From Nitrospirota bacterium (lineage in GTDB: Bacteria; Nitrospirota; Nitrospiria; Nitrospirales; Nitrospiraceae), in NCBI GenBank assembly GCA_963701855.1, contig CAVPBK010000014.1, positions 32,001 through 96,000 of the forward strand: a stretch of 64,000 nucleotides of DNA, read 5' to 3'. Of this stretch, positions 1 to 64,000 are shown one piece after another. The position numbers and the translations under genes were made by a program. Every line of letters starts with the position of its first letter. Within the stretch, counting starts at the first letter, position 1. The notes below the pieces were generated by a model. It searched no databases. It saw only the letters and a program-made list of their open reading frames with translations, and had not been told where the DNA came from.

Positions 1-262
1 GTTCGGTGATGGGAATTCGGAATTCCTCGACGCTGTCGATGTGAGGGACTTTGGAGAAAATTTCTTTCTTTTCCGAATCAAACGCGAAGATGGTGAGATC
101 TTCGGCATCGAAAATGCTGAGAATTTCTTTGCGTAGATCGAGGAGAATATGGTCAAGATCGCTGGCCGCATGGATTTGGTCCGTGATGCGCTTGACGTTC
201 TCGGCGAATACCACTTTCTGTTGAAGTTCCTGAAGGTTTTGTGGGATGGGATTGGCTTGCAT
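1..262 (-). CDS. N-terminal part of a GAF-domain protein, possibly a GspE/PulE-type secretion ATPase; runs off the window edge
   Basis: Hand translation from ATG at 262: MQANPIPQNLQELQQKVVFAENVKRITDQIHAASDLDHILLDLRKEILSIFDAEDLTIFAFDSEKKEIFSK..., a GAF-like pattern; open to position 1. Confidence 0.5.
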   Translation of the reverse strand, partial: MQANPIPQNLQELQQKVVFAENVKRITDQIHAASDLDHILLDLRKEILSIFDAEDLTIFAFDSEKKEIFSKVPHIDSVEEFRIPITE

Positions 263-476
263 TACCAGGGCTCCTGGCCATCGGCCATGTAGGTCATCAC
301 CGGACCTGTATGCTCAATGAAGAGTGGGTACGATCCTCATGACCACATGTGCCTTGAGGCAGAGATTGATGCTCAGTCTAGCTGATAACGGATGGAAGGC
401 AAGGAAAAGGCGGTTTGAGACTGGGATATTTGCGGAAGTGACAATGCGGATAAAGCCGTTGATGAGTGGATGGTGT

Positions 477-2177
477 TCAACTTGTTTGTATGCGAATCAA
501 ATGAGCCGAGACTTGCGCCGGAGGCAGCTTAAGTTTCACCCCATCCTTTCGAGTTTTGACCTCCACCACTCCTTCTGCGAGACCCTTGTCTCCGACAACA
601 ACCTGGAACGGGGCTCCAATCAGGTCTGCATCGTTGAACTTTACGCCCGCTCGTTCATCCCGATCATCCCAGAGTACTTCGAACCCTGCCGACTCCAGTT
701 CGTCGTAGAGCTGCGCAGTGACCTTGGCGGTCTGCGCTGATTGGGTGAGCGGGAGGAGATGCACATGGAACGGGGCGATGGGGAAGGGCCAGATAATGCC
801 TTTCGCGTCGTGGTTCTGTTCGATCGCCGAAGCGGCGGTGCGTCCGACGCCGATGCCGTAACATCCCATGACGGCAAGACACTCGTTGCCGTGAAGATCA
901 AGGAAGGAGGCCTTCATGGCTTCACTGTATTTGGTGCCGAGCATAAAGACATGTCCGACTTCGATGCCTTTTGTTGCCTTCAATGTCCCGTCTTTTCTCG
1001 GCGACGGATCTCCTGCGCAGGCGCTGCGGAGATCGGCAAACAGCTCAACCTGAAAGTCACGATCCCAATTTGCATCGACATGGTGCGTATCGCTCTGATT
1101 GCCGCCGATGACCACGTTGCGCAGGGATTTGACCGCGTGGTCGGCTATAATCCGAACCTGTTTCAGGCCAACGGGGCCGGCAAACCCGACCGGTGCGCCA
1201 GTGACTTGCTCGACGGTTGTGGGAGTTGCAAGCTCAAGATCAGTCACTCGCAGGAGTCGTTGAATTTTAACCTCATTCGCCTCATGGTCTCCCCGTATCA
1301 ACACGGCAACCGTGTCTTTGCCCGCCGAATAAATGAGTGTTTTCACGAGATGCGTAGGGGAGATATTCAAGAATTTTGTGACCTCTTCGACTGTCCGGCA
1401 GCGAGGCGTTTGGACGGTACGCAGAGGACGCGGGGATTCGGTATCCACCTCAGCAGGAGGCAGCACTTCGGCCTGTTCGACGTTGGCGGCGTAGGTGCCG
1501 GCATCGCTATAGACAATGGTGTTCTCTCCCGTTTCGGCGAGCACCATGAACTCGTGAGATGAACTGCCGCCGATAAGGCCGGTGTCGGCTTCCACGGCAC
1601 GGAAGGTGAGGCCGCAGCGTGTGAAGATACGATGGTAGGCATCGTACATTTTCTGATAACTGAGCCTGGCGCTCGCTTCGTCCTGATCGAAGCTGTAGGC
1701 GTCCTTCATGATGAACTCTCGTCCCCGCATAAGTCCGAAGCGGGGACGAATTTCATCTCGAAACTTTGTTTGGATCTGATAGAAGTTCAGCGGCATCTGC
1801 CGATAGGAGCGGACTTCGCGTCTGAATAGATCGGTGATCACTTCCTCATGGGTCGGTCCCAAGCAGAACTCGCGCTCGTGGCGATCCTTGAAGCGCAGCA
1901 GTTCTTTGCCGTAGAAATTCCATCGGCCGGTTTCTCGCCACAACTCCGCGGGAGAGGCAATAGGCATGAGGAGCTCTTGGGCTCCGGCTCGGTTCATTTC
2001 CTCACGAATGATCTGTTCGACCTTTCGAATGACCCTGAGGCCGAGCGGAAGGTAGGTGTAGATGCCGGCCGCCACCTTGCGAATCAGACCGGCTCGGAGC
2101 ATGAGCTTATGGCTGACGGTTTCCGCTTCGCCCGGGTCTTCTCGCAATGTAGGGATTAAGATTTGGGAGGTCCGCAT
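477..2177 (-). CDS. proS: Prolyl-tRNA synthetase
   Basis: [53 protein letters not shown]; anticodon-binding [11 protein letters not shown]. Confidence 0.98.
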
Positions 2178-2300
2178 ATTTCTTTGAGAAAGGTCAAAAA
2201 GTCGTCAAGCCCGAACGTCATCACGCCTGATGTGCCGGTGAGCAAGGAAGTGTGTTGCTGATACGATGGTGTTCGACATTCAGGTTATCGGAGGCATGAT

Positions 2301-3692
2301 CTATCGCAAGAAGATCCGTTCGAGGTCATTCCAAAACGCAAAGATCATGACGCCAACTAACAACACGAGGCCAGCCTGTTGTGCGAGTTCTCTCTGGCGC
2401 TCACCAAGGGGTTTCCTCAGGATGCCCTCGATTAGAAAAAACAACAGATGGCCGCCGTCGAGAATGGGAATGGGGAGCAAGTTGAGGACGCCCAGATTGA
2501 TGCTTAGAATGGCGATGAGAAAGACCACACTTGAGGCCCCCTGCGCAGCGGCTTCTCCGGAAATATTGGCGATCGTCAGCGGGCCGCCGATGTTTTTGCT
2601 TGAGATATCCCCCACGATCATTTTGTAGAGGCCGATTGCGGTCAGCTCAGTCCAGCCCCACGTGGCTCCCAAGCCGTCGTAGAGCGACAGCAGCGGGGTG
2701 CTGGAACGCATGATTGTACGACCTGGCCCTTGAATGCCGATCTTGCCGACTTCGACCGACTGGCCGTTGACCATGGCCTTCTCAGCAGAAGGCGTCACAG
2801 TCAGCGGAACTCGATGCCCTTCCCGCAAAACCTCTATCTGTAACTGGTGATTGGGATTATCCTTCACGATGCCGGTCATCTGGGACCACGTATGGATCGT
2901 CTGGCCCTCGATGTTGACCACATGATCCCCGGCTTGAAGCCCTGCTTTCGCCGCCGGTGAATTTTGCATGACTGACGTAACGAGGGGCGGTGCTTCTTCG
3001 ACGCCCAGGTAGTATCCTGGCTCTTGTGCAGAGGCCTGTGGTCCGGGGGCGGTTGTGGGCGTAACCGTCAGCGTTTTGACCTGTTCGCCTCGTTTGATCT
3101 CGAGGGTCAACGCCTGTCCCTTGCTCTTCGCCACGGTGTCGAAGAGTTCATTCTTGGTCGAAATGTCTTGTCCATTGACTCGGCTGACACGATCTCCGAT
3201 CTGAATACCTGCGATATCGGCTGGAGAGCCGGGGGTCATCGCTTCGATATCGGGGGAGAGATCCTGGAACGTCGGGACAAAAAGCGGCGTTCCGGTCGCA
3301 AGCCATCCGGCAAAAATGAAATACGCCAGAATAAAGTTAAACCCAGGTCCTGCGGCGACGATCAGGACTTTGCCCCACAATCCTTTGTGCGCAAACGACC
3401 GCGCACGATCCTCCTGTGTGGTCGCCTCGGTCTCATCTTCGCCGAAGAGTTTCACGTAGCCACCGAGTGGAATGGCCGAGAGGAGATATTCTGTCTCGCC
3501 CATTTTTCTGCCGAAGAGCTTCGGTCCGAATCCAAGAGAAAACTTGAGAACCTTGACGCCGACCCAGCGAGCGGCCAGGAAATGCCCGAGCTCATGGAAT
3601 GCGACTAACACACCTAGAACGACTAGGAACCACCATGCTTTTTGTAATAACAACCAGACGGAATCGGGGGACCAGGTAAATGCCATGAACAC
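2301..3692 (-). CDS. rseP: RIP metalloprotease RseP with two PDZ domains
   Basis: HELGH zinc motif, NLLPIPILDGG, PDZ repeats; conserved position next to dxr. Confidence 0.96.
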   Translation of the reverse strand: MFMAFTWSPDSVWLLLQKAWWFLVVLGVLVAFHELGHFLAARWVGVKVLKFSLGFGPKLFGRKMGETEYLLSAIPLGGYVKLFGEDETEATTQEDRARSFAHKGLWGKVLIVAAGPGFNFILAYFIFAGWLATGTPLFVPTFQDLSPDIEAMTPGSPADIAGIQIGDRVSRVNGQDISTKNELFDTVAKSKGQALTLEIKRGEQVKTLTVTPTTAPGPQASAQEPGYYLGVEEAPPLVTSVMQNSPAAKAGLQAGDHVVNIEGQTIHTWSQMTGIVKDNPNHQLQIEVLREGHRVPLTVTPSAEKAMVNGQSVEVGKIGIQGPGRTIMRSSTPLLSLYDGLGATWGWTELTAIGLYKMIVGDISSKNIGGPLTIANISGEAAAQGASSVVFLIAILSINLGVLNLLPIPILDGGHLLFFLIEGILRKPLGERQRELAQQAGLVLLVGVMIFAFWNDLERIFLR

Positions 3693-3716
3693 GGTGTTTG
3701 CTCCTTCGTGTGAATC

Positions 3717-4877
3717 CTAGCGTGCCAACGCCACAACCAAAGATTCGGCTTTCTCTCGCGCCCAGCGATCCGCCTCCAGCGCGTCCTCCAACGTCTCGAC
3801 GTCTTTGGTCGTGTGGATGTCCATCGTGCTGTGAATGATCTTCGGAATGTCAGTGAAACGGATACCTCCGTTCAAGAATGCCTCGACGGCGATTTCATTT
3901 GCGGCATTCATCGTGGCAGGCATCGTACCGCCGATTCGCAGGGATTCATAACCAAGACCCAAGCAGGGGAACCGGTCGTGGTCCGGCTTGCAAAACGTTA
4001 ACTTCCCGATCTCCGTCAGATCCAACGAAGGCAGATCAAGCGGCATGCGCCCTGGATATCTCATCGCATAGGAAATTGGCGTTCGCATATCCGGTAATCC
4101 CAATTGCGCGATCATTGAACGATCCTGATACTCTACCAGAGAATGAATAATGCTTTCCCGATGGATCATGACCTCGATCTGGGATTCCGGGATGTCGAAG
4201 AGCCACCGGGCTTCGACAACTTCGAGTCCTTTGTTCATGAGCGTGGCAGAATCGATCGTGATTTTTGCGCCCATCTTCCAGTTGGGATGTTGGAGCGCCC
4301 GTTCTGGTGTGACGTCCTGCAGCTCCTCCCGGTCCAGGGTCCAGAGAGCCCCTCCGGACGCAGTCAAGATCAGGCGGCGGACATCCTCTTTGCGATGGCC
4401 TTCTAACGACTGGAAGATCGCACTGTGTTCGCTGTCGACCGGGAAGATACGAACGTTATGCCGTCGCGCCTCGTCCTGCATCAGTTTTCCCGCCATGACC
4501 ATCGGCTCTTTATTGGCCAAGGCGATTTGTTTTCCGCTTCGGATTGCCGCAAGAGTGGGCACGAGACCGGCTCCTCCGACGATGGCGGAGATGACGAGTT
4601 CAGCTTCGAGCGCAGAGGCGACCTGAATCAATCCTTCTTGCCCAGCCAAGATTTCGACAGGCAGTTCCGCACAGCGTTGCCGGAGCCTGGCGGCAGCGGA
4701 GGCGTTCGATAGGGCCACGACGCGGGGCTTGAACCGGCGGATCTGCTCCTCAAGCTTTTCATCGTTGCTGCCAGCTGTCAGTCCAGCCACGCGGAATTCT
4801 TCTGGGAACCGGTCCACGATATCTAAGGTGCTGGTGCCGATTGACCCAGTCGATCCGAGGATGACGATTGTTTTCAT
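3717..4877 (-). CDS. dxr: 1-deoxy-D-xylulose 5-phosphate reductoisomerase
   Basis: LGSTGSIG, ALANKE, PVDSEHSA, WKMGAKITIDSATLMNKGLE; start chosen at ATG 4877 behind GAAGGAG. Confidence 0.98.
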   Translation of the reverse strand: MKTIVILGSTGSIGTSTLDIVDRFPEEFRVAGLTAGSNDEKLEEQIRRFKPRVVALSNASAAARLRQRCAELPVEILAGQEGLIQVASALEAELVISAIVGGAGLVPTLAAIRSGKQIALANKEPMVMAGKLMQDEARRHNVRIFPVDSEHSAIFQSLEGHRKEDVRRLILTASGGALWTLDREELQDVTPERALQHPNWKMGAKITIDSATLMNKGLEVVEARWLFDIPESQIEVMIHRESIIHSLVEYQDRSMIAQLGLPDMRTPISYAMRYPGRMPLDLPSLDLTEIGKLTFCKPDHDRFPCLGLGYESLRIGGTMPATMNAANEIAVEAFLNGGIRFTDIPKIIHSTMDIHTTKDVETLEDALEADRWAREKAESLVVALAR

Positions 4878-4888
4878 AGGGGACTCCT

Positions 4889-5764
4889 TCACTCCATGAC
4901 TCGTAGCCGACTTGCCAGCGTTACATAGTAGTAGAAGACAGGGGCGGTGAACAAGAGACTATCCAGACGGTCGAGCATACCTCCATGACCCGGCAGTATC
5001 CCGCCGGAGTCCTTCATGCCGACGCTACGTTTCATGGCCGATTCGGTCAGGTCGCCCCAAAGACCTGTGATGGTCAGTAGGATGCCCAAGATCAGACAAT
5101 CGAGGCCTGACAACTCAGGGAGAAACCACCAACGGGCTACATACGCGACAATTATGGCACCGATCAACCCACCCACCAAGCCCTCGACCGTTTTCTTTGG
5201 ACTGATTGTGGGGGCCAATCGATGTCGCCCAAACAGTGTGCCGACATAATAGGCGCCGGTATCCGAGGCCCAGGTTACCAGCAGGAGAAAAAAGATCAGC
5301 CATTCACCCTGAGGCAAGAGCCTCGTCATCGAGAGCGCACTGAGTGTGAGACCGAGATAGAGTACGCCGAACAAGGTCATGGCGCCATTCCTCAGGCTCT
5401 GCTCGAGGGGAGCGCAACTAAAGAGTGGGACAGACAGAATGCCGACCAGTGTGGCCAGGAGGGCTGGAACGATGATGTCCGTCCAGTGTGTTCCGAGAAT
5501 CAGAGCGCCGAATCCTATCAGGCCGATCCCTATCAGCCAGGAATGGCTGCGGTCGCTGAGACACAATCGGTAGAACTCGAAGAGGGCGAGCCCTCCCGCT
5601 AGCACCACGATCCCGGAAAATGCGAGGGGTGGAAGATAACGAATCACGGCGTATAAGAGTGGAGCAAGAACCAGAATGGTATAGATCCGGCGGAGATCGA
5701 ATCGGGGTGCCGCTTTAGGCGCTGGTTCAGCTTGCTGTTGGCCGGCGGTTTTGTATTCCTGCAT
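4889..5764 (-). CDS. cdsA: Phosphatidate cytidylyltransferase (start uncertain, 5764 or 5785)
   Basis: SDTGAYYVG, ISPKKTVEG, KDSGGILPGHGGMLDRLDS. Confidence 0.95.
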   Translation of the reverse strand: MQEYKTAGQQQAEPAPKAAPRFDLRRIYTILVLAPLLYAVIRYLPPLAFSGIVVLAGGLALFEFYRLCLSDRSHSWLIGIGLIGFGALILGTHWTDIIVPALLATLVGILSVPLFSCAPLEQSLRNGAMTLFGVLYLGLTLSALSMTRLLPQGEWLIFFLLLVTWASDTGAYYVGTLFGRHRLAPTISPKKTVEGLVGGLIGAIIVAYVARWWFLPELSGLDCLILGILLTITGLWGDLTESAMKRSVGMKDSGGILPGHGGMLDRLDSLLFTAPVFYYYVTLASRLRVME

Positions 5765-5784
5765 GGGGAGGTTGAGATCGATCA

Positions 5785-6570
5785 CTATGACGAAATGGCG
5801 CTGAGGACACGACCGAATCGCCGCTCGCGTCGCTGGTATTCCAGCAAGGCCAATAAGAGGTCGCGGCGACGGAAGTCGGGCCACAGGGTTGGGGTGAAAT
5901 AGAGCTCGGTGTAGGCGAGCTGCCAGAGGAGAAAGTTACTGATCCGCGTTTCGCCGCTGGTGCGGATCAATAAGTCTGGATCGGGCAGGTCATGGGTGTA
6001 GAGATATTGCTTGATACAAGACTCATCCACTTCGTCCGGTTGTAGCTTTCCGTCTTGTGCGTCATGCAGGAGTTCACGCACTGCGTCCACGATCTCAGCG
6101 CGTCCGCCATAGCTGAGGGCCACGGTGAGATGCAGTTTATCGAGATGGGCGGTTTCCTGCTCGGCGGTCCGGACCCATTGGAGGGCGGAGGCCGGGAGTG
6201 AGTCGAGCCGGCCAATCATGCGCAACCGGACACCCTGCTCAATGAGTTTTGCTCGTTCCGTCGAAAGGTAGTATTCCAGCAAGCCCATGAGCGAGGAGAT
6301 TTCCTGAACGGGACGGTTCCAATTCTCTTGTGAAAATGCGTAAATGGTCAGGGCGTTAATGCCCAGTTCCAAGCAGACCGTGATCATTTCCCGGACGGAT
6401 TTGATCCCTTCTCGATGACCGGCAATGCGAGGGAGGTGTCGTAGTTCTGCCCAGCGGCCATTGCCATCCATAATAATGGCGATGTGCTTGGGTGAGAGGT
6501 CGGGCTCAAGTTTTGCGGCAAGCTCTTCTATGGATAGCTGATCTACGTCCGACAAGTCTTTCGTGTCCAT
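5785..6570 (-). CDS. uppS: Isoprenyl transferase (undecaprenyl diphosphate synthase)
   Basis: HIAIIMDGNGRWA, YAFSQENWNRP, DLLIRTSGETRISNFLLWQ. Confidence 0.97.
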   Translation of the reverse strand: MDTKDLSDVDQLSIEELAAKLEPDLSPKHIAIIMDGNGRWAELRHLPRIAGHREGIKSVREMITVCLELGINALTIYAFSQENWNRPVQEISSLMGLLEYYLSTERAKLIEQGVRLRMIGRLDSLPASALQWVRTAEQETAHLDKLHLTVALSYGGRAEIVDAVRELLHDAQDGKLQPDEVDESCIKQYLYTHDLPDPDLLIRTSGETRISNFLLWQLAYTELYFTPTLWPDFRRRDLLLALLEYQRRERRFGRVLSAISS

Positions 6571-6778
6571 AAATGTGCTGTTGGTAAAGATCCCTTCTTA
6601 CGAGTTTCGTGCGGTAGGCGAGCAAAGTCTACTGGCGAGGGTGCAGAATGTCAAACAAATTTTCGTAAAAGTCCTGTAAAAGCGATGAGTTGGATGAATT
6701 ATCATTGCGCCAGACGAAAGTGATCGGCTATACTTTGCCGTCTTTCCGCAGGCTAACCATCGTGAGGATTCGTATACC

Positions 6779-8209
6779 ATGGGGGATCTTGTTCAGTTAA
6801 CGTCCTTCGGTCTGACCGAAGGCGAGGTGATCGGGGCGCTTGGGCGGGTCAAAGTTCGCGATGTCGACTATGCCGATCTCTACTTTGAATCCTGCGTGTC
6901 TGAATCCGTCTCGATGGAAGAGTCTCTCGTGAAGCGTGCGACCAAGAGTGTATCGCAAGGTGTGGGGGTGAGAGCAACAGCGGGGGAAAAAACCGGCTTT
7001 GCCTATTCCGATGAACTGACAAAGAAGGATCTTGAACTGGCCGCGGATACGGCCCGGTATATTGCCAATTCGCCAAGCGGGACCGAGGCGGTTCCGGTGC
7101 CTGTCCGCCAACGCCCAACGCGCGATCTCTATCCAGTTGAGCAGGCACAGACCGAAGTTGCCACAGCGGATCGTGTGTCCCTCTTGAATGCCATCGATGC
7201 AGAAGCGCGCCGGTATGATCCGCGCATTAAGAATGTCATGGCTTCGTTTAACACGGAGTATAAGGTGGTCATCGTTGCCACCTCGGACGGCACGCTGATC
7301 GGGGATGTGCAGCCTCTTTCGAGACTACAAGTGACCTGTATTGCTGAAGAGAATGGCCAACGGCAAGCCGGTTCGTTCGGAGGAGGGGGCCGTGTCGGGT
7401 TTGAGTTTTATCACGAGGGCGACCGGTATCTGCGGTTTGCGCGTGAAGCGGCTCGGGAGGCGATTCTCAACCTGTCTGCCGTCGAGGCGCCGGCCGGTGT
7501 CATGCCGGTCGTGCTGGGTGGAGGCTGGCCGGGGATTTTATTGCACGAAGCCATCGGCCATGGCCTTGAGGCGGACTTCAATCGTAAGAAAACGTCAGCT
7601 TTTTCGAATCTTCTCGGCAAACGAGTAGCGTCCGATGTTTGTACGATTGTCGATGATGGGACTTTGCCGGGCCGACGAGGCTCGCTCAACATGGACGATG
7701 AAGGGACCCCGACCGGTCGTACAGTGCTCATTGAGAAGGGGATTCTCCGCGGCTACATCACCGATAAACTCAATGCGCGCCTGATGGGCATTCCTGTGAC
7801 TGGCAACGGCAGGCGAGAAAGTTACCAAAGTGTGGTGCTGCCGCGCATGACGAATACGTTCATGTTAGCTGGAACGTCGGACCCTGAGGAGATTATCCGC
7901 TCCGTCGATCGCGGACTGTATGCCGTGTCGTTTGGTGGCGGGCAGGTGGATATCACCAACGGTAAATTTGTGTTTTCTGCCAGTGAAGCCTACTTGATTG
8001 AGGGGGGAAAGGTGACGAGGCCAGTCAAGGGTGCGACATTGATCGGCAGCGGACCGGAGATTCTCACCAAGGTCTCGATGGTCGGGCATGACCTCAAGCT
8101 GGACGAGGGCATTGGCACCTGTGGCAAAGAAGGGCAATCCGTTCCAGTGGGTGTCGGTCTGCCGACCATTCGAATCGACGAAATCACCGTGGGCGGGACA
8201 CAGCGATGA
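6779..8209 (+). CDS. tldD: Metalloprotease TldD
   Basis: LLHEAIGHGLEAD, PRMTNT, CGKEGQSVPVGVGLP. Confidence 0.96.
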   Translation: MGDLVQLTSFGLTEGEVIGALGRVKVRDVDYADLYFESCVSESVSMEESLVKRATKSVSQGVGVRATAGEKTGFAYSDELTKKDLELAADTARYIANSPSGTEAVPVPVRQRPTRDLYPVEQAQTEVATADRVSLLNAIDAEARRYDPRIKNVMASFNTEYKVVIVATSDGTLIGDVQPLSRLQVTCIAEENGQRQAGSFGGGGRVGFEFYHEGDRYLRFAREAAREAILNLSAVEAPAGVMPVVLGGGWPGILLHEAIGHGLEADFNRKKTSAFSNLLGKRVASDVCTIVDDGTLPGRRGSLNMDDEGTPTGRTVLIEKGILRGYITDKLNARLMGIPVTGNGRRESYQSVVLPRMTNTFMLAGTSDPEEIIRSVDRGLYAVSFGGGQVDITNGKFVFSASEAYLIEGGKVTRPVKGATLIGSGPEILTKVSMVGHDLKLDEGIGTCGKEGQSVPVGVGLPTIRIDEITVGGTQR

Positions 8210-9573
8210 ATCAGCAGATACAACAGCGCGATGGGTATAGCCAGCTTGCGTTGGACCTTTTGGCCAAGGCAAAACGCGGTGGGGCGACGGAAGCGGACAT
8301 CATTGTCGCTGACGGCGAAACCTTTTCGGTGCAAGTCCGGTTAGGTGCCGTCGATCGCCTCACGAAAGCGCGGGAGAAGCATCTCGGTTTGCGCGTGTTT
8401 GTCGGAAAACGCTCAGCCAGTACCTCCACCTCCGATTTTTCAGCGGACTCATTGGATCAGCTCGTTGCCGAGACCTGCACCCTGGCGAAGGCTGTCGTAG
8501 AAGATCAGGTATCCGGCTTGCCGGCGGCGGATCAAATGGCGGGAGAGAAGCCAGATTTGGATCTCTACGATCCCACCCGACTCAATACAGAACAGCAAAT
8601 CGAATTGGCCAAACGTGTCGAAGCTGCTGCTATGTCTACGGATGAGCGTGTGACGAATTCGGAAGGGGGCGACTTCGATTCCTCTTCTGGCCGCGTAGTG
8701 CTGGGCAATAGTCACGGATTCTTGGGTGAGTACCAGAGTTCCAGTTTCTCCATGTCAGTATCGCCTGTTGCCACCGATCCGGAGACCGGCGCCATGCAAC
8801 GGGATTCCTGGTACGCGGTGCAACGGAAATTTGCCAAGCTGGACTCCCCGGAGGCGGTGGGACTGGAAGCGGCACGGCGGACGATCCGAAAGCTCGGGGC
8901 GAGGAAAGTGGCAACCCAACAAGTTCCTGTTGTCTTTGATGCAGAAACAGCCGGAAGTCTCATGGGGAATCTTTGCAGCGCAGTGTCGGGGTATGCCCTC
9001 TATAAAGGGGCGTCATTCCTGGCCGGCCAATTAGACAAATCGCTGGCTCCGGAGTATGTCACGGTTTACGACGATGGGCGAGTAGTCGGAGGTCTGGGCT
9101 CTCGACCGTTTGATGGCGAAGGTCTGCTGACCAGGAAGACGACGGTGGTGGAGCGAGGAGTATTGAAGAGCTACCTGCTCGATACCTACTCAGGGCGGAA
9201 GCTCGGGTTGGCTTCGACCGGCAACGCTTCCCGTAGTGTCGGCGAGAATCCATCGGTCGGTCCCACGAATTTCTATCTCGCCCCAGGGGCAAAGACCGCG
9301 CAAGACATTATCAAGACGGTGAAACAGGGCTTGTATGTCACGGACCTCATCGGTTTCGGTATCAACATGGTGACTGGTGATTATTCGCGGGGAGCTGCTG
9401 GGTTTTGGATCGAAGGGGGCGAGTTGGCCTATCCCGTGGAAGAGATCACGATTGCGGGCAATCTGAAAGACATGTTTGCGGGAATAGAAATGATCGGCAG
9501 CGATCTTGTGTTTCGCGGACGCATTGCCAGTCCGACTGTGAAGATTACAGAGATGATGGTGGCGGGAAGCTAG
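8206..9573 (+). CDS. pmbA: TldE/PmbA family protein
   Basis: SRPFDGEG, TGDYSRGAAGFWIE, YPVEEITIAGNL; ATGA overlap with tldD. Confidence 0.94.
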   Translation: MNQQIQQRDGYSQLALDLLAKAKRGGATEADIIVADGETFSVQVRLGAVDRLTKAREKHLGLRVFVGKRSASTSTSDFSADSLDQLVAETCTLAKAVVEDQVSGLPAADQMAGEKPDLDLYDPTRLNTEQQIELAKRVEAAAMSTDERVTNSEGGDFDSSSGRVVLGNSHGFLGEYQSSSFSMSVSPVATDPETGAMQRDSWYAVQRKFAKLDSPEAVGLEAARRTIRKLGARKVATQQVPVVFDAETAGSLMGNLCSAVSGYALYKGASFLAGQLDKSLAPEYVTVYDDGRVVGGLGSRPFDGEGLLTRKTTVVERGVLKSYLLDTYSGRKLGLASTGNASRSVGENPSVGPTNFYLAPGAKTAQDIIKTVKQGLYVTDLIGFGINMVTGDYSRGAAGFWIEGGELAYPVEEITIAGNLKDMFAGIEMIGSDLVFRGRIASPTVKITEMMVAGS

Positions 9574-9674
9574 GAGCAGATGGCAGATAGCGCATAGCTG
9601 ATGGTTCGGATGCGAAGCGCAATGCTTTCCCATATGCCCTTAGCCATAAGCTCTTCATCCCAGCGAGGTAAGCC

Positions 9675-10385
9675 ATGGCCGAGTCAATCAGGGAAACGTT
9701 GGTCCAGTATCCCGGCGACAAGGTGACGATGCGGGCCTATGTCGCTGCCCCGCAAACCAAGGAGCGACGCCCAGCGATTATCGTGATTCAGGAATGGTGG
9801 GGACTGACCGAACATATCAAGGGCGTGGCAAGGCGCTATGCCGCTGAGGGGTATGTGGCGGTCGCTCCGGATTTGTACTCCCGATTAGGGAACGCCCTCA
9901 CCACCGATCCCGGCGAGGCAGGCAAGTTGATGAATACGCTCCAGCAGGAAGATGGACTCAAGGATCTCAATGCCACCGTTGCCTATCTCAAGTCCGTTCC
10001 TGAGGTCGACGCCACGAAAATCGGAGTGACCGGATTCTGCATGGGCGGATCCTATGCGCTCATGCTGCCTTGTGTGAACAAAGATATTAAGGCCGCCGTG
10101 CCGTTCTATGGTCAGGTGCCGAATCCCGATGCGCCGCTGCAACAGCTGTCGGCTCCTGTCCTCTACCTCTATGGAGAGGATGACGGCTGGATTACCAAGG
10201 CGGATGTTCAGCGGCTCGCGGCAGGCTTCAAGAAATACAATAAGTCCGGCGAGATCAAAACCTATCCCGGCGCGCCCCATGCTTTTTTTCGAGATACAGA
10301 TAAGACCGTCTATCGTTCTGAGGCAGCCCAAGACGCCTGGATTCGCGCCACAGCATTTTTCAAACAGCACTTGAGATCGTCGTAA
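9675..10385 (+). CDS. Dienelactone hydrolase family protein
   Basis: IQEWWGL, GFCMGG nucleophile elbow, YPGAPHAF. Confidence 0.92.
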   Translation: MAESIRETLVQYPGDKVTMRAYVAAPQTKERRPAIIVIQEWWGLTEHIKGVARRYAAEGYVAVAPDLYSRLGNALTTDPGEAGKLMNTLQQEDGLKDLNATVAYLKSVPEVDATKIGVTGFCMGGSYALMLPCVNKDIKAAVPFYGQVPNPDAPLQQLSAPVLYLYGEDDGWITKADVQRLAAGFKKYNKSGEIKTYPGAPHAFFRDTDKTVYRSEAAQDAWIRATAFFKQHLRSS

Positions 10386-10402
10386 GAGGAGTTAGAAGTT
10401 TT

Positions 10403-10858
10403 ATGCCGCTTGATGTCGAAATCGGAAAGACCATGCTCCAGTTGATTACGTCGCGATACGACGACCGGCATTGGCGCAAGAGGATAGAAAAGACCTTGGG
10501 TTTGCCTCAATCCGGTGTCGGAGATCCTGCGCAACAGCAGATATTCATGTATCTCAAGATCGGTCTCAAGGCCTACAAGTCGCGCCGGGCCGATCCTGAC
10601 TCCTGGATTATCGGAGGGTATGCGACGAAAGAAATTATTGATCGAGCCAAGTTTCAACCTCAGCTGGTCGGTCCAAACGTGACGAAGGATGATGTGGCAT
10701 TTCTCGGCAGCGATCCGGGGAAAGAGATCGACGAAGCCTGGTGGGATGAGATGCTGGTGTCCTGGTTCGATGTGCCGGAAGAAGAAAAGCCTGCCGAAGA
10801 AGAAGCTGCCGAGTCCACCGGTTCAGACCCCTCGTTCACCATCAAAGCGAAAGTCTAG
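10403..10858 (+). CDS. Hypothetical protein
   Basis: 151-aa ORF with AGGAG upstream, co-directional with the operon, acidic tail; no recognisable motif. Confidence 0.7.
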   Translation: MPLDVEIGKTMLQLITSRYDDRHWRKRIEKTLGLPQSGVGDPAQQQIFMYLKIGLKAYKSRRADPDSWIIGGYATKEIIDRAKFQPQLVGPNVTKDDVAFLGSDPGKEIDEAWWDEMLVSWFDVPEEEKPAEEEAAESTGSDPSFTIKAKV

Positions 10859-10943
10859 GACCGACGCCCGCTGCTGCTTCCGCTCTTGCCAGCAGGGGGT
10901 GGTCGCCCGGGAGGATGCGCGCCGCCGCAAGACCTCCTGAATC

Positions 10944-11054
10944 ACCCAACTACGCCTTACTCGCTCGAAGCCTGTAAACTCGCCGAGCCTCAAACAATAC
11001 AGGCTTCGCCGTTGCAGCGGAAGAGCAACGGCCGCGAGTTGCGGCAAGTTGTGT
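10944..11054. other. attC-like or branched stem-loop element
   Basis: Ends ACCCAAC / GTTGTGT, inner ACTCGC/GCGAGT stem, two internal hairpins GAAGCCTGTA/TACAGGCTTC and GCCGTTGC/GCAACGGC. Confidence 0.45.
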
Positions 11055-11156
11055 CCCGATTCATCCGGTCATCGGCGGCAACGATCCTCCCGAACGACTT
11101 TGAGGAATAAACTGAGCGAGCTTGAAAGGATTTATAGAGACAGATGCGAAGCGTCG

Positions 11157-11253
11157 GCTCAACGCTTGAACTCAGCGGCACTTGAGGCGGCGTGCGTGGC
11201 GCGGCAGCGCCATGCGTGACGAGTCAAGTGTCCGCTGCAGCGATTTGTTCGGC
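11157..11253 (-). mobile_element. Integron attC recombination site (97 bp) downstream of the RT gene
   Basis: Minus strand: GCCGAAC-AAATC-GCT(G)CAGCGG(A)CACTTGA ... TCAAGTGCCGCTGAGT-TCAAGC-GTTGAGC. R''/R' cores, paired L boxes and two extrahelical bases at the canonical positions. Confidence 0.85.
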
Positions 11254-11327
11254 AGCATATGGAAATGGTCTATCAAGAGAATATGGCCGTTCGCGTAGAA
11301 CTCATTTTGGGGATGTGGAATGTCCTA

Positions 11328-12824
11328 TCAGTATGCCCACGCATTCTGCTTGAACAGTTCGACTTCTTCGGGTTGTACCACTTCTTGAGCATCAGACGCT
11401 GACCCCACCACAATCTTTGATACCTCTAACGCGCACTTGAGGTCATCGCTTGCGATCCAATCGTTCTCCCACAGATCTGGGGATTGGCCATTCACGATTT
11501 GACATATCGGCTCATCACTAGTGAACGTCATACCGACTGCTTTCGGCTGTGTTACTCGTTGCAACCATATTTCAAGGTAGCCGTTATACGGCACTCGGGC
11601 CATCTTTTTGTGAACCTTCTTCCACAGTCGAGCTTTCTCTTCGGTTGAGGCAAGTGAGATGAGGTGGCTCAGGATGGCCGCAACAGCGGGGAAAGTGGCC
11701 GGCGAAACGAACGCAATGTCCGCTGCAATCGCAACTTGCACCTCAAGATCGTCAGGATTTTCAGTTTGCGTCGAAATTTTGGTGTGAAACTCGCTAACCA
11801 AGCGTCGGAGCGCTCCACTATTCGGGAAGCGCTGCCCGAATGAATGTAGTCTTAGAAGTTGTTTCTGAATCGTTTTTGCATTTGCATCTCCTAGGTCTTG
11901 TAGATCAATGCCTGCCAACTTGTCCGGTTTGATTGATCCCTCGACGACATTCCTGCATAAGAAAGTCTTAGCTACGCCTAGCTTCATTCCGACTGACCGC
12001 AATTTATCACTGATAATTTTCAGTATCTCTTCGGCTCGATCGTCGCTATTGGAAAATATCTTGTAATCGTCGCGATATCTGAGTATCCGAAAATCGGCCT
12101 GATCGTCTAGAGCGGAGTTGATTTGTTGGTCAACATACCCAAGAACGATCTCCGCCACAAAGTCCATCAAGACAGAACCCTGAGAAATGCCGTTGGTCTG
12201 TCCGTACCTGCCTGCTTGGATGTGTGAATCGATTTTTTCTCCGAGAAGAGAGTTTTTCCCTTTTTCCCTCTTGGCTTCTTCAAGGCCGTGGAGTGCCCAG
12301 GAAATGCTGTGTGTATATAGAGATCCGTAACAGTCTGTTACATCGGTGTGAAGAATGTGACTGAATTCCAGAGAGTAGACTAGAGATCGCTGCTCGACAC
12401 TTTGCCACCAGCTCTTAATCTGTGTTGCCACATCTGCTTGATTGTCTAGCGACATCACTGGAGCGCTGCAACAGTCAACAGCGCCATCTTCAAACTCAGA
12501 TAAGCGTTTAGTGATATGTGTCCAATTCTCCGGGGCGCAGATTACATTCACCAAAGAGACATAAAGCGCCGGGTGCATCAGCTCATATGGACGCCACGCG
12601 AACTTGCCATCCTTATTTGCGATAAAGTTGTAGTTTACGTTTGGCAAATCCTTAGGGTTCTTCGACTTAAATGCAGCATAGTTCCCCCCTTTCAAGACCG
12701 TCTCGACGTCGTTCAGAATCGGCTCGAAGCTGATGTAGCTAGGCAAGTCACCATTGAAGTAGCTACTCTCCTTCAAGAAGTGCTTTCTTGCTTCTTCGTT
12801 TGAAAGCTCAACTAATCGCTTCAT
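11328..12824 (-). CDS. Reverse transcriptase of the Abi/UG defence class (Abi-P2-like)
   Basis: NKDGKFAWRPYELMHPALY, TDVTDCYGSLYTHSISWALHG, GISQGSVLMDFVAEIVLG, catalytic YRDD, followed by a helical C-terminal extension; visibly AT-richer than its flanks. Confidence 0.88.
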   Translation of the reverse strand: MKRLVELSNEEARKHFLKESSYFNGDLPSYISFEPILNDVETVLKGGNYAAFKSKNPKDLPNVNYNFIANKDGKFAWRPYELMHPALYVSLVNVICAPENWTHITKRLSEFEDGAVDCCSAPVMSLDNQADVATQIKSWWQSVEQRSLVYSLEFSHILHTDVTDCYGSLYTHSISWALHGLEEAKREKGKNSLLGEKIDSHIQAGRYGQTNGISQGSVLMDFVAEIVLGYVDQQINSALDDQADFRILRYRDDYKIFSNSDDRAEEILKIISDKLRSVGMKLGVAKTFLCRNVVEGSIKPDKLAGIDLQDLGDANAKTIQKQLLRLHSFGQRFPNSGALRRLVSEFHTKISTQTENPDDLEVQVAIAADIAFVSPATFPAVAAILSHLISLASTEEKARLWKKVHKKMARVPYNGYLEIWLQRVTQPKAVGMTFTSDEPICQIVNGQSPDLWENDWIASDDLKCALEVSKIVVGSASDAQEVVQPEEVELFKQNAWAY

Positions 12825-12846
12825 AGGCTTCAGAATTATTTTGATC

Positions 12847-12869
12847 GCATAACGCGGCGTGGGTTATGT
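12847..12869 (-). mobile_element. Cassette 5' boundary / collapsed attC remnant
   Basis: Minus strand ACATAAC-CCACGCCGC-GTTATGC, with the GTT core just upstream of the RT ATG. Confidence 0.5.
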
Positions 12870-13267
12870 GTTCAACGAAAGAATGTAGTTGCCTTACCAT
12901 GCTATTTGTGTGCGCAGATGGTGGGGACATTCTACTTTTTCGAGCATGACGAGTCTATCTCTAGTCAGAGCCTCGGATGGAAGGGATGGGCACGGAGGCT
13001 TTCGCCATGGCGTCATATGCCGATTGCTTGCCAAACCAAGTGCAGTGGCGTCGTTCTTCCGGTCCGGTAAGGCGCACGGCCAACAATGAAGCGCCCATTT
13101 GCAGTCTTGCGTCATCGCATCATGGTGAAGCCGGAGCTGTCCGCCCTTCGTCAGCCGAGACATTTTTCTGCCCGACCAAGTCAGAAAGGGTCGCTCCGAA
13201 AGATGAGGGGTGGTGGCTCTGATAGGTACCGGCTGTGGTGGCTCGATGTGGAGTGTAAAGGGTTGGG

Positions 13268-13564
13268 TTACAGCAAGTAACGGTCGATGTTGAGCGCGCC
13301 ATGGAAAACGCCGAGAATATCGATCGCACCGGAATCTCTGATTATATAAGCGATTCGATAATGCCCATGTAGAAGAATGCGGATGTGTCGGTCTGCTCGC
13401 TGCCAGTAGCGATAGCCTGACTCGGGGAATTCTCTGAGGACTTCTGCTTTCTGGTAGAGCGTTTCTACGGTGCGATAGGCAGCGGCGGGGTTATCTTGCG
13501 CAATATAGTCGTGGATGTCGCGCAGCCATCGTTCGGCTTCGACTGTCCAGGTCAGCTCCCCCAT
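13268..13564 (-). CDS. Type II TA toxin, RelE/ParE family
   Basis: WTVEAERWLRDIHDYIAQDNPAAA ... LREFPESG ... YRIAY ... ILGVFHG. Confidence 0.9.
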   Translation of the reverse strand: MGELTWTVEAERWLRDIHDYIAQDNPAAAYRTVETLYQKAEVLREFPESGYRYWQRADRHIRILLHGHYRIAYIIRDSGAIDILGVFHGALNIDRYLL

Positions 13565-13737
13565 GTCTTGATGCGGCGCCCCATCTCTTCATGGCTGATC
13601 GTTCTTCGGGTATCGGAGTCCGCAAGCCCTCGTTCGATCATTCTGGCAAAGGCCAACTCCCGAAGAATTTCGTCGTAGGAACTGTCGTCTGGCTGGTCTT
13701 GAAGGATTTTGGCGATCTGTTCTTTTGCGGAAGGCAT
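13552..13737 (-). CDS. Putative antitoxin
   Basis: Small ORF overlapping the toxin start; QPDDSSYDEIL, IERGLAD, TISHEE typical of ParE-associated antitoxins; GAGGTG RBS. Confidence 0.82.
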   Translation of the reverse strand: MPSAKEQIAKILQDQPDDSSYDEILRELAFARMIERGLADSDTRRTISHEEMGRRIKTWGS

Positions 13738-13855
13738 GATCACCTCGTTAATTGAGATAACGATTCACTGACCCTACGCTCACAAGCTTAGCGGTAAGCC
13801 TCTTGATTTACAAGCAACCAACTGGATGTACCGATCATTTCACGGACGGCGGTTT

Positions 13856-14497
13856 CTAGCCGAAGAGATCCATTTGAGTCGGCTGCGGCGGTTCGATGTT
13901 GAGGGCTGGAGCGGCTGGCGTTGTGGATTCGGCTGGGGTCGGTTGAGAATGGCGGTCGAGGAATTCTCTTAACTTCTTGAAGTCTTCCTTGAGTGGTTCG
14001 AGCATGCTGCCTTGGTGCAAGGCTGCGGCTGGATGCAGTAAGGGGAAGAGGACGAAGTCTTTCAAGTAGAAGGCCTGGCCGCGAACCTTGGTAATCCCCA
14101 CCTTCCGTTCCAGTAATGTTTGCGTCGCCCAATTCCCCAACGTGCAGACTAGTTTGGGGTGGATCATCGCGATCTGTTGCATGAGAAATGGTTTACATGT
14201 CTCGACTTCATCCGGCTCCGGGTCGCGGTTATTCGGAGGCCGGCACTTGATCACATTGGCGATGTAGATGTCGCTGCGTGACAATCCAGCTGATTGTAGG
14301 AGATCGTTCAAGAGTTTTCCTGCAGCCCCGACAAACGGTTCCCCTTGCTGGTCCTCATGGAAGCCAGGCGCTTCCCCTACGAACATCACGCTCGCATGCG
14401 GATTTCCCACACCAAACACCACTTGGGTTCGGCCCATCTTCGCGAGCTTGCAACGTTGGCAGTTGTGCAGAGACTTGCCGAGTTCGAGGAGAGTCAT
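13856..14497 (-). CDS. udg: Uracil-DNA glycosylase family 4
   Basis: CQRC Fe-S ligands, GEAPG, GEPFVGAAG, KCRPPNNRDP, LHPAA. Confidence 0.95.
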   Translation of the reverse strand: MTLLELGKSLHNCQRCKLAKMGRTQVVFGVGNPHASVMFVGEAPGFHEDQQGEPFVGAAGKLLNDLLQSAGLSRSDIYIANVIKCRPPNNRDPEPDEVETCKPFLMQQIAMIHPKLVCTLGNWATQTLLERKVGITKVRGQAFYLKDFVLFPLLHPAAALHQGSMLEPLKEDFKKLREFLDRHSQPTPAESTTPAAPALNIEPPQPTQMDLFG

Positions 14498-14627
14498 GAT
14501 GGTGAAGGGGGCCGGTGAAAATTTCAAAGGATTTTAGGCGGGCCGACTTTTCTTGTCAATGGAAGGGAAACGTGTGAAAAATGGTTGCGCAGACTGCCAT
14601 GTCTGTATGGAGCCAAAGGAGGACATC

Positions 14628-15284
14628 ATGCCATTCATAAAACGGCTCGTAGTCGGATTTTTTGTCTTCACGATGAGTGTAGGCGCGGCCTGGGCTGCTG
14701 AACGAGGGTATCAGCTTGTCGCCAGCAAGGACAGCAAGCTCTGCGCAAGAGCGCTGGAAGCGTTTCGTGAGGATGTGGACGATCGATGGCGGCTGCGATA
14801 CCAGCACGAGATCTTTCGGCAGATTCCCTGGAAGCCGGTCGAGTTGAAGGGGCAAGGGCCAAAAACGAGGCATTGCTCGAGTCTCGATAAAGCGGTATTT
14901 GATTTGGATAATGATGGGCAACCGGATTTGGTGGTCAAGACAACGTTCTGTATGAAGGGGAGTCCGAGCGACAGTTTCTATATGTTTCCTGCCAATAGCG
15001 CTGTTCTTGAGCAAGCCAATTGGCAGGACTTGTCGCCTCTGATGGCGACGCCTGATAAGTTCGAGCGGACGGGCGGGGCCTATCCCTTGACGCAACTTCC
15101 TATTGAGGAAACAGGCGTGAGCCGGACGACATTGGCAGGGGTCTTTACAGTTCAACCCTTCATGGTGGACGAGAGCGCGTACGTTAGTCTGACGGATGGG
15201 CGTGCTGAATGGACCGTGATCGCGCAATACCGAGGCAACGGACGTTTCGAGGACCTTTGTTACCTTCATGCGGCGGCAAAGTAG
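14628..15284 (+). CDS. Hypothetical exported protein
   Basis: AGGAGG RBS, signal peptide ending AWA, four Cys, DLDNDG Ca-binding-like motif. Confidence 0.7.
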   Translation: MPFIKRLVVGFFVFTMSVGAAWAAERGYQLVASKDSKLCARALEAFREDVDDRWRLRYQHEIFRQIPWKPVELKGQGPKTRHCSSLDKAVFDLDNDGQPDLVVKTTFCMKGSPSDSFYMFPANSAVLEQANWQDLSPLMATPDKFERTGGAYPLTQLPIEETGVSRTTLAGVFTVQPFMVDESAYVSLTDGRAEWTVIAQYRGNGRFEDLCYLHAAAK

Positions 15285-15495
15285 GGAATTGCCTATTCCG
15301 ATCTATATCCCTTGGCGTTAGACAGATATTGCGCAACGCGTTGATGCTCGATATTCCATGCAGTGCCCGGGCGTGGTCGCTCGGGCTTTTGGCGTCTGGG
15401 CCAAACGGAGAAAAGTTGCTCTGGTTGTAGAAGTGGTTTTCGTTCACTAGACTCGCCTTTCCCGCCAATCTCGCGTGTCTCGCTCTGCGATCCTG

Positions 15496-16842
15496 TTAGC
15501 GGTGCGTGATTGCATCGGCGCAGCGGTTGCCGCTGACGATGGCGCTTTCGAGGTTGGGTGGCCATCCTGTGTCGGTCCAACTACCAGCCAGCAGCAAGTT
15601 GGCAATGGGACTGCGTTGGATGGGTCGATGTAATTTGGCTCCAGGCTTGAGTGAGAGGATGGCGTTGGAGATCGTTCGGCATCGGGTCGCTGCAATCCTG
15701 CGGTCGGGCGTCAGAAGTCCCCACGATTTGAGCAGGTCAGGGATAGCGATATCAAGCTGTGAGTCAGGGCGAGCCTGATCGAATTGACTGTCGGTGGTGA
15801 TGAGGGAGAAGGCTGTGCGATCAGGCGCTGCCGCTGTCGCAAGTACCAAGTGAAAGGATGTGTCACCCAGCAAGATGAGGCGAGGAGTGGCGCAGGGTTG
15901 CTCGACATGCACATGAAGGTTTGTGCTGTCGATCGATCGCAATTCCACGAGTTGTTGAAAATAGGCGTAGCGGGTTAGCCATCGTTCTGGAAGCAGGGAC
16001 GTGAGCTGTTGCGGAGGCAGGGCTGTCACATACCAATCGGCTTGCAATAAGGAACCATCTCGCAGCAAGACGCCGGAGATACGGTCTTGTTCGTAACGGA
16101 GTTGTGTCGCCTCAGTATTGTGCAAGATGGCGGCGCCCTCCTGCATCAACACCTCGCTGATCGGCTGTACGAAGCAGGTCTGAAGCGAGTCCTGCACGAC
16201 CGAGATGCAGCTATCGGGATGAGTGCTGAGGAACAAGGGCTTCATCGAGCGCACGAAGGCATCGGCGGACATCGTGGCGAGACCGTTGCCGGTCAACCAT
16301 TGCGCGAGAGGATTCCAGACGACCCGACGCGTCTGCGCACTTTGTCCGATCGAAGTAAGCCATTCATCGGCGGTGCGTTGCTCCAGATCGGCAGGCAGCT
16401 CTGCATCGCCTTCCCACAGCTGCTCCACCCATGATGCCAACCGCCACCGTTCATTCCAGGGAATGCCTGCAAATCTCAGGAGGTTTGCCCAGGTGTGAAG
16501 AGGAGCGGGGAAGGAGGTGCGTGGGTAATGAACGAAAGAGCCATCAGGGAGGCGAAATTCTAGCGGGATAGCAATTTTTTCCGGCTGCTGTGGACTGGAA
16601 TGCAGCGAATGTAGCAATGCTTGTGTCGCGTGATGGCAACCGAGGATAGTGAAGGGCTCAGGGTCATTGTGAGGGTCTTCGCCTATGAGGGCTCCTCCAA
16701 GCAGGGGGCGCCGTTCGATGACTGTGACGCGATAGCCCTGGCGGGTGAGGCGGTAGGCGGCGGTGAGACCGGCCAGGCCTCCTCCAAGAATCGCGACGGA
16801 CTGGGGGTTAGGGGACCTCACGAGGATCGGGTGCGAAACCAC
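15496..16842 (-). CDS. hpnE: Hydroxysqualene dehydroxylase HpnE-like FAD oxidoreductase
   Basis: GGGLAGLTAA FAD motif, LAGSWTDTGWPPNLESAIVSG; overlaps hpnD. Confidence 0.8.
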   Translation of the reverse strand: MVSHPILVRSPNPQSVAILGGGLAGLTAAYRLTRQGYRVTVIERRPLLGGALIGEDPHNDPEPFTILGCHHATQALLHSLHSSPQQPEKIAIPLEFRLPDGSFVHYPRTSFPAPLHTWANLLRFAGIPWNERWRLASWVEQLWEGDAELPADLEQRTADEWLTSIGQSAQTRRVVWNPLAQWLTGNGLATMSADAFVRSMKPLFLSTHPDSCISVVQDSLQTCFVQPISEVLMQEGAAILHNTEATQLRYEQDRISGVLLRDGSLLQADWYVTALPPQQLTSLLPERWLTRYAYFQQLVELRSIDSTNLHVHVEQPCATPRLILLGDTSFHLVLATAAAPDRTAFSLITTDSQFDQARPDSQLDIAIPDLLKSWGLLTPDRRIAATRCRTISNAILSLKPGAKLHRPIQRSPIANLLLAGSWTDTGWPPNLESAIVSGNRCADAITHR

Positions 16843-17687
16843 ACTCCGGCGGCCACGGCCAGTCGACGACTCGCTGAGAGTCGGGCGCGAGGGCCGAATA
16901 TCCGATGCTTCGGTTCCTCAATCTTTTTTAGAATTCTGAAATACACCGCGCGCATGATTTCAGCGACCGTCAACGCCTGCCGGTCGCTTGCCGGCAAGGC
17001 TTCAAACGCCGCCTGCGCTTTTGCATAGTATTCATGGGCTCTCGCGGTTTCGAAATGGAATAGTTCGTGGAAGGCGTCGCTTTCTTGCTGTTGGAGGACT
17101 GTTTGATCGGTGCAGCTAAACTTGTGGAGATCTTCGTGCGGGAGATAGATGCGACCTTGGGCTGCGTCTGTTCCAATGTCTCGTAGAATGTTCGTCAATT
17201 GAAACGCCATACCGAGAGCGACGGCATAGTCTTGTGCTCTGGCAGATGTGGGGCCGAAGATATGGAGGCAGATCAGTCCCACGACCGACGCAACACGATA
17301 GCAATAGAGCGAGAGGTCTTGAAACGAGGCATACCGTGACGCCGAGAGATCCATTTCGACCCCGTTGATCAGTTCATCGAAATAGGCCTGCGGGATAGCG
17401 AGTTGCCTCACATGCTCGGCCAAACTAATGGTCACCGGAAAGGTCGGTGTCCCGCGATAGGCCGCGTCAAGCTCAGCACGCCACTTTCTGAGTTCCTCTT
17501 GGGGATTGCTTCCTGTCGGCGGCTCATCGACCGCATTGTCGACTTCCTTGCAGAACGCATAGACCGTGTACATCGCGGCGCGCCGTTTTCTTGGAAGGAA
17601 GAGGAAGGAATAATAGAAATTGCTCCCGCTCTTCTTGGTGAGAGCCGTGCAATAGGCTTGCGCATCAGCGACAGAGCGTGAAGTCAT
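16818..17687 (-). CDS. hpnD: Presqualene diphosphate synthase HpnD
   Basis: SGSNFYYSF, YAFCKEVDNAVD, YCYRVASVVG, QLTNILRDIGTD, GRIYLP. Confidence 0.88.
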   Translation of the reverse strand: MTSRSVADAQAYCTALTKKSGSNFYYSFLFLPRKRRAAMYTVYAFCKEVDNAVDEPPTGSNPQEELRKWRAELDAAYRGTPTFPVTISLAEHVRQLAIPQAYFDELINGVEMDLSASRYASFQDLSLYCYRVASVVGLICLHIFGPTSARAQDYAVALGMAFQLTNILRDIGTDAAQGRIYLPHEDLHKFSCTDQTVLQQQESDAFHELFHFETARAHEYYAKAQAAFEALPASDRQALTVAEIMRAVYFRILKKIEEPKHRIFGPRARLSASRRLAVAAGVWFRTRSS

Positions 17688-18619
17688 GAGTATTGGCGCG
17701 TCGGCAATGGTCCAAGGCGACAGGCCATGGACTCATGAATGTGGTTGTGACCTGACGGGTGCAGGATGGCAGCCAAGAGTTCGATGCCGTCGATAAGTCG
17801 CGGGCCCGGCCTGCTGAAATAGGACGAGGCATCGACCAGGAATGTGCGTTGCGCCAGGTCCTGGGAGAGGCGCCATTGATCCGGTTGCTGCAGTAGTTGG
17901 AGCAGTTCTGTTTGTGTCCGTTCAACAGAAAACCCGCAGGGCATCACGATGAGAACGTCTGGAGCTGCGGCAAAAATCTCGTCCCACGTCACAACCCGCG
18001 AGGGGCTGCCAGGCTGCGCGAGGACATCCTGGCCGCCGGCTAGCTGGACCATTTCAGGTACCCAATGGCCTGCGACGTACAGTGGAGAAAGCCATTCGAT
18101 ACAGACCACGCGAGGGCGATGCGAAATGTCCTGGACTCGAGTTCGGATGGTGTCCAGTCGGTCACGTAATTGCGTGGCGAGGCGGTGGCCCTCCGCCGAC
18201 CGACCGGCGGCGTCGCCGATTCGAACGACATCGTCGATCACGTCATGGACCGTACTGGGGTTCAACGTGAGAACGGTCGGTTGCTGTGGCATGGAGCAAA
18301 GGGCATCGTGGAGCTGGTCCGGCGTGACAGCACAGACATGACAGAGGTCTTGGGACAGAATCAGATCGGGTTGCGCTTGCCGCAACAGATGATCGTTCAG
18401 CCGATACAGCCGCTGTCCTGACGCCACCAGTTGATGAACCTGTCTGTCGATGTCGTTGCTGGACAGTCCATGAGGTGGAATTATCGGTTCAACCATGACG
18501 GGCACATCCTTGATCGATGGTGGGTAGTCGCACTCGTGACTGATCCCAACCAATTCATCGCTCAGGCCTAGCGAGGCAATTATTTCGGTCGCACTTGGAA
18601 GCAGGGAGCAGATTCTCAT
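17684..18619 (-). CDS. Cobalamin/siderophore-binding protein (BtuF-like)
   Basis: RICSLLPSATE, GISHECDYP, QDLCHVCAV, FSRPGPRL. Confidence 0.88.
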   Translation of the reverse strand: MRICSLLPSATEIIASLGLSDELVGISHECDYPPSIKDVPVMVEPIIPPHGLSSNDIDRQVHQLVASGQRLYRLNDHLLRQAQPDLILSQDLCHVCAVTPDQLHDALCSMPQQPTVLTLNPSTVHDVIDDVVRIGDAAGRSAEGHRLATQLRDRLDTIRTRVQDISHRPRVVCIEWLSPLYVAGHWVPEMVQLAGGQDVLAQPGSPSRVVTWDEIFAAAPDVLIVMPCGFSVERTQTELLQLLQQPDQWRLSQDLAQRTFLVDASSYFSRPGPRLIDGIELLAAILHPSGHNHIHESMACRLGPLPTRQYS

Positions 18620-18631
18620 ATCATTCGGTTC

Positions 18632-19327
18632 TTATTCGCCAGACCACAGGCGTGTGCGGAGTTCGCTGAGACGAACTTGTGGAAGACTCTGGGTGACTGC
18701 ATGGGCTTCATACAGATCTTGGATCGTGTGCGTGTTTGCCACGGCGAGGACTTTCATTCCGGCGGTCTTCGCACCGCGGATACCAGGGATGGAGTCCTCA
18801 ATCACCAAGCAGGATTCGGCAGTGATGGATTGCTCTCGGCGTGGCCGATTCAATGCATTGAGGGCGTGGAGAAAGGGTTGCGGATCGGGCTTCCCTCTGG
18901 TCACGTCTTCTGCGCTGGTGATGTGAAGAAACATTTTTTGGAGTCCTGCCTGTTCAAGGATCACCTCGATCTCATGGCGGAGGGCGCCGGACGCGATGGC
19001 CAAGGGGTAGGCGGCGGCGGCTTCGCACAGAAATTCGCGCACACCGGGGAAAATGACCAGATGATCCTTTACCGATTCCAGATAGGCATGAGCTTTCCGG
19101 CACATCAGTTGCGCGATGACGGCTGGGTCAGTGGAGCGCTGGTGCGCGGTGAGTGCTGCGATAAAGCAGCCTCGATCGTCGTACCCCAAGTAGTTGGCGT
19201 AGTAGTCTGACTCAGTCAGGCTGATGCCGATTTCAGCCAGAGTCTGGCGAAAACCAGCGAAATGGAGGGGCTCGGTGTTCGCGATCACGCCATCGAAGTC
19301 AAAGATAATCGCTGAGAGCGTGTTCAT
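18632..19327 (-). CDS. HAD family phosphatase
   Basis: FDFDGVI, GKPDP, VIEDSIPG. Confidence 0.92.
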   Translation of the reverse strand: MNTLSAIIFDFDGVIANTEPLHFAGFRQTLAEIGISLTESDYYANYLGYDDRGCFIAALTAHQRSTDPAVIAQLMCRKAHAYLESVKDHLVIFPGVREFLCEAAAAYPLAIASGALRHEIEVILEQAGLQKMFLHITSAEDVTRGKPDPQPFLHALNALNRPRREQSITAESCLVIEDSIPGIRGAKTAGMKVLAVANTHTIQDLYEAHAVTQSLPQVRLSELRTRLWSGE

Positions 19328-19456
19328 TGGGATCGCATCGATAGTTTTGGTATGACCACGAAATGTAAAACGCGCAGATTATAGCACAGGGCGATTGCCA
19401 GATCAGGCGTAATGTGCCTGCTCTGGAGACCACTCGCGTGAAAGAAAATGCGGGGG

Positions 19457-20197
19457 TCAGAACTTCAAGCGAAGACGTTTCTCCGATACCCAACCCTGGA
19501 CACCTTCGTCGGTGCGCACCAAATACATCCATCCGTAGGCCTGAAGATCACCGTCCATGACGGTCAGTGAGACTCCCGGTCGAACTATTGGCCCAGGCTT
19601 GCTGCTCGATGAATCTGCGAACAGCGGAATGTTTCCGCCGGGAGCCCGTTCGTCTAGGGTGACGGTCACTTTCTGTCCTTCACTGAACATCGGGTCGAGA
19701 GGAGGTACGACGGGTGTAGCGGCTCTGGCTGCCATTTGGGGCGGTGGAACGATTGCTGGGGCTGCAGGGGGGACGGCAGTGGCGGGAGAGGTTGCTGGCG
19801 CCAAGGGGGCGGAGGCTTCGTTCCTCGGGCTGGGAGCGGCTTGCGGTGCGGGCACCGGTGGAACTACGGGTGCCGGAATCGACGGCTTCGGTTTCATGGC
19901 CATTGGTGGCGGGGTGCTCTCACCCAGATAGGGGCTCAGCCACTCTTCCAGCATCTCCGGCTCCATGGTGGCGACATAGGCAATGCCTCCGACAAGAGCT
20001 AGGAGTAGTACCCAGAGAATCGGGCTTCCCCCACCGGATTTCTTGCGGGGGGTTATCGGGCCACGTGCTTTCGTGGCGATCGTTTGATCGAGTTCTTCTT
20101 CCGTGAATTCCAAGTCCGGTTCTGGTTGGCGGGCGAAAAGAAGAGTCCAATCAAAAGGATTCAAGGCGGATGTCAGGTTCCCAACGAGCGCAGCCAT
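19457..20197 (-). CDS. Membrane-anchored Pro-rich protein with C-terminal SH3-like domain
   Basis: GGAGGT RBS before ATG 20197; one TM helix, Pro/Ala linker, WMYLVRTDEGVQGWVSE. Confidence 0.7.
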   Translation of the reverse strand: MAALVGNLTSALNPFDWTLLFARQPEPDLEFTEEELDQTIATKARGPITPRKKSGGGSPILWVLLLALVGGIAYVATMEPEMLEEWLSPYLGESTPPPMAMKPKPSIPAPVVPPVPAPQAAPSPRNEASAPLAPATSPATAVPPAAPAIVPPPQMAARAATPVVPPLDPMFSEGQKVTVTLDERAPGGNIPLFADSSSSKPGPIVRPGVSLTVMDGDLQAYGWMYLVRTDEGVQGWVSEKRLRLKF

Positions 20198-20313
20198 CGA
20201 GCACCTCCCTACTGAGCGATTCAATTCCACATGGACTAACCTGTGAAAATACCTATCACCATCGCGGAGTACTGTCAATTTACTTGAATAGTTCTGTATA
20301 CGAGAAGCGAGGC

Positions 20314-21125
20314 TTAACAGGGATGGGCGGAGCTGTAAGACAAGACTTGCCGTTGCCGACTGCCTGTACGATAGACGGTGAGGCCTTTGCATTCGAGTCG
20401 GTATGCGAGCAGAAAGGCTGCGGCCACCTCGGCTTGAGATGCCGTGGCCGGAAAATTGATAGTTTTGAGACGCCTCAGCCGCTATAGCGTTGAAACACGG
20501 CTTGCATGAACGAATCGGTGATGTCGATGGAGAGGTTAAAATTGGTCATCTCGGTCGGTGTCTGTTTGAGTGCGATGAAGTCGAGGATGTCCGGGTGATC
20601 GATACGGAGCACGCCCATATTGGCGCTGCGCCTGGTTCTGCCTTGTTTGATGACGTCCGTCGAGAGGTTGAAGATGCGCATGAAAGAAATTGGTTCGGAG
20701 GCCACGCCGCTCGACGACGCGACTCGGTCGTTGTGAAGGCGCAGGTGACCAAACGAGAATCCCGTATTGCCGCCCGATTGGTGGATGAGAGCCTGATGTC
20801 TCAGGCTCCCATAAATAGAGGTCAGAGAGTCTTTGACCGGGAGGACAAAACAGGCGAAGAGTTGCTGGAGCCGTCGTCCGGCGTTCATCAACGTGGGCGA
20901 ATTGGGAAGAAAGTCGAGCCGGGTCATGCAATCGTACCAGCGCTGAGCCGCGTGGGGCAGCCGGCAGGCGGGTAAAGTCGTTCAGCTTGTGCGATGTCAC
21001 TCGCGACGCGCCAGTATCTCGACGATCGTTCCCGCAATATTCTTGGCCAGATAGCGCTCCCGGAGGACTATTTTGGCATGGGCTAACAGTCGAAGTCGTG
21101 GAGTGAGCGGTGGGCGTGAGGACAT
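20314..21125 (-). pseudogene. nrdJ: Degraded class II (adenosylcobalamin-dependent) ribonucleotide reductase
   Basis: Fragments in different frames: VLRERYL, FLPNSPTLMNAG, ACFVLPV, ANMGVLRIDHPDI, NFNLSI, then KTINFP...CKGLTVYRTGSRQRQVL; internal stops, frameshifts and a missing central part. Confidence 0.88.
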
Positions 21126-21258
21126 GGTCGTCTTCTTGACGGACATAGCACCATTTATAGTGGCAGGATTCTGATTGATCGACGGTGTGGGAATAGATGG
21201 TGAGGCTTGCATCTTAAGTGTCCAGTTCGGCAGAATGAACGCCCACTGACCACCGGCC

Positions 21259-21672
21259 ATGAAATCTTATCGCGAAGAGCTTTGGTTTGAGACGAAGACG
21301 CGGCGCGCCTACCTCAACATCACGCAGCAGGTTGAGGCGGCGGTCAAGAAGAGCGGCGTCCAGGAGGGGCTCGTGCTGGTCAATGCCATGCATATCACGG
21401 CCAGCGTCTATATTAATGACGACGAACCAGGATTACTCGAGGACTATGACAGATTCTTGGAGACGCTCGTTCCTCAGGGCGCGACCTATCGGCACAACGA
21501 GACGGGAGAAGATAATGGCGACGCCCACATCAAGCGTCAGCTGATGGGGCGAGAAGTCGTCGTCGCGATTACCGAAGGCCGGTTGGACTTCGGCCCATGG
21601 GAACAAATTTTTTATGGGGAGTTCGACGGTCTGAGGCAAAAGCGTGTGTTGGTGAAAGTGATTGGATCGTGA
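21259..21672 (+). CDS. yjbQ: YjbQ / UPF0047 family protein
   Basis: [42 protein letters not shown]. Confidence 0.92.
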
Positions 21673-21799
21673 GCATGATGTTATCTGATCGGCAGCCAGG
21701 ACCCTGCGGGAATAAACTATTGGAGCGCTTGCTACCACAGGGAAAGTTTGGCAACATGGAGAGCGGTGTCGCAAGTCTGTGCGGTAGGAGTCTGTCGAT

Positions 21800-22813
21800 A
21801 TGTTAAGTTGGTCTCGCCCGGATCCCCTTACACGAGATCTCGTTCACTTAATCAATGCTCGGCGCCATGATCATGGCGATACTGAGGCTGCCATCGATAC
21901 GCTGCAAGCGTTCTTGGAGCAGGGACGGGAGTATGATCTTTTAACAGTGCTGGCGGCGTTGGACGAGGATATGGCGGAATGGCTCTTCGATCTTCTCGCG
22001 GAGGCATCCTGCTCCGTGCTCATCGATGGGCCAGCCGATGAAAAACTGGCTTATGCCATTATGGCGGCTTTGGAACTTCCTCTCCAGGCCAATCTGACAC
22101 ATCCACTTAAGTTGAAGATTGACCCGGTTGCGACGGCTGAGCTGTTGCATCGGCATCTTCGGCTCTCTGCCGGGACGGTGGTGCGCGTAGAGTCTCGCTT
22201 GTTGACCGATTCTACGCTGGAGCCGCTCAGTCTCCAGGGTTTGAATGATCATTTGAGTACGGTGGCGGATTCCCAGCGGGCCACTTCAATTGCCGCTCGG
22301 CTGTATCCTCCTGTTGAGAGTACCGCCTTTCTCTTCTTTGAGTTGATCGGTGTGCCGGACTCTGGACTGCCCGATTCGCTGGAGGACCGGCATCGCCGGG
22401 CTCTCCTTGAAGGTCTCGTGGCGCAATGTCCCGAGTTGGCGCTGGCTCCCGATATGATCGAAGCACCGGTCTATGCCGCCTATGCCATTTTCGATGCGCA
22501 AAATGCCGTGCGGCTCCATAGGTTGGCGGATGAGACCGCAGCAGTCTGGCGCGATCTGGATCCACTCGTCCGTGCACGCACGATCGTGCACCTCCATACG
22601 CAATGTGGGAACGGTGTGTACATGCCGGTCTGGACCGATTTGTTCGATCCCGAACTCCCTGAAGACCACGGTCCTGTGTGGACCTCTCCCGATGTGTGGA
22701 TCTTCACGGCTGATTTGCCCATCGAATGGCCTGGAGAAATGCTCACCAATCGGCTGCTCGCCGAAGGCTGCACCAGGTTTGAAAACCACATCGTCGAAAC
22801 TCCTGACAACTAA
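21800..22813 (+). CDS. Hypothetical protein
   Basis: 337-aa acidic ORF with AGGAG upstream; no recognisable motif. Confidence 0.6.
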   Translation: MLSWSRPDPLTRDLVHLINARRHDHGDTEAAIDTLQAFLEQGREYDLLTVLAALDEDMAEWLFDLLAEASCSVLIDGPADEKLAYAIMAALELPLQANLTHPLKLKIDPVATAELLHRHLRLSAGTVVRVESRLLTDSTLEPLSLQGLNDHLSTVADSQRATSIAARLYPPVESTAFLFFELIGVPDSGLPDSLEDRHRRALLEGLVAQCPELALAPDMIEAPVYAAYAIFDAQNAVRLHRLADETAAVWRDLDPLVRARTIVHLHTQCGNGVYMPVWTDLFDPELPEDHGPVWTSPDVWIFTADLPIEWPGEMLTNRLLAEGCTRFENHIVETPDN

Positions 22814-22995
22814 CTGGCGTCCTGCCTGCTCCGTCGGTTCACTCCATCACGTTTCCCTGCGCCTGCCTTGCCATGCGATGTCTTAATGTCGTGACAAACC
22901 ACAAAGCCGGATAGCCGTCTGGTAGAAACCTGAGAATTCGTCGATTTTTTCATCGCCATATCCTATGCTGGGTTTGTTCATGCTAGGGAGCAACC

Positions 22996-23628
22996 ATGGC
23001 TCAGCAGCAGTCTTCCAGCGAGATAATCACCGGCGCAATCACCATCCTGGGGCTTGGGCTTGTGTGGGCGACGGTGGTCTTCAATTTTCCGTCACAAGAA
23101 GAGATGTCTTCGGCCGCACTGCCTGCTGAGACTCGTGAGGCAGCACGTCCCTTGTCTTCCCTGTCTGTGCCACCCACGCTGGATTTAACCATCCCCACCT
23201 CTCCTCCGTTTCCGTCGGAGGAAGCTGTGTCGAGACCGGATGACGATCGGTCGCGTGACTCAAGTGTCGAAGCTCCAATTGTGCCGGGGGTGGATCCTCG
23301 TGCGCTACAGGCATCCCGTCTGAAATGTGAAGCTGAGATTGAACAAATGTGCCCCGATTCTTTGGACGGTTCTGATCGTACACTCTGTCTGAAACAGCGA
23401 GCCAAACGACTTCCGCCGCTATGCCAAAGCCAGTTGCACGAGCGGTTTGTAAAATGGAAGGAAGATCAAAGTCGATTGAAGGCGTCGTGCGACGAGGATG
23501 TGAAACAATTCTGCAGAGCAGTCAAGCCTGTGGGTGGCCAGATCCTCCAGTGTCTACAATCGCATGGCCAGGAGGTCTCAGACCGGTGCTACCAGGCCCT
23601 TCCGAAGGGCGCCGTTTTTTTCAAGTAG
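22996..23628 (+). CDS. Membrane-anchored cysteine-rich repeat protein
   Basis: N-terminal TM helix; two repeats C-x-x-E/D-x-x-x-x-C ... CL ... C (CEAEIEQMC / CDEDVKQFC). Confidence 0.75.
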   Translation: MAQQQSSSEIITGAITILGLGLVWATVVFNFPSQEEMSSAALPAETREAARPLSSLSVPPTLDLTIPTSPPFPSEEAVSRPDDDRSRDSSVEAPIVPGVDPRALQASRLKCEAEIEQMCPDSLDGSDRTLCLKQRAKRLPPLCQSQLHERFVKWKEDQSRLKASCDEDVKQFCRAVKPVGGQILQCLQSHGQEVSDRCYQALPKGAVFFK

Positions 23629-23639
23629 TCGGGTGGATA

Positions 23640-24356
23640 TTATCGAGAGGTGTTCTTTGTTCCAGAGCGCAGACAGAACGTCAGCGTCACGCCCGCCACT
23701 TCGACCTGGTCCTCATCCCTCAGATCCTGTTGTTCCACAACGTTCGTGCCGTTGACCAGCAGAGACTTTACGCCCCGAGAAGGGCTGATGGAATAGGTCA
23801 GGCCTCGGCGGGCGATCGTCGCCGCAGATTTTGGGGCAAACCAGCCGGTCAACCGAATGGCCGCTCCGTCTTGTGATCCGATGACATTCACCTGTTTGGT
23901 GAGCGGGTATTCCAACCGATCGGTTTTCCCGGCAACAATTAGAACTTTGGCAGTGAGCGTCAATTCGTCGGGTGTACGGTCTGTACCTTTGAGCACCGTA
24001 GTTCGATCTAGATCGACAAATGGTGCCGGTGTCGCGGTACTGGCCGTCATATTCTCTTGGAAGATGAGCCGATGTTGGCCGATGGTGATTACGTCTGCGT
24101 CACGTAGTTGGTGGCGCGTGATCGGCTTGCCATTAATGGCGGTGCCGTTGGTGCTCATCAAGTCTTCGAGAAAGAAGACGGCCTGAACCTTCACGATCCG
24201 CGCATGATGCCCGGAGACGGCGGGATCCTCGATGACGAGGGTATTGTCGGTTTTTCGACCGATCGTCAAGGTCTCAAGAGTCAGTTCGATATGCTGCGAG
24301 CCTTGCCCGTGAAGTTTGACGAGCAGTGTGGCCGGTTGTGGCAGAGTTTCAGGCAT
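23640..24356 (-). CDS. Tandem FHA domain protein
   Basis: IGRKTDN, VSGHHARI, LMSTNGT in FHA1; degenerate second FHA. Confidence 0.9.
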   Translation of the reverse strand: MPETLPQPATLLVKLHGQGSQHIELTLETLTIGRKTDNTLVIEDPAVSGHHARIVKVQAVFFLEDLMSTNGTAINGKPITRHQLRDADVITIGQHRLIFQENMTASTATPAPFVDLDRTTVLKGTDRTPDELTLTAKVLIVAGKTDRLEYPLTKQVNVIGSQDGAAIRLTGWFAPKSAATIARRGLTYSISPSRGVKSLLVNGTNVVEQQDLRDEDQVEVAGVTLTFCLRSGTKNTSR

Positions 24357-24390
24357 AGCGTTTCCTCCTGTGCAAGACCCCTGTGATTCG

Positions 24391-25191
24391 TTACGCGGCG
24401 AATCGTTTTTTTAGCCGCTCCCACAGCCCGGCTTGGAGTTCATCACGCAGGGCCACGATGATCACGGTGGTGTTATCTTCTCCGCCGGCTTCGTTTGCCA
24501 TGATGATGAGGCGATCGGACATGGTGGGAAGGTCTTCCGATCCACTGAGGACGTGAAGAATGTCGTCCGCCTGGACATCACGGGTCAGTCCGTCTGAGCA
24601 GAGCAACAGGATGTCTCCGCTTTTGACTGGAATCTCCGTCAGCTCCACATCGACGGTGCTCTCGACACCGAGGGCTTTCGTGACGATGTTCCTGCGGGGA
24701 GAGTGTTTGGCCTCATCTTCTGTGATGAGCCCCCTGAGGATCTGTTCGGCAACCCAGGAATGGTCTGTGGTGAGAGCTTGGATTGTTCCGTTTCGAATAA
24801 GATAGAGTCGGCTGTCTCCGACATGGGCGATGGCGAGCACGTCCTCACGAAGCAGTGCGGCGACCACGGTGGTACCCATTCCGGCATAGTCAGGCCTGCT
24901 CCATGATTCGCGATGGATGGCATCGTTCGCTGCACGAATCGCGCTGGCAAGACGATTGGCTGGCGCCGACACGGTGGCATCGCAGGGGCCGATCATCGGC
25001 AGGTCTGTGTGCCGGCCTGCTTGGACCAGATGGGCCTGTATCGCCTCGACTGCGAGGGTGCTGGCAATTTCTCCGGCGTTGCCACCGCCCATGCCGTCAC
25101 AGACGACATAGAGGCCGAGCAGAGGGTCGGCCACAAAGCGATCCTCGTTATGGGGCCGTTTGATGCCTGTATCTGATTTGGCACTATGCAA
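24391..25191 (-). CDS. PP2C-family Ser/Thr phosphatase (start uncertain)
   Basis: NED, VCDGMGG, GMGTT, HVGDSRLY, LCSDGL, GGEDNTT. Confidence 0.93.
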   Translation of the reverse strand: MHSAKSDTGIKRPHNEDRFVADPLLGLYVVCDGMGGGNAGEIASTLAVEAIQAHLVQAGRHTDLPMIGPCDATVSAPANRLASAIRAANDAIHRESWSRPDYAGMGTTVVAALLREDVLAIAHVGDSRLYLIRNGTIQALTTDHSWVAEQILRGLITEDEAKHSPRRNIVTKALGVESTVDVELTEIPVKSGDILLLCSDGLTRDVQADDILHVLSGSEDLPTMSDRLIIMANEAGGEDNTTVIIVALRDELQAGLWERLKKRFAA

Positions 25192-25218
25192 TCGTTCGAA
25201 TGCCAGACGACACCTCCC

Positions 25219-26649
25219 TTAGGCCGCGAGACTTTGCAGACAGGCGCGGAGCTCGCTTGCGAATTCATCCGCGCGCCGATAGCGGTGAGGCAACTCTTTT
25301 TGTAACGCGCGATCCAGGATCTCCTGCACCCTTGGGGGAAGATCCGGTCGCAATGGTTGAATGGCGGGATGCGGATGATGGGCGATGCTGAAGAGGACGG
25401 CCGACAGGTTGTCGGCCATAAACGGCAGCTGTCCCGTGAGGAGCTCAAACAGCACGATACCGAGTGAAAAAATGTCCGACCGGCCGTCCACTTTCTTGCC
25501 TGCGATTTGCTCTGGTGACATGTACGTCGGCGTGCCCATCACAATATTCGTTTGTGTCTTGCTGCTTGAGGCCATCTTCGCAATACCGAAATCCATGACT
25601 TTCACAATGCGATCCTTCGTGAGCATGATGTTTGCCGGCTTGATGTCACGATGGACGACGCCTTGTTGATGGGCGTAGTCCAGGGCATCTGCGACGGTAG
25701 CCACAGTCAGGAGAACCTCGTTGACCGGCATCAAGTTGGGTTTCCGTGCCCACTGTTTCAGGGGCGTTCCTTCAATGAGTTCCATCGCGATATATCCTAA
25801 ATCGTCTTCTTCTCCTGCATCATAGATGGTCACGATGTTGGGGTGGGAGAGACGCCCGGTGGATTCTGCTTCTCGGAAAAACCGTGCCTTGACGTCTTGC
25901 AGCTTGTCATCGTGGTCGATCTGATCGAGTCGCATAGTCTTGATGGCTACGAAACGCTGAATCGTTGGATCTTTTCCCAGGTAGACCAGTCCCATTGCGC
26001 CGCGTCCGAGCTCTTTCAACACCTTATAGCGCCCAAGCATGCCTGGTGTGTAGCTACTGATCGTTGTTGTGGCGGCTGTATTCTTTGGTTCTGATGAAGC
26101 CTCTGCTTCTTCTTGTCCTACGTCATCATCCTCAGAGAGCGCCTGTACCTCGTGGCGTCGTGTCTGTCTGGGGGGAGCAAACGCTTCGCGTAGCGAACTC
26201 CGGTTCATAATCCAGGCTGCCGTAATCCAGAGGCCGGAACCGACGAGACCAATTGCATACCCCATGGCGAGTTGAGAAGGATCTATTCGTTCGATCAGCG
26301 GCAGGCCCAGGGTCCTGAATGTTCTGTTGGTGAAAAGCACGACGATGAGGGTCGTGAGTGGAAGAATGAGTCGGCGGAGAAAGCTCGATCCGCGACCGCT
26401 GTCTGGGATTTTCCGAGAGGCAACGAGGGCGAAGATCCAAAGGATGGCGAGCGCGAGGAGGTTGGCCACCAATCGAATGGCGTGAGGCCCACTGAGTTGC
26501 GCATACGGAACCGGGACAGATTGGACCACTGCCAGGCTGCTCAGCAAGGGGCCGGCTAGGAGCACAGCCAAGATGAGTAAGGTATAGGGAGCGATCCAAG
26601 TCCAGGATTTCGACATAGGAATCTTTAAGGGTGTCCGTGAACGTTTCAA
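25219..26649 (-). CDS. Membrane Hanks-type Ser/Thr protein kinase
   Basis: About four N-terminal TM helices; LGRGAMGLVY, VAIK, HRDIKPAN, DFG, GTPTYMSPEQ. Confidence 0.95.
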   Translation of the reverse strand: MKRSRTPLKIPMSKSWTWIAPYTLLILAVLLAGPLLSSLAVVQSVPVPYAQLSGPHAIRLVANLLALAILWIFALVASRKIPDSGRGSSFLRRLILPLTTLIVVLFTNRTFRTLGLPLIERIDPSQLAMGYAIGLVGSGLWITAAWIMNRSSLREAFAPPRQTRRHEVQALSEDDDVGQEEAEASSEPKNTAATTTISSYTPGMLGRYKVLKELGRGAMGLVYLGKDPTIQRFVAIKTMRLDQIDHDDKLQDVKARFFREAESTGRLSHPNIVTIYDAGEEDDLGYIAMELIEGTPLKQWARKPNLMPVNEVLLTVATVADALDYAHQQGVVHRDIKPANIMLTKDRIVKVMDFGIAKMASSSKTQTNIVMGTPTYMSPEQIAGKKVDGRSDIFSLGIVLFELLTGQLPFMADNLSAVLFSIAHHPHPAIQPLRPDLPPRVQEILDRALQKELPHRYRRADEFASELRACLQSLAA

Positions 26650-26799
26650 AGTGTAGCGGATGGGAAGGGAGAGTCAACGAATTGGGGGAAATGAGCAGCA
26701 GCGCCTCGATGCTAGTGAAGCGTGCAAACCGACGATTGCCCCGGTTTGTTTAGTTTGTCTCGTTGATTGAGCTAGATAATCTGCAAAACTAGATGAGCT

Positions 26800-27648
26800 T
26801 CAAACGAGGAGGGCAGCTTTCTTCAGGGGATCGAGTAGCCTCTCGGGTACATTCAAGTCACCTCGGCCTGTACCCACTTCGATGTCCGGTTTGGTGATGC
26901 CGTGGAAATCGCTTCCACCGGTCACTAACATGTCCAGCCGCTTGGCCAGGTCGAGATACTCCATCGTCTGTCGCTTCGTGTGTGTACTGTAGTGGACTTC
27001 GATGCCGCCGAGGCCTTCAGCTTTCAATGTTGTCAGGAGTGTGTTCAGCCCTTCTCCGGATACTTTGGCCCAGGTAGGATGGGCCAGCACAGCTACGCCA
27101 CCGGCGGCTCTGATCCAGGCGATGGCATCCACCGGCTGGGGCAGTTCACGCGCCACATAAGCCGGGCGTCCCTCTGCTAAGTACCGGTCAAAGGCATCTT
27201 TGGCGGACGTGACATACTTTTTGTCCATCAAGAGCCGTGCAATATGCGGGCGGCCGACCGCATCCGTGCCGGCCAGAGCCCGCACCTCTTCATAGGTCAC
27301 GTCCAGTCCTAATGAGCGCAGCCGTTCGATGATCTGCGGGTTGCGGGTATGACGACTCTCGCGCAAGGAGACCAAGCGTCGAATCAATTCCGGGTTTTGC
27401 CAGTCTATGCAATAGCCAAGGATATGGAGTTCACTAGTGCCAACAAAGGAGCTGATTTCCACGCCGGGAATGATTTCAATTCCCAACTCAGCTCCGGTTG
27501 CTATGGCTTCGGGAATGCCGGCGACAATGTCATGGTCCGTAATAGCCAGTGCGGTCACATTGGCTTTGTGGGCGAGCCGTAGTACCTCAGCCGGCGCAAG
27601 GCTTCCATCGGAGTGGGTTGTATGGAGATGGAGATCGAGACGACTCAT
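26800..27648 (-). CDS. PHP domain metallophosphoesterase
   Basis: DLHLHTTHSDG, AITDHD, GRPHIA, LAHP, GGSDFHG. Confidence 0.93.
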   Translation of the reverse strand: MSRLDLHLHTTHSDGSLAPAEVLRLAHKANVTALAITDHDIVAGIPEAIATGAELGIEIIPGVEISSFVGTSELHILGYCIDWQNPELIRRLVSLRESRHTRNPQIIERLRSLGLDVTYEEVRALAGTDAVGRPHIARLLMDKKYVTSAKDAFDRYLAEGRPAYVARELPQPVDAIAWIRAAGGVAVLAHPTWAKVSGEGLNTLLTTLKAEGLGGIEVHYSTHTKRQTMEYLDLAKRLDMLVTGGSDFHGITKPDIEVGTGRGDLNVPERLLDPLKKAALLV

Positions 27649-28598
27649 GCCGACTCGTGCGGCAGGCTGCTGGGGCCTGCTTGTTGAGCGACAAGTCGTG
27701 CGGTGAAGACGGAGCCTGGTCCATGGCTGTCGTGTTCGCCTTCGTCGTACGACAGCACGCGGAGAGTGGACGTGAGCCTGAGCAATTCATTGTGCGCGAG
27801 GCAAAATTCCCATCGGCGCGGATGACGATGGCGCATGTAATTGTCGATGGTGAAGGTTTCGTAGATCAAGACCCCGTTCGGTTTCAGTGAATCAATAATA
27901 GCGGGGAACAGTGCTCGATGGAGATAGAAGAATACGACGACCACATCATATTCCTGCTTCGGGAATTCCGGTCGTTCCTCGGTCTTTCGCTCGAGGTCCA
28001 GCGTGCGAACAGTGAGGTTCGGGAGATTCCGTTGTTTCGCCGTGGCAGCGAGGTGAGCCATGGTCTGTTCATCCCGATCGATCGCATCGACTTGAAAACC
28101 ATGCGAGGCCAGATAGAGCGCATTACGTCCAGATCCGGCCGCAACGTCGAGCGCCCGGCCTTTGGGTAAGCGATGGAGTTGGAGCTGTTGCGCTAAGAAT
28201 GACGAAGGAGCTTGATCAGTCTGTTGCGGCTGATGCGCCATGCGGCTCCGTTCCACCTTCACGCCAACCGATCCGGTCATGTGTGAGAGAGGAGGCGCCA
28301 ACTTTCTGAGCCACAGCGAGACCTTCGCGACAGGGAATTTTGTGAACAACATCGCAAGGATCTGTTCCGAGAAAGTTTCCAGGAGCGCACAGTCTTGAGT
28401 CGCAGCCAACTCGACGATCTGCTCAGTTACCTGGGCATAGTCCAGGGTCTTGTTGATCTGGTCGGCAGCCTCGGCAGGAGTTCCTTCGCAGTCCAATTCC
28501 AAATCGATTGCCAGGGGCTGCGGTCGACGCCGTTCTGCCGGCATGACCCCGCAGCGCCCTTGAAATTCCAACCGTTCAATTGCCACACGATAGGCCAT
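27645..28598 (-). CDS. folB: Dihydroneopterin aldolase fused to a class I SAM methyltransferase (TehB-like)
   Basis: N-term FQGRCGVMPAER...TLDYA...LLE...LRKLAPP; C-term ALDVAAGSGRNALYLA, LKPNGVLIYETF. Confidence 0.8.
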   Translation of the reverse strand: MAYRVAIERLEFQGRCGVMPAERRRPQPLAIDLELDCEGTPAEAADQINKTLDYAQVTEQIVELAATQDCALLETFSEQILAMLFTKFPVAKVSLWLRKLAPPLSHMTGSVGVKVERSRMAHQPQQTDQAPSSFLAQQLQLHRLPKGRALDVAAGSGRNALYLASHGFQVDAIDRDEQTMAHLAATAKQRNLPNLTVRTLDLERKTEERPEFPKQEYDVVVVFFYLHRALFPAIIDSLKPNGVLIYETFTIDNYMRHRHPRRWEFCLAHNELLRLTSTLRVLSYDEGEHDSHGPGSVFTARLVAQQAGPSSLPHESA

Positions 28599-28928
28599 GG
28601 CAGCATTCTCACGGATTGGATTTCCGGCTGTCAACCTATCGTTGGGGGGGTAGGTGAGAGGAGGGATGGGTACGCCTAGCGGGCCTTCTTCTTCCCAGAA
28701 CGCGCACGATGGAACAGTGGTTGCCTGGGACAAGAGCGCGTCTCGATGCGCTCAGGGTTGGGCGGGTGAGAATGTTGCTCGCAGCCAAGGATGGTTTGCC
28801 AGCCCCTACCCTTATGACAAAGTGGGGAAAATCTGAAGTCCTCTCCAGGGCTAACGGAGGGATCATTGAGAGGAACAGCCGTCGCCGGTATGTCGAACGT
28901 TAGGAGTGAGGGCGCCTGTCAGTGGTGA

Positions 28929-29234
28929 TCAGACTATAGCGATCGTGCCTTCGGTGCTGACCCCCGTCTTCGAGACCGTCACAGGTGAGGCTCCGGCCTC
29001 CTTCAATTTATCTCCCAGTCTGGATGACAGGAGCGTCTGTTGCAGGCCTTCAGTGGTCTGGTCGAGGAGAAAGTCCAGTCCGAGGACAGCGTAATGGAGG
29101 GGGTGGCCATGTGGCCCATCGACACGGAAGACATGCGCGCGGCTGGTGCCTTCCTCGAAATCGGCGATGTGGTGCTTGGGGAACTGCTGGCGTAGATAGA
29201 GGCGGATCACATCAAGGTTGGCGAGATTGCCCAC
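28929..29234 (-). CDS. Hypothetical protein
   Basis: 101-aa ORF co-directional with neighbours. Confidence 0.6.
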   Translation of the reverse strand: MGNLANLDVIRLYLRQQFPKHHIADFEEGTSRAHVFRVDGPHGHPLHYAVLGLDFLLDQTTEGLQQTLLSSRLGDKLKEAGASPVTVSKTGVSTEGTIAIV

Positions 29235-29336
29235 GTGCGTTGTTCTGCCTTCGAAAGTCAGGAGGTTGAACTAACGCTAAGGTCGAGCAACCGATTCCAA
29301 GTTTGTGCCTGTCTGACCCCATTGCGGCAGCGGCAC

Positions 29337-29687
29337 CTATTTATTAAATGGATGAAACCCAATCTTATTTTCTTCCCGGTCTTGCAAGCCTGTGAAGTAT
29401 ACGAGGACCGAATCAAGCTTCTGCATCAGAATGGCTCGCTCGCACCACAGACCTTCGAGATACGTCACGTCATTCGTCATGCTGTTACACGAAGCGACAA
29501 ATCGTTTGAGCGCGTCTTGCGGAACCTTGAATTCCTGCAGATCGATGTCCAGTGACTTCTCGAGTTTCTCGATCGCAGTGTTGAACTCATTGACCCATCG
29601 CGCTTCAATCTCGTGGCGCTCCGGAACATTCGCCCGAATCGAGGTGATGGCGGCATACGCTCTCAGAATCTGGTCATCGTTGTTCAT
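29337..29687 (-). CDS. Hypothetical protein
   Basis: 116-aa ORF, start overlaps the upstream stop (TAATG). Confidence 0.65.
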   Translation of the reverse strand: MNNDDQILRAYAAITSIRANVPERHEIEARWVNEFNTAIEKLEKSLDIDLQEFKVPQDALKRFVASCNSMTNDVTYLEGLWCERAILMQKLDSVLVYFTGLQDREENKIGFHPFNK

Positions 29688-29953
29688 TATGTGGCCATGA
29701 TTTGGACGTGAGCTGCATAGCCCAATCGCTTTAGCAATTGTTCACAGTCGTCCCAGGTCAAACCGAAGGCACGGACGTCGGCCACGCCAAGGCGTGCCAC
29801 GACATCGCGGATAGCGGTGAAATGTTGAGAGTAGAATTCTCCCTCCATCATGGCGGACTCAGCCCAGGCGACGAGGCCGGCCAGTGACAGATCATGCTGG
29901 AGATAGGCCGCCAGTTTGTCAGCAACCATCTGATGAGTGATGACTTCTTTCAT
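29687..29953 (-). CDS. Small hypothetical protein (possible antitoxin/immunity partner)
   Basis: 88-aa helical ORF coupled by ATGA overlap to the frameshifted gene upstream. Confidence 0.65.
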   Translation of the reverse strand: MKEVITHQMVADKLAAYLQHDLSLAGLVAWAESAMMEGEFYSQHFTAIRDVVARLGVADVRAFGLTWDDCEQLLKRLGYAAHVQIMAT

Positions 29954-30193
29954 GACATGACCTTTTGGTGGCCCTGGTCTACCGGGTACTTGTGATGGCG
30001 TTCAACGAGCTTCCCGGTGTCGTCGTAAATCTCCTGATAAAATCGCACCGTTATCTCGTCGGCGTCAACCTCTTTTCACGTACCGAGCTTTCCAGCCCTG
30101 CTTGCCCAGCACATCAAGCCAGTGTCGCCGTCCCCCAGGAAGGAGAGTATCCCAATTGGAGAATTTCCGTTCATTCTGTTCGCGTGTGCTCAC
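29950..30193 (-). pseudogene. Small hypothetical gene (~80 aa) broken by a +1 insertion; absent from the ORF track
   Basis: GTG 30193 MSTREQNERKFSNWDTLLPGGRRHWLDVLGKQGWKARYVK, extra A in the run at 30073-30076, then EVDADEITVRFYQEIYDDTGKLVERHHKYPVDQGHQKVMS*; span 244 nt = 3n+1. Confidence 0.65.
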
Positions 30194-30564
30194 AGGTTCT
30201 GCAAGGCTCTAATAAATCAATATCTTGCCAAGCCTTATAGCAGTTCTCCAGGAAATTTCCCACAACCTCCATGCGTGCGCGGGCCCCGCGGACAGCAGGA
30301 GTGCAGGAGTTGATGGTCTATGAGGAGGGGAGCGAATGGTGTATAGCGGGAAGGGGGTGAAGAGAAGCGCTGATGGCGGGAAAGAAAGACCGTCGTTAAC
30401 GTGAAGCGTATTTCGTTTCAGATCAGACTCACCAAAGGGATGAACGACCAGAGGGGAGAGCCGAACGGCGAACCGACAGGCAGGCAAGCCCCGCGCCGAA
30501 AATGTTAGATTGCAAGACCCGACCAGATTTTTGACATGTGCGGTGGAGGAGTTAGTTGTCGAGT

Positions 30565-31668
30565 TTATTCCGCTTCTTCTGCGTACTCGTCGAGCACAGT
30601 GTCTGAGAGATGGGCGACATGCTTTTGCCCTGCCAGCTCACGCAAACTGTCATAGGACAGGTATGTGCAGCTTTCAGCGAGTGGGCCTTTTTCGAGCAGA
30701 GAAAACACAGGGCGGCGTATCTCTTGGAAGACCTTATCTCGCTTGGCGATAGGGGCAACTATGTGAAGTTTGATGTCCATGTTGGGTTGAAGAGCCAACA
30801 GATCTGCCATTCTCAGGAGGCCGGAGTAAACGGCAGTCGTGTGCTCAACCTCGAATGCGCGGACGATAGATCGACCACGTAGCCATATAACATCGATCTG
30901 TTCGATCGTGCGAAGTGTGGTGTCGTCGTAGTTGAGCGGTAGGCGCTCTAGTAAGAGTTGGCCATCGTTCTTCCACTCCTTAAGCACGCCACCGCGGTCG
31001 GCGCGGGGGAGCCAGATGGACATGCCCATTCGTGCTCCGATCTGAGCGATGAGGGATTGGATTCGAATTGACTCTCGGGCTTCTGCTTCCTGCGGCGCTG
31101 ACACATCTTCAGTGGGAGCTGCATCTTCAGGAACAGATACTGTGACTACTTTGTCAGGCCGGTTGACAGTGTGTGTTGCTAATTTCTTCCGCTCGGCTTC
31201 GTCAAGCGCATAGACCTGGTGGGAATTAGCCTGTGTGGTCAGCGCATCCGCCAAGAACTTGCCGTCCTTATCGTCAAGCTTAACAAGGCTACCGCGGACC
31301 TTGCCGGTCCACCCAATGGACCCCTTCTCAAGCGATCGAGTGAACGAAAGGCCATTCCATACTTTGTCATCGTGAATGGGGAGTGCTTGGTCGATTGGTA
31401 GCCACACCTTGGGTCGGACGCGGAAGCGAACAACAAAAGGGTCGTTCTCTGGAAGGAAGATCGGCTTGTTATCGATGAAGGGGCCTTCAAGGATCTCGAG
31501 AAGTCCGCACCAGCGCGACACTCGAGTTACGTAGCACGCAAACATGTCGCCTGGCTTGATTCGATCAGCCATTCCCTTGTGCCGCATTCGGAAGCCTGAT
31601 ATGTCTTGGGTCGAGCGGCCGAAGGCTTCATACGTTTCAGGTGAAAAAAGATCGATGTAGTAAGCCAT
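30565..31668 (-). CDS. EVE/PUA-like domain fused to a PD-(D/E)xK-type endonuclease domain
   Basis: N-term RIKPGDMFACYV...PF...RFRV (EVE-like); C-term IDVIWL...AFEVEHTT. Confidence 0.72.
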   Translation of the reverse strand: MAYYIDLFSPETYEAFGRSTQDISGFRMRHKGMADRIKPGDMFACYVTRVSRWCGLLEILEGPFIDNKPIFLPENDPFVVRFRVRPKVWLPIDQALPIHDDKVWNGLSFTRSLEKGSIGWTGKVRGSLVKLDDKDGKFLADALTTQANSHQVYALDEAERKKLATHTVNRPDKVVTVSVPEDAAPTEDVSAPQEAEARESIRIQSLIAQIGARMGMSIWLPRADRGGVLKEWKNDGQLLLERLPLNYDDTTLRTIEQIDVIWLRGRSIVRAFEVEHTTAVYSGLLRMADLLALQPNMDIKLHIVAPIAKRDKVFQEIRRPVFSLLEKGPLAESCTYLSYDSLRELAGQKHVAHLSDTVLDEYAEEAE

Positions 31669-31960
31669 AGTGCTATTGGGCGATATCTAGCTATTAGGTC
31701 TGCCGCAGTCTACCCGTATAGCATAGCAAGGCGGTCTCAGGAGTCTGTTGTGGGGGAGTCTACTGCAAAGTCCAATGCGTATCTACTGCTCATCATCAGA
31801 ATGGTCCGTCTAAGCTCGCTCGTTACCCCTTCCTCTTTCATTTCATGTTTCGAGCTTCTTTCTCCTTCCCTCGCAGGAAGCCCGGATTGCTCCCTCACCG
31901 CCCGCATCTTTTATTAGCCACCCCTTTCCCCACGACTTTCTTTATAAAAGGGTATCCGTG

Positions 31961-32157
31961 GTGGTCCCACTGCGCCCGTTGAGCGAGCACATTCTGATCG
32001 TGCGCGCTCCGGGAGCAGTGGGCCACACTGATTTTCTTAATCGCTCTTTTTCCCTCCGCAGGGGGTAGCCCGGTTGAATCCCCCACTGTGCGCGTCCAAC
32101 GAGGGCCTTCCGAGGCCGCGCGTTGCGCGAGCAAAGGGGGTTCACCGGACACCCCCC
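31961..32157. repeat. Two tandem copies of a stem-enclosed ~51-nt intergenic repeat
   Basis: Cores CCACTGCGCCCGTTGAGCGAG...GCGCGCTCCGGGAGCA and CCACTGTGCGCGTCCAACGAG...GCGCGTTGCGCGAGCA, each within its own inverted repeat. Confidence 0.8.
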
Positions 32158-32236
32158 TCTCTATTGACTGCCCTTTCCCCCCGCTCCTATAATCCCCTCA
32201 AGTTTCTTCCTACAACGCGCTGATTCAGCTAGCAAA

Positions 32237-32734
32237 ATGGCAGAACTTACGCACTTCAACGAGTCGGGACGGGCGAGGATGGTCGATGTTAGCGCGAAAG
32301 ACTCGACTGAACGGGTTGCGACAGCTCAGGCTACAGTCTTTCTCCAGCCGGAAACCCTTGAAAAAATTCAACGGGGCAAGATTGCCAAAGGCGATGTCTT
32401 GTCCGTCGCGCAGGTGGCTGGGGTAATGGGAGCCAAGAAGACTCCGGACCTCATTCCCATGTGCCATCCGATTCTTCTCACCAGCGTTGATATCTCATTC
32501 AAAGAAGAGACTCGGCCGGATCGGGAAGGCCGCTGCTCGATCACCATTCTGGCAACGGCTAAAACGACGGGGCCAACCGGGGTGGAGATGGAAGCGATGA
32601 CCGCGGCCTCGGTGGCGGCGCTCACGATCTATGATATGTGCAAAGCAGTGGATCGCGGGATGAGCTTCAGTGACATCTGCTTACTTTCAAAATCTGGTGG
32701 GAAATCAGGATCATTTACAAGGCAATACGGTTAA
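32237..32734 (+). CDS. moaC: Cyclic pyranopterin monophosphate synthase MoaC
   Basis: ARMVDVSAK, LIPMCHP, TGVEMEA, IYDMCKAVD. Confidence 0.97.
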   Translation: MAELTHFNESGRARMVDVSAKDSTERVATAQATVFLQPETLEKIQRGKIAKGDVLSVAQVAGVMGAKKTPDLIPMCHPILLTSVDISFKEETRPDREGRCSITILATAKTTGPTGVEMEAMTAASVAALTIYDMCKAVDRGMSFSDICLLSKSGGKSGSFTRQYG

Positions 32735-32762
32735 TACTTCAAGTAAATATTAAGGATATTTA

Positions 32763-33464
32763 GTGGTCACGGTTCGCCTCTTTGGGATGACGAAAATGAT
32801 GGCAGGGAATCAGGGAACATTGTCCCTGGATCTCGCCAATGGTAGTCGGGTGAAAGACCTCATCAGCGGATTAGAAACTGGGTACCCCGCTATCGGGGAG
32901 CTGATTCAGAAGAAGAAGATTCTGGTGTCTGTGAATCAGGAGGTCGCCCACGAGGAGACGGAAATTCGAGACGGCGACGAGGTGGCGTTGTTGCCTCCTT
33001 TTGCCGGTGGAACATTCACAATGAATGATACACATGACGACACCCAGTTTGTCCGTGTGCAGCGGGAAGATTTTTCCGTCGATGCGGAGATCAATCGGGT
33101 GCGAGGCAAGTCGAAGCGCATCGGTGGCATCTCGATTTTTCTCGGAACGGCACGCGATCGGTCCAAGGGCCGCGAGGTAGATAGCATCACCTTCGAGCAT
33201 TATGAAGGGATGGCTCAAGCGAAACTACGCGAGATCCGCGAGCGGGCGTTGAAGGATTTTGACATCATTGAGGTTGCGATCCTCCACCGGTATGGCGAAA
33301 TCGGCATCGGCGATAACATCGTGTTGATTGTCGTGGGGGCTGAGCATCGGGCCGAAGCGTTCCGCGCCTGCCAGTGGACAATCGATGAATTGAAACGAAT
33401 TACGCCGATCTGGAAACTTGAACACACGCCGGAAGGCGAAGTCTGGGTTGAGGAACACCCCTAG
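32763..33464 (+). CDS. moaE: Fused molybdopterin synthase MoaD-MoaE
   Basis: GDEVALLPPFAGG (MoaD end) in frame with FEHYEGMA, LHRYG, HRAEAF, PIWKLE (MoaE). Confidence 0.9.
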   Translation: MVTVRLFGMTKMMAGNQGTLSLDLANGSRVKDLISGLETGYPAIGELIQKKKILVSVNQEVAHEETEIRDGDEVALLPPFAGGTFTMNDTHDDTQFVRVQREDFSVDAEINRVRGKSKRIGGISIFLGTARDRSKGREVDSITFEHYEGMAQAKLREIRERALKDFDIIEVAILHRYGEIGIGDNIVLIVVGAEHRAEAFRACQWTIDELKRITPIWKLEHTPEGEVWVEEHP

Positions 33465-33503
33465 GGACGTGAGGGGCAAGGCGTAAAAGGCGAACCAAGA
33501 GTT

Positions 33504-34568
33504 ATGAGTGAATCATCAAAAGATACTGTTCAAGCTGCCGTTGCTGATGTTTTCGGACGGCCCTTGCGCAGTTTGCGTTTGTCCGTGACGGATCGGTGCA
33601 ATCTCCGTTGCTCGTACTGCATGCCGGAGGAGAACTATGTCTGGCTGCCACGCGAGGATGTGCTGACCCTTGAAGAAATGGCGATACTGACCGGCTATTT
33701 CACCGACCTCGGTGTAGATCGTGTGCGGATAACCGGTGGAGAGCCATTGCTTCGACGTGGTTTATCCGGGCTGATTCGCCTGTTGCGCCAAAATCAGCGA
33801 GTAACGGATATCGCCATGACGACGAACGGCATTCTTCTGGCAGACTATGCTGAGGAGCTGTATGAGGCAGGGCTACACCGTATCACGGTCAGTCTCGATA
33901 CGCTGAGACCGGAACGATTCCATCAACTAACCCGTCATGATGAGCATGCGCGTGTATTGGAAGGGATTACGTCGATGACTCGCGCAGGGTTCATCGGCCT
34001 GAAGCTCGATACGGTGGCGATTCGGGGTTTCAATGACGATGAGCTGGTCGATCTGATCGAGTTCGGCAAGCAAGTGCAGGCAGAGGTTCGGTTTATCGAA
34101 TATATGGACGTCGGTGGGGCGAATGAGTGGTCTCAAGAAAAAGTGTTTTCCCGATCCGCGATGCTGGCGACGCTGAGTGCCCACTATGGGACAATCGAAC
34201 CGATGCCTGAGCGGGGGGCTGCGCCGGCACAGCGATTTCTGCTGCCTGATGGGACGATCTTTGGGATTATTCCTTCGACGACCACGCCGTTCTGTGCGAC
34301 GTGCGATCGCAGCCGTGTCACTGCCGATGGCATGTGGTACCGCTGTCTGTATGCGACGACGGGAACGGATTTGCGCAAGTCCCTTCGCGCCGGCGCCTCG
34401 GATGACGAGATACGGGCCTTGATCCGCGCCGGCTGGGAAAGCCGTCGTGATCGGGGTGCGGAAGAGCGCAAATTGCTTGAACGGGATGGGTTGCGTGTCG
34501 GGGGGCTCATCGGTATTGAAAAGCTTCGCGAAGACCCCCATCTCGAAATGCATGCTCGAGGCGGCTGA
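33504..34568 (+). CDS. moaA: GTP 3',8-cyclase MoaA
   Basis: LSVTDRCNLRCSYCMP, TGGEPLLR, FCATCDRSR, C-terminal GG. Confidence 0.96.
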   Translation: MSESSKDTVQAAVADVFGRPLRSLRLSVTDRCNLRCSYCMPEENYVWLPREDVLTLEEMAILTGYFTDLGVDRVRITGGEPLLRRGLSGLIRLLRQNQRVTDIAMTTNGILLADYAEELYEAGLHRITVSLDTLRPERFHQLTRHDEHARVLEGITSMTRAGFIGLKLDTVAIRGFNDDELVDLIEFGKQVQAEVRFIEYMDVGGANEWSQEKVFSRSAMLATLSAHYGTIEPMPERGAAPAQRFLLPDGTIFGIIPSTTTPFCATCDRSRVTADGMWYRCLYATTGTDLRKSLRAGASDDEIRALIRAGWESRRDRGAEERKLLERDGLRVGGLIGIEKLREDPHLEMHARGG

Positions 34569-34618
34569 CGTCCTATCTGCTGTTAACACTTGTGTCGGCT
34601 GATCCCTGTTGATCTCTC

Positions 34619-35326
34619 ATGCTGGACACTGAATTCCTGACCATTTTAGGACTTGGGTTGGTGCTGGGGCTTCGCCATGCCTTGGACACAGACCATTTAG
34701 CTGCCGTATCCACGGTGCTGGCGCAACGGCCTTCGCTCCGCGCATCCGGTATGATTGGATTTAGCTGGGGGCTTGGGCATACAGTCGTTTTGCTGTTGGC
34801 CGGGGCAGCGGTGTTGGTGCTTCGTGTATCGATTCCTGAACCTTTCGCGTTGGCGGCTGAGTTCGGTGTCGGCGTCATGCTCGTGTTTCTCGGCGGAATA
34901 CTCGCGGTGCGGTTAGTCCGGGAACGCTGGCACGTGCATACGCACGACCATGATGGTGAACGGCATGTGCACCTGCATAGTCATGCGCTGGCCAAAGATC
35001 ATGGGCATATACACTGGTGGCGTGATTCCATTCGACCGTTCTGTATCGGCATGGCCCATGGTCTGGCCGGGTCAGCGGCATTGTTGTTGATCGTGCTGTC
35101 GTCTGCGCGATCGGTGCCGGAAGGGCTACTCTATATTGCGGTGTTCGGGTTTGGCTCGATCATGGGGATGGTGCTGGTCGGGATAGTCGTGAGCCTTCCA
35201 GTCTTGTGGTCGCTGAACATCGGGCGGCCTGTTTTTCTTGCGGTCCAGGGGCTCGCGAGTCTTGGGAGCGTTGCCGTCGGACTGACCATGATGTTTCAAA
35301 TCGCCTTCGGCGGTCAGCTTTTCTGA
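34619..35326 (+). CDS. Nickel/cobalt transporter-like membrane protein (UreH/HoxN-type)
   Basis: GLRHALDTDH, WGLGH, His-rich loop HVHTHDH...HVHLHSH, GMAHGLAGS. Confidence 0.88.
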   Translation: MLDTEFLTILGLGLVLGLRHALDTDHLAAVSTVLAQRPSLRASGMIGFSWGLGHTVVLLLAGAAVLVLRVSIPEPFALAAEFGVGVMLVFLGGILAVRLVRERWHVHTHDHDGERHVHLHSHALAKDHGHIHWWRDSIRPFCIGMAHGLAGSAALLLIVLSSARSVPEGLLYIAVFGFGSIMGMVLVGIVVSLPVLWSLNIGRPVFLAVQGLASLGSVAVGLTMMFQIAFGGQLF

Positions 35327-35515
35327 CGCCTCACCGGCACGGTCAGCGATGGGAAATCTACGTGCGTGATGAGGGCGGCTATGGTATTCTGCCGTCCTCG
35401 TGGTTAGTGAGCGAGACGGGCGGGAAACGCGCGATTTGCAAAGATGACACTTCCGACCTGTCCCGTTTTTCTCGCAAGTCTCGCGAGTCCCGCTTGCGAC
35501 TAATAAGAGTGTGGC

Positions 35516-36352
35516 ATGGCTTGGTTTAAAAAACAGAAAACGGTTGAGCCTGAACCTCCAAAGCGGTCCAAGATCTCTGAGGGGATGTGGCTCAAGTGTA
35601 ATCATTGCCGAGAAATCGTCTATCGCAAAGAAGTCGAGCGTAATAATAAGGTCTGCCCGAAGTGCGATTATCATTTCCCCATTTCTGTCATGGAGCGCAT
35701 TGGGCTCTTGGTCGATCTCGGGACGTTCATAGAGTGGGATGCGGAGATCGGTCCCCAGGATCCGCTGAACTTTCAGGATACGAAGTCTTACAAGGATCGT
35801 GTGAAGGCGCATCAGGGGAAGACCGGCCGTAAAGATGCCATGGTGATCGGCGAAGGGATGATGAACGGCAGGCGTGTGGTGCTCTGTGTGTTTGACTTCA
35901 GTTTTATGGGTGGAAGCATGGGGTCGGTTGTCGGGGAAAAGATCTGCCGGGCGATCGATCGCGCGTTGGAGGCCAGGTTGCCGGTCATTTTGGTTACGAC
36001 CTCCGGAGGAGCCAGGATGCAAGAGGGGATTCTCTCCCTGATGCAGATGGCCAAGACTGCTGCCGCTGTCGCCAAGCTGGGCGAGGCCAAACTCCCGTTT
36101 ATTTGTCTGTTAGCCGATCCCACATTCGGAGGCGTCACCGCCAGTGTCGCGATGTTGGGGGATGTGATTCTGGCCGAACCAAAAGCGCTGATCGGCTTTG
36201 CCGGTCCCCGCGTTATCGAACAGACTATAAAGCAGCAGCTGCCGGATCAGTTTCAGCGAGCGGAGTTTCTGTTAGAGCATGGCATGATCGATATGATTGT
36301 GGAGCGCCGACAGCTGAAAGAAACCCTAAGCACCCTCGTCGCGCATTTTTGA
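35516..36352 (+). CDS. accD: Acetyl-CoA carboxylase carboxyltransferase beta subunit
   Basis: CNHC...CPKC zinc finger, [32 protein letters not shown]. Confidence 0.98.
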
Positions 36353-36406
36353 GTCCGGACCTTTCATGAAGAATCCTGGCTAGCCTCCCCCCTGCCTGGT
36401 TACACC

Positions 36407-37702
36407 ATGACCTATTCCTCTGCCGTAGCTTATTTGTATCGCCTGCAAAAGCATGGCATTAAACTGGGTCTTACGACGATGACGGCATTGATGGTGCGTC
36501 TCGGCATGCCGCAGACCCGGTACCGTGCATTGCACATCGCCGGCACGAATGGAAAGGGCTCCACCGCGGCCATGGTCGCCGCGATGTTGCAGGCGGCAGG
36601 GCATCGAGTGGGGCTCTACACCTCGCCTCATCTTGTAGAGTTTCGAGAGCGGATACGGGTAAACGGCGAGATGATTACTGAATTGCAGGTGGCACGGTTG
36701 ACCGAACAACTTCAGGCTCTTTGCCAACCGGACCTGTCACCGACCTTCTTTGAATATACGACGGCGATGGCGTTTCAGCACTTTGCCGACTTAGATGTGG
36801 ACATAGCCGTATTGGAGGTTGGATTGGGCGGCAGATTTGATGCCACCAATGTGGTGACACCTATGGCCTGTGCGATCACGACGATTTCTATCGATCATCA
36901 GGAGTATCTGGGGAACACATGTTCAGCGATTGCTTTCGAGAAGGCAGGCATTATCAAGCCGGGGGTGCCGGTGGTGACGGGGAGGCTCGAAGATGACGCA
37001 TGGCGGACGATCGAACAAGTAGCCGGGGAACGGCAGGCCCCGGTGTTTCGGATGAATGAGGATTTTTGCACAGAGGGAGAGACGCCTCAGCAATTTTCCT
37101 ATCGCGGGCCGGGCATGCACTATGACGGACTGACCTGTGCCCTGGAGGGCCGCCATCAACTGGATAATGCTGCCTGTGCGCTGGCGCTGTTGGGGGCGGC
37201 GGCTTCTCAAGGGATTACTGTCACGGTTGAGGCGGTGCGAGCGGGCTTGCGTGCGGTCAACTGGGCCGGACGGTTGGAAGTGGTCGATCGACGTCCGACG
37301 ATTCTGCTGGATGGCGCGCATAATCCTGCTGCCGCAATGGCCTTGGCAGACTATCTCACGCGCTCTGATCGATCTCATCCGTCCCACCCTGTGGTCTTGG
37401 TCCTTGGGATGATGCGTGACAAGGATCATGGAGGCTTTGTCGAACCGCTCAGAGGCCTAGTCGATGAGGTGGTGTTGACGCAGGCGGATCTTCCACGCTC
37501 TGCCACAGCGCAGGAGCTCCAAGCTTCGCTGGAAGGTCTGCTATCTCACCCGCATGTCGTGTCGTCGCTCAGCGATGCGATGGCACTGGCCAAACAGCTG
37601 GCGACGCCGGAAGGTCTGGTCTGTGTGACGGGATCGCTCATGCTCGTGGGGGAGTGCAAGGCATGGCTCCGTGGCTGTGGGCTTTCTCCGCTTCGGGGCT
37701 AG
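36407..37702 (+). CDS. folC: Folylpolyglutamate/dihydrofolate synthase
   Basis: HIAGTNGKGST, YTSPHL, EVGLGGRFDATN, LDGAHNP. Confidence 0.97.
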   Translation: MTYSSAVAYLYRLQKHGIKLGLTTMTALMVRLGMPQTRYRALHIAGTNGKGSTAAMVAAMLQAAGHRVGLYTSPHLVEFRERIRVNGEMITELQVARLTEQLQALCQPDLSPTFFEYTTAMAFQHFADLDVDIAVLEVGLGGRFDATNVVTPMACAITTISIDHQEYLGNTCSAIAFEKAGIIKPGVPVVTGRLEDDAWRTIEQVAGERQAPVFRMNEDFCTEGETPQQFSYRGPGMHYDGLTCALEGRHQLDNAACALALLGAAASQGITVTVEAVRAGLRAVNWAGRLEVVDRRPTILLDGAHNPAAAMALADYLTRSDRSHPSHPVVLVLGMMRDKDHGGFVEPLRGLVDEVVLTQADLPRSATAQELQASLEGLLSHPHVVSSLSDAMALAKQLATPEGLVCVTGSLMLVGECKAWLRGCGLSPLRG

Positions 37703-37703
37703 C

Positions 37704-40148
37704 ATGGGAGGAATCGCGACGCGGCTGTGGATTGGTCTGGTCGGTTGGTTGATGTTGGGAATACTGCTTCCACAGGCCGGGAGTGCTGCAGCGACAACGA
37801 CATCCTCCGAGGGTCCCCCGCTCGATATTAGGGCAGAACGAATCGAGTATCTACCGGAATCAGAAGTCTACGAGGCGGACGGTTCGGTAGTGGTTACCCA
37901 GGGCGCTATCCGTCTGACGGCCGATCACATGACCATTCAGACGTTACCCGGCATATTGATTGCCACGGGCCATGTTCGGCTCACCGATCCCAAGGCCGAT
38001 CTTGTGACCGAACGGTTGGAACTCAACGTGAATACCGAGGCTGGGGTGGTCACTCACGGACAGGTGCATCTCAAATCTACGAATACCTCGGTGGAGGGAC
38101 GTCTTATTCAACGGTTTTCAGAGGAGCATTATCGGGTGAAAGAGGGCCGGTTTACGAACTGCGATGCGCAGGCAGGTGAAACGCCGGCCTGGCGGTTTAA
38201 GTTCAAGGATCTGGACATGCATGTCGGAGACAACGTGGCGTTTACGGGTGGATGGCTCTGTGTGAACGATGTCCCGGTGATTCCGATTCCCACGTTGACG
38301 TTTCCGCTCTCCAGGCGACGCACTGGGTTCCTCATTCCCAATGTGGGGTACGACAATCGTTTTGGTATGCACCTCCAACAAAGCTTCTTTTGGGCCATCA
38401 CTCCTAGCCAGGACCTGACGATTTCCCCGCAATACTATTCGAAACTCGGGTATGGCAGTGATTTCCAATATCGGTATGTGCTGGACAAGCAATCGCGTGG
38501 GCAGTGGTTCGTCAGCGCTTTGCAGCAGACAGAATTGCCGGGCGTGTCCGGCGCGAGCCAGACGGGACAGGATGCGCACCAGGCTCGGGCTCTGATCATC
38601 GGGACCCATACACAGCAATTCACGCCGGACTTGTTGCTTCGTGTAAAAGCCAACCTGGTGACCGATGCGAACTATCTGCAACAACTGAGTAACTCGGGGG
38701 CCCAGCGGGCTCTTCCCAGCACCGAGTCGAGCCTTTTAGCGAATCAACGTCTGGCTTTCGGAAACACGTATTTGCTTAGTCAGTACCTGCAGCCGTTGGG
38801 ATCGGGAGGAGTAGATACGTTTCAGCGCCTGCCGGAAATCGGCTACAGTCTGCCCAATCTCCCATTATTCAATTCGCCGATCTTGCTAGGCACGGATACA
38901 AATTTCGTAAACTTTTATCGTGAACAGGGATTTACCCAGAATCGAATCGATCTTTTGCCTGGACTGTCGACCGACGTCCTGGATTTCGGCCACATAGTGG
39001 GTATAACGCCTCAAGTGAAAGTGCGCGAAGCCTACTACACGCGAGGGGTACAAAGTTCTGAAAGCCAGCATCGTGAGACATTTTGGGCTGGGCTTGATGC
39101 GACATCGAAGCTGAGTCGCCGGTTTGGAACGAGCGAAGGCAATACCTTGCTGCATACCATTGAGCCCAGCGTGATGTATGAATATGTCCCGCCGACCGCA
39201 CAGGAGCAAATTACTCAGATCGATCAGGTCGACAATCTGCCGAAGAAAAATCTGATGACCTATATGCTCCGCAACAGGCTGTTGGAACAAGATGGCAAGA
39301 GCAGCTTTAATTGGCTCGACTTCACGCTGGCTCAGAGCTATCAGGTCGGGGCGGTACAGACGCAGGCGCGCAATTTCACATCTGGAGCGATTCCCCCGTT
39401 CGGAACCGTGACACAGCCGTTACAGCCAGCGACCACGGCGGTCGAGGGGAAGAAACTTTCCGACCTCTGGATGCGGGTCGTGATCGGCAATACGACTCCT
39501 CAGCTCACGCAGGCTCAGTTAGCTGGCACCGCGGTTGGCCAGGGTGCCTGGATAGTTCCCGGTCAACAGCCTGCCATAAACCAGTATCTGACCGTCGATG
39601 CGTTTTTCGATCCCTACCAAGCGTCAGTGAGTCAATTCAATACCGACTTCAGGGTCCAGCAGTCCAACTACTGGTATCTCCAAGTGGGGCAGCGTTTCAC
39701 GCATGATGGTAATCGCGTGCAACGCGGAGACGTATGGAATCCGATTTCGTTTAGTCAGGTCTACGCCCCAACTCCTGAGATTGAATTTCTCACAGCGGGA
39801 GGGGCGTTTCGTATGCCGTGGGGGTGGACGATTGGGGCAAAGGCTTACTACGATGTGAAGAATGGCAGGAGTCCGGAGTATGATATCGTCGGTTTGTACC
39901 AGAATCCCTGCAAGTGTTGGTCGCTGGGGCTCTATATTGTGGAGTTCCCTGATCGTCAACAGTATAACTTCATGCTCAATTTAACTGGAATTGGATGGAC
40001 TCAAAACTTCGGAACGGCTCTCGTTAAAAATATTCTCAGTCCGTTGCTTATTGGGGAGAAAGGTCTGCCCTGGGCTAGCCCGGGAGGGCCGTACGGGACG
40101 CCACAATCGGACATGCCTCAGCCTGAGATGGGAGGGATTGGACGATGA
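37704..40148 (+). CDS. lptD: LPS-assembly protein LptD
   Basis: Signal peptide, OstA-like N-terminus, FTNC...PAW, RRTGFLIP, beta-barrel, HTIEP, C-terminal CKCW. Confidence 0.88.
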   Translation: MGGIATRLWIGLVGWLMLGILLPQAGSAAATTTSSEGPPLDIRAERIEYLPESEVYEADGSVVVTQGAIRLTADHMTIQTLPGILIATGHVRLTDPKADLVTERLELNVNTEAGVVTHGQVHLKSTNTSVEGRLIQRFSEEHYRVKEGRFTNCDAQAGETPAWRFKFKDLDMHVGDNVAFTGGWLCVNDVPVIPIPTLTFPLSRRRTGFLIPNVGYDNRFGMHLQQSFFWAITPSQDLTISPQYYSKLGYGSDFQYRYVLDKQSRGQWFVSALQQTELPGVSGASQTGQDAHQARALIIGTHTQQFTPDLLLRVKANLVTDANYLQQLSNSGAQRALPSTESSLLANQRLAFGNTYLLSQYLQPLGSGGVDTFQRLPEIGYSLPNLPLFNSPILLGTDTNFVNFYREQGFTQNRIDLLPGLSTDVLDFGHIVGITPQVKVREAYYTRGVQSSESQHRETFWAGLDATSKLSRRFGTSEGNTLLHTIEPSVMYEYVPPTAQEQITQIDQVDNLPKKNLMTYMLRNRLLEQDGKSSFNWLDFTLAQSYQVGAVQTQARNFTSGAIPPFGTVTQPLQPATTAVEGKKLSDLWMRVVIGNTTPQLTQAQLAGTAVGQGAWIVPGQQPAINQYLTVDAFFDPYQASVSQFNTDFRVQQSNYWYLQVGQRFTHDGNRVQRGDVWNPISFSQVYAPTPEIEFLTAGGAFRMPWGWTIGAKAYYDVKNGRSPEYDIVGLYQNPCKCWSLGLYIVEFPDRQQYNFMLNLTGIGWTQNFGTALVKNILSPLLIGEKGLPWASPGGPYGTPQSDMPQPEMGGIGR

Positions 40149-40164
40149 ACAAGTTTTTGCGCGT

Positions 40165-40265
40165 GATGCGCGAGGACTGCTAGTTTTTCTTGTTTACTTG
40201 GTCTACTTGGTTTGTTTGGTTGAATTAGGCTAACCAGATGTACAAAACAAGCTAGATCAACCAAC
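40165..40265. repeat. Degenerate 9-mer tandem repeat forming an imperfect palindrome
   Basis: CTTGTTTAC TTGGTCTAC TTGGTTTGT TTGG ... CCAGATGTACAAAACAAGCTAGATCAACCAA; similar tracts at about 26745-26800 and 42468-42540. Confidence 0.6.
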
Positions 40266-40407
40266 CTCGTCCGTTTCGCCTCGTCATTCTGCTTGCTCTG
40301 GTGGAGTCATGCGCCGGTCCGGCGGATTTGACTCCTCGAAGAGGCCTGGTATACGATGCGGGCCGGTTCAAATTTTTATCATGTACTCAGCGAAGGAGGA
40401 ATCTGAC

Positions 40408-40755
40408 GTGGCAGGTGATGCACTCAAAGTCGAAGATGCAACGTGGGATGCAGAGGTCATAAAATCTTCCGAACTCGTGATGGTAGATTTTTGGGCTGTC
40501 TGGTGCGGTCCTTGCCAGATGGTCGCTCCGGTCATCGAAGAATTGAGCAAAGAGTATGCGGGAAAGATGAAGGTACGGAAGCTCAATACCGATGAAAACC
40601 CAGAGGTCGCAGGCCGCTATCAGGTGATGAGTATCCCGACAATTCTGTTTTTCAAGAATGGGCAGGTTGTGGAGAAACTCGTTGGGGCGCGACCGAAGCG
40701 TCAGTTCAAGGACATGATCGATTCGTTGCTGGCGCAACCAGCCGGCTCAGCCTAA
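40408..40755 (+). CDS. trxA: Thioredoxin
   Basis: DFWAVWCGPC, MSIPT; GTG start behind AAGGAGG. Confidence 0.96.
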   Translation: MAGDALKVEDATWDAEVIKSSELVMVDFWAVWCGPCQMVAPVIEELSKEYAGKMKVRKLNTDENPEVAGRYQVMSIPTILFFKNGQVVEKLVGARPKRQFKDMIDSLLAQPAGSA

Positions 40756-40776
40756 GGATTGTAGTCACCTGCCGCA

Positions 40777-42468
40777 ATGCTCACCGAGCTGCGCATTGTC
40801 AATTTCGCGCTCATTGAGCAGCTCAGTCTTCAATTCCAGTCCGGGTTTACGGTCCTGACCGGAGAGACCGGGGCCGGTAAATCTCTCCTCATTGATGCTA
40901 TTGCCTTGTTGGTCGGTGGGCGAGCCTCGACCGACCAGATCCGTTCCGGAGAAGACGAGGCCCAGCTCGAAGCAGCGTTCCACCTCCCGGACACCCATCC
41001 CCTCCTTCAACGCCTTCGGCTACACGAAATCGTTGGTCGGAACGAGTCTGAACTGATTCTTCGGCGGGTGCTCTCTCGATCGGGTCGCCACCGGGTGTAT
41101 GTCAATGGCAGCCTATGCCCCCTGCGTGTGCTCGAAGAACTTGGCGGCACCCTCGTTGATATCCATGGCCAGCATGAGCAGCAATCGCTATTAGTGATCG
41201 CCAAACAATTGGACGCTCTTGATGGATTCGGGCGTCTCTACGAGCTACGCGGAAGGTACGAGCAAGCTCACCAGGGATGGAAGGAACTGCGCAAGCAATT
41301 GGATGTCTTGGAGAGTGACGTCGTTGACCGTGCAAGACGTGAGGATATGTTGCGGTTCCAGGTTCGGGAGATCGAACAAGCCGGTCTGCTGCCTGATGAA
41401 GAAGAGCGGCTCCGCAGCGAGCGGCAGCGACTGGTACATGCGCAGCGGCTCAGGGAATTGGCTCATGAGGCGCATGTCGAGTTACAGGCGGATGAGCAGG
41501 CTGTCCTCACCAGGCTGGGGCGGATCGGGAAAATCCTTGCAGAGTTGGCCCACACCGATCCGGCGATGGGTGATTGCGAACATGTGGCGACGGAGTCGGC
41601 GATCCAACTCAAAGAACTTGCCGGGAGGCTGCGCGACTATGCACAAGAGTTAGAGGCTGATCCTGACCGACAGGCTGTCGTGGAAGACCGGCTTGACTTG
41701 ATCCAACAGTTGACGAAAAAATATGGAGGGTCGGTTGATGCGGTATTAACGACTGGCAGACGAGTGCAGGAGGAACTTCAGTTATTGGACAATCATCAGG
41801 AGAGAACTGCCGAGTTGGCCGCGCAGCTGGGCGAAGAAGCCCGCCGTCTTCGCACGCTGGCAGCGCAGCTGTCCAAGAAGCGAATTGATGCGGCCAAACG
41901 GATGACGACGCTGGTGGGAACGGAGCTGGCAGCGTTGAAGATGGAGCAGGCGATCTTTCAGGTCGTGGTCTCGGTCGATGAGTCGGCCGAGGGATTTGGA
42001 CCAGCTGGGCGTGATCGAGTGGAATTCCTTCTCTCTAGCAATCGGGGTGAGCCGCCGAGACCGCTGGGCCGGGTGGCGTCCGGTGGGGAACTCTCACGTA
42101 TTATGTTGGCGCTCAAGACAGTGTTGGCCGAGATGGACCAGGTTCCAGTCCTGGTTTTCGACGAAATTGATACAGGGGTCGGTGGGGCAGTCGCTGCAGC
42201 CATGGGAACGAGACTGCGTAAGCTCGGATCATTTCATCAGGTGTTTTGCATCACCCATCTTCCGCAGGTCGCGTCTCAAGCGGAGCACCATCTGCTCGTG
42301 GAAAAGGGCTTGGATAGTCAACGAACATCCACGTCGGTCAGAGTGCTCAAGGGGATGGGGCGAGAAGAAGAGATCGCCAGAATGCTGAGCGGTCCAACCA
42401 TTACGAAAAAAGTGCGTGAAACGGCAGCGGAACTCATTGCAGGGGCGAAGGGGAAGCGGTCTGAGTGA
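40777..42468 (+). CDS. recN: DNA repair protein RecN
   Basis: TGETGAGKS, IHGQHEQQ, ASGGELSR, FDEIDTGVGG, ITHLPQVA. Confidence 0.98.
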   Translation: MLTELRIVNFALIEQLSLQFQSGFTVLTGETGAGKSLLIDAIALLVGGRASTDQIRSGEDEAQLEAAFHLPDTHPLLQRLRLHEIVGRNESELILRRVLSRSGRHRVYVNGSLCPLRVLEELGGTLVDIHGQHEQQSLLVIAKQLDALDGFGRLYELRGRYEQAHQGWKELRKQLDVLESDVVDRARREDMLRFQVREIEQAGLLPDEEERLRSERQRLVHAQRLRELAHEAHVELQADEQAVLTRLGRIGKILAELAHTDPAMGDCEHVATESAIQLKELAGRLRDYAQELEADPDRQAVVEDRLDLIQQLTKKYGGSVDAVLTTGRRVQEELQLLDNHQERTAELAAQLGEEARRLRTLAAQLSKKRIDAAKRMTTLVGTELAALKMEQAIFQVVVSVDESAEGFGPAGRDRVEFLLSSNRGEPPRPLGRVASGGELSRIMLALKTVLAEMDQVPVLVFDEIDTGVGGAVAAAMGTRLRKLGSFHQVFCITHLPQVASQAEHHLLVEKGLDSQRTSTSVRVLKGMGREEEIARMLSGPTITKKVRETAAELIAGAKGKRSE

Positions 42469-42549
42469 TCTGGTTCATCTAGTTTATCTGATTAGTCTGG
42501 TTTTACCAAATAAACATGACAAACCTATTAAGCAAGACAGGCTGACGGG

Positions 42550-43701
42550 CTAGAAGTCAGATCGGTCGGTCGGCGTAGTCGCGATTGCCATGGCAGGAAG
42601 GGATGCCTTGTATTCCTTGACTACGCGAGAAAACAGGTCGGTCAGCTTCGGTTCGAAGTGAGTGCCGGCATACGCAAGCATCTGTTGGCAGGCGTCATCG
42701 ATTGAAAGGGGGGTCCGGCCAGGAAGTTCTGCGGTCAGATGGTCGAATGTTTGGGCCAGGCAAACAATGCGGGCTAGTTGAGGAATGCCTTCTCCCTGAA
42801 GTCCAAATGGATAGCCTGAGCCATCCCACCGTTCATGATGATAGGCAATCATCTGTCCTACCTCAGCCGGAAGTGCCAGCGGTAATACGAGTTTCGCCCC
42901 CTGCTCCGGGTGATGTCGATTACCGACAGCTTCTCCGGTCCCAATGATTTCATCGTCGGCAAAATGATAGGGCTCAGGCCCAATCTTGCCGATGTCGTGG
43001 AGGAACGCTCCCAACGCCAACGATTTCTGTTCAGCGAGTGTCAGGTTGATGCGATTTGCCAAGAGAGTGGCGTAGAAGCTGACTCGACTGCAATGGTTGA
43101 GCAACTGGCGATCTTTAGCTTCAAGCAGGTCGGAGAACAGAGGGAGAAGGTCCGGCATGGATTCGGAGCTGGACGCATGGTCTAACGTCGGTTTTCCGAT
43201 CGCCTGGTATCCCGTGATCAACTCCTTCCAGGCTTGTGCGCTTTCTGTTTCTGAACCCCAGAGATCGCTCGATGTTTCGATAAAACGCCTGAGGAAGTCG
43301 AGCCGTTGTTTCTTTTCGAGTGTTTGGTTGACGAGGGAAAGCAATTCCGTGACGTTGAAGGGTTTGAGCAGGTATCCGGCGGCGCCATGGCGTATTCCAT
43401 CCATGGCGGATTTTAAGCTGCCGTATCCGGTAATGATGATGACTTCAACGTTGGCGTGGTGATGCTTGATGTCCTGAAGGAGATCCATGCCTTGACGATC
43501 TGGAAGTTTCTGATCGAGTGTGATGAGGTCGATCGGTTGGGAGTTCAGTACGTCAATCGCGGCACTGGCTGATTCCGCTGTCTGTATATTGAAAAATGGA
43601 CGGAGAATCACCTTCAGTGCGTCACGAGGTCCTGTCTCGTCGTCGATCACGAGCAAGGTTGGCTTATTTTTCGTTGATTCAGGAGTCACAGACAAGCTCA
43701 C
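42550..43701 (-). CDS. Response regulator with HD-GYP domain
   Basis: REC (LLVIDDE, TLDQKLP, YLLKPF) plus LHDIGK and HHERWDGSGYP. Confidence 0.92.
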   Translation of the reverse strand: MSLSVTPESTKNKPTLLVIDDETGPRDALKVILRPFFNIQTAESASAAIDVLNSQPIDLITLDQKLPDRQGMDLLQDIKHHHANVEVIIITGYGSLKSAMDGIRHGAAGYLLKPFNVTELLSLVNQTLEKKQRLDFLRRFIETSSDLWGSETESAQAWKELITGYQAIGKPTLDHASSSESMPDLLPLFSDLLEAKDRQLLNHCSRVSFYATLLANRINLTLAEQKSLALGAFLHDIGKIGPEPYHFADDEIIGTGEAVGNRHHPEQGAKLVLPLALPAEVGQMIAYHHERWDGSGYPFGLQGEGIPQLARIVCLAQTFDHLTAELPGRTPLSIDDACQQMLAYAGTHFEPKLTDLFSRVVKEYKASLPAMAIATTPTDRSDF

Positions 43702-43735
43702 AGGTGTCCTCTAGGGCTAACTATGTATTTTGCAG

Positions 43736-43750
43736 GCAATTCTTGTTCCA
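43736..43750 (-). promoter_or_regulatory. Putative sigma54 (-24/-12) promoter
   Basis: Minus strand TGGAAC-AAGAA-TTGC versus consensus TGGCAC-N5-TTGC, about 35 nt before the HD-GYP start. Confidence 0.65.
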
Positions 43751-43902
43751 TTTCAGTGAGTTAGCATCCAGGCCTCAATGGAGTGTGGCTTGTGCATGAT
43801 CTCGACCCATATGTAGTTTTCTTGAACGGAACACTACGTACACTAAAAAGGAGATCTCATGTCAAATTGTGCAAAAAAGACGCAGTGAGGGGAGTGGTTG
43901 TG

Positions 43903-45337
43903 CTATTCCTGCACTACTGCCGGAGGTTCTTCGGTGCTGACTTCCTGATCGGGTCTGCCGATTCCGAGCGTGTCCATGCGGTATTTGAGCATCCGGCGGC
44001 TGATTCCCAACAGTTCGGCGGCATGGGTTTGGACATAGTTCTTTCGTTTGAGGGCATCCAAGATAATCTCGCGCTCGAATTCCATGACAGCTTTTTCGAG
44101 CGATAGGCGGCCAGAGAGTGTGTCGTCGCGGAGTGAAGAGGATCGGGTGTCGTTCTTGAGAACGTTCGGGAGATGTTCGGGGGTGATAGTGTCCGATCCC
44201 TTGGACCAAATGAACGCCTGTTCAATGATGTTCTCCATCTCTCGCACATTTCCCGGCCAGGGATAGCGGGACAGAAGGTTCGACGGCATCTTTGGAAAAC
44301 TCTTGGGACGGACGGTTGTCTTCTTCGATTCGTTTGGCCAGAAAATGTTTGGCGAGGAGGGGGACGTCTTCACCGCGTTCCCGGAGCGGGGGCAAATAGA
44401 GCGCAATGACGTTGATGCGGTAGTAAAGGTCTTCACGGAATTGCCCTTTGCGAACAAGCTCCTCGAGATTCTTGTTTGTTGCCGCCACGATGCGCACATC
44501 CACCTTGATGGATTGCACGCCACCAACTCTGGTGAATTCTCGTTCTTGCAACACACGCAACAGCTTGGCTTGCGTCATGGCGCTGAGGTCGCCGATCTCG
44601 TCGAGGAAGAGGGTGCCGTTATTGGCGAGCTCAAATTGCCCGACTCGACGAGCTGTGGCATCCGTGAACGAGCCTTTCTCATGGCCGAACAACTCACTCT
44701 CGATGAGCGTTTCAGGAATGGCTGCGCAGTTCAGCGCGATGAAGGGACGCTCGCGCCTGGCGCTATTATTATAGTGGAGTGCCTTGGCGACCAGTTCCTT
44801 TCCCGTACCGCTCTCTCCGGCGATTAGGACGGTTGTGCGGCTGTCGGCGACTTGCTCGATCTTGGTGTAGATGTCCTGCATCGACTGGCTCTTGCCGATC
44901 AGGTTGTGAAAGGCATAGCGCCGAACGACTTGAGCACGGAGTTGCTTCACTTCCCGTTGGAGTTCCTGGTCCTTGAGCGCGTGCTCGACGATCATGCGGA
45001 GTTCTTCCACATCGAAGGGTTTCGAGAGATAGTCGGCTGCGCCGAACTTCATCGCATCGACGGCGGTTTTGACCGATTTCGTTCCAGTCAGCATGATGAC
45101 CTGTGCAGTACGGTCTTCGGCGCGTAGGGTTTGGAGTACCGAAAGCCCGTCGGTACCTGGAAGAATCACGTCTAGGAGAACCAAATGGGGGGCTTCCTTG
45201 CGAAATAACTCGAGGCCCTCCTGAGCGTCTGCGGCTTGGATCGTTTCGTAGGTCGGCTCCAGCACTGCTTTTAATGAGGCCCGAACCCGGACCTCGTCAT
45301 CGATCAACAACACTCGTTTTTTCATGCTGGTTTCCAT
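43903..45337 (-). pseudogene. Sigma54-dependent response regulator (NtrC family) split by a +1 frameshift near 44277
   Basis: REC, GESGTGKE, ESELFGHEKGSFTDA, LFLDEIG in ORF 44222-45337; YPWPGNVRE and HTH (THAAELLGISRRML) continue in the frame ending at 43903. Confidence 0.85.
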
Positions 45338-45351
45338 TAAGGTGTCGTCGG

Positions 45352-46656
45352 CTAGGCGGGTAACGCGGGCAGGCTCACGAAAAACGTGGTGCCGACACCG
45401 ACCGAACTCTTTACCCGGATCTCGCCGTGATGTTCTTGAATAATTTGATGGACAATCGTCAATCCCAGTCCCGTTCCTTCGTGTTCTCCGCTTTCGTGTT
45501 TCGTCGTGAAAAATGGGTCGAAAATATGTTCGAGATTCGTCTCCTGGATTCCCTCACCGGTATCCTCAATTTCGATGTGAGCCCAGACTTTTCCTCCAGG
45601 CCTCTCCAGCTTGCGGGTCTGAACGCGTAACCGCCCACCGGCTTCTGCCATCGAGTCCATGGCATTGAGGAGGAGATTGAGCAGAACTTGCTTGATTTGC
45701 TGCCTGTCCAGCATGACACGAGGCAGGTCGGACGCCAACTCTTTTTCAATCTTGATTCCATGGCTGTCGGCCTTAACATCGATGAAATACAAGCACGAGG
45801 TGACAATGTCGTTGAAATCCTCGTCCGTCAGCTTGGGTTCCATGTATCGGGCGTAATCGAGAATTTCTTGAATCAGCCGTTCGATTCGAAACACATCATC
45901 GAGTACCACTTTGCTGAATTCTTGAATAAACTGGGGATCGTCTTTCCGTTCAGGAGCCAATTGAATAAAGGTCTTAATCGATGTGAGAGGGTTTCTGATC
46001 TCATGGGCAAAGCCGCCGGCGATCGTCTCCAGGGACTTGAGCCGATCCGTGCGTTTCATAAGCGTGTGCGAGCGATGAAGTTCTTCGTACAGCACAATGG
46101 TATCTAGCGCATTCGTGGCGGTTTGTGCCAGCGCGGCGAGCGTGGATCTGGTCAGGTCAGTTTCTCCGGCCATAGGTATTGCGGCACCGAGAAGTGAAAA
46201 GGCAATAAGACGGCCTTTAATGAGGTGTGGCACGATACGTGTGGTCTGCATGGCTTCCATGGCCGCGCGTGCGCCGGCTAAGGAGTCGGATTCTTGGAGA
46301 CCTTCTGCCGAGTCGTCCTGTGTCATGATCCGGTTGGTTGCGAGCAGGTGGTGAGGCAGAGGATGGCTCATGGGCAGCGTCGGAGGAATAAGCATGGGAG
46401 CGGTTGGGCCAACCATGCTGGCGCGGCGATAGAATTCATGTTCGCGATCCAGCAGGAACAGCGTCCCATGGGTAGTGGCACCTGCTCGACAGAGTTCTTG
46501 GATAATACGATTTCCGAGCGTCGTGAGGTCGGTCATCGTTCCCAGGTCTGCCGCAAATCGTGTGACGACGTTCAATAGCTCACTGGAGGAAGGCATCAAG
46601 ACGTTGGTATTCGGTGAATGTGATGTCATAAGAAACAGGGCGCACAAGAGCACCAC
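45352..46656 (-). CDS. Sensor histidine kinase with GAF-like input
   Basis: AHEIRNPL, NLLLNA, DTGEGI, FDPFFTTK, GTGLGL. Confidence 0.94.
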   Translation of the reverse strand: MVLLCALFLMTSHSPNTNVLMPSSSELLNVVTRFAADLGTMTDLTTLGNRIIQELCRAGATTHGTLFLLDREHEFYRRASMVGPTAPMLIPPTLPMSHPLPHHLLATNRIMTQDDSAEGLQESDSLAGARAAMEAMQTTRIVPHLIKGRLIAFSLLGAAIPMAGETDLTRSTLAALAQTATNALDTIVLYEELHRSHTLMKRTDRLKSLETIAGGFAHEIRNPLTSIKTFIQLAPERKDDPQFIQEFSKVVLDDVFRIERLIQEILDYARYMEPKLTDEDFNDIVTSCLYFIDVKADSHGIKIEKELASDLPRVMLDRQQIKQVLLNLLLNAMDSMAEAGGRLRVQTRKLERPGGKVWAHIEIEDTGEGIQETNLEHIFDPFFTTKHESGEHEGTGLGLTIVHQIIQEHHGEIRVKSSVGVGTTFFVSLPALPA

Positions 46657-46744
46657 GTGGCCTACAAGTGGAACTGTTGACTGAGTATGACTAGCTTATG
46701 TGTTCAAAGATGTACAGGTGAGAGTATACACAGCCAGGGTACGT

Positions 46745-49700
46745 TCAGCTAGCAGATTTACTTTTATCAATGACGGCAAAGAAGGCCTGCCCATCAAGCG
46801 CAGGAAGGATGCGGGGTGTGAGGATACCGGCCTGCTGAAGGAGCGAGGCGAGTGAAGGTTGGTCGAACGTGTGCAGTAATCCATGCCGGATGGCCTCTCT
46901 GAGTCTGCCAAAGTAGTGCAGGGCGGTGTGGGCGGGTGGACTAAATTCATCCTGATTCGTGCTGTGCAGATGCCGGCGATAGAGCACCGAGAGATCGGTG
47001 TCGGGGTGGAGGACTGTGAGAACTAAGCGCCCTTGCGGATGGAGCGTGCGGTATAGCTCCCGAATTGTAACCAGTGGAGAGGGGACGAACGGGAGCGACA
47101 GATTGCAGACGATGCGATGGAGGGACTGGTCCTTAAATGGAAGGCCCTGCGTCCAATCAACGTGCATCCATTCGGTGGTCAGGGGGGGGTGGACAGTGAG
47201 GGTGCCTCCGAAGTCACTGTCGAGTTCCCGCTGTAAGGCACGAAGACTCTGTCGGGCCTGCGTCAGCGGATCTTGAAAAAGCCCCAGGCCGATCATGTGA
47301 ACGGGACGCGCTGGGCTCCATCCACGCTGCCGTGAGCGGTAGGCCTGGTTGACCATTGTGGCCCGGACTAAATCACCGTGGCCGACTCCCACATCCACCA
47401 GTACGGAGTTTGGCTCAAGCGGGCTGAGTAGGCGATAAAGATCGTCCAACAGTTTCCAGTATTCATGGAGGTTCCCGAGTTGGGGAAGCTGCTGCAGGTG
47501 CGTGAACCTCAAGGCCGCACGTGTGAACTGCGAGAGATTGTGGCGAAGACGGGTACGCTCTAGCTCGATGTGCCGTTGACGGCTGAGCTTGTGACGGGTC
47601 TGTGCGTGGAATTCAGCAGGAATGGTCGGCAGCGAAACGGTTGCAGCGATCTGTTCCAGTATCTGCCGGAAGGCCGGGGAGTGTGGTTCGTTGAGTGGGA
47701 GATCCTGGCCAATCAACGGTGCGGAGATTGTTCCCAGACTGGTATGGGCCCCCAGCGCAGTGAGAAATGCCTGTGGAAGATCAGCCGGAGGCCATGGTCC
47801 GAGCGGGCTGCTGGGAATAGTGAGAATGGCTGTTGGGGAACGAAGGAGGCGCAGGTCCGCAATGGTAGAAGCCAGATCAGTAAATTGGCCTGCGACGACA
47901 TCGCCGACAAAGTGATCGACATTGACATTGATCCCGAGCAGATTTGCGATGCCGCGTCGGAGTCCGTATTGGTGGTCGGCCACGAGATCATGACCATGAA
48001 CAATCATGAGCATGGCTTGAATATCAACGACAGGATTGATCAGGAGCAGCAGGTCGATGGGACGGGATTGCACTGCCGCTTTGAGGGCGACGCGTGCGGT
48101 CAGGTCGCTTGCCATGACGATCAGGGGAGCGGTTGGCCACGTATATTGCACAAACTCCACAACCTTTAGGAGGTCGGCTTGCATGCTCTGCAAGGTCGTC
48201 TGTTCCAGTTCGCCGTCGCTAAGCCCCAGATGGTCGGTGTGGTCGTACCTCAAGATTCGGAGCCGGTGATGCGCCAGGTAGTACGACAGGGTAATGGTAT
48301 CCAACGCGGTTTGACCATAACCGGGAGCGATGATGACGACCGGCGTGTTCGGTGCGAGCGATTGGCTAAGATGGTCGTCGACGATCATGATCGTCTGGCC
48401 GCGTGGATTTCGACACTCTCGAGGAATACTGACGATTGATGCGTGCTGTGAGGAGGAGTCCAATTTTCCAGGAGACATCAGATGCTGTTGAACGATACGG
48501 TTCACTTCGCGTTCAGCATAGGGTGTGAGGCCCTGAAAACAGAGGCCGACCTGAAGCGCAGGATCGGAGCCTTGGTCACGAAACTCCCTGGGCGCTGCGA
48601 GATTCGAAGCCGTCCAGACGATCTGGGCAGAGAGTGCGGAGTCCGGTGCGCCCGGTTCATGGGCTCCAGGGTGTTTCTGGACTTGTGTACCAGTGAAGTG
48701 CAATGTGGCAATACCACTCAGAAGTTCGGGGCGAGCGTTGAGGTGAAGGCAAACGCCGCCGCGACTGAGATTAGTGGTGAGTGCTTTGAAGAGGTGACTG
48801 TTTCCGGCAGGATCTGTGACGTCAAGCCGGACTGGGAGCTGCAAGGCCACCCGCACAGCTTCACGGGGGCCAAAATCTTTCTGCTCGTGTGATACAGAGG
48901 CGGTGATGGCTGCCAGTTCGATCTGCTGTCTTGCCGCAAGAAGTACTTCAAGAGAGAAGGGTAGGGCCTGCTCCTGCGCAGCTTGGACCAGTGAGGCCAG
49001 GACGGCGGATTCTTCCCGCTTGGGTGAATCAAATGCGATGATGAGATGAGAGACTGGCGTTCCGGAAGAAAGTGAGGTGGGCCGTTCCTGTGCCTTACCG
49101 TGCAGTTCGAGGATTCCCACGACAGTTTTGAGTACAACATAAGCATCTTGTGACGCAACGGAGGGGAAGTCGTTGGGGAGTGTAATGCAGGTCCCGCCGA
49201 CGCTGAGGTTGGAAATAGTGCCACTCCAGGTTGCTGACCCGACTGTGATCGCAGCAGGCAGGGTGGTTGAAATTCGAGGTGAGAGACGCCGTTCCTGCTG
49301 CCGACTGCCGGAAACGATTGTCGGAGCAGGCGCCGTTGTCGCTCTCTTTGTTTCAGGAGCGAGTCCGGGCTGTGCAGTAGAGACAGTAATCGGCAATGAG
49401 AGCATCTCACGTGTGGGGCGAGAGGCGATCGGAAGACGGAGGATTATACGGAGAGGGCCTTGCATCGGCGCAGACAAGTCCAAGGTGCCATTCAGTTGGC
49501 GGACAAGCTGATACGACTCGAGGAGATCAATGGGCGGGGGTGAAGTAGTCGGAGCTGTTGCCGACCCTACCGTTTCTGATTCGAGCAGCTCGACTTCCAC
49601 CTCGGTAGGCGGGCTGAGAGGAAATAGTGAGGGGGTGTCTGTTGAGACGGAAGAAGGCCCAACTGGGTGCGTGCTCACGATGAGTCGATGTGCACGGCCC

Positions 49701-50932
49701 ATTGTCAATAAATAGGTTTGCGCGTAGGCCAAGAGAGAACGAACGAGTGCTGTAACCTGCTCGCGATCGCCGACAAGGATGGAGAGGTGAGAGGAGAACT
49801 CCCGTATGATGCCGGCGCCATCCACGATTCCGGAAGTTGTGGACCTGAGTACGGTGTCAAGGATCTTGTTGATCGTATGTCCCGAGGTCTCTTTCTCGCT
49901 CTCGTGGAGTGCCTGCGTCAGCTGTGCGCCGAGTTTCGCTGCTTCTACGGCGTGGCTGGCAAGTGTTTCGGTTTGGTTGTCCAAACGTACCTCGCGAATC
50001 GTGGTGAGGAGTTGTTGGGACTGTGTTAGCAGTGAGGCCAGTGGATCGTGGAGCTGTTGGGACAACAGTGTGACTTGCTGGGCCAGCGCGAGCAACTCAT
50101 CCGTGCGCCGGAGTTGCTGGCGAAGTTGAAGGATCGTAGCGCCTTGCTGCTTGGATTGGGACAGGTCTCGGATCAGTCCCACTGTGCCGAGGAATCGGCG
50201 AAGAGTATCATAGAGTCCTCTGGCGGTTACCTCCGCCGTGAGGATCTGCGGCTTGTTGTCTTGCGTGGGCTTCCCTCGCAAGGTCAATTCAATGCGGCTG
50301 GTGCCTCGCGCTCCGGAGCGGCGTTCGTTGAGGCGAAACTGAGCCATCGTCTCCTGGTCGGGAGGAACGAGAGTGGTATAGGGCAATCCGATGATTTCAT
50401 CGGGAGAGTAGCCCAATAGTGTGACGATACCTGGGCTGATCGTCACGAAACAACCGCTGGCATCTAGTTCGTAGACAATGTCGCTGACTGATTCGATGAG
50501 CCGGCGATGGCGTTCGTGCCCGTAGTCCAGGGCTACTCTCAGGTGACGTATTTCGATGGCTTCCTTGGCACAGAACAGGAGCTCGGTGAGAAAGGCCGGA
50601 GATTTCTTCGAGAGGAAAAAGTCAACGTCGGCTTGGAGTGCTTGAAGTGCCGAGGCTGAGTCGGAGCGGTCGCTGTAGAGAATAATCCCCGCATAGGGTG
50701 CACGACGTTTGAGTTCGTCGGTCAGGGAGGAGTGGTATCCGGTGAGGCATTGTTCGTCGAGGAGGATGAGGATCCATTCGTGCGACAACGTCCATGCACG
50801 GGCTTCTTCGGCTGAATAGGCGACGTCCACGCGGCAGCCAGTAAAGAATCCTCGCAGACTGACGGTGATGAGTTTAATGGATTCAGCGTGTTCGCTGACA
50901 ATCAGGATAGTGAACGGCTCACTCTGCGGCAT
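46745..50932 (-). CDS. Multidomain signalling protein: REC - PAS - degenerate kinase - 2x PilZ - LuxD-like alpha/beta hydrolase - SAM methyltransferase
   Basis: LLGYSPDEIIG (PAS); ERRLSPR...NLSVGG and REAVR...NLSRGG (PilZ); IIAPGYG...LRYDHTDHLGLSDG (LuxD-like); VDVGVGHG...LPFKDQS...LHPQGRL (MTase). Confidence 0.8.
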   Translation of the reverse strand: MPQSEPFTILIVSEHAESIKLITVSLRGFFTGCRVDVAYSAEEARAWTLSHEWILILLDEQCLTGYHSSLTDELKRRAPYAGIILYSDRSDSASALQALQADVDFFLSKKSPAFLTELLFCAKEAIEIRHLRVALDYGHERHRRLIESVSDIVYELDASGCFVTISPGIVTLLGYSPDEIIGLPYTTLVPPDQETMAQFRLNERRSGARGTSRIELTLRGKPTQDNKPQILTAEVTARGLYDTLRRFLGTVGLIRDLSQSKQQGATILQLRQQLRRTDELLALAQQVTLLSQQLHDPLASLLTQSQQLLTTIREVRLDNQTETLASHAVEAAKLGAQLTQALHESEKETSGHTINKILDTVLRSTTSGIVDGAGIIREFSSHLSILVGDREQVTALVRSLLAYAQTYLLTMGRAHRLIVSTHPVGPSSVSTDTPSLFPLSPPTEVEVELLESETVGSATAPTTSPPPIDLLESYQLVRQLNGTLDLSAPMQGPLRIILRLPIASRPTREMLSLPITVSTAQPGLAPETKRATTAPAPTIVSGSRQQERRLSPRISTTLPAAITVGSATWSGTISNLSVGGTCITLPNDFPSVASQDAYVVLKTVVGILELHGKAQERPTSLSSGTPVSHLIIAFDSPKREESAVLASLVQAAQEQALPFSLEVLLAARQQIELAAITASVSHEQKDFGPREAVRVALQLPVRLDVTDPAGNSHLFKALTTNLSRGGVCLHLNARPELLSGIATLHFTGTQVQKHPGAHEPGAPDSALSAQIVWTASNLAAPREFRDQGSDPALQVGLCFQGLTPYAEREVNRIVQQHLMSPGKLDSSSQHASIVSIPRECRNPRGQTIMIVDDHLSQSLAPNTPVVIIAPGYGQTALDTITLSYYLAHHRLRILRYDHTDHLGLSDGELEQTTLQSMQADLLKVVEFVQYTWPTAPLIVMASDLTARVALKAAVQSRPIDLLLLINPVVDIQAMLMIVHGHDLVADHQYGLRRGIANLLGINVNVDHFVGDVVAGQFTDLASTIADLRLLRSPTAILTIPSSPLGPWPPADLPQAFLTALGAHTSLGTISAPLIGQDLPLNEPHSPAFRQILEQIAATVSLPTIPAEFHAQTRHKLSRQRHIELERTRLRHNLSQFTRAALRFTHLQQLPQLGNLHEYWKLLDDLYRLLSPLEPNSVLVDVGVGHGDLVRATMVNQAYRSRQRGWSPARPVHMIGLGLFQDPLTQARQSLRALQRELDSDFGGTLTVHPPLTTEWMHVDWTQGLPFKDQSLHRIVCNLSLPFVPSPLVTIRELYRTLHPQGRLVLTVLHPDTDLSVLYRRHLHSTNQDEFSPPAHTALHYFGRLREAIRHGLLHTFDQPSLASLLQQAGILTPRILPALDGQAFFAVIDKSKSAS

Positions 50933-51273
50933 CTAGATGTCCCTGTGCTTCCTGGGAATCTGAGCAAGCCCGGTTTCAGAGCGACAAGACAACGTTTGCT
51001 CGTCACATGATCTGAGACACACCGGCCCCTCGCTTCTGCTGCAAACGACTCGGGGCACGCATCTGAGGTTGAAGATGTGAATAGCACAAGCCGAGGTGAG
51101 AAACCCAGTCTACATGCGATGAAATGGGCTTCTTCTTTGGTAGGGGGAGACTTCACGGACTTCGATGACGAACAAAATTGAACAGAATTGGAAGGGGACA
51201 GTGCGCGAGTCGGGACGGAAGGTTGTGGTACCCGCACAGACTGTATGGCGGATACCAGTGATGTATGTGGCTC

Positions 51274-52278
51274 CTACTTGAGGGCAAGTGGCGAAGGGGA
51301 TGTTGTCGGACAAGCGCCAGGCGTCATGTACAGCAAGTAGTTTCCCATCCCATGCTGAGCCTCTTTTTTCTGCAAAGGATGGTGATGGACCATGAGCATC
51401 TCATAGTCATCAGCCTTCGTCACAGGAAACCCCTGACTGTCTTTATAGACTTGATGTGGCTGAAATTCGAGGAAGGTCCCGTCCTGGGTGACGTCAGGAA
51501 CCGTCCGCAGCAGGGTTTGTTTTTTTGTCATATTGTCCAGCCCGATCATGAGGAGTTCGTCATGCCCATGTGGGTAGGCGAACTTCACACAGCCATCCAT
51601 CCTGAACTTGAGCGGCGCCTTATGGACCTGGACTCCTGTTGTGACCTCAATCCCTTCATCCGTCTGGTCCGGACCTCGCTGGGAGAATTTGCTGAAGCAC
51701 ACAATATTGACACCGACCTGGTATACGTCCATTTCTTTGACGGGGGCTCCATCCGGTGCCATATACATGGTGAAGGTGGCCATCACATCTTTGGTGATCG
51801 GCGCCTTGTGATAAAATGCAACAATCGACATGAGGTGATCGTCCTTGGCGAGCTTAACCCCGTAGCCATCAGGAAAACGCGTCTCGGTCATCTCCAGCCC
51901 TGCTCCCGCAAAGAACAACGGTTCGCCCTCGCATGAGACGCTCGGTTTGCTGTTGTTGAGCATCAGGATGTGATGGAGATAGTTCTTGGGGAGAGGCTTT
52001 CCTTCTTTGGTGAAGACCGCAGTCTTGTACCCCACCATATGCATATCTTTGGGAAGCTGAAAACTATGCTTGGGCATCGACGCCGCGAGGTCTCCGTCGT
52101 GACCGGCTGGAAGATCGATGGGACCGAACGCGAGGGTGACGGTATTGGCCCCGTATGTCACTGCCGTTGTAGTTTGATGGGAAAGGGTCGGAACAGCATG
52201 GTGGTCGTGACCACCGTCTGCGAAGACAGAAGTGACCAGACAGATGCCGGTGAGCAGAGTGAGGAGAGCCAAACGCAT
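51274..52278 (-). CDS. Exported protein resembling copper type II ascorbate-dependent monooxygenases
   Basis: Signal peptide, HDHH, LHHILM, FYH, PHGH, HGMG in PHM-like order; GGAGG RBS. Confidence 0.55.
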   Translation of the reverse strand: MRLALLTLLTGICLVTSVFADGGHDHHAVPTLSHQTTTAVTYGANTVTLAFGPIDLPAGHDGDLAASMPKHSFQLPKDMHMVGYKTAVFTKEGKPLPKNYLHHILMLNNSKPSVSCEGEPLFFAGAGLEMTETRFPDGYGVKLAKDDHLMSIVAFYHKAPITKDVMATFTMYMAPDGAPVKEMDVYQVGVNIVCFSKFSQRGPDQTDEGIEVTTGVQVHKAPLKFRMDGCVKFAYPHGHDELLMIGLDNMTKKQTLLRTVPDVTQDGTFLEFQPHQVYKDSQGFPVTKADDYEMLMVHHHPLQKKEAQHGMGNYLLYMTPGACPTTSPSPLALK

Positions 52279-52355
52279 AGAACCTCCCAAAAAAGAAAAG
52301 TGGTGACGCGAATATGAGATGCGAGGCTCGTATACGCTTGTAGGGTAAGCAGATG

Positions 52356-53267
52356 TCATCGTGTGGATGGTGGCGTGATCAACCGTTTCCAGACATAGGT
52401 CCCGCCATGTTCACGAGGGGGAATATTTTTCTTGGTGCCGACCCGCGAATACCACCAAACACCTTTAGCCTGGGTCTCGTCTTCGGAGAGGAGGAGTTCG
52501 AATCCTCCTTCGCGATCGTTGCCCGGTTGTTGCCAGGTGCCTTGCCAGAGACGGTCGGCATACTTTGTGGTGACGAATTGTCCGCCGTGTTGGGAATAAG
52601 GGCCGTTGCCAGCTTTGTCGAGTGTGGCCTTGTAGCGTTTGTCGTCCTCCACCTCAAGTATATCCCATTCCCCGCTCAAGTCGGGGGTTGACGAAAGGGG
52701 AGCACTGCTGACCAAGTGTTGCTGAGAAGATGTTGTGGAACGCTGGGCCAAAGAGGCGCCGAGTTGCATGTTCCGGAGCGACTCATGCCAGGACAGCAAG
52801 ACCCAATGTCCCTCGCGTTGTTCTAAGACACCGCTTTCCCTGAGAGGAAGCACCGTTTTCCGTTGATCCGGTCCTTCTCCCACGAAGCGAATGTAGTCCA
52901 GCTCCATGGTAAACCAGGCGAGAGTCCCTTTCGTCCAGACCTTGAGCTCATGAATAGGAATTTCAAGTTTAGCTACGGAGGAAAACTCCTCCTGCATGTC
53001 ATGCTCGAACTCCGGCCACCCGACATACTTCCGTCCACCGATGGTGTAGCTGATGATATCGGCGTCATGCGCCATAAAACGAGAGAGGGTTGGCAAGTCC
53101 AACTCGGCATTGGCGCGAATCAGGGTGCGGATGGCTGCCTCAGGACCGGTCGGTTCTTGTGCAAAACCGACCGACGTGTGCTCGGTCATCAAGAGGAACG
53201 CAACGGCGAACAGTGCGCCGCGAATAACGTAGGACATGAGAGCCTGTTTAGGTTGTGGCCTTGCCAT
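52356..53267 (-). CDS. Exported NTF2/SnoaL-like domain protein with a second beta-rich domain
   Basis: GRKYVGW, AWFTMELD, RESGVLEQREGHWVLLSWHES. Confidence 0.75.
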   Translation of the reverse strand: MARPQPKQALMSYVIRGALFAVAFLLMTEHTSVGFAQEPTGPEAAIRTLIRANAELDLPTLSRFMAHDADIISYTIGGRKYVGWPEFEHDMQEEFSSVAKLEIPIHELKVWTKGTLAWFTMELDYIRFVGEGPDQRKTVLPLRESGVLEQREGHWVLLSWHESLRNMQLGASLAQRSTTSSQQHLVSSAPLSSTPDLSGEWDILEVEDDKRYKATLDKAGNGPYSQHGGQFVTTKYADRLWQGTWQQPGNDREGGFELLLSEDETQAKGVWWYSRVGTKKNIPPREHGGTYVWKRLITPPSTR

Positions 53268-53346
53268 GGCAAGGGAAGAGATAGTTAATTGCTCAAGCTA
53301 CACAGCCAGATATGACTTGTCAACGACGAAATAATGCGCGGGTGTT

Positions 53347-54108
53347 CTACTGATGGTCCGATATGACGATGACCGTCACATTATCTTCTCCCCCTCTGCT
53401 CAGAGCCTGCTCGATCAGGTCGTGGCAGGCTCGGTTGGGATCGCCGTTTGCGCGGGAGAGTACCGATGCGATGGCTGTGTCCTCTAGCATTTTCGTGAGC
53501 CCGTCGCTACAGAGCACAATCAGATCATGAGGGGTAATCGGCGTCTCGGTCAATTCCGGTTTCATATTGACGTCCATGCCGAGGCCTTTGGTCAAAATGT
53601 GACGCTCAGGATGTGTGAGTGCCGTAGCCGCATCGATCAGACCGCGCTGCACCCATTTCTCGACGAGGGTGTGATCGCGCGTCAATTGCTTGAGCAGTCC
53701 TTCTCGATACAGGTAGGCGCGGCTATCTCCCAAGTGGGCGATATGAGCGACCGGCATCGGAACCGGCGTGATCGCTATGGCGACGAAGGTCGTGCCCATC
53801 CCTTTCAAGTACGGCTTTGCCTGCACGAGGTCATGAATTCGTCGGTTGGCGCTCGTCACAAGGTCTGTCATGAATTCGCCGGCGGCGCTTGGGTGCTCAC
53901 GGAGCCAGGATGCTTGCTCTTGTGCCTCTTGTTCGGCCGCGGCCACAGCGGTTTGAGCCGCGACGTCTCCTGCCGGGTGTCCACCCATCCCGTCTGCCAC
54001 GATCCAGACGCCGCAGTCATTCAGAAGGGCCAGCGCATCCTGGTTCGACGTGCGAACATAACCAGTTTCGGTCCGGCCGACCCCGGTCCACGGTTGGGGT
54101 TGTGTCAC
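53347..54108 (-). CDS. PP2C-family phosphatase
   Basis: NQD, VADGMGGH, HLGDSRAY, LCSDGL, GGEDNVT. Confidence 0.93.
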   Translation of the reverse strand: MTQPQPWTGVGRTETGYVRTSNQDALALLNDCGVWIVADGMGGHPAGDVAAQTAVAAAEQEAQEQASWLREHPSAAGEFMTDLVTSANRRIHDLVQAKPYLKGMGTTFVAIAITPVPMPVAHIAHLGDSRAYLYREGLLKQLTRDHTLVEKWVQRGLIDAATALTHPERHILTKGLGMDVNMKPELTETPITPHDLIVLCSDGLTKMLEDTAIASVLSRANGDPNRACHDLIEQALSRGGEDNVTVIVISDHQ

Positions 54109-54911
54109 GGAGCGACCTCAACGGGATTTTGGCGGCGGACGGGTGGAAACCCCACAGAAGGTGGGCCGAACCGCGTGACCATCTGGTCGTAGAGCAATGA
54201 TGCGAGAGGTTCGAGATTTTGGGTGTCGGCGGCATTGTACTTTAGCAATACATCGCGCGCAGCCTCATCTCCCGCGCACCACTGGTGCCACAGGCGAACG
54301 GCTTCCCATCCGTCGAGTCCCACCACATCTCGGTGACGTTCAATCTGGACTTCGTGCTCGATATGTTTCAGCCCGCCTTGCATGCCGAGTCTGCGCGCCG
54401 CGAAGCAGAGATCGAAATGCGGTTTCTTAAAGTTCAGCCGAGGGAACTTCGTCTGCAAGTAGGGAATGTCAAACCCGCTGCCGAAAAATGTAATGAACAG
54501 GTCTGTCTGCTCCAGTTCCGCGTGCAGTCGATCTTCGGTTAACGTTTCCCCTCGGACCAGGCTGGTCATGTGCCCGTTACGATACAATCCGACCACTGTC
54601 ACATGCCCTTCGCGTGCAGACATCCCTGTCGTCTCAATGTCTAGATAGAGCGTACGAGGGCGAAACGTCTCGAAGAGACGCCAGTGCTCGCGACTCTTCA
54701 GGCATGTGCTGAAGAAGTGTGCATCGCCTGCTTCCAGGCGCGATTGGGCGGTGGCGAGTTCGCGGTCGTACCATTCTTTTCTGGTCGAGGAGATGCCGGG
54801 CAGGATCGGAGATTGGAGGAATGCGGCCCAATCGAGAATGCCCTCTTGCCAGAGACGGCGCTCGGAACTTTGGCCGATACCCTTGAGAAGAACGAAGGAT
54901 GATGTGAGCAT
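54105..54911 (-). CDS. RNase H-like (YprB family) exonuclease domain protein
   Basis: LYLDIETTG, TFFGSGFDIP, HFDL, GGLKHIE, YNAAD. Confidence 0.88.
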   Translation of the reverse strand: MLTSSFVLLKGIGQSSERRLWQEGILDWAAFLQSPILPGISSTRKEWYDRELATAQSRLEAGDAHFFSTCLKSREHWRLFETFRPRTLYLDIETTGMSAREGHVTVVGLYRNGHMTSLVRGETLTEDRLHAELEQTDLFITFFGSGFDIPYLQTKFPRLNFKKPHFDLCFAARRLGMQGGLKHIEHEVQIERHRDVVGLDGWEAVRLWHQWCAGDEAARDVLLKYNAADTQNLEPLASLLYDQMVTRFGPPSVGFPPVRRQNPVEVAP

Positions 54912-55006
54912 ATGCGCGCGGGATTGTAGCCTTGATTTCACCAAATAAACAAGCTAAAGTCCGCGGCCTGAGCGGGGTTTCATCTGATGGCACCGATGAG
55001 AACGCA

Positions 55007-55390
55007 ATGGCAGATCTCCCCAACAAAATTCGCATCACCATCGGCTCTGTGCAGCTCGACGCGGAACTCAAGTCGACGAAGACGGCGCAAGAAGTCTATG
55101 CCGCATTACCGGTTGAAAGCCCGGTCAACACATGGGGCGAAGAGTTCTATTTTAAATTAGCCGGGGTGAAGGACCATCGAGAGACGGCGACGAATCAGGT
55201 CAAAGTCGGCGATGTTGCTTTCTGGGGAGCCGGTCAGGTTCTCGCCATTTTCTTCGGACGCACACCGATGAGCATGGGCCAAGATCCGGTTCCGGCCGAT
55301 CGTGTCAATGTGATTGGACGTATTCTCGGGGATGCCTCGGTGCTGCGGCGTGTCATGGATATACCGACCATTCGGATCGAACGGATCTAG
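55007..55390 (+). CDS. Cyclophilin-like fold protein
   Basis: ALPVES, NTWGEEFYF, GDVAFW, AIFFGRTP. Confidence 0.85.
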   Translation: MADLPNKIRITIGSVQLDAELKSTKTAQEVYAALPVESPVNTWGEEFYFKLAGVKDHRETATNQVKVGDVAFWGAGQVLAIFFGRTPMSMGQDPVPADRVNVIGRILGDASVLRRVMDIPTIRIERI

Positions 55391-55678
55391 CAGGATGCTG
55401 AAAAATGGGCGGGGTAGCTGGGACGATCCCCGTGCTCGCGCAACGCGCGGCCTCAGAAGGCCCTCGTTGGACGTGCGCAGTTGGGATCATCCCAGCCACC
55501 CCTTAAAAAGTGATGGTTCCCTGCAGCCTTGCTTGGGACAAGGCGCGTTTCGGCGCGCCAGGGGAGGGTGGGTGAGAAGTCTGACATTTTTGATCATCTT
55601 GCGGGAATGTGTTCCTGTTGTGCTACACGTGCGGACCACCAAAGTTCTCGCGGGCCAACATAGTTTTTCTACGGCTTG
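55391..55678. mobile_element. Composite MITE-like element flanked by CTAG
   Basis: CTAG|CAGGATGCTGAAAAA ... TTTTTGATCATCTTGC ... TTTTTCTACGGCTTG|CTAG; contains a copy of the 51-nt repeat core. Confidence 0.6.
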
Positions 55679-55684
55679 CTAGCT

Positions 55685-55966
55685 ATGAGACTATCGAAAG
55701 AACGCGTTCGCCACATCTCGGAGTCGCTCGCCACCCGGCTGCAGCAGGAGGAGCAAGTGACGATCATCGGGGATCGCAAGGCGTTCGTCGAGCAGATCGG
55801 TCATGCCATTCTTGAGGAACTGTCGGTTGAAGACCGCCTGAACGCCGAAGTGAGGAAATTGTTAAGCGCCTACGAACAAGATATTGAGAAGGGACAGGTG
55901 GACTATCAACGGATGTTCACGATGGTCAAAACGAAGCTGGCACGGGAGCGAGGCATCATCTTATAG
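55685..55966 (+). CDS. DUF507 family protein
   Basis: MRLSKERVRHI...EDRLNAEVRKLL...VKTKLARERG. Confidence 0.8.
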   Translation: MRLSKERVRHISESLATRLQQEEQVTIIGDRKAFVEQIGHAILEELSVEDRLNAEVRKLLSAYEQDIEKGQVDYQRMFTMVKTKLARERGIIL

Positions 55967-56061
55967 AGCGTGAGACGTGAAAGGTGAAACATTGCAAAGA
56001 TTGAACGTTTGTCCATACGTCCTTTCACCTTTTACGTCTCACGTTTCAGGGGCTTGATATT

Positions 56062-56337
56062 ATGTTGAGCGAAGATAAAATCAGCCACCTCTCTCACGTC
56101 ATTCTTCAGGCGGTTAAGAAAAGCCCGCTGGTGACGGTACAGGCTGATGAGGGGCGAGTTTTGAAAGAAATCAAGCGGGTGCTCGCATCCGAGTTGGCTC
56201 AAGAAGAAGACATTGATCGAAAGGTCAAAGCGAAGTTGGCCACCTACTCGCGTGGGATCGTCGAGGGAAGTGCGGAGTGGGACGTGCTGTATCGGAAAGC
56301 GTTCGAGGAAGAGGCGCGAAAACATGCGAAGGCGTGA
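56062..56337 (+). CDS. DUF507 family protein
   Basis: LSEDKISHLS...IVEGSAEWDVLYRK. Confidence 0.8.
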   Translation: MLSEDKISHLSHVILQAVKKSPLVTVQADEGRVLKEIKRVLASELAQEEDIDRKVKAKLATYSRGIVEGSAEWDVLYRKAFEEEARKHAKA

Positions 56338-56362
56338 GAAGCCGATGGAACGTGGAGGCGCG

Positions 56363-56806
56363 ATGAAATTCCTATCCATACTCGGAGCGGTCTTCATGCT
56401 CGTCGGGGTCGTCGCCTGTTTCAAGACCAAAGAGAAACCGTTGGTTCCTCTTGCGCTTGAGTCCGGGGTGAAGCCGCAAGTGGTGACGCTGACTGAACAG
56501 GGAACGCAGGCTTATCAAGCGAATCAGTTCGACGATGCGAAGAATTATTTTTCTCAAGTGGTGGCTGCGGCTCCTCAATCGGGGCCCGCACACTATAACT
56601 ATGCCTTGGCCCTGAATGCCTTAGGTGACTCGGAACAGGCGCGCCAACAGTTCATGGAAGCGGCCAACCTGGCTCCGGGAAACAAAGTAATCTGGGATTC
56701 GCCCGCGCTTCGTCCCTACGGCAACCCAGAGTCTCCGAAAAAGAAACAACAAGGTCCAATGGGGGCCACCCCCACCAGGCCGAGCATGGGTGGTGGGCCG
56801 CGATAA
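56363..56806 (+). CDS. TPR-repeat lipoprotein
   Basis: Lipobox VVAC; AHYNYALAL...EQARQQFMEA TPR pattern; GGAGG RBS. Confidence 0.8.
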   Translation: MKFLSILGAVFMLVGVVACFKTKEKPLVPLALESGVKPQVVTLTEQGTQAYQANQFDDAKNYFSQVVAAAPQSGPAHYNYALALNALGDSEQARQQFMEAANLAPGNKVIWDSPALRPYGNPESPKKKQQGPMGATPTRPSMGGGPR

Positions 56807-56928
56807 TGCAGCAGGCTAAGGTCGAGGTTGAGCCAGGATCAGACTCTTTCAATCTCAGCCTTGACCTTCAGAAAGCGGGCGGACTTTTTCAGTATCCTGC
56901 TAAGCAACCGAAGAAGGAGTGAGCGAAG

Positions 56929-57396
56929 ATGGCAAAGGAACTCGAAGTCGGTAATAAGGCACCCGCCCTGTCGCTTCCCGATCAATCGGGAGAACCGGTC
57001 AGCCTGAAAGATTTTACGGGCAAGCAAGTAGTCCTCTATTTTTATCCCAAAGATGATACTCCTGGCTGTACAACGGAATCGTGCGATTTCCGCGATGCCG
57101 CTACGCCGATCAAGAAGGCAGGCGCGGTTGTGTTGGGCGTGAGTTTTGACGGCCAGGAATCCCACCAGAAATTCATCAAGAAGTTTACCTTGCCGTTCAC
57201 GTTGCTTAGCGACGAGGACAAGGTCGTCGCGAAAGCCTACGGGGTCTACAAAGAGAAAAGCATGTACGGTAGAAAGTATTGGGGTATCGAGCGCAGTACC
57301 TTTGTGATCGACCAGGCAGGCAAGTTGAAGGCGATCTTTCGCAAGGTCAAGGTTGGCGGTCACGTCGATGAAGTGCTTGCGGCTCTCAAGGCGTAA
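56929..57396 (+). CDS. bcp: Thioredoxin-dependent thiol peroxidase Bcp
   Basis: LYFYPKDDTPGCTTESC, ERSTFVID. Confidence 0.96.
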   Translation: MAKELEVGNKAPALSLPDQSGEPVSLKDFTGKQVVLYFYPKDDTPGCTTESCDFRDAATPIKKAGAVVLGVSFDGQESHQKFIKKFTLPFTLLSDEDKVVAKAYGVYKEKSMYGRKYWGIERSTFVIDQAGKLKAIFRKVKVGGHVDEVLAALKA

Positions 57397-57404
57397 TCTT
57401 TCCT

Positions 57405-57530
57405 CTGGATGCTGAAAAAGCCCGCCAGCTTCGTTCTCGCCTTGAAAGCATCCTCAACGTAGCCCAGAGGCTACGCCTCCGGTGCTTTCGTCGGCTGCGG
57501 CCTTGCTGGACGGACTTTTTAAGCATCCTG
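57405..57530. mobile_element. MITE-like element
   Basis: Terminal inverted repeats GGATGCTGAAAAAG / CTTTTTAAGCATCC, internal hairpin CGTAGCC/GGCTACG; related end at about 56880-56900. Confidence 0.65.
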
Positions 57531-57570
57531 TTGGGTGTTTCCCTTTTGTTCTTATGCGGCTGTGCGGCCT

Positions 57571-58434
57571 ATGAGTATTCTCCTCCGCAGAGCCAGTCTC
57601 TTCACCATCATTCTTTTCTGGACTGCGACGACTACCCTCTCCGCAGCGGAAAAGATTTCCGGAACCTTGACGGTTCACGATAGCCTCACCTCGCCCAACC
57701 AGCCGGCCAGTATTGAAGCGACGCTCATAGGGAAAAGCCTCCTGGCGGAGCCAGGTTTGGCAGGAGAACCCATCGAGCTTCTCGTCGCCAGCAAGGTCGT
57801 CGCGACCGCAATGACCAGTGGCGATGGGCGAGCTATCTTGTCCTATACCCCGAAGGCCAAAGGGGTTGTCCCTTTCACCGCGCGCGTCGGGGCTACATCG
57901 AGAGTTGCCGTGACCGAAGCTGCTGGGAATCTGGCAGTGTGGGAACATCGAACTCCGATCCTCGCAGTAGAAATGTCAGCGCTGGTGGAAGGGATCGTTG
58001 CACCGGGGCCTACCGCGACTGCTTCTGTGAAGGATGCGGAAGGCAGACGCCCAATGCCTGATGCCGCTGAGGAACTCGGCAAGCTCACGCAGTTCTACTA
58101 CAACGTGATCTATGTGGTAACGCAGGATAAGCAAGCTGGTCCCACCGATCAGGTGAATGCGCAAGCCAGACAATGGCTCAAGGATCAGAAGTTTCCGGTC
58201 GGACACATTCTCGTGCTGCCTTCCGGTCCAGAGGCGTTTGGGGCGAAACTTGATGAATTGCATGCTGCCGGGTGGAAGACGCTCAAGCTAGGTGTGGGGC
58301 GTACGAAGGCCTTTGCCGAAGCCTTTCTCCAACGTCGGTTGGAGGCTGTGATGGTGCCTGAACCGGCCAAGGGGGAGGCGCCGCGCAAGGCGAAGGTGGC
58401 GAAAGAGTGGAAGGATGTGCGGAAAAGAATGTGA
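57571..58434 (+). CDS. Hypothetical exported protein (Ig-like N-terminus, degenerate HAD-like C-terminus)
   Basis: Signal peptide; TSGDGRA; MPDAAEEL...VIYVV...ARQWLKDQKFPVG. Confidence 0.65.
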   Translation: MSILLRRASLFTIILFWTATTTLSAAEKISGTLTVHDSLTSPNQPASIEATLIGKSLLAEPGLAGEPIELLVASKVVATAMTSGDGRAILSYTPKAKGVVPFTARVGATSRVAVTEAAGNLAVWEHRTPILAVEMSALVEGIVAPGPTATASVKDAEGRRPMPDAAEELGKLTQFYYNVIYVVTQDKQAGPTDQVNAQARQWLKDQKFPVGHILVLPSGPEAFGAKLDELHAAGWKTLKLGVGRTKAFAEAFLQRRLEAVMVPEPAKGEAPRKAKVAKEWKDVRKRM

Positions 58435-58527
58435 GGGCAGCCAGGTAGCTCCCCTTGCTCGTGGAACGCGCACGATGAAACAGTGCTCGTTCGACACGCG
58501 CAGTGGAGGAGCCACCTGGCCGCCCTC
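58433..58527. repeat. Stem-enclosed 51-nt intergenic repeat copy
   Basis: GAGGGCAGCCAGGTAGCTCC ... GGAGCCACCTGGCCGCCCTC enclosing TGCTCGTGGAACGCGC...CTCGTTCGACACGCGCAGTGG. Confidence 0.78.
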
Positions 58528-58735
58528 TTGAGGAGATGTTTTTCACTCTGGGTGGAGGAAAAGAGTAAAAGACGAAAGAGGCCCTTGAATGCAAAGGGGG
58601 TAACAGACATTCGGCAAGAAGTCCCAAGACGTGTGATACGGACACAATACCAGAACTCCGCATCTTCTACGGATCAGTCTATTATTAGGCATCAGCAACT
58701 CACGAGGCCTCCCACATCATCGAACGATATCTGCT

Positions 58736-59296
58736 GTGAAACGCTTCACCTCATCCATTCGCAAGTCCGTTCAGGACGGGAATCTGTATGGCGCACTATT
58801 TGTATCCCTTGCAATGCCAGACATCTGCGGTGCACTTGAAGATCCCCTGGCAGCGGTCGGGGAGCGCTACAAGGCCTGGTTTCGCCGCTACCTCAACCCT
58901 AAATACGATCCCGCAACTCAGCTGGAGTTCATAACTGCGACCGTGCCACAAGCAGCGGCATCATTACCTCCGGAGGCAATCAGCAGTTTGCAGACTCCAT
59001 TCGACCAAAACTTGTCATTCACGGCTGAAGATTGCTATCAATGCAGATGCAGATGCCTGCATCAAGGGCTCCTCGAGAGGTCTGGCCGAACGAAGTTCAT
59101 ATTCATCTCCGGCCTCCCCACAGGCACCATCCTCCACAGGAATTTAAGGAATGGGCAGTTGGTGTTGCAGATTGAGCTCTTTGCCGAAGACATGTGTCTT
59201 GCCGTAGAAGACTGGGACAGGGACGTCCGAAGTAGTGGTGCAGTCGCTTCAAGAATAGACGACCTCATATCGATCACTGAATGGTTCAATCTGTAG
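58736..59296 (+). CDS. Cassette-borne hypothetical protein with RxxxxH (HEPN-like) motif
   Basis: ALFVSLAMPDICGALE, RYKAWF, CYQCRCRCLHQG; followed by attC. Confidence 0.7.
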   Translation: MKRFTSSIRKSVQDGNLYGALFVSLAMPDICGALEDPLAAVGERYKAWFRRYLNPKYDPATQLEFITATVPQAAASLPPEAISSLQTPFDQNLSFTAEDCYQCRCRCLHQGLLERSGRTKFIFISGLPTGTILHRNLRNGQLVLQIELFAEDMCLAVEDWDRDVRSSGAVASRIDDLISITEWFNL

Positions 59297-59323
59297 CGGA
59301 TGCTTGCGACGCATGGACCTAAT

Positions 59324-59382
59324 GCCTAACCCTTCCCTTGAGGCGACTGCCCATGGGCAGCGCCTCATGTCAAACGTTGGGG
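59324..59382 (+). mobile_element. Integron attC site (59 bp)
   Basis: GCCTAAC-CCTTC-CCTTGAGGCG(A)CTGCCC-AT-GGGCAGCGCCTCATG-TCAAAC-GTTGGGG. Confidence 0.85.
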
Positions 59383-59717
59383 GAGGTGTGAGTACGAAGG
59401 GTCACAAGCAGGGAAATAAACGGGGACATTCTGAATTTTTACGGGTGACCATGCGAGATTTACTGGAAGAAACCAGTATGTCCATATATATCCTTCCCTA
59501 ACAAGGCGCTCCAGCCGACCGCCAGGCAAGTTCCTCAGTTCCTCCATGCTGTCGTGGCACGCGGCGGCTGGGCTGTGGCGGTAGATTTCATAGAACATCG
59601 CTGATACAGTTTCGTGCGAACACGGGCGGGGTCATTGTACTTTTTCTGGGGCATCTTGGTCTATGTTTCTTCGTGCACCATAATACTGCTCTTTCTCTCT
59701 CAGTAGTCAGGAAGGGC

Positions 59718-59801
59718 GGCCTGGCGTTTTCCCATGGTGCGCGCGTCCAACGAGAGGACCCTGCGACCGCACGTTGCGCGAGCACAGGGAATCGCCAGGC
59801 C
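59718..59801. repeat. Stem-enclosed 51-nt intergenic repeat copy
   Basis: GGCCTGGCG...CGCCAGGCC enclosing TGCGCGCGTCCAACGAG...GCACGTTGCGCGAGCA. Confidence 0.78.
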
Positions 59802-59853
59802 AGCCTTTCTTTCCTCCTACCGTAGGTTGAATGATCTCGACTGTTAGCTGGAC

Positions 59854-61224
59854 TCAGGGCGCAAGGGTAACGGCCTCAATGGCTTCCCTCAGAATTTCGA
59901 CCATACGTCTGAGCTCAGGAAGCGACATGTTGAGTGGGGGCATGAGGACCATGACGTTGCCGATTGGGCGCAGCAAGAGCCCACGGCTGCGCGCGTCCAT
60001 CGCCACCCTGTGGCCGATTCGGGCTTCGAGCGGATAGGGTTTCTTCGTCTGCTTCTCTTTCACCAACTCGATGGCCACGATGAATCCCTGCTGCCGGATC
60101 TCGCCCACTTGGGGCAATTGCTTGAGTGGCTGAAGCAGTCGCGCAAGTGTCTTGATTTTGGGTTGCAATCGCGCCAGCGTTTTCTCTTTCCTGAACACCT
60201 CAAGGCTCGCCAGTGCCACGGCGCAGCCGAGCGGATTGCCGGTGTAACTGTGGCCGTGGAAGAACGTTTTGAAGTCTGCGTATCTGCCGAGAAAGGCCTG
60301 GTAGATCTCGTCGGTGGTGAGGGTTGCGGCCAAGGGCATGTAGCCGCCGGTCAATCCTTTGCTGATCGCCATCAAGTCCGGCATGACCTCCTCATGCTGG
60401 CAGGCGAACATCTTGCCGGTGCGGCCAAATCCGGTGGCGACTTCATCGGCGATTAAGAGAACATCGTACTTGGTGCATAGCTCACGAACTCGCTTCAGAT
60501 AACCTGGAGGGGAGGTCAACATGCCCGCTGCGGCTTGGACAAGTGGCTCGATGATAAAGCCGGCCAGTTCGCGGTGCCGCTCCTTGAGGATCTGTTCAAT
60601 CGGGTCGAGGCAGGCCATTTGGCAGGAAGGATAAGTCAGACTGAGCGGGCAACGATAGCAATAGGGCGGATCGGCTTCGGCGGTGGAGAACAGCAGCGAC
60701 TTAAATCGTCCATGGAAGAGGTCGATGTTGCCCACACTGACGGCGCCGACTGTATCGCCGTGGTAGGCCAGTTTTAGATGCAGAAATGTATTTTTGGGAC
60801 CGGCTTCGGGCCGCCGTAGCTGCCAGTACTGGACCGCCATCTTGAGCGCGATCTCGACCGCCGTCGATCCATCATCGGAATAAAAGACCCGCGTCAGGCC
60901 TTTGGGCACGATTCGGATCAATGCTCGCGCGAGCTGGATCGCCGGTGGATTGGAAAGTCCGAAGAGCGATGAATGGGCAATTTTATCCAGCTGCTGCTTG
61001 ATCGCACGGTCGAGCGATGAATGACGATGGCCGTGGAGATTGACCCAAATGGAAGAGGTTCCGTCGAGGTACTTCTTTCCGTCCGTATCGATCAGGTAAG
61101 ACCCTTTCCCCCGCTCGATAATGAGCGGCTCCTCCTGTTCCCATTCCTGCATTTGGGTGAAGGGATGCCAAAGGTACGTTCGATCCCAGTCGATCAATTG
61201 TTTCGTAGAAGGCGGTCGAGCCAT
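59854..61224 (-). CDS. bioA: Adenosylmethionine-8-amino-7-oxononanoate aminotransferase
   Basis: WHPFTQM, GSTAVEIALKMA, YHGDT, DEVATGFGRTG, SKGLTGGY, HGHSYTGNP. Confidence 0.96.
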   Translation of the reverse strand: MARPPSTKQLIDWDRTYLWHPFTQMQEWEQEEPLIIERGKGSYLIDTDGKKYLDGTSSIWVNLHGHRHSSLDRAIKQQLDKIAHSSLFGLSNPPAIQLARALIRIVPKGLTRVFYSDDGSTAVEIALKMAVQYWQLRRPEAGPKNTFLHLKLAYHGDTVGAVSVGNIDLFHGRFKSLLFSTAEADPPYCYRCPLSLTYPSCQMACLDPIEQILKERHRELAGFIIEPLVQAAAGMLTSPPGYLKRVRELCTKYDVLLIADEVATGFGRTGKMFACQHEEVMPDLMAISKGLTGGYMPLAATLTTDEIYQAFLGRYADFKTFFHGHSYTGNPLGCAVALASLEVFRKEKTLARLQPKIKTLARLLQPLKQLPQVGEIRQQGFIVAIELVKEKQTKKPYPLEARIGHRVAMDARSRGLLLRPIGNVMVLMPPLNMSLPELRRMVEILREAIEAVTLAP

Positions 61225-61400
61225 AGCGGTTGGGCAGAACGTTATTAGTTAATCATCAATCGGTAATCGTTGAACCGGTAGGATCACCGGTTGATGTGTG
61301 ACGGGTCTAAGAGAATATGATGCGATGCAGAGTATACGAGGGGGTGTTTGCTTTGACAACCTTGGGGGCAGTAACTATAATAAACCGATTTTATTGGGAA

Positions 61401-63212
61401 ATGAGCCAGGATTTGCAAAGCCTCATACGCAATTTTTCGATTATTGCCCATATCGATCACGGCAAATCAACTCTCGCTGACCGGTTCCTGGAAGCCACGG
61501 GCGCAGTCACGGCCCGAGAATCGAAAGACCAGATTCTCGACGCGATGGACTTGGAGCGTGAACGCGGAATCACAATCAAGGCCCATGCGGTCGCAGTCCG
61601 GTATAAGGCTAAGGACGGGAAGACGTATGCCTTGCATTTGATCGATACTCCGGGGCACGTCGACTTTACCTATGAAGTTTCGCGCAGTTTGGCGGCTTGT
61701 GAAGGTGCGCTCTTGCTTGTCGATGCCACGCAGGGGGTGCAGGCCCAGACGATCGCCAATGTGAATCTGGCGATGGCCAATAATCTGACTATTATCCCTG
61801 TTATCAATAAGATCGATTTGGCGAGTGCGGATGTTGAGGGGACGAAGCAATCGATCTCGGAAATCCTGCAGCTTGATGCCAGCGATGCGCTGCCCATCAG
61901 CGCAAAGGAGGGAAAGGGTGTGCCAGAGGTGTTGGAGGCGATCATTGCGCGGATTCCACCTCCGTCCGGCAATCCCGATGCGCCGCTCAAGTCACTCATT
62001 TTCGATTCCTGGTTCGACAATTATCAAGGGGTGATCGTGCTGACGAGAGTGGTGGACGGAGCCCTGCGGCCTGGGATGAAGATCAAAGTCATGTCGAACG
62101 ACCGGACGTTCGAAGTGATGGAAGTCGGCCATTTTACTCCGAAGAGAACCAAAAAGACCGAGCTGTTAACCGGCCAGGTCGGGTACCTCTGCGCGAACAT
62201 GAGAGAAGTCGCGGACGTCAAAATCGGCGATACGCTCACGGATGCGGTCTCGCCCACGAGCGCGCCCTTCCCTGGGTATAAAGAAGTGAAGCCGCTGGTG
62301 TTCTGCGGTCTCTATCCTACCGACACCGGCCGGTACGAAGATTTGCGGGATGCGCTGGTCAAGCTGCGGTTGAACGATTCCTCGTTCGTCTATGAGCCGG
62401 AAACGTCCCTCGCGTTGGGGTTCGGGTTTCGATGCGGCTTCTTGGGCCTGTTGCACATGGAAATCATTCAGGAGCGGCTCGAGCGTGAATATAACCTGAC
62501 GCTGCTCACCACCGCGCCGACCGTTGTCTATCGCGTGCTGACGACCAAGGGCGAGGTGCTGGAGGTCAATAACCCGACGCAACTCCCGCCTCCCAGCAGT
62601 ATCGACTCGTTTGAGGAGCCGTTTATTCTGGCGTCGATCATTACTCCCGAACGGTATATGGGGGCTATCCTCCAGCTCTGTCAGGAACGCCGAGGGATTC
62701 AGCAGGGCATGCAATTTCTCGATCCGACCAGAGTGATGATCAATTATGAGTTGCCGCTCAACGAAGTCATTCTTGATTTTTACGATAAGCTCAAGTCGCG
62801 CACACAAGGCTATGCCTCGCTCGATTATGAGCTGCTCGGCTATCGCGAGTCCGATCTCGTGAGGCTCGATATTCTCTTGAACGGCGAGGCGGTCGATGCC
62901 TTGTCGTTTATCACCCACAAAGACCGTTCTATTCAGCGTGGGCGTCTGCTCGCCGAGAAAATGAAGGAACTCATTCCACGGCAGATGTATGAGATTGCCA
63001 TTCAGGCGGCGATCGGGAGCAAGATCATTGCGCGCGAGACGATCGGAGCGATGAAGAAGAACGTGCTGGCGAAATGCTACGGCGGTGATATTACGCGGAA
63101 ACGCAAGCTCTTAGAGAAACAGAAGGAAGGGAAGAAGCGCATGAAATCGGTCGGGAGCGTGGAAGTGCCGCAAGAGGCCTTTCTCGCCATCTTGAAAGTC
63201 GGTGAGGAATGA
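61401..63212 (+). CDS. lepA: Elongation factor 4
   Basis: [52 protein letters not shown]. Confidence 0.98.
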
Positions 63213-63988
63213 GCGGGGACACGAAGCATCCCCCATCGGACGATCTCAGGCCCGGGACTCAACAGGGGCCGACGGATGCCGCAGGCGCGCCGGTGGTGTT
63301 CGCCGAGCCGTCGACGGTGGCACGGCTGGGCAAGAAGTCGCTCTTTCGCGAGTACGGAGAGGCCATTGTCGTGGCGATGCTCTTGGCCTTTGCGATTCGA
63401 GTGTTTGTCGTCCAGGCCTTCAAGATTCCCTCCGGCTCGATGATTCCCACGCTGTTGATCGGGGATCATATCCTGGTCAGCAAGCTGTCCTACGGCATTC
63501 AATGGCCCAGCCAGTGCAAGTTTCAAGCGGGCTTTCCTCCCATCAATTGCTATGCCTCGCAGGCCCTCATCGAGTTCGGCAAGCCGCAGCGGGGAGACAT
63601 CATCGTGTTCCGTTTTCCCGAAGACGAGGAAAAGGATTTCATCAAACGGATCGTAGGGACTCCAGGCGATACCATTCAACTTCGTAATAAAGCCGTGCTG
63701 GTGAACGGGGTCGAGCTCAATGATAAATCCTTCACCCAACGGATCGATCCGGGGGTCATCGACGGCACGATTAATCCGCGCGACAATTTCGGGCCGGTGA
63801 CTGTGCCCGATGGCTCCTATTTCGTGATGGGCGACAATCGCGACCAAAGTTTGGACAGCCGGTTTTGGGGATTCGTGCGCGAGGAAAAGGTCCGCGGGAA
63901 GGCGTTCCGTATTTACTGGTCGTGGAACGGGCAAGGCCAAATGACGGAGTGGGTCAGATGGGATCGATTCGGCAAAGCCATTCAATAG
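63209..63988 (+). CDS. lepB: Signal peptidase I
   Basis: [32 protein letters not shown]. Confidence 0.97.
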
Positions 63989-64000
63989 GTAAAGGTAAAG

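Follow-up and report, generated by a model that had tools for sequence, protein, structure and literature searches.

An Abi-P2-type reverse transcriptase gene at a Nitrospira chromosomal hotspot, probably delivered as an integron cassette

We find that a Nitrospira chromosome carries a gene for a reverse transcriptase (RT) of the Abi-P2 family, followed by a single integron-type attC site and lying at a position that holds differing cargo in congeners. Our main reading, to which we assign a probability of about 0.85, is that this is an Abi-P2-type defence polymerase gene in an integron cassette that an integrase placed at a Nitrospira hotspot and that is now fixed after loss of the integrase. 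The reading is carried by what we observed of the family membership of the protein, the anatomy of the attC site, the G|TT junction and the distribution of the cassette; that insertion depended on the integron integrase (IntI) we infer from sequence comparison. Coordinates refer to the window, the whole 64,000-nucleotide stretch that was analysed (assembly GCA_963701855.1, contig CAVPBK010000014.1, positions 32,001 to 96,000), in which we distinguish the following features:

10403..10858, plus strand: conserved ORF of 151 aa, a hotspot flank (synteny)
10860..11124, no strand assigned: conserved region B, distal bound of the variable part (five congeners share ~90% identity)
11157..11253, minus strand: attC site, 97 nt (fold, genome-wide rank, covariance models, junction in congener G004)
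11254..11327, minus strand: 3' untranslated spacer of 74 nt from the RT stop codon to attC (sequence)
11328..12824, minus strand: RT gene, Abi-P2 family, intact, 498 aa (ORF and profile matches)
12825..12908, minus strand: retained 5' leader of the cassette, with a short inverted repeat at 12841-12875 and GTTATGC at 12853-12847 (alignment to relatives)
12924..13193, minus strand: conserved non-coding region A, UDG-side bound of the variable part (BLAST to G009, G012, G015, G018 and G004; unique in the genome)
12929..12957, minus strand: promoter-like site TAGACT-17 nt-TAGAAT at the end of region A, directed into the RT gene (sigma-70-like motif match)
13268..13743, minus strand: ParE-family toxin (13268-13564; Pfam ParE_toxin, E 3.5e-14) with a small upstream antitoxin-like ORF (13552-13743), an accessory module of the same variable island
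13856..14527, minus strand: uracil-DNA glycosylase (UDG) gene, the other hotspot flank (Pfam UDG, E 2.1e-36; synteny)

Results

An earlier, sequence-only reading of this DNA had described a 498-aa RT of the Abi/UG class and Abi-P2 type, and the ORF and its translation agree: YRDD lies at residues 250-253, and the other motifs quoted then are also present. The PADLOC model AbiP2 (PDLC03744) matches RT residues 1-495 over profile positions 4-487 of 489 with E 4.3e-195, and the runner-up PADLOC model, UG14, reaches E 2.4e-49. The Abi-P2 structure (PDB 7r08_A) matches residues 1-491, helical domain included, with E 9.6e-79, and Pfam RVT_1 matches residues 155-290 with E 3.1e-11. Both the palm with its catalytic YxDD and the Abi-specific C-terminal helical domain are present. 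By these full-length matches the RT is a member of the Abi-P2 family, and as such it would act in phage defence. Whether it might instead group with retron or group II RTs had been raised as a check; it came out as Abi-P2, and none of the NCBIfam retron, group II or DRT models scored over its cut-off. The original setting of Abi-P2, the variable region of P2-like prophages, is not the context here, where the neighbours are TldD/PmbA-like ORFs, a 236-aa ORF, UDG and the toxin-antitoxin pair; we treat prophage location as context only, not as a requirement for membership of the protein family. A scan of viral contigs returned one relative of the RT, at 40% identity.

In four gapless homologue comparisons of the gene, dN/dS is 0.05-0.15 (L087 and L088 were left out as out of frame, and four more comparisons had saturated dS). 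The gene is also AT-richer than its neighbours, as had been noticed before, with a GC content of 0.46-0.51 across the gene vs 0.53-0.59 in the flanks.

Three residues, D252, D253 and Y30, are invariant in 66 of 66 relatives. Residue 1 of the RT corresponds to residue 32 of the 7R08 chain (the construct comprises native residues 1-541), and the alignment is gapless over the first 102 residues, which places Y30 on Tyr61 in the fingers loop of Abi-P2. The Y61F mutant of Abi-P2 shows no DNA polymerisation and Y46F behaves as wild-type. Because Y30 is both invariant and aligned with Tyr61, it is the likely candidate for the priming residue. The residues proposed originally, Y49, Y65 or the C-terminal Tyr, do not hold up as well: Y49 is kept in 29/40 close but only 2/26 distant relatives, and among the same distant relatives Y65 is replaced by His in 6 and the C-terminal Tyr falls in a gap in 21.

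The RT stop codon lies 74 nt before the attC, in keeping with the ~75 nt stated earlier; the corresponding spacer is 33-34 nt in homologues of other phyla and 54 nt in L094. The claim of a canonical attC with paired L boxes and two extrahelical bases at 11253-11157 is likewise confirmed by its boxes, fold and bulges. In situ, just 5 of the 7 positions of the boxes R'' (GCCGAAC, 11253-11247) and R' (GTTGAGC, 11163-11157) are paired, and the predicted crossover point separates G 11163 from T 11162. As folded DNA, the hairpin is more stable than most shuffles on the top strand (z -2.70; 2/200 shuffles equally good) and on the bottom strand (z -2.98; 1/200). A fold of the bottom strand constrained to keep the AAC/GTT pairs leaves C 11238 and T 11231 as single-base bulges on one arm, 7 nt apart; the outer extrahelical base is C on this strand, where the corresponding base is G in 5/6 seed attCs. 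We folded 1651 R''/R'-type heptamer pairs from both strands of the 4.3-Mb genome, and this site ranked third by energy per nt (second locus). Its hairpin sequence occurs once in the genome and is not a repeat family.

Two covariance models, the check suggested by the sequence-only reading, hit exactly 11157-11253 on the minus strand: R1 with 34.5 bits (E 3.7e-5 in 746 kb) and R2 with 37.2 bits (E 4.5e-7 in the window). Both are custom models rather than the curated one of IntegronFinder, small (9 base pairs), roughly calibrated and seeded partly from RT-cassette attCs of other phyla; the R2 seed comprises 34 sites, with window and G004 sequences excluded. They count one attC at the locus, and on the whole genome R2 gives 8 matches at E<=1, the remaining 7 in four clusters. 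We preferred the covariance models to a stricter fold filter, which missed most RT-linked attCs (9/51), and kept out of them two MAFFT alignments of mixed-length attCs (A1, A2) that were structurally wrong in the 3' half. Heptamer-plus-fold scans beside IntI gave a clear array in G101 alone; those in G067, G104 and G004 gave no convincing attC arrays, and the integrons of these three were not taken as attC sources. A terminator scan at the attC found neither a T-run nor a terminator site, and an Rfam scan of 9500-15000 at E<=10 returned one chance snoRNA match, with nothing at the attC and no intron or msr/msd RNA. Taken together, fold, rank and model matches argue that the attC at 11157-11253 is genuine and functional-looking.

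A congener, G004, carries the same RT cassette together with an extra cassette of ~760 bp, joined at ...AAGCG|TTAGGC, exactly at the G|TT of the attC. The R'' of the extra cassette is GCCTAAC, the exact complement of GTTAGGC, and G004 has an IntI scoring 467.9 bits. Identity between the window and G004 is 95.4% over 11161-12908 vs 85.8% and 87.0% in the flanks, and the steps coincide with the cassette ends. This comparison points to IntI-type recombination at this attC.

At the other end, homology to relatives (G004 and contigs of metagenome runs X2 and X4) breaks at 12908/12909, 9 nt inside the cassette; the X2 and X4 contigs diverge at 12908 with the G004-type junction. G004 and these contigs have GTTCGGC as their boundary, a heptamer that lies 94 nt ahead of the ATG and is exactly complementary to R''. 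Our copy lacks the cassette's own 5' core upstream of 12908, where relatives have TTCGGCGTC. Thus, a 5' boundary G|TTRRRY complementary to its own R'' is absent in the window, and it is present in G004, in the X2/X4 contigs and at 12 homologue loci at consistent offsets. GTTATGC at 12853-12847 had been taken for the 5' core site; the heptamer is there, yet homology continues upstream of it to 12908, and the real core is the GTTCGGC of the relatives. The small hairpin around GTTATGC is no better than shuffles (z 0.66 and -1.32). Because the 5' core has been lost here, the unit is no longer a complete excisable cassette, so that the description of a mobile RT integron cassette stands for the integron-type attC and falls for the complete excisable unit.

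Upstream of the retained leader, the promoter-like site at 12929..12957 may serve the RT gene. G004, G009 and G018 share its TAGAAT at the end of region A, and sigma-70-like matches in 10700-14000 number 1, vs 2.7 expected by chance. RNA data comprise one 194-nt contig at 11755-11945 from a soil metatranscriptome (run X20), which could be DNA carry-over, and runs X21 and X22, which belong to the study that also yielded the best DNA holder and contain next to none of the sequence words; together these show neither expression nor silence.

That the window holds no integrase, as first stated, is borne out by the integron-integrase model TIGR02249, which has no match there. Genome-wide it gives 19 weak tyrosine-recombinase matches, the best at 80.8 bits (cut-off 265), and the search for intI yielded relics only, at C6:756721-756828 (36 aa) and C6:177961-178097 (two pieces, of 25 aa and 20 aa, in different reading frames). 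We found no intact IntI and no complete integron (intI, attI and Pc beside an array) in this genome; since the assembly is 97% complete in 15 contigs, an IntI may lie in an assembly gap.

The RT occurs in this genome (G000) and in 1 of 36 congeners searched, and in three others (G016, G001 and G003) the site is empty, with the 151-aa ORF and UDG ~120-170 bp apart. This answers the question of vertical inheritance and an empty site raised by the sequence-only reading: the distribution in the genus appears patchy and non-vertical. At the position of the ParE module, MazF is found in G012 and in G015, where a MazE-type ORF lies upstream of it; the ORF at this position in G004 is DUF5615/PIN-like. 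Other cassettes of this genome and hotspot match the PADLOC candidate systems PDC-S06, PDC-S08 and PDC-S31. Candidate attC sites also turned up at the hotspot loci of G004, G012, G014 and G017. A search for the hotspot flanks beside the IntI genes of the genus gave zero matches. Region B contains a branched hairpin of ~200 nt (10902-11104) that has no Rfam match, a consensus fold of -87.9 kcal/mol and compensatory pairs at 3/66. We considered a part of it, 10944-11054, as an attC and rejected it: its ends are RYYYAAC/GTTRRRY-like and it ranked 7th in the fold scan, but the attC models miss it.

Outside the genus, close RT homologues (62-89% aa identity) from many phyla share the GCCGAAC attC and have a 5' core, GTTCGGC, that matches it, and both arms of our attC are homologous to attCs of the same cassette inside arrays of other phyla. 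A perfectly complementary core pair surrounds the RT ORF at 14 of the 45 homologue loci with enough flank, vs 4 in control windows, and at 12 of these 14 the pair sits at consistent offsets. Arrays of 3-5 same-strand attC matches flank the RT at L065, L067, L068, L084, L093 and L105, and at L067 an IntI fragment lies divergently upstream. Many of the homologue records are metagenome bins, and some taxon labels may be wrong. One close homologue from a cultured bacterium, on plasmid p1 of Agrobacterium leguminum (68.7%, in two pieces, unannotated), gave no attC match. These loci suggest that members of this RT cassette family travel among the integron arrays of many phyla.

Discussion

The history that we propose is as follows. 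The RT would be a single-gene abortive-infection-type polymerase that starts DNA synthesis on its own tyrosine (Y30) and extends it without a template. Its gene would once have been packaged as an integron cassette of ~1.75 kb ending in the 97-nt attC, and integron-integrase recombination would have put this cassette into a variable site, the convergent intergenic region between the 151-aa ORF and UDG. The integrase would since have been lost from this genome, leaving C-terminal relics elsewhere, and the cassette's own 5' core would have been deleted, which would have placed a conserved promoter-like sequence ~105 nt ahead of the RT ATG. With the integrase gone, the core deleted and the promoter-like site close by, the RT would now be a fixed chromosomal defence gene, probably expressed, and the intact attC could take further cassettes given IntI, as in G004.

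A cassette of integron origin could also have arrived through flanks A and B, by homologous recombination or by transformation, or have passed between strains of Nitrospira in this way, with the attC a passive relic and IntI inactive at the site. We consider this unlikely, though it has real points in its favour: A and B are conserved around differing cargo in several congeners, the genome is without an intact IntI, the IntI-bearing integrons of the genus sit away from the hotspot, and the 5' junction, 9 nt inside the cassette and not at G|TT, was made by something other than IntI. However, exchange through the flanks does not account for a tract of high identity between G000 and G004 that stops exactly at the G|TT of R' (11161/11162) and not within flank B, nor for the extra cassette of G004, whose R'' matches and which sits at precisely this G|TT. 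Moreover, the attC is intact and scores like array attCs, which speaks against a passive relic.

It is very improbable that the resemblance to attC came about by chance, the hairpin being a plain terminator or palindromic repeat and the RT a stand-alone island gene. Being GC-rich, downstream of a gene and empty in Rfam, the hairpin might suggest this, but it lacks a T-run and any terminator site in the scan, is unique in the genome and shares both arms with array attCs of the same cassette in other phyla; the exact G|TT insertion in G004 already contradicts the idea. Scarcely credible at all is a retroelement RT, be it of a retron, of a group II intron (such as an attC-targeting IIC intron) or of another kind. 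Group II introns are the RTs classically tied to attC sites, according to the part of PMC7923331 available to us, and the RT does have weak NCBIfam matches to group II RTs (43.2 bits) and to retron St85 (25.9 bits); these matches cover the palm only and are far under the cut-offs of 300 and 235, whereas the AbiP2 and 7R08 matches span the C-terminal helical domain. The Rfam scan of the surroundings shows neither intron nor msr/msd RNA, and the RT is cargo upstream of the attC rather than an insertion into it. Group IIC-attC introns share with our locus an RT gene physically tied to attC sites, and differ in being ribozyme-based elements of another protein family.

Among known systems, the protein most resembles Abi-P2 of E. 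coli P2-like prophages (orf570 of P2-EC30; 7R08), with full-length homology over the RT and helical domains, YRDD, an equivalent of Tyr61 and a single-gene organisation. In contrast to annotated Abi-P2 it starts 31 residues later, relatives of the prophage type are only ~35-47% identical to it, and it lies on an integron cassette of environmental bacteria instead of in the variable region of a P2 prophage. The locus also recalls the SALIN/CALIN and attG insertions described in the available part of Loot et al. (10.1101/2022.09.11.507474): a single attC without a nearby integrase, predicted reliance of expression on a nearby resident promoter, and a further IntI-type insertion at the site, here in a relative. 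Compared with what that part describes, one chromosomal position here holds differing cassettes in several species of a genus, between A and B, and the 5' junction of our copy is shortened by 9 nt.

Defence cassettes in integrons are already known as a kind. Anti-phage cassettes known from sedentary as well as mobile integrons (Darracq et al., 10.1101/2024.07.02.601686; Kieffer et al., 10.1101/2024.07.02.601719) travel, as ours would, as promoterless attC-bearing defence genes; in the parts available to us these studies stress small, streamlined systems from Vibrio and clinical integrons, and in the same parts of their main texts (supplements outside our scope) reverse transcriptase, DRT and AbiP2 are not mentioned. 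Unlike the cassettes described there, this one is large, encoding a 498-aa protein, and is found in Nitrospira and other environmental phyla. Our literature search found no report of Abi-P2 in integron cassettes.

More tentatively, and with the balance still against it, one Abi-P2 clade may have become a specialised integron cassette that carries a conserved attC of its own from phylum to phylum, across at least a dozen of them. In that case the UDG/151-aa-ORF site might serve as a docking site that lacks an integrase but has a promoter of its own; it would be bounded by A and B and repeatedly reloaded with defence cassettes (RT, PDC-S06, HNH) by IntI from elsewhere in the cell or community.

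If our main reading holds, the idea of integrons as defence biobanks would reach a large enzymatic gene, for a protein-priming, template-independent polymerase, in environmental phyla that include nitrifiers. Very different hosts carry close Abi-P2 variants (62-89% identical), and these would offer a natural set for testing the triggers of a poorly understood defence. The locus would also provide, by comparison, an example of cassette traffic outside integron platforms, at a site in the chromosome, and it suggests that a cassette can become fixed under a resident promoter, here a predicted one, after its integrase has been lost.

The reverse transcriptase belongs to the Abi-P2 family

The gene at the centre of the locus encodes a reverse transcriptase (RT):

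11328..12824, minus strand, RT open reading frame, 498 aa

Pfam recognizes nothing in this protein except the generic palm of RTs (RVT_1; residues 155-290, E 3.1e-11). All NCBIfam models stay below their cut-offs, with scores of 122 for Drt4 (cut-off 450), 43 for the group II intron RT (300), and 26 for retron St85 (235). The PADLOC AbiP2 model matches it from end to end (E 4.3e-195, residues 1-495 against positions 4-487 of 489), followed by UG14 (2.4e-49) and then Drt6 and Drt4. The top match among solved structures is 7r08_A (E 9.6e-79, residues 1-491 against 32-540 of the chain), with AbiK far weaker; 7R08 covers native residues 1-541 of Abi-P2, which comes from a P2-like prophage of E. 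coli (Figiel et al. 2022, PMC9508834). The sequence-only reading had called a 498-aa Abi-type RT, and these matches bear it out, placing the protein with AbiP2 and not with retron or group II intron RTs. Purifying selection acts on the gene, with dN/dS values of 0.05-0.15 in four gapless comparisons; four further comparisons were saturated, and two out-of-frame ones were left out.

Both Abi-P2 and AbiK synthesize DNA without a template, primed on a tyrosine of the enzyme itself; Abi-P2 is a trimer, and its Y61F mutant does not polymerise while Y46F behaves much like the wild type (Figiel et al. 2022, PMC9508834). The first 102 residues of our RT align with 7r08_A without a gap, at an offset of 31. 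Tyr61 of Abi-P2 therefore corresponds to Y30 in the motif LPSYISF, and the counterpart of Tyr46 is H15. Across 66 aligned relatives, 40 close (at least 60% identity) and 26 more distant, Y30 is invariant, as are D252 and D253. Y65 is retained in all 40 close and 20 of the 26 distant relatives, Y49 in 29 and 2, and the C-terminal Tyr in 36 and 2. These last three had been put forward as priming residues; because Y30 is invariant and aligns with Tyr61, it is instead the best candidate, and the earlier proposal does not hold.

An attC site follows the gene

Behind the RT stop codon lies the proposed recombination site:

11253-11157, minus strand (= top strand), attC, 97 nt, with R''/R' boxes and fold

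From its 5' side, the site consists of R'' (GCCGAAC), a 5-nt spacer, a left arm with two single extra bases (C 11238 and T 11231 on the bottom strand), a long imperfect stem, a 4-nt loop, the right arm, a 6-nt spacer, and R' (GTTGAGC). Its folding against shuffled sequences gives z of -2.7 and -3.0, and among 1651 R''/R'-like pairs folded genome-wide it ranks third, as the second locus; the best-folding pair is an 84-nt site on contig C6 (859862-859945). The sequence occurs once in the host genome.

An Rfam scan gave no match at the site, so we built our own covariance models. R1 was seeded with six attCs, one from an array adjoining a full integron integrase (IntI) in a congener (G101) and five from loci in other phyla; it found the G101 array in full (five attCs), plus same-strand arrays at many loci, and hits the window at exactly 11157-11253 on the minus strand (34.5 bits, E 3.7e-5 in 746 kb). 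R2, rebuilt from 34 hits with the window and the congener G004 taken out of the search set, gives 37.2 bits (E 4.5e-7, window search). Both models are small and roughly calibrated, and several seeds come from RT cassettes of other phyla, so they are no replacement for IntegronFinder's model. Fold, rank, and model matches at these coordinates together sustain the attC as originally described.

Cassette junctions are visible in a congener

In our judgment, the comparative evidence for an integron cassette outweighs any model. The RT occupies a variable gap, or hotspot, between a 151-aa ORF (10403-10858) and a UDG gene (13856-14527). Empty sites do exist in relatives: in three congeners (G016, G001, G003) these two convergent genes lie only ~120-170 bp apart, and in eight others the gap is filled with varied content. 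Among 36 congeners searched, one (G004) has the RT, and none of 24 genomes from sister families does; G027 has a different RT (38% identity).

G004 carries a full IntI on a separate contig (467.9 bits). Its cassette is 95.4% identical to the window over 11161-12908, against 85.8% and 87.0% for the flanks. An additional insert of ~760 bp is joined exactly behind the G of R' (left junction ...AAGCG|TTAGGC). At its far end it has a hairpin of its own with R'' GCCTAAC, which complements GTTAGGC exactly; beyond it, window-type TTGAG.CGACGC... picks up again. The RT cassette itself begins in G004 with GTTCGGC, which complements R'' GCCGAAC exactly and precedes the ATG by 94 nt. Given the exact junction and the complementary pairs, we read this arrangement as the signature of integrase-mediated cassette insertion. 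A 7-bp insertion at nt 508 disrupts the G004 RT; that of the window is intact. The extra cassette (L034 2669-3427) codes for a protein of 203 aa that neither Pfam nor PADLOC recognizes, and its attC terminates in ATT, not GTT.

Metagenome contigs from permafrost and a cave (X2, X4) have the G004-type junction and part from the window sequence at 12908, and one X4 contig is continuous over 10902-12908. Other sequence takes the place of nine cassette bases, TTCGGCGTC, and of what lies upstream of them, both in the window and in soil run X1. The GTTATGC at 12853, first taken as the 5' boundary, is also present in G004 and falls within the cassette leader.

The cassette is found across phyla

Scanning species-representative genomes yielded 172 RT relatives. 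Among the best 80 of these are 52 non-Nitrospira loci with 62-89% protein identity, several on megabase contigs; their record titles name Desulfobacterota, Chloroflexota, Bacteroidota, Acidobacteriota, Gamma-, Beta-, and Alphaproteobacteria, Cyanobacteria, Planctomycetota, Deinococcota, Bipolaricaulota, a candidate-phyla-radiation lineage, and others. Identity is 35-47% for relatives of the classical prophage type. Viral contigs yielded no close relative and a single one at 40%; plasmids of cultured bacteria yielded one close relative (68.7%), which is split in two and has no attC.

In many close homologues, GCCGAAC stands 33-34 nt past the stop and GTTCGGC ~31 nt upstream of the ATG. A perfectly complementary core pair surrounds the ORF at 14 of 45 loci with enough flank, compared to 4 in shifted control windows. 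R1 places an attC directly 3' of the RT at 10 of the 52 loci (E<0.01); R2 adds two at E<=0.01 and four at E 0.1-0.75. All attC matches in RT-oriented loci are on the RT strand. Arrays are seen with R1 at L068 (five attCs, RT in the middle), L065 (four), and L067, L084, L093, and L105 (three each). In its arms, the window attC shows visible homology to the sites at L084, L091, and L093; the central stems differ. At L067 a fragment with 49% identity to the G004 IntI is found in divergent orientation ~170 nt upstream of the cassette's GTTCGGC; IntI fragments also occur at L121 and L098, and two of five host genomes checked encode an IntI over the cut-off elsewhere.

Integrase relics and other attC clusters in the host genome

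No integrase near the RT had been reported, and the whole host genome agrees: its best IntI match, 80.8 bits, falls short of the cut-off. Two relics on contig C6 resemble the C-terminus of the G004 IntI, one of 36 aa (67% identity) and one in two fragments of 25 and 20 aa in different frames (64-65%). In the genus, 6 of 85 genomes have an IntI over the cut-off, and none of these integrons is at the UDG hotspot. R2 gives eight hits at E<=1 in the host genome, seven of them besides the window attC, in four small clusters:

58736-59586 of the window, plus strand, 186-aa ORF (58736-59296) followed by two attC-model matches
C6:754530-756828, 36-aa IntI relic followed by two same-strand cassettes with attC matches
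C6:859862-861159, three attC sites
C13:80065-81557, two attC sites

The window cluster's matches are at 59324-59382 (31.2 bits) and 59496-59586 (28 bits, with a degenerate R', GGTAGAT); its ORF has no Pfam or PADLOC match. The second locus looks like a degraded integron; PDC-S08 (E 1.6e-107) matches the 5'-nucleotidase-like product of one cassette, and PDC-S31 the DUF2971 protein of the other. Small ORFs of the last two clusters have no family match. At the UDG hotspot of G017 (L040 3001-5306), a 746-aa protein matches PDC-S06 from end to end (E 1.2e-287), with an attC match (5245-5306) directly behind the gene; the G012 hotspot has an HNH protein. All three PDC families are PADLOC candidate systems.

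Sequences flanking the cassette

A conserved, branched hairpin of ~200 nt (10902-11104; consensus -87.9 kcal/mol, 3 of 66 pairs compensatory) borders the variable part, always on the side of the 151-aa ORF. It lies in a region (region B, 10860-11124) that is ~90% identical in five congeners and matches neither Rfam nor our attC models. G017 has its first half (~145 nt) duplicated, and metagenome depth rises over 10968-11051. A 31-bp stretch just past the ORF (10863-10893) has a second copy in G015, G017, and G009 (97% identity). Towards UDG, a segment of conserved region A (12952-13121, ~170-190 bp) is present in G009, G012, and G015, partial in G018, and absent from G004, and so represents an indel. 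A ~27-nt fragment resembling the UDG 3' coding end occurs at 13230-13256 and ~13870-13900, on either side of a ParE toxin-antitoxin module; this repeat suggests that the module either entered at the end of UDG or took the place of that end.

A cassette probably fixed in the chromosome

Overall, the cassette RT first described from sequence is real and largely as described, with its 5' boundary and priming residue corrected. With the attC intact, the 5' core lost, and the integrase absent, the RT would therefore be locked in the chromosome. The 5' deletion places the conserved end of region A ~105 nt upstream of the ATG. The region's sole sigma-70-like match, TAGACT-17-TAGAAT (12957-12929, minus strand), is at this end; because such matches are no more numerous than chance, we only infer that it may drive the RT. 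One 194-nt metatranscriptome contig overlaps the gene, a weak signal.

Defence systems are already established as integron cassettes (Darracq et al. 10.1101/2024.07.02.601686; Kieffer et al. 10.1101/2024.07.02.601719), as are SALINs, single attC sites apart from integrases, and genomic attG insertions expressed from nearby promoters (Loot et al. 10.1101/2022.09.11.507474). The main texts of Darracq et al. and Kieffer et al. mention no RT, DRT, or AbiP2, although their supplementary tables may list such cassettes. Our literature searches found no paper pairing Abi-P2/AbiP2 with an integron, and a search on integron, DRT, and attC together brought up nothing beyond reviews and unrelated papers.

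By homology to Abi-P2, the RT is predicted to form a trimer that would synthesize untemplated DNA primed at Y30 and abort phage infection. What deserves following is how widely this cassette has spread, and the recurrent hotspot that lacks an integrase.
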